A stretch of 44,979 nt of DNA, the filler included, from Jimgerdemannia flammicorona (taxonomy: Eukaryota), in NCBI GenBank assembly GCA_003990765.1. It is 2 parts of 2 records of this genome, joined end to end, with 100 filler letters (N's around TTAATTAATTAA, not from the genome) between each part and the next. Parts side by side here need not be neighbours in the genome. Positions count along the whole stretch, not along the records: positions 22,543 to 44,979 come from RBNJ01001283.1; 1 more part is not named here. One strand, written 5' to 3'. The stretch's first letter is position 1; every line of letters begins with the position of its first letter. A program made the position numbers and the translations under genes. This document shows positions 1 through 44,979 of the stretch, piece by piece. Below the pieces are notes generated by a model. That model was not told the origin of the DNA. It worked only from the letters and a program-made list of their open reading frames with translations, and searched no databases.

Positions 1-3000
1 AAAAAAAAAAAAAAAAAGAGATATTGGACTGCCAGACACTCTGCCAAACACTTAATGGAGAAAATAACTGGCATCAAGATGGAGCCATCAAAGCCAACTA
101 GTATCATATCTACCATAGTTATAAACAGATAACCAACCTCACTTACTCTCAAGACAGCCAAAGCTGACCCAGTAGAGGAACTTGCCAAGCAGTTTACTGA
201 GATGATCGCATATCTTGATAATGTTGTTAGAGAAGTCTGAAGTACCAACAGGAGACCAGTGTAGAGATTTGCAGCTGCTACAGAAGAATGCAATATCACA
301 TGCTTTAGATGTGGAGAAGAAGACCACTATGTAAAGAATTGCATGACCAAAACAAGACATAAAGCCTAACCAAGCAATACTAGTAGAACCAGAGAACAAA
401 CCAATGCAGTAGTCATTGAGGAGATTGGTGATACTGATGATGAAGAATACTCTAAGGAGCTCGAATTCTACCCTGCTACTGAAGGTACCAGAACCCAGTC
501 CAAGCTCTATAATAAGAAGAGCAACAGCAAGCCAGTTGGAAGACCAAAGAAGACCCCAGCTATCACTATTCAAAGTAAGACCCAACCCGAGGAGATTGAT
601 CAAGACATGGAGTTAGATGAAGCTGCCTGCCAAATCATTGAAGACACTACTCCAGTCTCAGGAGAAAGTGAAAGCAAGAAGGAACAGAAGCTGTACAAGA
701 CCAAGATCCATCAGTATGATATCTACAAGAATCTCAAGGAACAGAAGGTCAATGCCACTTTTGGATAACTAGCCAAAGTCCCTGCCTTTAGACAGCAGTT
801 GAGAGTAGGACTTGCAACTACTACCAAGAATCAAGAGTACAAGATTGTAGAAGCTCACAATACATAGGAAGAATCCAAGAACTCAGGTAAAGAATCCAAA
901 GATCAGTGCAAGACATCAGCCTATACTCTATGTCAGATTGAAGACTATATCTTTGATGCCATCATTGATACTAGTGCTGGAGAATACCTCATGAGTAAGA
1001 AGGCAATTGACTGCCTAGGCTGGGACATTGAAGAGTCTACTAAGATGGTCTATATCACAGCAGATGGTATATGAGCTACCCCCCTTGGCAAAATCCGAGA
1101 AGTCCCCATTAAGATAGGAGGAGCTACCATCCCAGTAGATGTGATTGTCACAAGCACCACCAACTATGACATTCTCATTGGCAACCAATGGCTTCACAAG
1201 GCCAAGGCTATCATTGACATCAATGCCCAAAAGATACAGATCAACTATAGAGGAAGAAAGGTATGAGTCTTTATCAATGTTCACAAAGGAGTCCTACCAG
1301 ACATGGAGGAAGGAGATGAAGAGGACACAGAGGTCTTCATATACTCAGTGAACAAGAACAAGAACAAGAATAAGAACAAGACACTCAAGCTCACAGATGA
1401 GCAGTGGTATAACAAGATCATCGGTGGGTATGCCCCTCAAGGAAGATATCCCCATGGTACTAGGATGTACTGCTCTGAATACCTAAATGACTGCTGGTCC
1501 TGTATCAGTGAAGTTAGGAAAATCTGCCAACAGAAACATAAGCAAGAAGCTGCTGAGGCAAAAAGGAAAGCTGAAGAAGATGACCAGCCCCCAGAACTTC
1601 AGGCTGACAGTGATGATGAGGAGGAACAAGAGTCAGACATTACCCTCAAGGTTAAGAAGTTTTACCCTGAAGCCAAGATCCCAGAATACAAGACTGAAGG
1701 AGTCATAGGAATAGACCTTACTAGCATTCAAGATACTATCCTTGAACCACAGACCACTACCCTACTTGGCACTGAAATAGGAGTCAAGCTGCCAGAGAAC
1801 CATGCCAGAATTATCAAGACCAGAAGCAGTTTGGCCAAAAGTGAAATCTCAGTTAAAGGAGGAGTAATTGACCCTGATTACACTGGCAAGATCTTCCTCA
1901 TAGCCAAGAATCACAACCCCACCACCCCATTGGAAGTCAAGAAGCATGATAGAATTGGTCAGATGCTGATCCATGAAATCAAGAAGCCCAAGATCATAGA
2001 AGCTATTGAACTCATCAAGATCAAGAGAGGAGAACAAGGCTTTGGATCTACTGGAAGAGGAGCCTATGCTACTACTAAGATTACCAAACTTGAGCACAAG
2101 AAAGATAAGGACCAGAATAAGCACACATATACTATTGGAGAAAACTTTCCCCTAGAGGAACAACTTCTTAAGATCCTGCATTAGAACAAAGAAGTACTTG
2201 CTACAGATTTCCGGGATATCTATAATCAAGAACCCAAGTACTACTATGAAGTTGATACTGGTGATATCAAGCCCATCTACCAGAAAGCCAGACCCATACC
2301 ACTTGCCTACAGAGAGTGGCTGTGAGCAGAACTCAAGGAAATGGAAGAAGCTGGAATCATCAAGCAAGCTATTAGTCTCTGGGCCTCACTCATTGTCCTT
2401 GCCCTGAAGAAAGGAAGCAAGTTTGGAGAGTTCACACCAAGACTCTGTATTGACTACAGGAAGCTCAATGCCATCACCAAGAAGGATAGACAGCCCTTAC
2501 CAAATATTCAAGAAATCCTTACCACTCTTGGGAGTAAAGCCAAATACTACACCACCTTGGATCTGTTCTCAGGCTTCCATCAGATTGGTCTCACTCAAGA
2601 TACCAGTGAGAAATCAGTCTTCATCACACCTGATGCCACCTATATCTACCTGTGAATGCCATTTGGAATATGCAATGCCCCAGTAAGTTTCCAGCAAATG
2701 ATAAACAGAGTCTTTAGCAATGAGATTGGAAAATGGCTCTTTATTTATGTTGATGATGTGATCATCTTCAGCAATACTGCATGAGAACATATTAATTACA
2801 TACAGCTAGCCCTCAAGAAGCTCAAAGAGCATGGCCTCTACATCAAGCCCAAGAAATACAAGTTTACAGTCCAGGAAATCACCTACCTAGGACACCTCAT
2901 CAATCAGACTGAAATCTACACAGACTCTATGAAGATTGAGGCTATTGCAGCCTACCCAAGACCCAGAACAACCACAGAAGTCCATGTCTTCCTTGGACTG

Positions 3001-4736
3001 ACCAGCTACTACAGAAGGTTCATCAAAGGATACTCCAACATTGCAGCACCTATCTACAAGCTACTGAAGAAGGAAACCAAATTTGAATGGACCAAGGAGT
3101 ACCAAGAAACCTTCAATGAACTCAAGACCAGATTGACCCAAGCATCTATTCTCAGAAGACCAGACTGGAACCTAGAATTCATCCTACAGATAGATGTGAG
3201 TGCTATAGGACTTGGAGCAGTCCTAGCTCAGAAGAAAGATAGACATGAATATGTCATCTCCTATGCAAGCTGAGGTACCCATAGAGTAGAACAGAACTAT
3301 GAGTTATGCAAGCTTGAATGCTTAGCAGTAGTTTGGGTAGTAGACAAGTTCTACTACTACCTAGCTGAGAAATACTTCACTATTCAAACAGACTATTCCA
3401 CTCTTGCCTGGCTATTCCACACTCTGAACCCCAAAGGAATATATGCCAGATAGATCTACAGGCTGCAAAAGTATGACTGTACTATCAAGCACCACTCAGA
3501 AAGAACCAATACTAATGCTGATGCACTCTCAAGGACACCTCGAAACACCCCCAATAAGACCATTCAATATGAATAAGGAGCTATACTATGGATTAATCAG
3601 CTATCTTGGACAGTAGAAGATGCCCAACCACCTTGAACTCTGGACAATCACTATTATCAACTGGACTTAGAAACAGTTTGAACTAGATAACACTATACTC
3701 AGAAAAGGAGAAAAGCTAGTAATATCTAATCACAAGAAGTATCAAGTAATGAAGGAAGTATACAAGCAAGGACACCTAGGAGGAACCAATACCTATGACA
3801 AGACAAGAAGAACCATATAGTGGCCCAAGATGAAAGAAGACCTGTGCCAATTTGTCAAAGAGTGTGACAAGTACCAAAAACAGAAACAAGATCAATAAGA
3901 CCAGGCACCCGGGTCATCAAGAATTGAGCCTATCTCCTTCCACCACATTGCAATGAATATTATTGAGCCACTACTAGTAATACTATCAGGAAATCGCTAT
4001 ATTATAGTTATTATAGACCTCTTCACCAAATGGATAGAGGTAGGAGTATTACAAGAAGCCAATGCTCTCTCTATAGCTGACTTCCTGCACTGAGAAATCA
4101 TTTGCTGCTACAAGACACTAAAGCAAATCACAACAGACTGCAGCATGGAATTTGTCAATAGATTCTATGAGATAATGTATCAGAAATACAAGATCCAGTA
4201 CATCAAGACCACTGTGTACCATCCTCAAGGAAATGGACAGACAGAGAGAATCAATAAGACCCTCAAAAACATTCTAGCAAAGATCTCAGAGACATATGAG
4301 AATTGGGATAACTATCTCCCAACCACCCTCTCTGTCCTATGAGACATATGGTCACAGAGTACACACTTTATCCCAAGGGAGCTGCTCTTCAGAGAAGAAG
4401 ATTCTGATGGAACCTCAGTCACAAATCTAGACCTAACTTGGAGATGGATTGATGCAGAAATCTGGAGACTACACCAAATCAGGAAGAAAGCTGAAGATTA
4501 TATCATCAAGTCATAAGCACTGATATGGAAAAGAATCATAAGGCCCTAGAACCTATCTGAATTGGAGAAAAGGTTCTACTATATCAAAATATGGTAGAAG
4601 CCTCATGGTCACAAAAACTGGAGCCCAAATGGAAAGGACCCTTCTATATACAAGATATCAAGAGAACTACCTTCTGACTTAGAAAAATCTCAGAGACCAT
4701 ACTACCTACTACAGTACATAGGAACAGACTCAAGAA
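1..4736 (+). mobile_element. Degenerate Ty3/Gypsy LTR retrotransposon A (gag zinc knuckle-PR-dUTPase-RT-RNaseH-IN); 5' end not seen, 3' end truncated
   Basis: CFRCGEEDHYVKNC knuckle at 301-342; aspartic protease AIIDTSA...DILIGNQWL at ~950-1260; dUTPase at ~1640-2060; RT RLCIDYRKLN, LDLFSGFHQI and YVDD (~2746); RNaseH FILQIDVSAIGLGAVLAQ; integrase core YHPQGNGQTER and GPF motif (~4636). Many stops and frameshifts. Confidence 0.95.
1640..2060 (+). pseudogene. dUTPase domain inside Gypsy A pol, between protease and RT
   Basis: Within ORF 1303-2184: GIDL, RSSLA, GGVIDPDYTGKI, DRIGQMLI and RGEQGFGSTG match the five trimeric dUTPase motifs. Confidence 0.92.
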
Positions 4737-5100
4737 TAGTGCTCCCAAACAAATCAAATCAATTCGAATCAAATCAAATTGAGGGTTAAATGAGTCAAAT
4801 CGAATTGGGGATTTTTCAATTTGAATCAATTTGAATTGAATCAAAAGTTGAATCGAATTGAGGATCTGATTCAAACCCTAAATTTCAAAATGCAATAACT
4901 CAGTATAACCTTATTCAAATCTAACGTACTTTAGCTTGTTAGAATCACATTAATATGGTAAATCTAACAAGCTAAAATATGTTAAATTTTGATGAGGTTT
5001 CGTCGAGTTATTATATTTTGAAAATTAATGTTCAAATCAAACTTCGAATCGAATTGAGTTTGAGCCAAATTCGATTCAATTCAATTCGTTGGGAGTACTA
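4737..5100. mobile_element. Non-autonomous hAT-like MITE, copy 1
   Basis: TIRs TAGTGCTCCCAAAC and GTTGGGAGTACTA; subterminal AATTCGAATC-type repeats; internal inverted repeat with ~70-bp arms (4881-5027); related to the element at 43169-43539. No TSD visible. Confidence 0.8.
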
Positions 5101-5556
5101 AGTAGCATTAGTAGTGAATGGGTATAGGAGTGTGACTTTTCCACTTAGTCATAGGGTGCCACAAGGAGATTCTTTGTCATCTATCTTATATCCTTTCCTT
5201 GGAGCCCCTATTGGATAGGATCAGGTATTGAATTGGGGGTTTGAACATTTTGAGAATTAATTAGAAAGTGGGGGCTTTTGTGAATGATATAATGGCTGGA
5301 CTGGATTTATTAGAGAATGTAGAGGAATTAAGAAGGTCTGTAGAATGATATGAGAGGGGCTTAGATGCTAAACTCAACTGGTACAAATATAAGACTCTGG
5401 TGCTAGATGGTAGAATAGTTGATAGCAATGTGATTAAAATGGTAGTGCTGGCAGGAGAACCAGTCCATTACTTGGGGATCTACTTCTCAGTATATGAGTC
5501 TCTCCTGCCCCATGTATAGTGGAAACAGCAGCTCCTAGTATGGAGAAATATGCTCT
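5101..5556 (+). pseudogene. Non-LTR (LINE, L1/Tx1-like) reverse transcriptase fragment
   Basis: Manual translation gives VPQGDSLSSILY, AFVNDIMAG (degenerate FADD), YERGLDAKLNWYK and PVHYLGIYF, i.e. LINE RT domains 4-7 with lesions. Confidence 0.8.
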
Positions 5557-5625
5557 TAATAAGAAAAGATTAACTAAAAGATATAAAAATATACTAAAAC
5601 TAAATATAACTGTGAAATTATTATA
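5557..5625 (-). repeat. Truncated 3' LTR remnant of Gypsy B
   Basis: Direct repeat of 11195-11263, directly following the polypurine tract on the minus strand. Confidence 0.8.
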
Positions 5626-5640
5626 TCTCTCCCTTCTTAA
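5626..5640 (-). promoter_or_regulatory. Polypurine tract of Gypsy B
   Basis: Minus strand AAGAAGGGAGAGA abuts the 3' LTR remnant. Confidence 0.75.
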
Positions 5641-8600
5641 GAATAAACATTCTTATTGAGTTCTTAGGTAACATAAGACTAGATATACTTAACCAAAATT
5701 TCTCAGTATATTGGTGAGGATTGGTCATTCTCATATAGGGCAGAGGGCCTATTACTAGACTAATCAATTAGGAGGAGTTTGAATCCAGCTAATAGCTTCA
5801 TTTTAATGGACTTTTTGTTTATTAAATATTCTGCTAGTTCTGGGGTCCCAAAGTAAACTTTTGATATATAAGATACTGATTATTACTATAGGTCATCAAT
5901 AATTTAAAAAAGTCACTATAGAGATTGAGTAATGTATTTTGTCTCAAAGTTTTGAACTAGATCTTGAGAGTTCTTAAGATTGACCAGTGGTTCCAAGATA
6001 GCATTATATTCAGAATAACCTATCTACTTGACTAGGTATTTAGAATAGTGGTAGTGAATTTATTTATTAAGGATTTTCTCAGCTTTATACTTGATATGAT
6101 CTTTAATAATTACAGAGATAAATGGCTTAGAGATTTAACCAGGGTAGGACAGTGACTAGTTCCAGGTCTTGAGATATGATATATGAAAGACTGGATATAC
6201 TCTTATGGTTTCAGGTAGTTTAAGATGATAGAAGGATATAAAGACTTGTTTAGTAATCTCAAAAGGTCTAATATACTTGGATTGAAACTTGTTTGAAGGA
6301 CAGTTGACTTGAAATTATATCTTGAGGTTCTTAGTAGACAGTAGGACTTGATATCTAACAGTATAAGTGATATTACAGTATTTCTTATCAGCATACTTAG
6401 CTTGATGCTGTTGAGCCCTCTGAAGATTTACAGTGACAATCTTGAGTAGTTTTTCCATTTTGTCTGTAAGACTCTTAATAGTAGAGACTTGTATTTGACT
6501 ATATTTCTTAAAAGGAAATAGACTTGCAGAGGTCTCAGGATCTTAACTATAGAGTAACTGGAAAGGGAAAAAACCAGTAGATGATTGGACAATATTATTG
6601 TATACAAACTCTATATAAGTCAGATAGTGGTCTTAATTATCTTACTTATAAGAAATATAGTTTCTAAGTATTTATTCTAGAGTTCTATTTATATACTCAG
6701 TTTGTCTATCAGTTTGTGGGTAAAAGGCAGTAGATATAGCCAATTGGGTTCCCAGGATCTTGAAGAGGGTTTGCCAGAAGTGACTAATGAACTTGAGGTC
6801 ATAATTACTGATAATTACTTATAGTAGGCCATAGTGATAGAAGATAGACTTGAAGAAGATTCTTACAATCTCAGGTGTAGTAGCATTAGTAGTAGTTAGT
6901 TCAGTAACTATAGTCTTGATCAAGTAGTCAATGAATACATATGATGATAGCATTAGCACCAGATTGAGTTTGTAGTAGTTGAGTTATAAAGTCTATAGTA
7001 ACTTACTCAAATTTCTTAGTAGAAATCAGCAGTAGTTATAGCAAACTAGCTGATGCTTGATTGGTAAACTTGTTGCACTGGCATAGATCATAGCTGGTAA
7101 TATAGTTCTTAATTTTCTTAACCATGCTTGATCAATAATAATAGTGTTAGATATTCTTGACAGTCTTCTCAATTTTCAGATAACTGGTAAGAGGGAAGTC
7201 ATAGTGTTCTTATAAAACCTTATAATATAGATTCATATTTTCAGGTAGATAGACTTAGTCTTGATGATAGATCAGATTGTTCTTGATAGTATATATATCC
7301 TTGAGCTCATTCAAAAAAACTCTAGTAGTGACTGTATCTTCTTTGTAAGCTTGCCTGATTTGGTCTAGGAATTCTGATGCTAAGATAACTTATATAATTG
7401 TAATAAGATCAGAGTATTTTAATAAGGCATCTGGTACTATAAGTATCTTGTCAGGCTTGTAAATAATCATCAGATTGAAGATTTGAAGTTTGAGGCTCCA
7501 CTTGACTTATAGATATAACAGGGTAGATTGGGTATTGATATACTTGAGAGATTGATGATCAGTGATGATATCAAACTCAATACCTTCTAGATAGCATTGC
7601 CAGTGATCTAGTGCATATATTATTATCAGTAATTCCTTCTTGTAAGTAGCTAGCTTTTATTCAACTGGGGCCAACTTAGAACTCAAAAGCAATAAGGTGA
7701 TATTTTTTGCCATTATTTTGTGATAAGACTGCTCCAATGGCAAAATTTGATACATTAGTAGTGACTATGAATTTTAGGCCTTGATCTGCATTACACAGGA
7801 CTAGAGCATGGGTCAGGCAGTTTTTAAGTTCTTAAAAAGCTTATTGACAGAAGAGGTCTCAGGTGTAGGGTATATAGTAGTCTGAGTGTAAGGCCTTTCT
7901 CATGAGATTAGTCAGTGGCTTGGTAATATCAGAGAAGTTTCTAATAATGCAGTAATAGTAGCCAGTTAGACCAAGGAAGGATTAGAGTTCCATAAGATTC
8001 AACAGAATGAGCCATTTTTTAATTATTTCTATTTGTATAGGTCTACTTGAATTCCTTATGCAGAGACAATGTGGCTAAGATATTTGACTTATTTCTTGAA
8101 GAATTCATACTTCTTGAGCTTAATATAAAGCTTGTGTTTTTGCAGAATCTCTAGAACTATTCAAATGTGTTTGAGGTATTCTTTTTTAGTTATGCTAAAG
8201 ATCAGGATGTTGTCAAGATATACCAATAGGAAAATAAATAGTTAGTCCTTGAATATCTTATTCATTAGAGTCTAGAATATAGTGGGTGCATTGGTGAGAC
8301 TAAATGCTAAGACCAAGAATTTGTAGAGTCTAAAGGGGGTCATGAATGCAGTCTTGGAAATATTTTCTGGCTTGATTTGAATCTGGTGGTATCCTAACAT
8401 AAGATCCAACTTGGTGAAATACTTGACATTCTTGAGAATATCAAAGATTTGATCAATCAAAGGTAGTGGATAGTGGTTCTTGACAGTGAGCTTATTGAGT
8501 GTACAGTAGTTTATGTACATTCACAGAGTACTATCTTTTTTCTTAATAAATAAGACTGGTGAGCCATAAGGAGATTTGCTTGGCTAGATGGCTCCTTGTG

Positions 8601-9319
8601 CAAGTAGTTCTTCTAGTTTTTTCTTGACTACTTCAATTTTAAGTAATGATATACAGTATATATATTTCTTGAGTAGTATAGCTTCTGGGGTCAGTTCAAT
8701 TTTATAATCAACTTCTTGTATAGATGGTAGACTAGGTAGCTTGTCTGGAAAGACATCCTTAAATTATTCTAGCAGTAACTTGATGCTTTCATTGACTGAT
8801 AGTCTCTTGTCTTGTTTCTTGAGATAGATCATTATAATAAAGATGTGTATTGCCTTGTTGAGTGCTCTCTTATACTATATAGCTGACAGTGTTATAATCT
8901 GGGTCTTGCTTATAGTCTTATCTGTTTTAATAGTGATATTAGCTCTATCTTGAAGTAAAGTGACTTCATTTTTATATCAATTAATGTCTGGATTGTGTTT
9001 TGTAAGCCAGGGTTTTCCTAGGATCAGATTATGATCTCTTAGTAGTACAACCTCAAAGTCTACTCATTCTTAATATTTCTGGATCTTGATGAGTAGTTTG
9101 ATAGCAATTGACTTGATGGGGTGTAGAGTACTATCTGTAGTAACTATACTATTGTTCTTGAATACAGACTTGGTAAGGATCTTGAGACTTTTAATGAGGT
9201 TCTGATTGATGAAGTTTTCTGCAGCTCTACTGTCTATGAGTACTTGAACTTCTTTTTCTTTGATTAGACCTTTGAAAATGAGTATAGCTTGAGCTCAATT
9301 TTCAGTAAGACTTGCTACT

Positions 9320-9735
9320 TAATCAGTACTACTAAAACCTTTTTGATCTCATTTGGTTTTAGAGAGTTCTTGGACTTCTGTAATCTTGAGTTAACTGGCT
9401 TTTTCTAGGATCATTTGTGTGACTTGGTCTCCTTCCTTAACTGTATAGTCTTGATCTTTCTGATTGATAAGTAGAACTTGAACTTGTTCTTGAAAGTCTG
9501 GATCAATAATACCAGTACCTATATCTAAATAATGATTGACACTGAGTCCTGATCATAGTACAATTCTAACATAATGTCCTTCAGGATATTAAACTACAAT
9601 TCCAGTAGATACTAGAGTTTGGCTCTTGGCTAAAATAGTGACTTGTTTGACAGAGTGTAGGTTAAGACTAATAGCTTTTTCTGTTTGATATTGAGAGACC
9701 TGAGTCTTCAGATAAAGCTTCTTAATCTTAAGCTC
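9320..9735 (-). pseudogene. dUTPase domain inside Gypsy B, between gag zinc knuckle and protease
   Basis: Manual translation: LVSTGIVV*YPEGHYVRIVL*SGLS, GTGIIDPDFQEQVQVLLIN, GDQVTQMILEK and DQKGFSST. Confidence 0.85.
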
Positions 9736-10786
9736 AGATTGACTAGTAGTGGAGTTAATAGATATACCTTTGGACAATACAGTAACTGGTCTTGAGAGTT
9801 TGCTAGTCTTCTTAGGATATTTGGTTGCAATGTGTCCTGTTTGGTAACAGAAAAAACAGACTTCAGATTTCTTCAGGTAGTTCTTTTCTTCAGGAGTAAG
9901 CTTGTCATTCTTTTTGTTTATAGTGTCCAAATTCATTAGTACTAGGCCAACTATCCTTGGTTGGTTTCTGTGATGGTTCTCAAAGTGGTTCTTCTTATAA
10001 TATTCTAGTTCAAAGTAATTGCCAAAAGTGATGATATCAAACCTATTGACAATTCTCATAGCTTCATCAAGATTTTTGGGCTCTTCTAACTCAATCTTAA
10101 CTTATATGTTTCTCTTCAGACCTCAGACATAGTAGTCTATCTTTTTATTCTCAGATATTACTGGTAACTTAAGTAGGATTAATAAGAATTGTACATTATA
10201 ACTTTATATAGACTTAAGTTGCTTGATATTCACTAGCTTATCTCTGGCTAGCTTGATAGTATTAGCAGACTTGAACTACCTGTAAAGGGCTCTCTTGAAA
10301 GCTTCTCAGTCTCTGATTTGTATATATAAGTATATAGATGTAGTCATAATATAATTACACCATTAGATAGCTGCATTTTCTTAGAGAAGTGTGGTAGTAA
10401 ATTAGACTTACATATCTTCTTCCATTCTTATGAGCTTGAAGTATTAGTTCAACTGAAAGATCCATGTATCTGTAGATAGTCCTCCTTAATAACTATTAAA
10501 GGTATCTGACTTGAGTGGCTTGAAACTGACTGATACTATGGTAAGATATAATGTACTTGCAGTTCTTGTTTTCTACTATTCTAGTTGTACTTGAAGTTCT
10601 TGGATTTAGTGGGCCATAGTAGTGATTATTTCCTCTATACCAACTTACAGTTCTCTTGCTTTTTCTGTAACAGAGGGGTCTGGCTGGTAGGCTGACTTTT
10701 CATAACTCATTTCAGATTTGTATAACTAGTTGTAACTAATTTTCGAATTTGTATAAGGTTTCTTAATAAGGTAAGATATAATAACA

Positions 10787-10798
10787 CTACTGCTACCA
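10787..10798 (-). promoter_or_regulatory. Primer-binding site (tRNA-iMet type) of Gypsy B
   Basis: Minus strand TGGTAGCAG just inside the LTR, complementary to a ...CUGCUACCA tRNA 3' end. Confidence 0.75.
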
Positions 10799-10800
10799 AG

Positions 10801-11263
10801 TGTAATAGTTCTAGTTCTTTAAGAGAAAACAGCTTAATCTGAAAGTTCTAGTTGGCCTAAAGTAGCTTGAAGAGATACTTAAAGATTCAAGTATTCTCAA
10901 AGGATTTCTGAGAGAAAATATTCTGAGCTTTATTCAGGCAGAGAATAAGAATATTTATATATGATCTGAAAGAAAGATCCAGAAGGATCTTAGAAAGAAA
11001 GAGAAATATCAAGAAATAAGTTCTCAGCAAAGCTGACTAATACTGTTCTATAATGTTCCAAAAGGTTCTATAACTAGCTAAGATAAAATACTTAGTGCCA
11101 AGAAAAGACAAGAATGTTTCAGTAATATCTAAATATTAAGAGAAAGTTTCTAAGTAAGTAGAAGATGGTAGAATATAGTAGAATATTTAAGAAATAATGA
11201 GAAAAAACTAACTAAAAGATGTGAAAATATATTAAGACTAAATATGACTGTAAAATTGTTATA
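10801..11263 (-). repeat. 5' LTR of Gypsy B (~463 bp)
   Basis: Minus-strand end ...TTACA lies 2 bp from the PBS; 11195-11263 matches 5557-5625 at 59/69 positions. Confidence 0.8.
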
Positions 11264-12637
11264 TATATTGTCTGACAAAATATATAAAATCTAGTATATA
11301 TCAAGATAGAGTTTCTGAAGAAAAGTATAGAAAAACTAAAATCTGAGAATCTGACTAGTGTTCTGCAAAAATCAAGATTATTCATTTGGAGATAATATAA
11401 ATAGTATAATTGAATGATATCAAAATTTATCTAATTATATATATACTCTTAAAGAAAGTGATATGTTAAAGTATTCTAAGACTAGTAACTAAAGAAGTAA
11501 GCAAATTATATCATCTACCTACTATTACAGTTATTATTAAGAAAATTATTACAAAATAATTTAGAGAAGAATCTGAAGTTAAACATCTATATTGAATTGA
11601 GATTATCAATATTTAGATAAAAATCTGAGATCTAATAAATATACATCTAATTAGTGATGATAATTTAGAAAAAGATATTAAAGAAACTACTAGTTATCTA
11701 AAGAACTAGTAATATCAGATAGACTATTTTCATTCTAGTAAACTAAAAAAAAAGACTTTAGTTTTACTAAATCAGAATAATTGATAAAATTGATAAAATA
11801 TAATTGGCTAACTCTAATTAATTTAATATATAATACTAATAAGTAGAAATGATACTTATTTATATTATATATTTGAGATAATATTAGATATTAGAACATT
11901 AATAGTCATATCTTTATTAGTAATAAAGATAGCTTAATAGTTATAACTAGACTAAAAAGGATTCAATCTATAGTATCTAAATAGTAACTTTGATATATAT
12001 TATCTGATTAAAGTAGTATTAAAGTAAATAGAGTTATAATTATATTTCTAGGAATTTAAGGAGATAAATAAGAATATAATATTATCTTATATATAGTATA
12101 TATTATATATATATAGATGAGAAAATTTATTATACTCAAATATATATTAGGATGATTCTTATAATACACAAGAGAACTCAAATTAGTTGTGATATAGTTA
12201 TTCAAGAAGTTATCCTGTTTAAGATATCACTCAGTATATTTGCAGAAATTATATAAAAAATACCAAAAAAAATAGATATTGTGAATCAGATAATACTTAT
12301 TTTTATTATTATAAGTAACTTCAATCAATATACTTGAGTCTTATCACAGTAAACTGAAATCAATAACTTTAGTTACTTTTAGAATTATGTATTAGTATGT
12401 ATAATTTTAATTCTGATCACTTGCTCATTTGCTACTTAATTACTCAATTATTTATTTACTGCTTACTCAATTACTTATTTACTGTATACTTACTCACTTG
12501 TTCACTTACTTATTTACTACTTACTTACTTACTTATTTGCTACTCACTCATTTGCTCATTTACTACTCACTTACTTGCTTATTTACTACTTACTCAATTG
12601 CTCATTTACTATTCAATTACTTATTTACTACTCTCTT

Positions 12638-12681
<44 letters not shown>

Positions 12682-13260
12682 TATTATAAAATAATTGAAA
12701 TTGATAATAAGAAGTATAGTGATTCAGAAAAGGCAGCTTTTATTTTTTGCACCAGCAGAATTTCTTTGGCTAATATTTCTGAAGATATTTTGGATGAAAT
12801 TTACAAATTTTTATATTTAGTATAAAAAATAATTAGTAATGAAGCTCTTGCTATAATATCAAGATTAGAGAAGAGTAAGACAGTTTCTAACTTGAAAACT
12901 GCAGAATATTACTGTCAATTTTTTACTCATTATCTAGTACCTTGCAGACATATTTTCCATAAGGATATTTATGGTACCAAGCTTTTTAGTCTAGAATGCT
13001 AGATGACATTTCAATAACTTTTTAATGAAAATGGTTTTGAGATTTATCAAAGTCATGAGTTAGTAGAAATACCACAAATTCTTCAAACAGAAGAAGAGAG
13101 AGAGGCAAACAAATGTCACCTAGCATTCAATGAATTGTTGGAAAGACTGAGAGATCAGTATTTTAAAATAAAAGAAACTGGAAATATCAGACATACTGAC
13201 AATTTTGTAAATATCTTAGCAGCTACTTTAAATCCTGTATTTATAGCTCAAGATGAATAG
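11264..13260 (+). pseudogene. Decayed Mutator-like (MULE) transposase with SWIM zinc finger
   Basis: ~12270-12370 reads K*IL*IR*YLFLLL*VTSINILESYHSKLK, a transition-mutated form of the WALWARQHSPLLLQVTSTNPLESYHSELK motif I recall from Glomeromycotina MULEs; SWIM-like YYCQFFTHYLVPCRHIFH at ~12907-12960; ends TAG at 13258-13260. Confidence 0.75.
12415..12676. repeat. Degenerate (TTAC/TCAC)n low-complexity tract plus poly-T, in a probable MULE intron
   Basis: Visible tetranucleotide periodicity after a GTATGT donor-like site at ~12395. Confidence 0.8.
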
Positions 13261-13513
13261 TTTTATTATCTTCTGTTATCATTTATTTTATTTTTACAAG
13301 ATTCCTTTTTTTTTTTTTCTATTTTATAAAATTAAATTCCGATCGTAACAAGCAGCAAATTGACAATTTCTAAAAATAATTCTGGTAATGACGGTGGACG
13401 CTTTAGTGAACCCCAATTTCGGAATTCGAAATGGTGCACATGGCCGCACGCCACCCAAACCCTTTATTACATAACCCCCCCTGACCATCTGTCCTTCCCA
13501 CCTCACTTGAACC

Positions 13514-16500
13514 ATGGCACACACACAACAAGAAGAGCTGACCAACGCCATCGCTAATGTCGGTGTCGACGGATATGAGACCTCTGAATCAGACGACGGC
13601 GACAACATGGATCACCCCATGGACGATGAATTCTTCGACGCGAACGACGTCTTCTACGATAGCGTGGGAAGGCGCATTTCGATGCGATACTCGCAGGCCG
13701 TGTATTCTCATGAACGTCATATGCCAAAGCTCAGGGTGACCAGCGCGGATAGTTTGGCACGTGGACCTCTGAAGGAGGAGGACGAGGAGGAGGAATCCGA
13801 GCAAGATTATGTACGGTCACAACAGCTTCGTCAGGCAGCCCACGAGGCGCGCGAAACAGATAATGATCGCGTCCAGGTCAAGGAAGAAGGTGTGTTTGCT
13901 TTGGATCGGAAACTACATCTCGCATTATGGATCGTCTTCATCGTTTAGGGATAATCAATTCATTTCATGCATCGCATTTCCTCCGATGCACCAGCCCACA
14001 ACGATGGCCAACCCGTCGCTGACGCACATACCCAGGAAAACAATTCACATACCACTCCGTCACCGGCAACCCCTCGCTTCACACCTCTTCCGCAACTCCC
14101 AGAGGATGAATACGCAACCTCGCAACCGCAGTCCACCCCTTCACCAAGCGCCAACTCCTCGCGCGCGTCCGTTCGCCGCAGCAGGTCCATCGACCCGGTG
14201 ACGCTCCACATCATCAAGCGAACTTCCTTGCGGATGACACAGAAGCAAATGGCAGAGGTGATTGTGCCCGTTGTGACTGAAGAAGACGCCGGGATTGACG
14301 AAATGGGTAGCGAAGAGGCAGCGAGAGCCTCTGTGGATTCGGGAAATGCCAATGGCTACGCGGGAGTCCAATTGAACAACGACAGTGGCCTAAGTACGGG
14401 TGGGTTGGCAAGCGGAGTTCTCTCAACAGAGAGTCTTCCTGGATCGAGGAGGGGTAGCGTCGGGAGTCACTTAAGCGGCAACGCCGGGGAGGGAAGTGCG
14501 GAGGAAAAAGATGGGCCCGAAAAGGACAAGGGGCAAAGGTAGGTGTTTAGTGGCTATAATTAGGCATGGATGAGGGGCGCTGATGAGATTGCTCGGCGTA
14601 ATAGGCATATCTTCCTTCCGTGTGTTATCCGCTTGCTTTTAAACACTGCCCAATATAGATGAATCTCACACAATATCAACCCACTCACAAGTTAATCTAA
14701 TATTAATGGGTATTCCCCCATTTGCAGACAAAAGCGATCGATACTCTCCCTCATGAAATTCGGACGCAAACGCGGAGCGACCACGGTTACTCCCGCTCCC
14801 GCCTCTGACAAGCTTGCACCAAACACGGACGAAGCCGAGGCCGCAGAGGAGATGCGCGATAGTGATGAGCTGAACGGGACGGTCGCGTCTGCGTCGACCC
14901 TGTCGGTCGAACATGACCTGTTGCCGACGGCGACAAACATTTCGTTGGCTTCTACGGCATCATCCGGGACGGTCGGTGGGTCGCCGCATACCGCACGTTA
15001 TGTTAAGGTCAGTCAGGATAGATAATTGTCTTTGAAGGCTGGGCAAGATGGATGTGTTTGTCGAACGAAAGACGTGCCGACTTGTAATTCATATTAATAT
15101 TGGTTAGCAACCTTCCCTCGCACATGAAACAGGTCAAAACAAAACATAAATCGGCCAAGTCCTTCCCACGACTTTTGCTTGCCCAAACTTTGGATACCGC
15201 CGCCCTTTCCGCAGCCAGTGGCACATCTTTCTCGGCCACATCTCAATCGACGGCATCCGCCCCCATCTCAACGTCTCCTATCCTCTCCCCCGCCACTGCA
15301 TCTACACCACAAACCACGCTCGCCGGATCCGACGCTGCAGACCCATCCTTGCCCCTTCAAGGCGCGATTTGGACTATTAAGTTCAGCCGCGACGGGAAAT
15401 ACCTTGCCTCCGGCGGGCAAGATTTCGTTGTACGTGTATGGGCTGTATTCGGCACGGACGTTACACCGGTGGCGGAGAAGAAGGACGCGGGGACGGGATT
15501 GGCCTCCAGCGGACCTGAGGCAACAACACCAGACGAGATGGAGAGGGATGCGAAGGTCTTTAGGGATAAGCCCGTACACGAGTATCGGGGGCATACGGCG
15601 GATGTGCTGGATTTGAGCTGGTCAAAGGTAAATCGGCTGCTGAATCCTCACTGTTCAGCTCTTCGAGTTCTGTGTCAGAAAGGCCGGCTGTGCCAGTAAT
15701 CCAAGGCAGTTCGATGTACGTGCTTTAACCACCGGCTGTAATCGCTGTGCATTTTTCATTGGTGCCAGAACAACTTTCTCTTATCAAGCTCGATGGATAA
15801 AACTGTTAGGTACGCGTCTGTCACTTTACCGATCGTCGCTCATTTTGATCTGTGACCACCTTGGCTCACCTAATATCCCGGTCCCTTGATATACATGCCC
15901 AGGCTTTGGCACGTCTCGCGGAAGGAATGTTTATGCGTCTTCCCGCACTTGGATTTTGTCACCGCGATTGCGTTTCATCCGAGGGTATGCAACAGATTTT
16001 TTCGGTCATCATTTACCTATTTCTCGATGCCTCTATGCGTCGGTAATGATAGCAAATGCTGAAATTTTTCTTTTACCCTCACCAATGGTTACACAAGGAC
16101 GACCGCTTCTTCCTTTCCGGCTCCCTAGACTGTAAGCTCCGTCTCTGGAACATCCCTGAAAAGAAAGTCGCCTTTTGGAACGAGGTACCCGACGACAACC
16201 TGATCACCGCCGTCGGCTTCACTCTTGACGGTAAAATCGCCTGCGCAGGCTCCTATGTTGGCTTGTGCTTGTTTTACGAGACGGACGGCTTGCGGTACAA
16301 TACGCAAATCAGCGTGAAGGATCAAAAAGGTCGGAACTCGAAAAAGGGGCGAAAAATCACGGGAATCGAGCCAGTACCTAATATGCCACCGGGGGAGGAG
16401 AAGTTACTGATTACGAGTAACGACTCAAGGATTAGGCTGGTGAATATGAGAGACAAGAGTTGGGAGTGTAAGTACAAGGGGTTGGAGAATACAAGCAGCC

Positions 16501-17763
16501 AAATCAAGGCGACGTTCAGGTGAGTTTTGAGTCCAGAGATGGTTTGTTGCTTCCTAGTAGGGGGGAGCGAGAGACGCGAACCAAGTAAATTAATACTTTC
16601 CGTCATATAAACACCACTTTCTGATCTTGGTTTACCCTAGCGATGACGGTAAATACATTATATGCGGATCCGAAGACCACAGCGTCTACATCTGGAACAC
16701 GGAGCAACCAGGATTCGTTCTCCCGTTCCATAATGACGCTCATCCTCAACCAACGCAAACGGCATCAGCGGGGTTACTCACGAAAAGCCTCGGAACAGCG
16801 CTTGGTGCGCTAGGTGAACAGGCATTGCATGCAGCGGTGACACCCGCGGGTGTGCCGGGGAACACGACCAGTCGCGTAGGAGGTTGGTTCAAAAAGCGCG
16901 AGGCGACTATTGCTGTTCCGGCGCCGATTAGGGAAAAGCTAAAGGGAAGTTTTGAGAGCTTTGAAGGTGAGCCGAGTTTATCGTAATAGCTTGCATGTTA
17001 TAACCATGACTGTGAATACGTGTTCGTGGTATTAATGCCTTTATGAAAAACCTTAATTACAGCCCACAACCAAATTGTAACTTGCGCGATTTTTGCTCCG
17101 ACGAAAACCAAGCTTCTTCTCGCGGCCGACGGTAACGATTCTATATACGCCAACACGCCAGTACCTTCGGTTGCGTCAGCGCCAACGTCCCCTTCGACTC
17201 CTCTACCCGACCCAGCATATATCCCAGTGAATAACAACACTGCCGCCTACACCTATCCCGACGGTGATATCATCGTCACAGCCGACTACACTGGCTGCAT
17301 TAAGGTCTGGCGCCACGATTGTGCCTCATACATCCCGCCGCAAATGACTGGTAGCTCCTTACCGCAATCCACCCTTAGTGCCTCGACCGCGGCAATTGTT
17401 TTGAACGACAACAATAGCAACGGCAGTCTGGACGCGATTGCGCAGCCGACACAAACATTGAGCGCAACTCTGGCAACAGGAGACGAGCATACGCCAGCGA
17501 AAACTAGGGTTGGTCTTGGTAGCATTTTCTATGGTCGAAGAAAAGTGGACAGACCAACCAAAATCGCAGATGACCATTCTGCTCCGCCTTCGCCTACGAC
17601 AACGGGGCCAGCGATGACGTGTTCTGGGTGTGGCGGAAAGGAATTTAAATCGTTTGTGGCGGTACCGCAGACAGGTGGTGAGAGCGGCGATGTGGGGGAG
17701 AGTACCCCAAGAATGGAGATGCAAGTCTGTGTGGGGTGTAATCGGGTTGTCGCAAGGCTATGA
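13514..17763 (+). CDS. WDR44: WD40-repeat protein, WDR44/rabphilin-11 (yeast Dgr2/Laf1) family, about 9 exons
   Basis: Spliced peptides [92 protein letters not shown] and LLITSNDSRIRL; N-terminal EFFDA FFAT motif; GT-AG introns. Confidence 0.9.
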
Positions 17764-17965
17764 GTAAATTCCTATTGAATGAATTGAGCTTTTCCTGGAC
17801 GTATAGATGTATTTGTTATACCACTCACCACCTTATACAATCACTGTATTTTTCCAAGGCGAAGTCCCTTTGTCTTCCACGTGACAAGATAAGCCACGGA
17901 CCGCAGTAATAACTAGTTTGTTCCATCATAAATTGCCACAAACCTCTCTCTCCCCTTCAAACAAA

Positions 17966-19270
17966 ATGGTAATCCAGCAACCTAATTCTCAAATAAAGTA
18001 CGTCCATTTTCTCGAATTGAGCTCACTCGCTTGCCTCTACTGTCTCTCAATATCTAAAACCTCCCTGCTACTGTTATAGACTCACAAACGTCTCCGTCGT
18101 CCGCCTGAAAAAAGGCGGTAAGCGATTCGAGGTCGCTTGTTACAAGAACAAAGTAATGGAGTGGAGAAACAATGTGTATGGGCTCTTCTGTTTCTCTCTG
18201 TGATAATGTCTTACTGCGCTTTCACCGTTGTGTGATATCTCAGTGTTGGAAGTGCTCATACTCCCACCCTCTCTTGCAAAAATGATAATCAGCGAAACGG
18301 ATATCGACGAAGTGTTACAAATTCACAGCATTTTTATAAATGTTTCAAAAGGTCAAGTAGCAAGCAAGGAGGATTTGGTGAAATGTTTCAAGATAGAAGA
18401 CGAAGAGAAAATCATTGACGAGGTGTGTACTACTCTTGATTTTCTTCCTTATATTGCAATTAGGATTTGAATCGAAGCACGACCGAATCCCAAACTCATC
18501 CTTTCATCCCAATCCATTACATCTGTGTCAGATCCTCAAAAAGGGCGAACTGCAAGTCTCCGATAAGGAACGATCTAACCAACTCGGCACCATGTGGCGA
18601 GACATTGCCACCATCGTCGCCGAGAACTGCGTCAATCCGGAAACGAAGCGACCTTACACTGTCACCATGATTGAGAAGGCGATGCAAGATCTGCACCTGA
18701 GCGTTAATGCGACGCGTAGCTCCAAGTCGCAGGTACTTGCACGTTTTTGGGCTTCGAGATTGAATGTCGTAGACTATATTCGGATGTATGTGTGACCCTC
18801 GCTTCAACGACTGACCCTCACAAGAAATGTTACAGGCCCTCGAGGTCATCAAGCAGCTCCAAGAGAAGAATATCATCCCCATTCAGCGGGCACAGATGCG
18901 GATACGAGTTGTGATGGCTAATAACAAGGACACGAAAAAGTTGCGCGAAAAGATGACGCCCATGATCGCCAGGGTAGAAGACGAGGATTTCGGCGACGAG
19001 TATGAGCTGGTGAGTTCTGATTTCTGGGTGAGGTGATAGAGGGAATGGGTATGGTGTTGGGGGTGAGCCTGACTCCTTACGTCGATTGCAATTAACCCAA
19101 TATGTTGATTAAATGTGCCGTTCTTGCACCAAACGAATGTTCAGATTGGCACAATTGATCCGGGTCAATACCGCGTAATATCCGAGCTTCTGCAGACGGA
19201 GACTAAGGGGAGAGCGCAGATCGAGATTATGAGCTTACGGGACAAGGAAGAGGGCGATGAGAAGTTTTAA
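17966..19270 (+). CDS. SDO1: Ribosome maturation factor Sdo1/SBDS, 6 exons
   Basis: [69 protein letters not shown] and [12 protein letters not shown]; stop TAA at 19268-19270. Confidence 0.96.
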
Positions 19271-19889
19271 AGGCCGTTGATCTTCGTTGATGACTATGTA
19301 CAGTTGTGTAACTCAAAATGTAGTGGCGTGTTTGACCCTAGTCCTTGGATTTTGGGTTGTGGGTTCCGAAAGTTATCGTTTGCCATGGTAGATATCACTT
19401 TTTTTTTCTCTTTGGAGTGTAAGAGATAATTATACTCTATGATGTTTAGATGGAAACGTCACGCATGGTCCCGTGACCCAAAAATACGCGCCAGTCCGAT
19501 AAGACATGCTTGAACAGTGTGCTAATGATCCTTCTTTTCGAAAAGTGGAAGTCCTGACGCTTCAAGGATAGAACGTACGTGTCATCCGTTTGCCGCTTGG
19601 GAAGAGAAACCTTGTATTCGCATGGTGGTTGTCGGGAAGACCATGTTGGATGGTTGAACGTAGTGACAGGATGGATGAATGGATGGATCCATCCAATTAC
19701 TGACACATCCATAATCTGCTCTCTACCACCTCGCGCCGTCGCATGACGCCATCCAACCTTCCCCCACCCCACACATCCTCCTCCATCCCACCGCCACCAC
19801 CACCCCTGCCACAATTGCGGAAACCCGCACCCGTTTGTTACCCATCGTCGTGCATCACTGGCCGACAAAATACAGCACAATACATCAAC

Positions 19890-21180
19890 ATGGCTTCTCA
19901 CAAGATCGCCAAGCCCGCAGGCGCCGCCCCGGCCGACGAGATCGAACTCACTGTTGCCCAGGCCCTTCTCGACCTGGAAAACAACGTCCCCGAGCTGAAG
20001 AAGGAGTTGAGGCCTTTGCAGTTCTCCGCTGCTAAGGAGGTGAGTTGGTAATACGTGAGAGGTGGGGTTTTGCAGGGACGGGGCATGAGAGACGGTTGGA
20101 GCCGAAAACTGGAGCATGATTAGGTGGCAGCGAATCTGGGGGAACTCGTGGTCTGTCGCCTCTGGCACCTTGGCAGAGTTGGAATGTTTCCACAGTTTTG
20201 GGGGAGAAGTCGAAGCGCCGCTCTTGTCCTCGTTTGCCAGTGGCGGATTCATCTGGGTGGCTCAATCTTTCAACAGTACACCGAGGGGAAGCCTGTTTTT
20301 ATGGCTTATTTTTGTCAATAGTAGTAAAGGAGCTTGACTGTTAGAAATTGTTGGATGAGGGAAAATTCCACGATGCTCGATTGTTAGGTACATGATCTTA
20401 ACATGCATTTATTTTTGCTTTCAATGGAAAGATTGAACTTGGTGGTGGTAAGAAGGCTATTGTCATCTTCGTTCCCGTTCCCCTACTGAAGGCATTCCAC
20501 AAGATCCAGCAAAGGTGAGATTTCTGCAGTTTGCCACCTCGAATGCATGTGGGCTTTGTTTTTTAATGTACGGAAATCTTAATTGTCTCTCCTTGGCTTA
20601 GGCTCACCCGCGAATTGGAAAAGAAGTTCTCCGACCGCCACGTCGTCTTCATTGCCCAGCGCCGCATTATGCGTAAACCCACCCGCCACACCCGCCAAAA
20701 GCAGTCTCGCCCGCGTTCGCGCACTCTGACCGCTGTCCACGAGAAGGTGCTGGAGGACTTGGTCTACCCCACCGAGATCGTTGGCCAGAGGACCCGTGTT
20801 AAGGTTGATGGTAGCAAGATCGTCAAAGTGTATGTATTTTTGATTACGCCACTGGGGTCGGTGTGTAAGAGGGTTGCGCCAAGGATTGGGAAATGTGATC
20901 GGTTGGGGGGAAGAGTGGATACGGCCGGGGAAAATATATCGTATCATAAGGACTCTTCCGTTGTGCGTGATTAATCTGCACACGAACATGGTAATTTTAG
21001 GGGAATTTTTACTCATATCACTCCATCCTTGCGATAAAAACCCTTCTCCCTACCAGATTCCTTGATAACAAGGACGCCACTTCTATTGAATATAAGCTGG
21101 ACACCTTCTCGTCTGTCTACAAGAAGATCACGGGCAAAGATATCGTGTTCGAGTTCCCCCCCAACTCCGAGTTGCTGTAA
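19890..21180 (+). CDS. RPS7: 40S ribosomal protein S7 (eS7), 4 exons
   Basis: [86 protein letters not shown] and [23 protein letters not shown]. Confidence 0.98.
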
Positions 21181-21410
21181 ATGTTGTGTCTACCACTAAA
21201 AGAGATGTCGAACAATAAATGCTTACCTTGTAATGTGTTCGAGGGGTGACTAAAAGATTGTAATTTTTCTGCTGAGGTGAGAGACCACGTGGATGACATG
21301 ACAGCGGTCACAGAGCCACAGATCAGTGATCAGTCAGTCACTCAGTCAGTTTATACATTAAGAATATCCTCCGCCAAGCCTTCTTTTTCTTCCTTCTTGT
21401 CTCCGAACCC

Positions 21411-22337
21411 ATGGCTGCCATCCCCGCAAACCCAAAGGAACTCATCAAGCTCGCCCAGGTCCAGGTCGACCCGAACACTCCTCTGCGTCTCTACTTGCGC
21501 TCCGCAGAGCAGCTGCTCAAACAGGCCCGTATCTACAGGGGAGAGGGCGACTTCCAGAGGGCATACACACAATACATGAAGTACTCAACGTGCGTGTCGA
21601 CCGTTAAAATATACCTGCTGTCAGAAACTGCTTGGCATTAGTAACGTGCGGCTCCAACTCCACCTGTGCCCCGTCAGTCTAGGGCTCACAGAATTACCAA
21701 AACACCCGGACTACAAGAACCCGGTCTATAAGCAGCAGATCATTCAGCTCAAAAAGGTATCCCTCGCTCAAGCTCCTCTTTAGCCAGCTATCGATCGCAA
21801 CACCCCCCTTCCAATAACTTCTTGCTTTCACCATCTTTACTCACGCTTTCCAATCAATCATCATCCGTCCAAAACAGTACTGTCTCGAGTCGCTCAACGT
21901 CCTTGAAGAGCTTCAGCCCGTCCTTGAGAAACGCTATGCCGAATTTGTAGCAGCGCGACAAAGGTATCTCGAGGCCGAAGATAAGAGACGGGATGAAGAT
22001 GCGGCCGCAAGACAACGTGCGGTCGATGCCTCGATGTGGCGCGGCAATGGTGTCTCCACCACACAGAACTGGTCGTTGCAAGAGGAGCTAAATGGGATCG
22101 TCGGGTTCAGGTCCCAGGAAGGATCTACCAAGTACGAGATTGAGTCGTAAGTGGTCGGTCGAGATATGTTATTGTTATGTGCGTGTGTACTGGGTATGCA
22201 ATTCATGAAATATTGCGGGTAAGCTCACTGTCGCTCATTTTTTCTTTCTTTTCTGTTTTCTCGGACCGCAGCTCCCGTAAATCATCCGGGCAACGTGAGT
22301 TATACCCTGATGTCGGTCAACGGAACCAAAGCGATGG
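21411..22337 (+). CDS. 5' part of an AMSH/STAMBP-like deubiquitinase (USP8-dimerisation/MIT-like N-domain), truncated at contig end
   Basis: PLRLYLRSAEQLLKQARIYRGEGDFQRAYTQYMKYST|LGLTELPKHPDYK...LEELQPVLEKRY; the JAMM domain is not in the window, so the family call is by N-domain only. Confidence 0.72.
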
Positions 22338-22442
22338 GTCCGTATACAAAAATCTTCTCCTGACACTCTTTTTATACAAAAGTTAAATCTTTCTCCCATC
22401 CATTCTCAACCCTCCCCCTCCCCCCTCCCCCCTCCCCCAAAT

Positions 22443-22542
22443 NNNNNNNNNNNNNNNNNNNNNNNNNNNNNNNNNNNNNNNNNNNNTTAATTAATTAANN
22501 NNNNNNNNNNNNNNNNNNNNNNNNNNNNNNNNNNNNNNNNNN
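22443..22542. other. Artificial contig-joining linker (44 N + TTAATTAATTAA + 44 N)
   Basis: Symmetric N runs around a 12-mer with stops in all six frames. Confidence 0.97.
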
Positions 22543-23942
22543 AAAAAAAAAAAAAAACAAAGTATTGTCTTTGTTCTGTTTCAATATCTTATTATTTGCT
22601 TTTATAATATATTTTCTATAGGATTGAATCTATTTTATCTTCTAGATAGCTAAACTTTTATTATAAATATAATTTTATATATATACTATATATATACTAT
22701 ATATTATTTAAATCTTGACTATGATATAATAATATGGTTTTATGTATTATTTAATTTATTTTATATTTTTATCACCTATTTCTCAATTTAGGCTAATTTA
22801 TATACTCCATCTTTTTATTGTCTTTTTTATTAATTATATTTTGTTTCGAAATTTTGACAATAATAATAGTGACATATATCCCACTATCATGTTGATTTAC
22901 TAACTCTTCAAGCTGCAGCATCTCATGCAAAGATAAACAGGGCGTTGAATACAAATTCAGTTGTCGCTAATCTCATCGTTCGTGTCAAATGTAAAATGCC
23001 GAACTTTCAATATTTAATCTCGCCAATGTTGTAGACGTCGATGTCAACCATTTATTCTCGAAGAAAGATGACTATAGAGTGCATTCGTGATCAAGAACAC
23101 CCTATCGCCTGGTATAGCGATAGTCTTCACGCTTAGGCGAAGGAAGAAGCGACTTGATCGACCCTCATGACCCTCTAGCTTCGATTTACAGATCGACCAC
23201 GTCGCCTTTTTTCGAGTATCAGCTTCTCTCACGTTTCAATCGCTATGCTTTATCTGAAATAATTCTTATTCCTCCCATTAATTAAATCATCGACCCACAT
23301 CTCTCAACGAATCAAGTGAAGCCTCTCTTGTAATGTCTAGAACGGAACATGAATGGAAAATATCAAGAAAACGTACTAATGTAACCAGCCTATTTATATA
23401 TCACCGTTCTGAAGATATTTATTATCATCTGTGAATGAACCCATTGCCATACATGGTTCCCAGGTCTTGGAAGGCATAAAGCTTTTGCCCAATTCTTTTC
23501 CTGTAAAAATTGTCCATCATGAAACAAAAGATGGCACCGTGACCAGTCAAAATAGTTAGCGTCGTGCTGGCTCCGAAGTTGAGGGACTATATACAATGGC
23601 TAAAGGTGACTAATATAGAATTTCTCGTCGTTTTCACAGATGTAAGTTCAAAAAATACCAAACAAATAGACATCTTGAGAATGATGTTTCAGGAGCAAAG
23701 TTTTGACGATACCTCTTTCGGATGCCGTCAACATAAACAAAATGAAACACGACGACTGACAGCCCTCCGGTCTAAAACTGTCAAAATTTGATACCGTAGG
23801 AATGTTCTGCGATTGACCACATGCATCATATTGACGTAAGCAAACTAGGTGATCGGGGTTGTTGACAGTTGGCACGGATTAAAAGCCGCGAGTGTTCCGT
23901 GAAGTGACCACGTCTTTCTTCAAACCACGCAACTTCAAAGAA

Positions 23943-24460
23943 ATGTCAGACGAACCGCAGAAGAGCGGCGTAAATAGTAACAGCGTAAGTAAAAATAAAA
24001 TAAAGCCCGACATCTAGGTAAACCCTTTCATATGGCGTTTATCAGAGTCGCCGTCCGACCCCACAGCCGTAGCATTCCTTGACATTGAAAGTGAGGTGGC
24101 ACGTACCAATAGGCTAATAATTCACAAACACCCACTTCGACTTCGTGATATCTATGGCAGCGGGTCAAAAAAATTTGGGGCGGCTTCAAATCCAGATTCA
24201 ATGTCAAGAAGGCTTCTAGAGAGCAAGAAGCTTCTAATGACATATCAAAACCTGAGGACATCGAAGACCCCGTCGAAGACGAGACCGGACGCCCTGGTGA
24301 ATCCTCGCAGCCTCCCAACGACGGAACAGCAAACAGCAAGACGAAAAAGAGAACTAGCGTGACTGGATTGTTCAGTAATATGAGTATGAAACGGAAGAAG
24401 ACGGACAGCAAGAAAGCTGACCCAGAGCCCGAGGCCGAAGCCGAAGCCGAAGCCGAATAA
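23943..24460 (+). CDS. Small hydrophilic orphan protein (~113 aa, 2 exons)
   Basis: Exon MSDEPQKSGVNSNS, GTAAGT donor at 23985, GCTAAT branch site, CAG acceptor at 24160, then in-phase RVKKIWGGFKSRF...EPEAEAEAEAE*. Confidence 0.55.
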
Positions 24461-25180
24461 TCGCGACCTGAGGGTGCTACAAAACGCGCTCTATTCATTG
24501 TGAAAATGCCGAATCCGATACAATATACATATATAATTATACCTAAGTATAGCCGGGTGCCATATTATTCTTTGTACTATTTTGTTTTCGACTATTCGAT
24601 CCAGCTGTGTCCATGTAACTACTCAAATACACATTCATACCATTAACTTCACGGTGATATGTAAACTATCGGTAGCAAAATGACACCTTGAAAATACGTT
24701 TATACCATTCACGTCCCACTAAAGTTTATACCGGTGGCCACCCATAAATTACACACCAATCAGACCATATTTTTTATTCATATAACGATAAGCCCAAGTT
24801 GCGGATACTCCATTTATTCTTCCTCACCCTTAGAGAATAGAAATTGCATGTGGAAATCTTCTATCACGTCATTTTCGATGGAAAATCGTCATTGTGCCAT
24901 TTTCGGCCCTGTGTTAACTGTTGTTGTTGTAAGATTGCACGCCCACGATCATCCTTTTTGCGATGATATCATGGGCACTAATGATGGCGTTTCTAGTTCG
25001 GTTCCAGGTTTCACCCGTGCTTGAACATTTCTCTCCAGTCTACTCATAAATGTACATGTTTTTTCTTTTTTGGGGGAATATTATCCTCGCGTTTCTCTTA
25101 ATTTAATAGATTATAACTATTTACCTATAATCTTAATAGGTCATGTAATTAGCAAGCCACACAATCACGATTGCTCTCAT

Positions 25181-26163
25181 ATGGATCAAAACGTGCCAGC
25201 TCCCAAATTTGCCACCCACCTTCCTGCGCAGTTTGAAAACGTCAAAGCGTGCGTCTGATATTCCAAGTATACGTATATGGTACAACTTACGTCCCCAGAC
25301 CTGCTCATCGCATCATGACTCCCTCCCGTTACCCAACAGATATGTTTTTGATGTCTTTGGTACGCTGTTCGACTGGCGCTCCGCCGTTGTGAGAGAGTTC
25401 AAGTGTTTGGCGCGCGATGCTTCGAAAAGGGGTTCAAACACAGAGGCCATGTTGAGTGGAGTAAATTGGATGGAATTTACAGACGAATGGAGGAAAGGTA
25501 ATTTGGCGTTAGATGTTCAAGCACTTTTTTCCTGTGTATCAGAAGGATTCATCACTCGATCTCTCTTTACTTTATATCCCAGGTTACGGTCGTAACACTA
25601 AGGCCTTGGCCGCCAAACCAACCCCTTCGGACTCATTTCCTAAACTCGACGTTGTGCACCGGCAGATTCTTGACGACCTCATTATCTCGCACGGTCTCCA
25701 CGGCGTCTTCACTGAACTCGAGCTCACGCATGTGAACCTAGCATGGCATCGGCTAGACCCCTGGCCCGACGTTCCCCAGGGTCTGCGCATGCTCCAGCGC
25801 GGCTACATGACCTCGACACTCAGTAACGCCAGCGTTCGGTTGCTGGTCGATCTGGCAAGGTGGGGCGGGATCAGTTTCGATCTACTTATTTCGAGCGAGT
25901 TGTTTGGGACGTACAAGCCTAACCCCAGGGTTTACTTGAACGCGGCCGAGTTGTTAGATCTGAGACCGGAGGAGGTGTGTCTCGTGGCCGCGCATCGGTA
26001 TGACTTGGAGGCTGCGAAAGGGTGTGGGTATGCGACTGTGTATCTAAGGAGAAAGGGGGAGGATGATGGAGAGCCAGAGATCAACACGCCTAATGAGAAG
26101 ATTGATGTTGTGGTGGATGACTTGCAAGATCTTGCAGTTCTGTTAGGTTGTATGAATATATAA
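25181..26163 (+). CDS. Haloacid dehalogenase type II (HAD superfamily), 3 exons
   Basis: KA|YVFDVFGTLFDWRS motif I, AWHRLDPWPDV, TLSNA, YKPNPRVY and LVAAHRYDLEAAK. Confidence 0.93.
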
Positions 26164-27185
26164 ACTAGTACCGACTATGTGAACTACGGGAACGACGGGT
26201 ATTTTCCTATGATGCAACATTTAAGAATAAACCGAAGGTCGATTACTACTAGCTGCTTAGGACTGGCGTTTTCGGGATTGCTTTCATATAATAACAATAT
26301 CTATTTTGAAGCCCTGCATCCATTTGTTTGACCACGCCCAATTCAGGTCTTCGCATTGTGAGACAACCACAAGCCCTCATCTATAAAACCTTCAGAACAT
26401 GCCATCAAATGCGAAATCCGCCAATATGTATTCCGCGTAATTGTAATTTGTTACGACAGCTAATCGGCGAACAACGCGTAGCCTAGCACCGACGTCCCAG
26501 GTCGTGGAATCGAACAGTACATTCGATGCTAAGCCCATCGCTCCGTCTCGTGCCCGAATGAAACAGACTGAGGCGCAAGGCCACCCCAAGGAACCTATCA
26601 CCAAATCCTAGATCAAGTAGCAGCTCTGCCGGCCCAAAGAAACCTCATCGGCACTGGCTAATAAGGGGATTATTGCGCCAAATTGTCTACGTATAAGACG
26701 CATTCACTAATGGCATCTCCATCGAGCAAACAATTGCCGCCCTTACCTGACATTCAGCACAATCCAATAGCAATCGAGAAATTTCTTTTTCTTTTGATTC
26801 ATAATGGATGTCGAATACATCAAATATAACTACAAGTGATGAGTGAGGGTTCTCAATTGGTTGAAAAATATATTTTTTTAAAAGATTTCAATGAAATCCG
26901 CTCCAAATTCACTGAAAGCCATATTCAAGGTCACAAAGAAGCGATAACCCCATTTCAGCATTTTTAAACAATAGCAGTATTGTCATTATGCACTCAGAGT
27001 TCTCGATAAATTCCAAAAAAAAAATCACTGTACAAATGAGACACAGATGGATACGAAACCTCTTTTCTAATAATCGGCCTCTCCACCTTTGTTACCAACA
27101 GACAATGAATACTGAAGAAAAATCGTTGTTAATTCGACCACTTGTATCTCAAAATTCTATTCCCTGCCCATTCTTTGTCTTCCTC

Positions 27186-28173
27186 TCAATCATTTCTCGA
27201 TCCCCTCCTGCGGTTTTCCCCCCTTTCCAAGGTAAGCACTTCTGTATATACATTAATCAAATCCAGTGCCGCATTGGTCAACGCCGCCTCCTCGTCATCA
27301 GCCTCTCGGGCCCGCCATCGTTTGACGGAGTCTGGGAAGGCCTCGACGAGCTCGTTGACGGTTCTGAGGAACTGGGATGGGCCTTTGATGATCTACGCCC
27401 ACCATCGATAACCGAAAAAATCCTCGTGAACCTTCGCTCTACATTCAGAATGATCTACCACGCCTTCTCGGAGCTGATGCTATATCTGAACCCGCTAATA
27501 CATTCGTTTCGCCGAGCCACATTGCTATCGATCACAACGAAATACATCCGTCCTCGCGCCGTGATAAGAAACACCAATCGTCCGCTCCTTTCCCCGAGAC
27601 TGTCTCCGCTTCAACCGCCGTTTCTCCTGCGATAAATCAGGAAGATGTTGGACAACCTGCAGAGCCTGTCCCTCAGAAGCCAGTGACAAGTCGACTATCT
27701 TTGTGCCCCACTCGGGATCCGCGCACGTGCAGTTGGCGATGGGCCCACACCACCCGATAAACGAGCATGTCGAATCGTTCCTTCTGAAACATGAGGCTTT
27801 AGCGCTTCAAATCACGTGATGGCTTTGGAGTTTGTCTGTGTCTTCTAAAGAATGATCAGCACCAGATGCTTTGTTTCTAGCTTCACAATGACCAACCTCG
27901 GTCTCTATCTGACCAGTGTAAAGAAGAAATTCCACGATTTCCGGTGGTCTAGCGAGGTCTTCGTAGACATCTTCGGAGCTTGTGGTATTTGTGAGACTCC
28001 GAGAGTCGCCTTGATTGGGACCTTCAGTGGACGTCAAAGAATTGGCGGGGGTGCCGTTCGTCCTTGGATAAGGCCAAGACGACTGTAACATTTCGGTTGT
28101 TGTTCGCGCCAGTAACGGCTGGTTGTTTTTTCTTTCGTCTCAACCTCTTGAAGCAACGTACGAAGCGGCGCAT
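27186..28173 (-). CDS. Hypothetical multi-exon protein
   Basis: Manual GT-AG splicing gives MRRF|SSWPYPR...EIVEFLLYTGQIETE|KERFDMLVYRVVWAHRQLH|VVQHLPDL...RTD|IIKGPSQFLRTVNELVEAFPDSVKRW...RND*; no family recognised. Confidence 0.5.
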
Positions 28174-29488
28174 GGTTGAGTGTTGGGCGAAATGCACAAA
28201 AAAAAAAAAAAAAAGAGAGAGAGAGGAGAGTGGAGGGATAGAAAGGAGCTAGTAAGGGAACGATTCAGAAAATGGCAAGACACTGTCGATTGTTTTTGGA
28301 TCATTCACTTACTCTATCAACGCCTTTACGAATATATGGGTTAGCCGATGATGTCGTATTTTGAATACTTTCTCCGAAACCTTTCTCCTCTGTGATTTCA
28401 GAAACGAATGATAAAGTGTCTTTATAACCATGAGAGTTACGAATGTATCAATTTAATATGTCAATCATAAAGGCTTAAGATGAATAACACCAAGTGCGGC
28501 TTTTGGTTCTTCCCCCCGACTAGTCCTTCGCCCTTGCATGGTTCTCATTGACTTTATGACATTCTCTTATTGATGATTCATTAGTTCTCGCACGCAACGA
28601 TGGTTCATAATTGCATACGCACGACCATTTGTCTAAAGAGTCGCTGCGAACAATTTTTAAAGTGACATCATGCTGTAGGAAGAAGTTCAGATGGAAATGG
28701 AAAGCCACTTTACATCAAGTAGGAGTTCAGTGGCCCATGACGAGATCAAACTTTGCGTGTATATTAATCGACAGAATACGCAGATCCGATGAATATCCGG
28801 GACAGGATCGACTGTCCAATGTTCTTGATTGGATGTTGAAATATATAAAAAATACGGATTATTGCAAGCACAGAGGAAAGCGTTAAGTAGTCGAAATGAG
28901 TACGGCAATAATAGGCGCGCGCCATGTTCCAGACAAGACGCGCATGTGAGTATGGTTTGCATAACAATCTCAGATCCAAAAAGGGAATCCATTGCAAATC
29001 ACTCCTCCTTTCCACCATCTGCATTAACGTTTCCCCATTTGACCTTCCAGCAATGCTCTCTACACATCCACTTGACGTTTACGGCTCGGGCACGCAGAGA
29101 CATTTGTTTCCATAATAAGGACGCCGACAATGCAAAACTTGGGTGGGGGACTGCGGAGGCGGCGGCCGCAGCGGAGATATTGGGGACGATGGGCGTGAAC
29201 ATGGCGAGATAAGGAAGATGAGAGATTTCATTGCTGATGGCGGTGAGAGAAGATCAGCAAGAGGCTCTTGAAATCAACTGGGGAGGATATTAAGTCTCGC
29301 GAGTTGCTTGCCTTTCGTGTTTTTGCGTTTTTGACGACCTCAGCCCCGCTTCGCTCGCTGGATTTGGCATCGCTGGATTTGGCATCGCATCGCTTTGTTC
29401 TTGGTTCAGCAAACTATAGATCAAATAAGGACCTCACTTACATATGGGGCGTGCTGCAACAAAACCAGACAAAGTGAACATTTGCAAT

Positions 29489-30528
29489 TTAGGATGACGT
29501 TCTCTTTCTCTTTCTCCTTAGCGCTAGCATACAAATCACTATTAAGGTTATTCCTATGGAAACTAAGGTGTTTGGAATTAATCAAAGAGGAGATATTTTG
29601 CTTCGCTTAATTTCTGCTAATTCTTTTTCCAATTCAGCCTTTGGAGTTTTATTTCACTTTCAATAGTAAGCTTCCGGATCTTGTAATTTTTCTGCTATTC
29701 GTTCATTTTCAAAAGTACCGATCATTTGTCCTCCCTCAGGCACTCTCCCATCTCTTCCCCTTCACGCTTGTCACACATATCTAGGGAAAATAATTATTGT
29801 GAACTCAGTTTCACGATATTTAGCAGCTCAACTACGATCAACTTGTTTTTCTTCTCTCCATATTCTTTGGCCTATTTCATCTACTTCACTTATGATAGTG
29901 AAGTCATGAACGTTTAACTTATTTTCAAGTTCACTTATTACCTCCTGAAATAACTGTCCTACTTGAGCTCAAGTATTAGGATCCATAGCTTTGATATCAT
30001 TAGCTAAGTGGTTTTTAGTGGATAATACTATACATCCAGGATGGAGTTCATTATGTAACCTAGCAATCACTTCACCTTTTTCACCAATAACATTATCCGA
30101 ATTAGGTTGTAAAGCGTTTTGGCTTGTTCAGGAGTAGCTGGCACAAAAACGTGGTGTCCATAGCTTTTCTTGTATTTAGGAATTATGCAATGATAGAAAT
30201 GGTTTTTATTTTGAATACCAAGTTTTTCAGTGGGTATACTAATTTGATAGCCAACAAATCAATAAACTTTTTCAAGCTTATTAACATTATCTATAATTAC
30301 TGACAGTATGTTATTTCACTCTTATTGGTTCATTTCTTACATATCTTTAATATGTTGCTTAGTAGTAAGAACTGAATGACCTTTAGCATTCAGTCTAATT
30401 TCAGTATAAGAAAAGATACTTTCTCCTAGATCTGATACTCATGACTTAAGTATTCTATCTCAATGAGATTTAACTCTATCACAGAGAATGCAATCTTTTT
30501 TTCAATTATAATATCATGATTGATTTAT
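29489..30528 (-). pseudogene. Tandem HIT-domain membrane-anchored protein in genetic code 4 (TGA=Trp), probably of Mollicutes origin
   Basis: DCILCD...AKGHSVLTTKQHIKDM...GIQNKNHFYHCIIPKY, a second HIT-like repeat HPGCIVLSTKNH...IIIFPRY, then TM LIPNTLVSIGITLIVICMLAL followed by RRKRKR; 13 in-frame TGA, 1 TGG, 2 TAA, 1 frameshift; no introns. Confidence 0.8.
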
Positions 30529-30571
30529 AATAAAGTAATTTTTATAAGAAAAAAAACATTTATTTTTATTT

Positions 30572-32628
30572 TTACACTGATTTTAGGCAAGTGATATCTT
30601 TGAATTTATCCTGAAAAAATGAGTGAATATTGTGATAAAGGTATTTCTGGTGTTTTAATTCCATAGGAGGAGGTATTAGTATTGGAAATGATATAGCTTT
30701 GATGCTCTCTATGATGGAAGTTTCTGATTTACTAGTCTTCAGTAATTTGAATTCTTGGAAAGGACCATTTATGATTTCTTAGGCTTTGATCACTTCAGAA
30801 TTAGTACTGATAAAAAGAAAGTACTGAAACTTTTATATACCAGACAGCTTCTTGAAGTAAATTTTCAAACTACTCATAATGTCAAAGTATTAAAAACTAT
30901 CTCTATCATTATAATGCCAAGCTTTATTTAATCTAATGATACTAGACCTTTTTACCAAGTCTGTAATATGATCTACATAATCTACTATAGTTTTGTAATA
31001 AAGTCTTTTAATCAATCCAAAGCTACTATTATATTTGAATTTAATATAGTCTGGAACCATTAAGTTCAATTCAATACTTTTATAATAATTAATAATCATC
31101 AAATACAGATAAAACCAAAGAGTAGTATTATTTTTATTTTATCTACTTATATTATTATAAGTAATTTTCAAATACTTCTCATCTCTGTTTAATCACTTTA
31201 TTCTATTGAAAACCAGACTAAGTATATCATTCAAACCTTTTTTAAGAAGTTCATTCTTATTAAAAATATAATTAATTTATTCATAGACTACTTCATCTTA
31301 GATATCAAATAAATATATCTTGTGAGCACTAAGATAATATGTTTTATCAATCTGTTAATCTGAATAGAGAATATAAATATTTTGAGCTCAGTCATAACTA
31401 TAATGAGTCACTATATCAATGCTACAATATATCATCTCATCTTTTGCTATAATGATGAGATAATTTTGATCAACTAGCTTTCTCTATTCTTCTATCAGTT
31501 TGATATTCTTATTATAATAGTCTTACTCTAACTTAGTTTTGGCCAAATACTCTTTATATCTCTTTAATAGATCTTGGGCCTCTTTCTCTTTATGAGCTTT
31601 AAATTGTAAGTCATTCTACAAGTATTGATAAGTATTATATAAATTAGTTCTAGGGCTCATAATTTAGATATATAGAGTTAGCTAATATTATAATTTTCAA
31701 AATGTATTATATTTAAGTATACTCAGGTTGCTATCTTCCAGACCAGCTAAAAAGTTCCAGTGAATAGACTTGTAGTCCATTTCTACAAATAAAAAAGATA
31801 ATTGATTAAGTTATATAATTAATATTTCTGACTAAGTTAGATAATCTATAGACTTTAGCATAATTTGAGAGAAAATTCTTCACTATAGTAGTTATATTTT
31901 TATCAATAACTATTTTGGTTTTTCACTATAGTATTCTTTTTACATTACTATAGACCAGTAATAGAAGACTATTCTTGAGCAAGTGATTTTAAATATTTTT
32001 AAAATAATTATAGCTAATACTAAGTATATTGAGATAAGTTTTTTTTAGCAAATAGAAATATTATAATTCTAACAGTAGATAATTTTCTTATTGATACAAG
32101 TTTTGTTCTTGAGATGTCAACTAGTATTGATTACTTCCCCATTTATAAATCTGAGTTGAGTTATTAAAAAAATATTATTTCAGACTTGGAAAAAGCTTAA
32201 AAAGTCTTATGTATCTCAGCAAACTCTTTCTTGAAAATTTTGGAAGAGTAATCACAACCACAGCCTATTTTCAAGAACTTAATTGCTTTTTTATATTCAG
32301 TTATCATAATCATATAATATATTTTATATTCAGTTTGTCTGATTTTGGAAAATTTCTTCTATATAATATATTGAAAAATATATATGATTACTCCTATATA
32401 TCTCATTACTCTTCTGATACTTTTTTCTTTTTTTTTGATTCTTGATTTGAATTTTCCAATGCACATTTGATGACCTTTACTTCTTGATAAATCTCATAAA
32501 TTATTCTCTCTTTATCAATATTTTTTTATAACTTTTATATCAGATATTTTAAAGACATAGGGAGCAATTTTCTCACCTTGCTCCTTTTTCAAAATACTTC
32601 TAACAGTACTGTAGTTTCTAGGCTCCAT
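30572..32628 (-). pseudogene. Sola-like (DUF7869-type) DDD transposase remnant with a spliceosomal intron
   Basis: HYSYD*AQ, LKITYNNISR*NKNN (from DNCGGQNKNN), LNLMVPDYIKFKYNSSFGLIK (from GHTKF..D..FGL) and LSGI*KFQYFLF; GT-AG intron at ~31783-31853. Confidence 0.72.
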
Positions 32629-32850
32629 GGTGGACTTGATGTAAATTAGTTTCATACGTATTTTTATATGAGATCTCGTTAGCATTTTTTTTTTCTACAA
32701 CTTACTGAGAACGTTATTCCTCGAAACATGGTCACCACTTGTCCACACACACACAAACACACACATATACTGTATATATATATATATACATATTTCGACC
32801 TCTTCACAAAGGACAATATCTCTCTAAAGTCTATTTAAATAAAATGGGTT

Positions 32851-33001
32851 GTGCGGGTATACCCTTTCACTCCAGGCCGGTCCCCTTGCTGGGACACAGT
32901 CGCCCTTCGTGCTTAACAACCCCTTCACAATTTGGTGCGGGTATACCCTTTCACTCCAGGCCGGTCCCCTTGCTGGGACACAGTCGCCCTTCGTGCTTAA
33001 C
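32851..33001. repeat. Two identical 67-bp direct repeats (32851-32917 and 32935-33001) with a 17-bp spacer
   Basis: Exact duplication of GTGCGGGTATACCC...CTTCGTGCTTAAC. Confidence 0.97.
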
Positions 33002-33140
33002 CAAGTTGTGGTCAAGAAGAAAAATATTCAGTTCAAAAAGACATAATGGAGCCCATTCGCGACAGCAGCGAGAGGAAGAAAGGACTGCTATTTGTTTACT
33101 GCACATGACGTTGTCACTGATTTTTGGTTTACGCGTCTCT

Positions 33141-33383
33141 GGCCATATGGCCAATGGCTGGCCAGGGTGGCTCGGCCTTAAAATTTATGGATTGGCTAGT
33201 TGACCAAGTGGCCAAGCCTTATTTGGCTATTTTGATTTCCAAATTTTCCAAATTAAATAAATGCCATTTGATCAGTTGGCTGTAAATTTAAGGCCTAGAC
33301 AGGGTGGCTCGGCCTTAAATTTATGGATTGGCTAGCTGGCCAGGCTAAATTTAAGGCCAGTTGGCTGTAAATTTAACACTCTG
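33141..33383. repeat. Cluster of short direct and inverted repeats resembling a DNA-transposon terminus
   Basis: CAGGGTGGCTCGGCCTTAAA(A)TTTATGGATTGGCTAG at 33163 and 33300; CAGTTGGCTGTAAATTTAA at 33273 and 33358; ends ...AACACTCTG (CAGAGTG on minus). Confidence 0.65.
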
Positions 33384-33406
33384 AACACTCGTTTTACACA
33401 AACAGA

Positions 33407-35186
33407 ATGCGCGGCAAAAAGAACGACAACACCCTTGAACGCGAACAACTGAACTTGGATTGGATGAGCGCGAGCGATTCACCGATACCCATCGCATTTT
33501 TCCGATTCATTAATGCAGGGAATAAAAAGGCTGCATGGGAGAGCTACTCGAAGACCTTGATAGGGGCACTCGCAGCCGCTAAGGATGCCAACGACACCGA
33601 TGAAGTGAATAGGTTTCAGCAGACGCTGTCGAATTATAATGTACGCAATCACGTCTTACGATGCACGATAAAAAATATTCTTCAGTTGAGATTAACAGTT
33701 GGCTGGTTCTCCCTTTTCGCGATATGACTAGGACGGAAAATACAGCAAACATTGGCAAGAATGGACAACAGAAAAATCAACGGTAATACTTGAGCTTATA
33801 TGGTGAAAGAATACGGTGAAAGGAAAGTTACTCACATTGAAGCTTCGCACAGACCTCCATCGTGACAGGGATAACAGAAACTAACGTTAACGTCCACAAG
33901 AGGATTAACAGTAGAGTTTTTGAGAAAGTAAGTTTTTCTATAGAGTCGTTGATTTAGCCTTTTGCTCATTGAAAAGATTCATAATCGCTTTGCCCGTGAA
34001 GGACGACATCGACCAAGAGAACGAAGAAACGGTAAATATACGCAACAGTATATATACGCAACACTATCTTGGAGAGCATAATTCTGAGCTGATGTTTAGG
34101 TATTTCAGGCCGATGAGGATGACCAGCAAACATCAAGAGACGGCTCCCCTGGCTTCATTAAAAGGAGAAAAGTAGATCAGATCATAACGCCACACAAGCC
34201 GACTCTCACGCGACATATGTTTGACGCAGTATCTTCAACCGTAATTCCTGGGTTGAAATCCCTCAAATGTGTTCTTACGCCAAGGTACCAGGAGGTTGCA
34301 GATGAAGTTGGGCACCATGAGACAGAACAGAAGGGATTCTCTAGCTTGGGAGAAACTCTAACAAAGTGGTTGCGAGGAGTGTTGTTGGTATGTTTTTCAC
34401 GTTGTTGCTTATGATGGATACAGCGATGTCCCGCTAATATGCTATCCACACACTAGCCGTCGAGTCCAGGGCAGTTGTTTGAACCAGAACAATTGGCTGA
34501 ATATCTTGCGCAACCATTGCAAGGCGAGCGTATCACAGATAGAGATAAGAAATTGCGAGATGTGTTCGAAACAACGTTGAGAGAATTGTAAGTATTGCTC
34601 TTCACTATGTCATAAGCCTTTCTCCACATTTTGATGACATTCTTGCCTTCAGTTATATTATGATCAAGCATAGCCCGGGACTCAGTCTCCCCAGGCACAG
34701 TTCTGAGAGAAAGTTCCTCGTTGAGAGAGTGGCGACGCCTTTCAAACTCGTCGAATACGTATTTGGGCACGCCACAATTCATTGGTAAGCTTGGTTTGTA
34801 GTTAAAAAGGATGCGAGAGAGTGCTAACTTTGTGCTCTGATTAGGATTGAAAAAGAGATCATGTCGACCAAGGCAGTTGAATTCGTAGATGACCCGACTG
34901 GTGACATAACTTCTAAGAAAGCCGATGCGCTGGCCACAGATTTCGTATATAACGTAGATGTGATGAGCATGGAATCCTCAGGAGGGCCCCTGCAGCAGAA
35001 TCGCAAACACACGCTTGATGACTCAAACAAGATTATCCATACCGGCGTGGCTATTCTCCTCGCGTGTCTCCGTAAGAACCTCGGCGCTAGTATTGAAACG
35101 GCGAAGAATCTGAGGACGTACAACGTACAAATCATTGGTGCGTTTTTTTATCGACTTTGATGCCATATTTGATTAAAAATGATATT

Positions 35187-35251
<65 letters not shown>

Positions 35252-35583
35252 CCTCGCAGAGGATCGGATCACACTCACTGAGACATCACTCTACAAACCG
35301 CGAATCTGCAAGGTAGTCGAGGTCCGAAGCGCCGTCTTCCCGTTCGCGCTAACCTCCGTAGGAGAGTATATGCGTGTTTTCGAGCTAGTGTCGTATTATG
35401 TGGTATGTTTTTGTTTTTGTTTTGGTCTGACGCGTAGGATCAATCTTTCCAACCCTGACCTTTTTGTGCGCTTAGGACGGGTTGAACAGACGGCAGGAAG
35501 TTATGCGGAATATGTGTAATGAAGTTAATGGTCTTAAGGAGTTGACCTCAGAGAGCTTCCAAGATTGGTGGAATAGCGAATAA
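33407..35583 (+). CDS. Multi-exon protein with a C-terminal PD-(D/E)xK restriction-endonuclease-like domain (Mucoromycota-expanded, CR-effector REase-like)
   Basis: About 10 GT-AG exons; SERKFLVE...IHW|IEKE...KKADAL...MSMESSGG...HTLDDSNK...YNVQII|EDRITLTE...VEVRSAVFP; stop TAA at 35581-35583. Confidence 0.7.
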
Positions 35584-36296
35584 AACTTCAAAATTCGCTT
35601 GCCTGCTTGACAAAGTGAACATCTGTATGAATCCAAATCGAATATCTCCTTTATGATTAATTCCAGCCATCTTGGCTACGGCCGGGATAATAGCAATTTT
35701 ATTGAGGAAGCCAGCAAAAAGGTAAAAATATATAACGTCTTCAACCATAAAGTCACTTTGTCTGGTTTTGTTGCAGCACGCCCCATATATACTTACTATG
35801 AATACATTATTATGTCATTATGTAATATGTTTTGACAGACGGGGATCTTCGAGGAATCTCGGGGCCTCATATTTGACACGAACTCGGTGTGCACACAGCT
35901 CAAGATTATCACGGCCCGTGGCGCAGAGGGGCTGAGGGAAGATATGAAATATGAATATCAGAAAATCTGTTGCATTTTTCATTTCCTGCAAACAATACAG
36001 AATCGAAAGCAACCATTTGGTGCTGATAAAAATGAATTATCTGAACATGGCTAATAGCAACATGCACTCATATATGTCGGTACAGCATGAAAAATTACTA
36101 GTAAACTAGCATTGTGTTATCTGCACCACTATATTATGTGCGTTAGGTGTGGATTATATCTACGACGCGACTTCAATTCCTGCAAACTCATTTTATATTG
36201 CTGCATAAATCTCCCAGCAATCTCACATTCCCACACTACGAGAACATTGAGAAGCCAGTATCGCCTCGCTTCTACTCCTTCCACCCATTGCATGCC

Positions 36297-37526
36297 TTAG
36301 CGCGTAGTGTCAGGCATCAACTCATCGTTTTTAATCGATAACTCATGAGGCGAAGGCGCCGGCGATTGATCGACGACGGGCTTCGGCGACAAATGGGGAA
36401 GAGAACCAACGTCGGCGTTCCTGTTCTCGGAGGTTCTGGCGGTAAAAATGGTCAGGACAGGACGTCGGGCCAGGTGGGAATGACTCGAGGTCGTATCGGG
36501 CTCGCATGTGTGGCTAGTGCGAGGGAACGTGGCAGGGGCGGACGCCGGGTCGGTGGGAGGTGACGGAAGCTTCGCGGTGGATAACGAGGTGTCCTCGTCG
36601 CCGGTGATGGTCTGCGCAGTCGATTCGGGGACGGTATGCGTGGAAGCGGTGGAGAAGAGGCGCGAGATGGGGCGCGAAAGTCGCTTGATGGTTGAATTAG
36701 ATCGTGGGAGCGAGAGGCTACCGTGGGTCGTGGAGGCAGAAGAGGGTTGGGTAGAGGAAGAATCGGTGCCCTCAGCGATGGGTGTCATAAACTTCTGAAG
36801 GAGCATGCCTGAGATCCGGCGTCTGAGCCGTTGGGATTTGTGAGCAACTAAGGGGAAAGTCATTCCATTTTTATTGGTCTTGTCAAGGTCAACGGCGTTG
36901 GCCTTGCTCAAAACCGGTTGCGATGGGGCGAAAGACTTTTTGGTTAGCGGAACGCTGAGTTTCCCCCATTTTTGGTCAATATACTGGCAAATGGCGAACG
37001 TATCTGGATCGTTGAGTTCCAGATTTTCCAGTTCGTTCAACGGGGCGGGGATTTTTGCGAGTGCGTTTGAGGCAACATTCTCTGTGTGCGCGGAGGTTTT
37101 GAGTCTGTCAAGGTCGTGCTCAGGGTTGACTTTAGACTCCACAAATGTGGCTTCCAGAACGTCGGCAAGCTCGGTGAGGGTATGTGAGGAGAGAAGGAGC
37201 TGGTTAAGTTCTCCGGTGTGCAGCGAGTTCGAGCTGACAGTTCCCTCCTCTTTGGGCGTGAGATTGGCGACACTCTTGGTGATGGCGGCGAGCTCGTTGA
37301 CAGCCGCGTTGGCATCGCTCGTGGATGGATCGGGATAGAGGCTTGTGGAGTTTTTTCGTTTGTATTGTCGACTTTCCATCGCTTTGAGCATTTGAATAGT
37401 AAGATTTTCGTGCCAAATCTGCCGAGTTGGGATAGGGTCAGTCGGCTCAAGGGTCGTGGTTACGGTCGACGTTGTGAGTACACGAGGGCCGCGGGGTTCT
37501 GAGCGCGTACGGAGCAGGTTGGGCAT
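36297..37526 (-). CDS. Hypothetical Ser/Thr/Pro-rich protein (409 aa)
   Basis: Uninterrupted ATG-initiated 409-codon ORF in a GC/CpG-rich island; no domain recognised. Confidence 0.7.
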   Translation of the reverse strand: MPNLLRTRSEPRGPRVLTTSTVTTTLEPTDPIPTRQIWHENLTIQMLKAMESRQYKRKNSTSLYPDPSTSDANAAVNELAAITKSVANLTPKEEGTVSSNSLHTGELNQLLLSSHTLTELADVLEATFVESKVNPEHDLDRLKTSAHTENVASNALAKIPAPLNELENLELNDPDTFAICQYIDQKWGKLSVPLTKKSFAPSQPVLSKANAVDLDKTNKNGMTFPLVAHKSQRLRRRISGMLLQKFMTPIAEGTDSSSTQPSSASTTHGSLSLPRSNSTIKRLSRPISRLFSTASTHTVPESTAQTITGDEDTSLSTAKLPSPPTDPASAPATFPRTSHTCEPDTTSSHSHLARRPVLTIFTARTSENRNADVGSLPHLSPKPVVDQSPAPSPHELSIKNDELMPDTTR

Positions 37527-39792
37527 GATGGGGGTTTATACGAATATCCGAGTCTCACGGTGAGTTGCTGAAGGTCGCAGATGACATTAAGTGTATCAGA
37601 GTGAAATGGCATCGTGGATGCTCATAAAGGAGTAGTAAGCATCTCCGTATCAGTCGCGCAAGTCGACAACATTTCACTTAGATGATGTACCCTAATCAGA
37701 TTTATACAGCCATCTACTGATGTGATAGGGAAAAGGGGCATGGTAGCGTGGTTCTCAAAGAACTCACAATGATCAAGTCAACTGTGAAAATCTAAGTCAA
37801 ACAAAACCGCTTCACAGAACGTAAATGAGTTTGGCATCCCACTTAATAGTCTCTCAAAAACGGGATATTTCTTGTGAGAATCAATGTCCAGGATTTTGGT
37901 GAACGATATATAAAAGAACCGGTTTGGCAGCGACTGTTTCTGGAGACCTCCAATTTTTAGGTAAGCTACAAACTGTCACATATCCGGTAATCCTCAGCAT
38001 GGGCCCCGGTACCGGAGACCAACGTTAACAGCATTCTAAAATAAAGTATCTTAGATTGCCTATGTGACACAGTGGAACAGTGGAGTCCTCTTACCACCTT
38101 CGGACGGCCTGTGTCCACCGAAAGATCTCGCAGATGGTCAAACCATTCTGTGGAATGTTATTATGGAAGTTATTAAAACAGAGCGAACAAGGTACCATGA
38201 GTCTCATCAAGGTCTCCTATTTCGCAAACATGATATCAACCTAGGCAAATATTACAGCACGGGATGATAAGATTGTCGCATTTTGTCCCTTTGCCCTATG
38301 CAAGAAGACCACAGGTGTGAAGAATGCGCGTTGTCTCTCCTTGAATGTCTGATGTGGTCTGGTGAAGGCTCGCTCATGCTAATGAGGACAGTGGATTTGT
38401 CCAACGCGCCGTATGCATAGAAATAAAAGCGTTGCGTTATGAATGTTTTCGGTTGGAATGCAAGGGGCTTCAAGCTCAAATATATATATATATGTATTTT
38501 ATGCGTCATATGGGATACTTTCCAGCTTTGCAGCACTTACACGTTGACATAGAAGATATCTTCTATCCTATAAAAAATAATCGTCAGAATTTCGCCATGT
38601 TGACTCATATTAATGCGCATTGGGCTTATCTTTTTCTCGTATCCCTTCGTTGTACCGGTGCGTCCTACCTTCTTTCTTTTTTTTTTTTTTTTAATGTAGT
38701 AATGCAACTTTCACATGCACGGCGCTGCAGATGAAAAATGTCTATCCGGCTACATATACATACAAGGCAACGTATACGTATGTACGTGAACATATATATG
38801 CATGCATATACGATTTTATACATCCCGGTCGAGGCATGAGACGGATCGCTGGTTGCAAATTTCCGGCCTCCCTGTTTTGTCTGTTGACAAATATCGACGG
38901 ACGCAAATTTCCGATGACATGGACACATGACTTCGGTTTCGGAGCGGTCGACTCGAAATATGATATCATGAATTAGCCTCCTTTGTTGTAGCTGCTAGGC
39001 AAATAATTACATCCCGTAATAATACCGATCATGTTTCATTGTTCCGTTATCCAGCATCATGGAATATATTAGCTTCTCGGACGAAAAGAAAGAAGGGCGA
39101 GATTGGCAAGTGTGTGGCACCAGGTCGAGGCACTATAGGTTACAGTTCACGAGGAGTTGGATCCTTACCAGTAGTAGTACCTGCTACTTACGGCAGGGAA
39201 TGGGTTGGGGCCGTCCGGGTGCGATCTGAACAGTCTTGATAGTGTTACTGTTATACGGCTAAGAAATGTCACTAACACAACACGGGTCCGCGTGGAAGGC
39301 ACCCTTCTGGTCCAAATTGACATGACATGATTTGCTTTCGGCATTTCGCACCTTCCTTTCTCGATCGCCCCGAGGTGACACGGCAATCCGTATAGGACAT
39401 TTCATTCCGCTCGTCATACCTACAACTACCAGCCCCGCTCCACCACCCACCCACCCCCAACCCCCTCCCCCGTTTCTTTTTCTTTTTGTTGGGCCTGAGC
39501 GGACCGTCTTGTACCGAACCACTTCTTCCCCCTTTCCCGGACTTGGCACGGAATTAAAGTAAGTTCAAACCAATTCGTCAGAGACACTATCTATGTCTAG
39601 ATCATCACCAAGCTCTATATCATACCCGCTTGCTCCGCCCTTCCTCGTGCTCTCTTTCCTTCAGCCAACGTTTTGTTCATCTCATCTGTCCCTGACCAAC
39701 TCCTGCTCTCCACCCTCTCACAACAATAAACTAAGAGCAGCAGGTCAAACAATTCAACCCTTTCTCTCTCGGCGCCACCGACCTACACTATC

Positions 39793-40566
39793 ATGAAGTT
39801 CCACCTCACCCTGGCACTGGCTTTCGTAGCCCTCGCCACCTCCGTCGGCGCCTCGTCCCCCAACAACAACCGTCACCGTCTGGCCCGTCGCGCTCCCCCT
39901 GTTATATCGGTAGACCCAGGCGTAGGTGTCATCGCCTCTTCGCCCGATAAGGCCACACCGACACCTACGCCCGCTCCCGCGACCTCCCAGGATAAAGGCA
40001 CACCGACCCCGACCCCGGCCCCGACGCCAACGCCCACACCACCCCCGGCCACCTCCGCTGCCCTTGCGCCTACCAGTTCCCCGGCCGAAGTTGTTAACTC
40101 GTCCTTGCCACCCACCTCCACCCCAATCATCGTCGCCTCGAGCAGCGTCCCCCCGTCATCGACCCTGCCGCCGAGCAGTCCTGTCGCCTCGTCGACTACC
40201 CTTGTGAGCACCGTTCATAGTAGCACCGCCTCCAGCTACAACTACAGCTACAGCTACTCGCTTCTGTCCACAAATCCCTCCTACATGAGTTTTATTTCCT
40301 CGAGCGTCACGCCCACTCTTCAGCCGAACGAGAATTCCGACCAGTCCTCAGGCTCATCCAGCGGCGTCATCATTGCCGCCTCATCTGTCGTCGCAGGTGT
40401 CGCTGCCCTTGCCATCGTCGGCTTCGTGTGGCGCAAGGTCTACCGTCACCGCCGTGAAGGCTGGGACGATGAGGAGATCCTGCATGCGCGTGGGTACTCG
40501 TGGGGTCCCAACACCGCGGGGGATCCGTTCAAGAGCACGCTTGATCAGTACCATAGGTCAAATTAA
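39793..40566 (+). CDS. Single-pass Ser/Thr/Pro-rich cell-surface protein (Mid2/mucin-like)
   Basis: Signal peptide MKFHLTLALAFVALATSVGA, RR dibasic site, PT-repeat/S-rich stalk, TM GVIIAASSVVAGVAALAIVGFVW followed by RK, tail ending DPFKSTLDQYH. Confidence 0.88.
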   Translation: MKFHLTLALAFVALATSVGASSPNNNRHRLARRAPPVISVDPGVGVIASSPDKATPTPTPAPATSQDKGTPTPTPAPTPTPTPPPATSAALAPTSSPAEVVNSSLPPTSTPIIVASSSVPPSSTLPPSSPVASSTTLVSTVHSSTASSYNYSYSYSLLSTNPSYMSFISSSVTPTLQPNENSDQSSGSSSGVIIAASSVVAGVAALAIVGFVWRKVYRHRREGWDDEEILHARGYSWGPNTAGDPFKSTLDQYHRSN

Positions 40567-41434
40567 ATGGGCGGTGGACAGTAGGAAGGTGTGTAATGCG
40601 GTGGTATGGTGCGTCAAAAATGACCGCGGGTTTATAGTTTATATTACATAGAACTGTCCGCCCAGTAACGCAGGAACAGTTAGTACATCTTAGGCGTTGG
40701 TGGTAATGGCGTATCTGCGCGAATATGCGGTGGGTCCTGATTGAATCAGGTCTTTGTTTATCTGTACTAGTTAATTCGAATTGTATCCGTCCATTGTATC
40801 CTCTTTATTCCCCTTGTTTATTATCTGTCTAGACCGTATAAACTGCGTTCATCCGCCCTTTTGAGGCACCTCAATCACTGCATGACTTCTCTTGATCCTA
40901 AAGTGACAAAGTACGGAAGATTTTAAAAACGAGGAAGGACTTTGGTACCTTTGGAAGAATGGGTTCATTTTAAGATTGACGACCCGCCGTGTTTAATCAC
41001 GATTCTCCTCGTGGTAATGTACGCGTCTTGGTCCAGCTACCACTCTTTGTCGCGGTGGCCCAATCTGGATGGCCGTTCGGTCGTTTGGCTGGCCAAACAC
41101 TTATTTCTGCTTCCTTCTCTAATGCTTCGGACATCGACGGGACGTATTTTTAATCGGCGACACCTGGTTTCAGAATATATTGACATCAACACCGCGTCGT
41201 GGCATCGTTACCTATGCTGCGTAAGTCATTGATCGACGGTGCTTCTCCTGCAAGACTAAGAGCTGGGCATATATGTGAGGAACGATAAAGAACACATACG
41301 TCGTATTCACAGTGGTGAGTTCAAACGTATCATCCTTGTCTTTCGAAACACTGGTCTCTCGTCGACGTCGTCGCGATGCGGAAAAATCTCCGTTCGCTCA
41401 ACCTCCTCGGGGAATGTACATGCTTCTGCTTTCC

Positions 41435-41471
<37 letters not shown>

Positions 41472-43168
41472 GGTAGGGGTCGCGGGTTCATCCAAAGGAC
41501 TTGCAGGATGTGCATATATGAATGGAGATCTAGTTCATCTTTTCCAGGTAGCATTGGGTCTATCAGCTTGATTGTATGCTCTGATAAGATAGTATACATA
41601 TCTAATAATAATTTCTTTTGGAATTTGTATGGATTCTCTTTAAAAGTTGTATATATGTAGCTAAAAGCATTGCGTTTTCTTCTGGATATTGTTAATAAAT
41701 ATACTGAACTTTAGCTTTTATTTTAAATATTTGATTTTTTTTTTTTATCGACTAACATCAATATCTCTAATATAATATATATCAATCTGGAAGTTTATAA
41801 GTTTGACTAAATATTATTATTTGACCATGTTACTGTCTAAGATTATAACAAAGGTAAGATAAGATCTCTTAACCATATTTGGTACTTCTGAATTTCTGTT
41901 TTTGTTAAAATATTTAGCTTTTATGTTTTAGCGTTTGTAATATCCAGTCTCCTGCATTAGTCAAAATTTTATAAATTACCCTAACTTTAATATCTATTCC
42001 ATTTTACAATTAATTTAAAGTACTTATTAATGTGAACAGGTAGGATTCATCTAACGGATATCGGATTCGATTCAATCTGGATTATCAATTTTCATCAGAT
42101 CCGAATTGCACACAGACCATTTAGATCTGTTCGGAGTTTTAATAACGTCTGGTATTATGACTTGTTTGTAAATTGCTGTGCCAATTTTTCTATGGCATCT
42201 ATAATTGAGCAAGAATACATGCCGCATGCTGTACGAAGTGAAAACGGTGACAGTTGCGACAACCTCAGCATAATTGCATAGTGTGCACCGTATATCCGTG
42301 TAATAAGTCAGAGCTCAATTCCACGAACGCCCAATTCTGGTCGAGTGATCTGTCGGCGACGATCGATGAGTAAGTGACTATATCGGTCGCATCCACCCAA
42401 ACGTGGAGGTTGTTGATGGTCACTCATTTACCGAATTACCTCATATCATCGCCTGGAGTCACTTGCCATATGAGGTCATCCGCCCATGTATGGATGGCTA
42501 CGGTAGGTGTGCGTCGCGAAAGATCATAAATTCGTCTCGAAAGAAAAGCAAGTTATTAACAACATCGCACAAACAAACAATCTAACTAGACATCTTCTAG
42601 CATCAATATTGTGAATACACCCCACCATCCTTCGACTTGGGGAGGTGACTTTGATCTGCTGGCGTGTAAAATTTTCTTTTCAAGCTCACCCTCTCTTTCG
42701 TCGCCAATTCTGACCATCGTTTCTTTGTCAATGAGGACTCATTTGTTCTGGTGGTCGCCAAAAGCATGCGCGTCGAGTTGGTCATAGAAGAATAGCAGCT
42801 TGTGGACCTCGTCTTGTTTGAATTGTCAATATCCTCGTCGAGCGAAGAGATGCAGCGCATTCTGTAGAAATTTGGCATAGAGACCGGCCACCGTAAGTCC
42901 GGATCTATTTTTGGTAAAGTATGTGAGCATGATCAACATCAGAAAAAATGCAACATTCTTACCAAGAAAATTCTCCCCAATCTTACCTTCTCAACGTTTC
43001 GACCGTGACAGCTTCGGGGTTTCGGGTGCGGTTTTGGTATTGGACATGGTCGCTGGAGTGTCGGTTGTCAAGGTCTCGAACGGCAGACGTTTTCGGTGTC
43101 ATCAGAACACTGGTTTTTATTTTTCAGATATTCAGGTGGCAACACAAAGAAAACTGGCTTGTCATCAG

Positions 43169-43263
43169 CAGTGCCCCCCAAACGAACCAATTCGAATCGG
43201 GGTTGATTCGAATCGAATTGAGGTCTGATTATGATTCGAATCAAATTGAGATCCGATTCGATT

Positions 43264-43330
<67 letters not shown>

Positions 43331-43337
43331 TTAATTT

Positions 43338-43377
<40 letters not shown>

Positions 43378-43539
43378 CAAACTTTGAAATATGATTTCTC
43401 GATGGAAACATATGAAATTTTTTTATGCTGGATTCGTCTATATAAGTTGAATCCAACAAGCTAAAAATCGTATGTTTTGGTCGAGCAATTGAATTTTAAA
43501 AATCAAATTGGACCTCAATTCGATTCATTCGGAACACTA
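43169..43539. mobile_element. Non-autonomous hAT-like MITE, copy 2, with 8-bp TSD
   Basis: Flanked by GTCATCAG at 43161-43168 and 43540-43547; termini CAGTG...CACTA; same subterminal repeats and internal AATC(C/T)AACAAGCTAAAA as 4737-5100. Confidence 0.88.
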
Positions 43540-44127
43540 GTCATCAGGATGATGTCAAATCACAACTGAAGTCCCTGCCCGCGAGTAAACGCGAGTAAAC
43601 AGGTCTTGCCGCGAGTTGGCGAGTCTTAGCCATGGCGATGGCTCAGCCAGGTGTGCCTTCCAGCCAGGTGTGCCTTCCATGTTAAGGTCGCCAAGAAGCC
43701 GCTCACACGACACAAAATCACGCTAGCTGGGTGGTGGGGTCCATCGGTGTATCAAGTTTCCAGCGGGCATGATTATTGGAAGATTATTAAAATTATTCAG
43801 TGCCAAACTTGTTTGTAATAGTGTTTCTTAATATACTCATCATATTCATAGTAGTACTATCATGGATTTTGTATACAACCCTTCAGGTTACCATTCTAAA
43901 ATAATATTAGCTTCTATTAATATTATTACTTAATATTATACTTTTGTACTATTTTTTTTTTTTTTTTTTTTTTTTATACTTTACTATATATTTAACATTT
44001 GACTTCCAATATTATAAATATTATATAAATGATTATCATAGCTTCAATGCTAGAGTAGATAAGATATAAATACTCTGCACAAAAATTAAGTAGTTTAATA
44101 AAGAGTAGTTTTATGGATGAAACATAA

Positions 44128-44201
44128 GCTCGCATAGCTCAGTTGGTTAGAGCGTGGTGCTAATAACGCCAAGGTCGCAGGTTCGACCCCTGCTGTGAGC
44201 A
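44128..44201 (+). tRNA. tRNA-Ile (anticodon AAT)
   Basis: Cloverleaf: acceptor GCTCGCA/TGTGAGC, D arm GCTC/GAGC, anticodon loop CT-AAT-AA, T loop TTCGACC. Confidence 0.97.
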
Positions 44202-44208
44202 TTTTTTT
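44202..44208 (+). terminator. RNA polymerase III oligo-T terminator
   Basis: T7 run immediately after the tRNA discriminator base. Confidence 0.85.
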
Positions 44209-44210
44209 CT

Positions 44211-44279
44211 TTTTTAATGATTATATTGCCTCGTGCGTCAGAACGTTTTTATGATTATATTGTCTCGAGCGTCAGAACG
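44211..44279. repeat. Tandem ~34-bp duplication downstream of the tRNA
   Basis: ATGATTATATTG(C/T)CTCG(T/A)GCGTCAGAACG occurs twice. Confidence 0.85.
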
Positions 44280-44979
44280 ATATTGTACTAAGTTCGCACT
44301 TCCCCAGTGCAGGCGAGCTCCGCGGGACATGTCAACATTCCGATGGAAAGGGAACGGTGTTACCTTATCACTGCTGCACCTTCCACCCCACCCCACCTGA
44401 CCCCGCTTCCCTCCCTGCGGAACCTAAAAGGAACTGGTGGTGTTTGTACACCAGCGGTTATGGGGTTTGTTTGATGACACAAGGGGAAGTGGGTCGTCCC
44501 GGAAACCCGGGGGAGGGTGGTGGGCCTGAGTTTTGGGGTCCGTGATGGTAATGAGAGAGGAGAGAAGGGTTCGGGTTATGGTGGTGTGTATGTAGGGTGT
44601 TGTGTGCACATAATGGCATGCTGGTTGGCTTTCTTCGTCGCTCAGAAGCTCACGTCGCTCAACTGTGGATTTCTATTTGTGGGCAAATGAGATGGATTGG
44701 AGGTGTCCATAAAAGGCAATGATAGACGGCGATCTCTTGTGGGCGCGAAACCAGTCGCGTCAAGGGGGGTCATGGTTTATTGGAGGGCTGGAGGTGGGTC
44801 GGTGCGAGATGAAGAGTATGGTTTCGGCCATTTTAGAATATGTGGTTGACAGTTGCCGAAGGAGGAGACCATCATGTGCGCCCTTAGTTTTCGGTCCATT
44901 CCGGAAAAAAAAAAAAATTCGCACCGTGACAGGTTTTCGGGCGCCCAAGGCAATTACGCTGCTGATCGCGGTGCGGGGG

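Follow-up and report, generated by a model that had tools for sequence, protein, structure and literature searches.

In this work, a pair of tandem RNA units was characterised in a window of 44,979 nucleotides of Jimgerdemannia flammicorona DNA (the whole stretch analysed, filler included), and the element that it represents is an uncatalogued family of folded RNA units, usually paired, with covarying stems. We hypothesize, with somewhat less than even confidence, that this doubled structure lies in an early intron of polymorphic nuclease-like genes and acts in cis to limit their productive splicing. Conserved structured RNAs have rarely been described in early-diverging fungi, and no description of this one was found in the literature searched, although the supplements of PMC5640933, which reports 15 fungal motifs, and of PMC10162972 may hold related motifs or alignments of mitovirus VS ribozymes. 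The parts of the window pair are as follows.

32926..33010, minus strand: unit 1 (the 5′ unit on this strand), with closing stem, three-way junction containing GUUAAG, 3-bp helix, GAA/GGA internal loop, 4-bp helix, variable arm hairpin and small hairpin (fold and comparison).
32846..32922, minus strand: unit 2, with the same core as unit 1 and its own 7-bp closing stem (fold and comparison).
32935..33001, minus strand: core copy 1, 67 nt, with GUUAAGC at 33001-32995, GAA at 32992-32990 and GGA at 32957-32955.
32851..32917, minus strand: core copy 2, 67 nt, with GUUAAGC at 32917-32911, GAA at 32908-32906 and GGA at 32873-32871.
32918..32934, minus strand: 17-nt spacer, made of the 3′ arm of stem 1, a 3-nt hinge and the 5′ arm of stem 2; near-identical at two other loci.
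32855..32864 and, in copy 1, 32939-32948, minus strand: small hairpin, its third pair G-C, C-G or A-U by locus and its loop variable.
32880..32895 and, in copy 1, 32964-32979, minus strand: arm hairpin, corresponding in shortened form to the multi-way junction found in the long subtype.

By pairwise comparison, the two cores (32851-32917 and 32935-33001) were identical at 67 of 67 positions, as the sequence-only reading had claimed. The different complementary stem that it described around each core was recovered at the same coordinates, with 7 pairs for unit 2 (32846-32852 with 32916-32922) and 11 pairs for unit 1 (32926-32936 with 33000-33010), and the 17-nt spacer and both inner hairpins of each core are likewise present. 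The single U-G pair of the unit 1 stem on the plus strand corresponds to a C-A mismatch on the minus strand. With flanks drawn at random from the window and G-U pairs allowed, the chance of at least five outward flank pairs was P = 0.009 and that of at least nine was P = 0.00036, jointly about 3e-6. The minus-strand 165 nt fold as two separately closed units in both the MFE and the centroid structure (-59.2 kcal/mol, with a mean pair probability of 0.88), and the plus-strand fold is weaker (-51.5 kcal/mol). The sense strand of the pair is likely to be the minus strand and not the plus strand, on which the unit had been read before. The folding z-scores were unremarkable (-1.27 for minus, -0.30 for plus); because the folding energy alone is not unusual, the support for the structure rests on covariation in relatives.

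A DNA search of the same genome gave a single unit (L015) and two more pairs, L014 and L013, whose cores have diverged and whose spacer is almost unchanged. Among the three short-subtype dimer loci, core identity between loci was 57-77%, and the parts kept, in terms of the window minus strand, are GUUAAG, the 3-bp helix, the GAA/GGA loop, the 4-bp helix and the small hairpin. One helix pair of this subtype changes from C-G to U-A, in addition to the third pair of the small hairpin that changes as listed above. Despite their sequence differences, the closing stems remain complementary in both window units, L014 unit 2, L013 unit 1 and both L023 units; the stem of L014 unit 1 pairs once slightly shifted, and the small hairpin is gone from L013 unit 2. 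The flanks of other copies thus differ yet remain complementary, which bears out the earlier suggestion of tandem structured RNA units with covarying closing stems. Altogether, pairs occur in the window, L014, L022, L023, L025, L013 and L068, with a partly broken pair in L026, and single units in L019, L020, L021, L024 and L015. Several of the single units look like the 5′ side of unit 1 fused to the 3′ side of unit 2, which could reflect recombination or assembly collapse.

In the long subtype, a four-way junction replaces the arm hairpin of the window subtype, and GNRA loops are found in sense orientation. The word GUUAAGC is common and is missing in L020 and in the second units of L022, L025 and L068. 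An alignment of long-subtype cores (n = 8) excluded, as near-duplicates, L019 and one of the copies in each of L022 and L025, and it predates the finding of L068. In these eight sequences, 99.3% of cells were paired and 4 of 17 pairs had changed on both sides, which none of 500 shuffles reached; slid-alignment controls were at most 52.7% paired. Related sequences without structure can give such a shuffle result in 0-1% (pair counts) to 5-25% (scores) of cases. In L068 (G000:C33592), the GNRA hairpin segment of unit 1 is repeated about three times. The element has few copies in the 231-Mb genome. Outside it, the long-subtype pattern gave three matches in metagenomes, one of them (L059) by chance, and soil-metagenome contigs carry a long-subtype pair (L057) and a single unit (L058), the latter behind a textbook splice donor. 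The same pattern had no match in viral contigs, and the short-subtype pattern had none in viral, metagenome or prokaryote collections. Four further loci (L011, L027, L037 and L073) were dismissed after inspection as chance matches, and in L016 a long degenerate tandem-repeat array (853-3130) adjoins a chance match.

In 6 of 7 dimers, the twin cores resembled each other more than the cores of other loci, so that the cores are homogenised while the closing stems stay distinct. The spacer does consist of half of one stem and half of the next, as had been noticed, and an old tandem duplication of the whole stem-closed unit, with later stem divergence and core homogenisation, would explain it.

Comparison with known RNA classes gave no assignment at the thresholds used. 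At gathering score, Rfam found only tRNA in the whole window; the 12 weak matches in 32600-33400 (E up to 10) were all below gathering, and four relative loci (E up to 1) gave nothing relevant and no riboswitch match. No covariance-model match to hammerhead, HDV-like, twister, twister-sister or pistol ribozymes was obtained in the window, in 32600-33400 or in the four relatives, in agreement with the misfit to these classes judged earlier by eye. A permuted HDV layout, compared by eye with the consensus, is without P1. H/ACA snoRNAs have a hinge ANANNA box and a terminal ACA; the element has a 3-nt hinge and no ACA box on either strand. Membership of the group II introns, with their Domain V and six-domain fold, was also rejected for the 67-nt unit, which had no Rfam hit. 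The intron-like core ends to which attention had been drawn are incidental, as they vary among copies and are antisense in the paralogous elements. The hairpin ribozyme has the invariant residues G+1, G8, A22-A23-A24-C25 and A38, according to the relevant passages of PMC8216279; a loop-A-like GAA/G register is present here, but there is no conserved AAAC loop-B strand and no Rfam hit.

Exon 1 of the window gene (33407) finds nine loci in the genome, itself counted, and in each of the other eight (8/8) a related element in sense orientation lies shortly before this exon. The soil-metagenome pair L057 lies directly upstream of the same exon 1 (exon-1 profile E 2.5e-24), and a multi-exon gene in the same sense starts about 80-100 nt downstream of the pair in L013 and L014. 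The family exon is also present in C480, whose upstream sequence is too short to show the element. On the other hand, L015, L026 and L058 have the element and no detected family exon. In 9 of 10 loci, a donor-like word, hand-picked by eye, precedes the end of UUAAG by 49-55 nt, and in the paralogs branch-like words and a pyrimidine tract lie between element and exon; the branch words preceding GUUAAGC are weak. In L023, donor and acceptor join two coding stretches in frame, and in L019, L021, L022 and L025 an upstream AUG stands right behind the UUAAG word. As the intron position in the paralogs comes from splice-site sequence and not from RNA joints, we infer that the element sits in an early intron, mostly the 5′ leader intron. 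Furthermore, the RNA element tracks the shared N-terminal exon, and the RNA subtype does not go with the C-terminal domain type.

These positions fit the proposed cis control of splicing, since all eight of the other exon-1 loci, plus L013 and the independent metagenome contig L057, carry the element upstream. A protein, most simply the shared N-terminal domain of the family, would bind the conserved loops of the junction, some 45 nt past the donor. The bound protein could then lead to intron retention, or UUAAG could be used as a decoy acceptor, and two units would mean two binding sites and a tighter switch. The RNA accompanies polymorphic nuclease-like genes with relatives in arbuscular mycorrhizal fungi, and it points to how the cell restrains such proteins. 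Against a purely cis role, however, argues the window copy, which is antisense to the neighbouring gene, with no family gene remnant downstream of the pair, and yet is intact. Its surroundings are as follows.

33011..33073, minus strand: probable leader, without a clear splice donor, unlike the paralogs; the ends of contigs from two runs are a weak hint of its start.
33105..33140, no strand assigned: promoter-like palindromic words TGACGT and ACGCGT, also upstream of paralogs.
33141..33385 (approximate limits), no strand assigned: GGCC-rich, MITE-like insert with internal direct and inverted repeats, in the expected place of the leader intron of the gene and bounded by the promoter-like words and the gene's acceptor.
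33407..35583, plus strand: intact 494-codon gene of 10 exons, with the shared helical N-terminal exon and a restriction-endonuclease-like C-terminal domain (RNA joints, relatives, model).

Most introns of this gene were taken from RNA joints in runs X3 and X4, one acceptor was inferred, and the frame is open over 494 codons. In contigs of X1 and X2, the gene has little or no cover among the pieces listed, a gap that proves nothing. One X4 contig (depth 2) has a joint at 34587-35077 that skips two exons, including most of the putative catalytic exon. The residues D376, E392, H404, D408 and K411 are at least 90% conserved in 27 sequences. A model of the relative P0002 (pLDDT 71.6) was aligned with BpuSI (Z 8.4, rmsd 4.1, 155 aligned) and DrdV (Z 7.9, rmsd 3.9, 139 aligned); its best structural alignments were with two chains (Z 9.6 and 9.2) which we take to be mitoribosomal and of mL37 type, and Foldseek with this model gave no match at E 0.001. 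By these residues and the model, the gene has a PD-(D/E)XK restriction-endonuclease-like core in which the acidic and lysine residues are kept, and its nuclease activity is putative. Exon 1 is common to the paralogs and the C-terminal parts differ. Pfam had no match for six family fragments, and the search with exon 1 found no longer relatives. The Atlas protein search returned only unnamed Mucoromycota clusters; the nearest protein clusters are from Mucoromycota, and the named relatives are mostly arbuscular mycorrhizal fungi.

The window pair lies head-to-head with this intact gene, with promoter-like words and a repeat insert between them, and the words at 33105-33140 are probably common to the RNA pair and the gene. 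Contigs of X1, X2 and X4 cover the pair, X1 stopping at 33073 and X2 at 33070; X1-X3 are RNA by presumption and X4 is RNA on record, and such contigs give neither strand nor start nor cut sites. Between the X4 contig (depth about 2) and the window pair, six differences were located, all six in the two variable hairpins, a clustering with P 0.002, or 0.018 if they are taken as four events. The intact antisense copy and the X4 differences sparing the core fit a gene-independent RNA better than a pure cis switch. On the main reading, the window copy is a displaced leader that has lost its donor, either a recent orphan or a trans-acting binding decoy, and its flipped orientation offers a natural way to tell cis from trans action.

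Three other readings have to be weighed against the cis control of splicing. The units, freed from the intron or, in the window, transcribed from their own promoter, could be an RNA antitoxin or partner that binds the nuclease-like protein and holds it inactive, in the manner of bacterial type III antitoxin repeats; we regard this as unlikely. Tandem folded units directly upstream of nuclease-fold genes would fit it, as would the homogenised twin cores of 6/7 dimers and a window pair kept intact though flipped beside an intact gene, with strain differences sparing the conserved core. However, the RNA subtype does not track the nuclease type, no pseudoknot was seen by eye, and the protein fold of the family is restriction-endonuclease-like and not the ToxN fold. 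If true, a eukaryotic RNA antitoxin would be about as new as the miniature ribozyme considered below. Fungal TPP riboswitches control splicing, and a riboswitch-like tandem that senses a small molecule or an ion could do the same here. The invariant unpaired bases and GNRA loop of the multi-way junction, the tandem units in a leader intron and the upstream AUG behind UUAAG in four loci all speak for such a sensor; but its probability is low, as Rfam gave no riboswitch match, the genes are not metabolic and the junction is largely deleted in the window subtype. Very improbable is a mobile DNA mini-element inserting at hairpin axes, as had been proposed, or a neutral relic copied with the gene family. 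The window copy, L015, L026 and L058, all without a sense family gene, and the weak folding z-scores could be read in this way. Insertion at hairpin axes is contradicted by a spacer kept in three loci with differing cores, by the same place in paralogous genes and by the few copies in the genome; neither dispersed copies nor empty palindromic target sites were found, and the 13-nt spacer word had 7 matches (three the dimers themselves, four unrelated chance matches) against 7 for a control word. Moreover, selection at the RNA level is indicated by the compensatory changes and by the GNRA loops.

A further reading, which we also consider doubtful, is a small self-cleaving ribozyme resembling the Neurospora VS ribozyme and working only as a pair, with unit 1 docking on unit 2. 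It would cut the minus strand at 32992/32991 and 32908/32907. The window core matches VS residues 619-627 at 9 of 9 positions (sequence from PMC5393176; numbering and roles from passages of PMC5573960). The opposite strand follows VS 632-640 in its pre-shifted form with one extra G, and across the helix there are matches to 756-760 and 727-730. All three short-subtype dimer loci keep these positions, with the C-G to U-A change in the stem, and VS itself crystallises as a dimer cleaving in trans (PMC5573960). Because the cleavage and acid loops flank one 3-bp helix and cannot meet within a unit, two units would have to dock, which would explain the pairs. On the other hand, in comparison with the VS cleavage loop (G620-A621-A622 against G638-A639), the residues are present in the short subtype, and the extra G gives a 3x3 loop, whereas the active VS loop is 3x2 (PMC5573960). 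In comparison with the A756 loop (A730 against C755-A756-G757), AGCAC and GUGA match but open into the three-way junction, and the G-A pair becomes G-C or G-U in L022 and L023. L021, L024, L023 and the second units of L022, L025 and L057 lack the G638-like (general-base) residue. The contigs run through both predicted cut sites, so that uncut RNA or DNA is present. The window subtype closely resembles both VS active-site loops, but these are not kept family-wide; folded RNA often has G/A-rich loops, and the resemblance came to notice post hoc. Membership of the VS family was rejected, as the loop is 3x3 and there is no I/V kissing loop and no helices II-V with two three-way junctions, the loops varying freely without conserved complementarity. 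A miniature ribozyme with both VS-type catalytic loops on one short helix, active only with two docked tandem units, is thus rather improbable. If true, it would cut the leader or intron of nuclease-like genes, explain the pairs of identical, separately closed units, and represent a nuclear and far smaller relative of a class of ribozymes that has to date been reported from mitochondrial elements.

Some other features of the window were also recorded. An N run lies at 22443-22486, where the window joins two contigs, and the RNA pair is on the second (RBNJ01001283.1). An AT-rich decayed repeat at 30589-32656 is 75% identical to sequence beside the L014 pair, and its end also occurs upstream of the element in L022 and L024, which suggests repeated insertion near these genes. 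Contig depth in RNA runs is very high for a 35-39-nt word that starts GGGGCGTGCTGCAAC; this dispersed mini-repeat is found at 35753-35791 (apparent intron or 3′ region of the gene), at 29439-29477 (6.3 kb off, inverted) and, in L019 and L025, upstream. An interpretation of the 39-nt inverted pair 29439-29477/35753-35791 as transposon ends was rejected, because the right copy lies in the apparent intron and the word is dispersed and high-copy. An imperfect 82-nt inverted repeat at 4867-5039 stands beside a retroelement-like region with a dUTPase domain (1267-2184), and L013 has a similar arrangement at 5475-6828. A tRNA gene with anticodon AAU (Ile) was found at 44128-44201 (Rfam 65.8 bits), and a HAD-family hydrolase gene at 25513-26163 (Pfam PF00702, E 6.7e-9).

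Compared with known systems, the element shares the matched loops with the Neurospora VS ribozyme, of which mitovirus variants exist (PMC10162972), and the pairing of its units recalls the VS dimer (PMC5573960, PMC3105416 and PMC5393176, in their passages on these points). It differs in its size (67 nt vs about 160) and in being nuclear and intronic. Type III toxin-antitoxin systems (PMC3401426) also place tandem folded RNA units upstream of a nuclease gene; the present family, in contrast, is eukaryotic and intronic, with two units, no pseudoknot found and another nuclease fold. Crinkler-related (CR) proteins have helical headers and REase ends, and like the present family they combine a shared N-terminal module with variable restriction-endonuclease-like C-termini (PMC5289972). 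The family gene, however, has no Pfam match or visible ubiquitin-like header, and the CR passages of that paper mention no RNA element. The first intron of the Neurospora spore killer gene rfk-1 contains 7.2 near-identical repeats of 46-48 nt (bioRxiv 10.1101/2020.12.30.424869), and resembles the present case in that a conflict gene carries, in its first intron, tandem repeats that affect expression; separately closed units are not described in the passages of that preprint on the intron, and the protein is unrelated. In yeast RPL22B, an intronic stem-loop bound by Rpl22p blocks splicing (PMC4838235). The present family differs from it by its tandem multi-way junctions, homogenised cores and polymorphic nuclease-like genes, and by protein binding that is putative. 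A location in the intron of the regulated gene, as in RPL22B, agrees with the splice-site sequence in the paralogs, though not with the window copy, and what both systems have in common is a folded RNA within an intron, proposed to limit the splicing of its own gene (PMC4838235).
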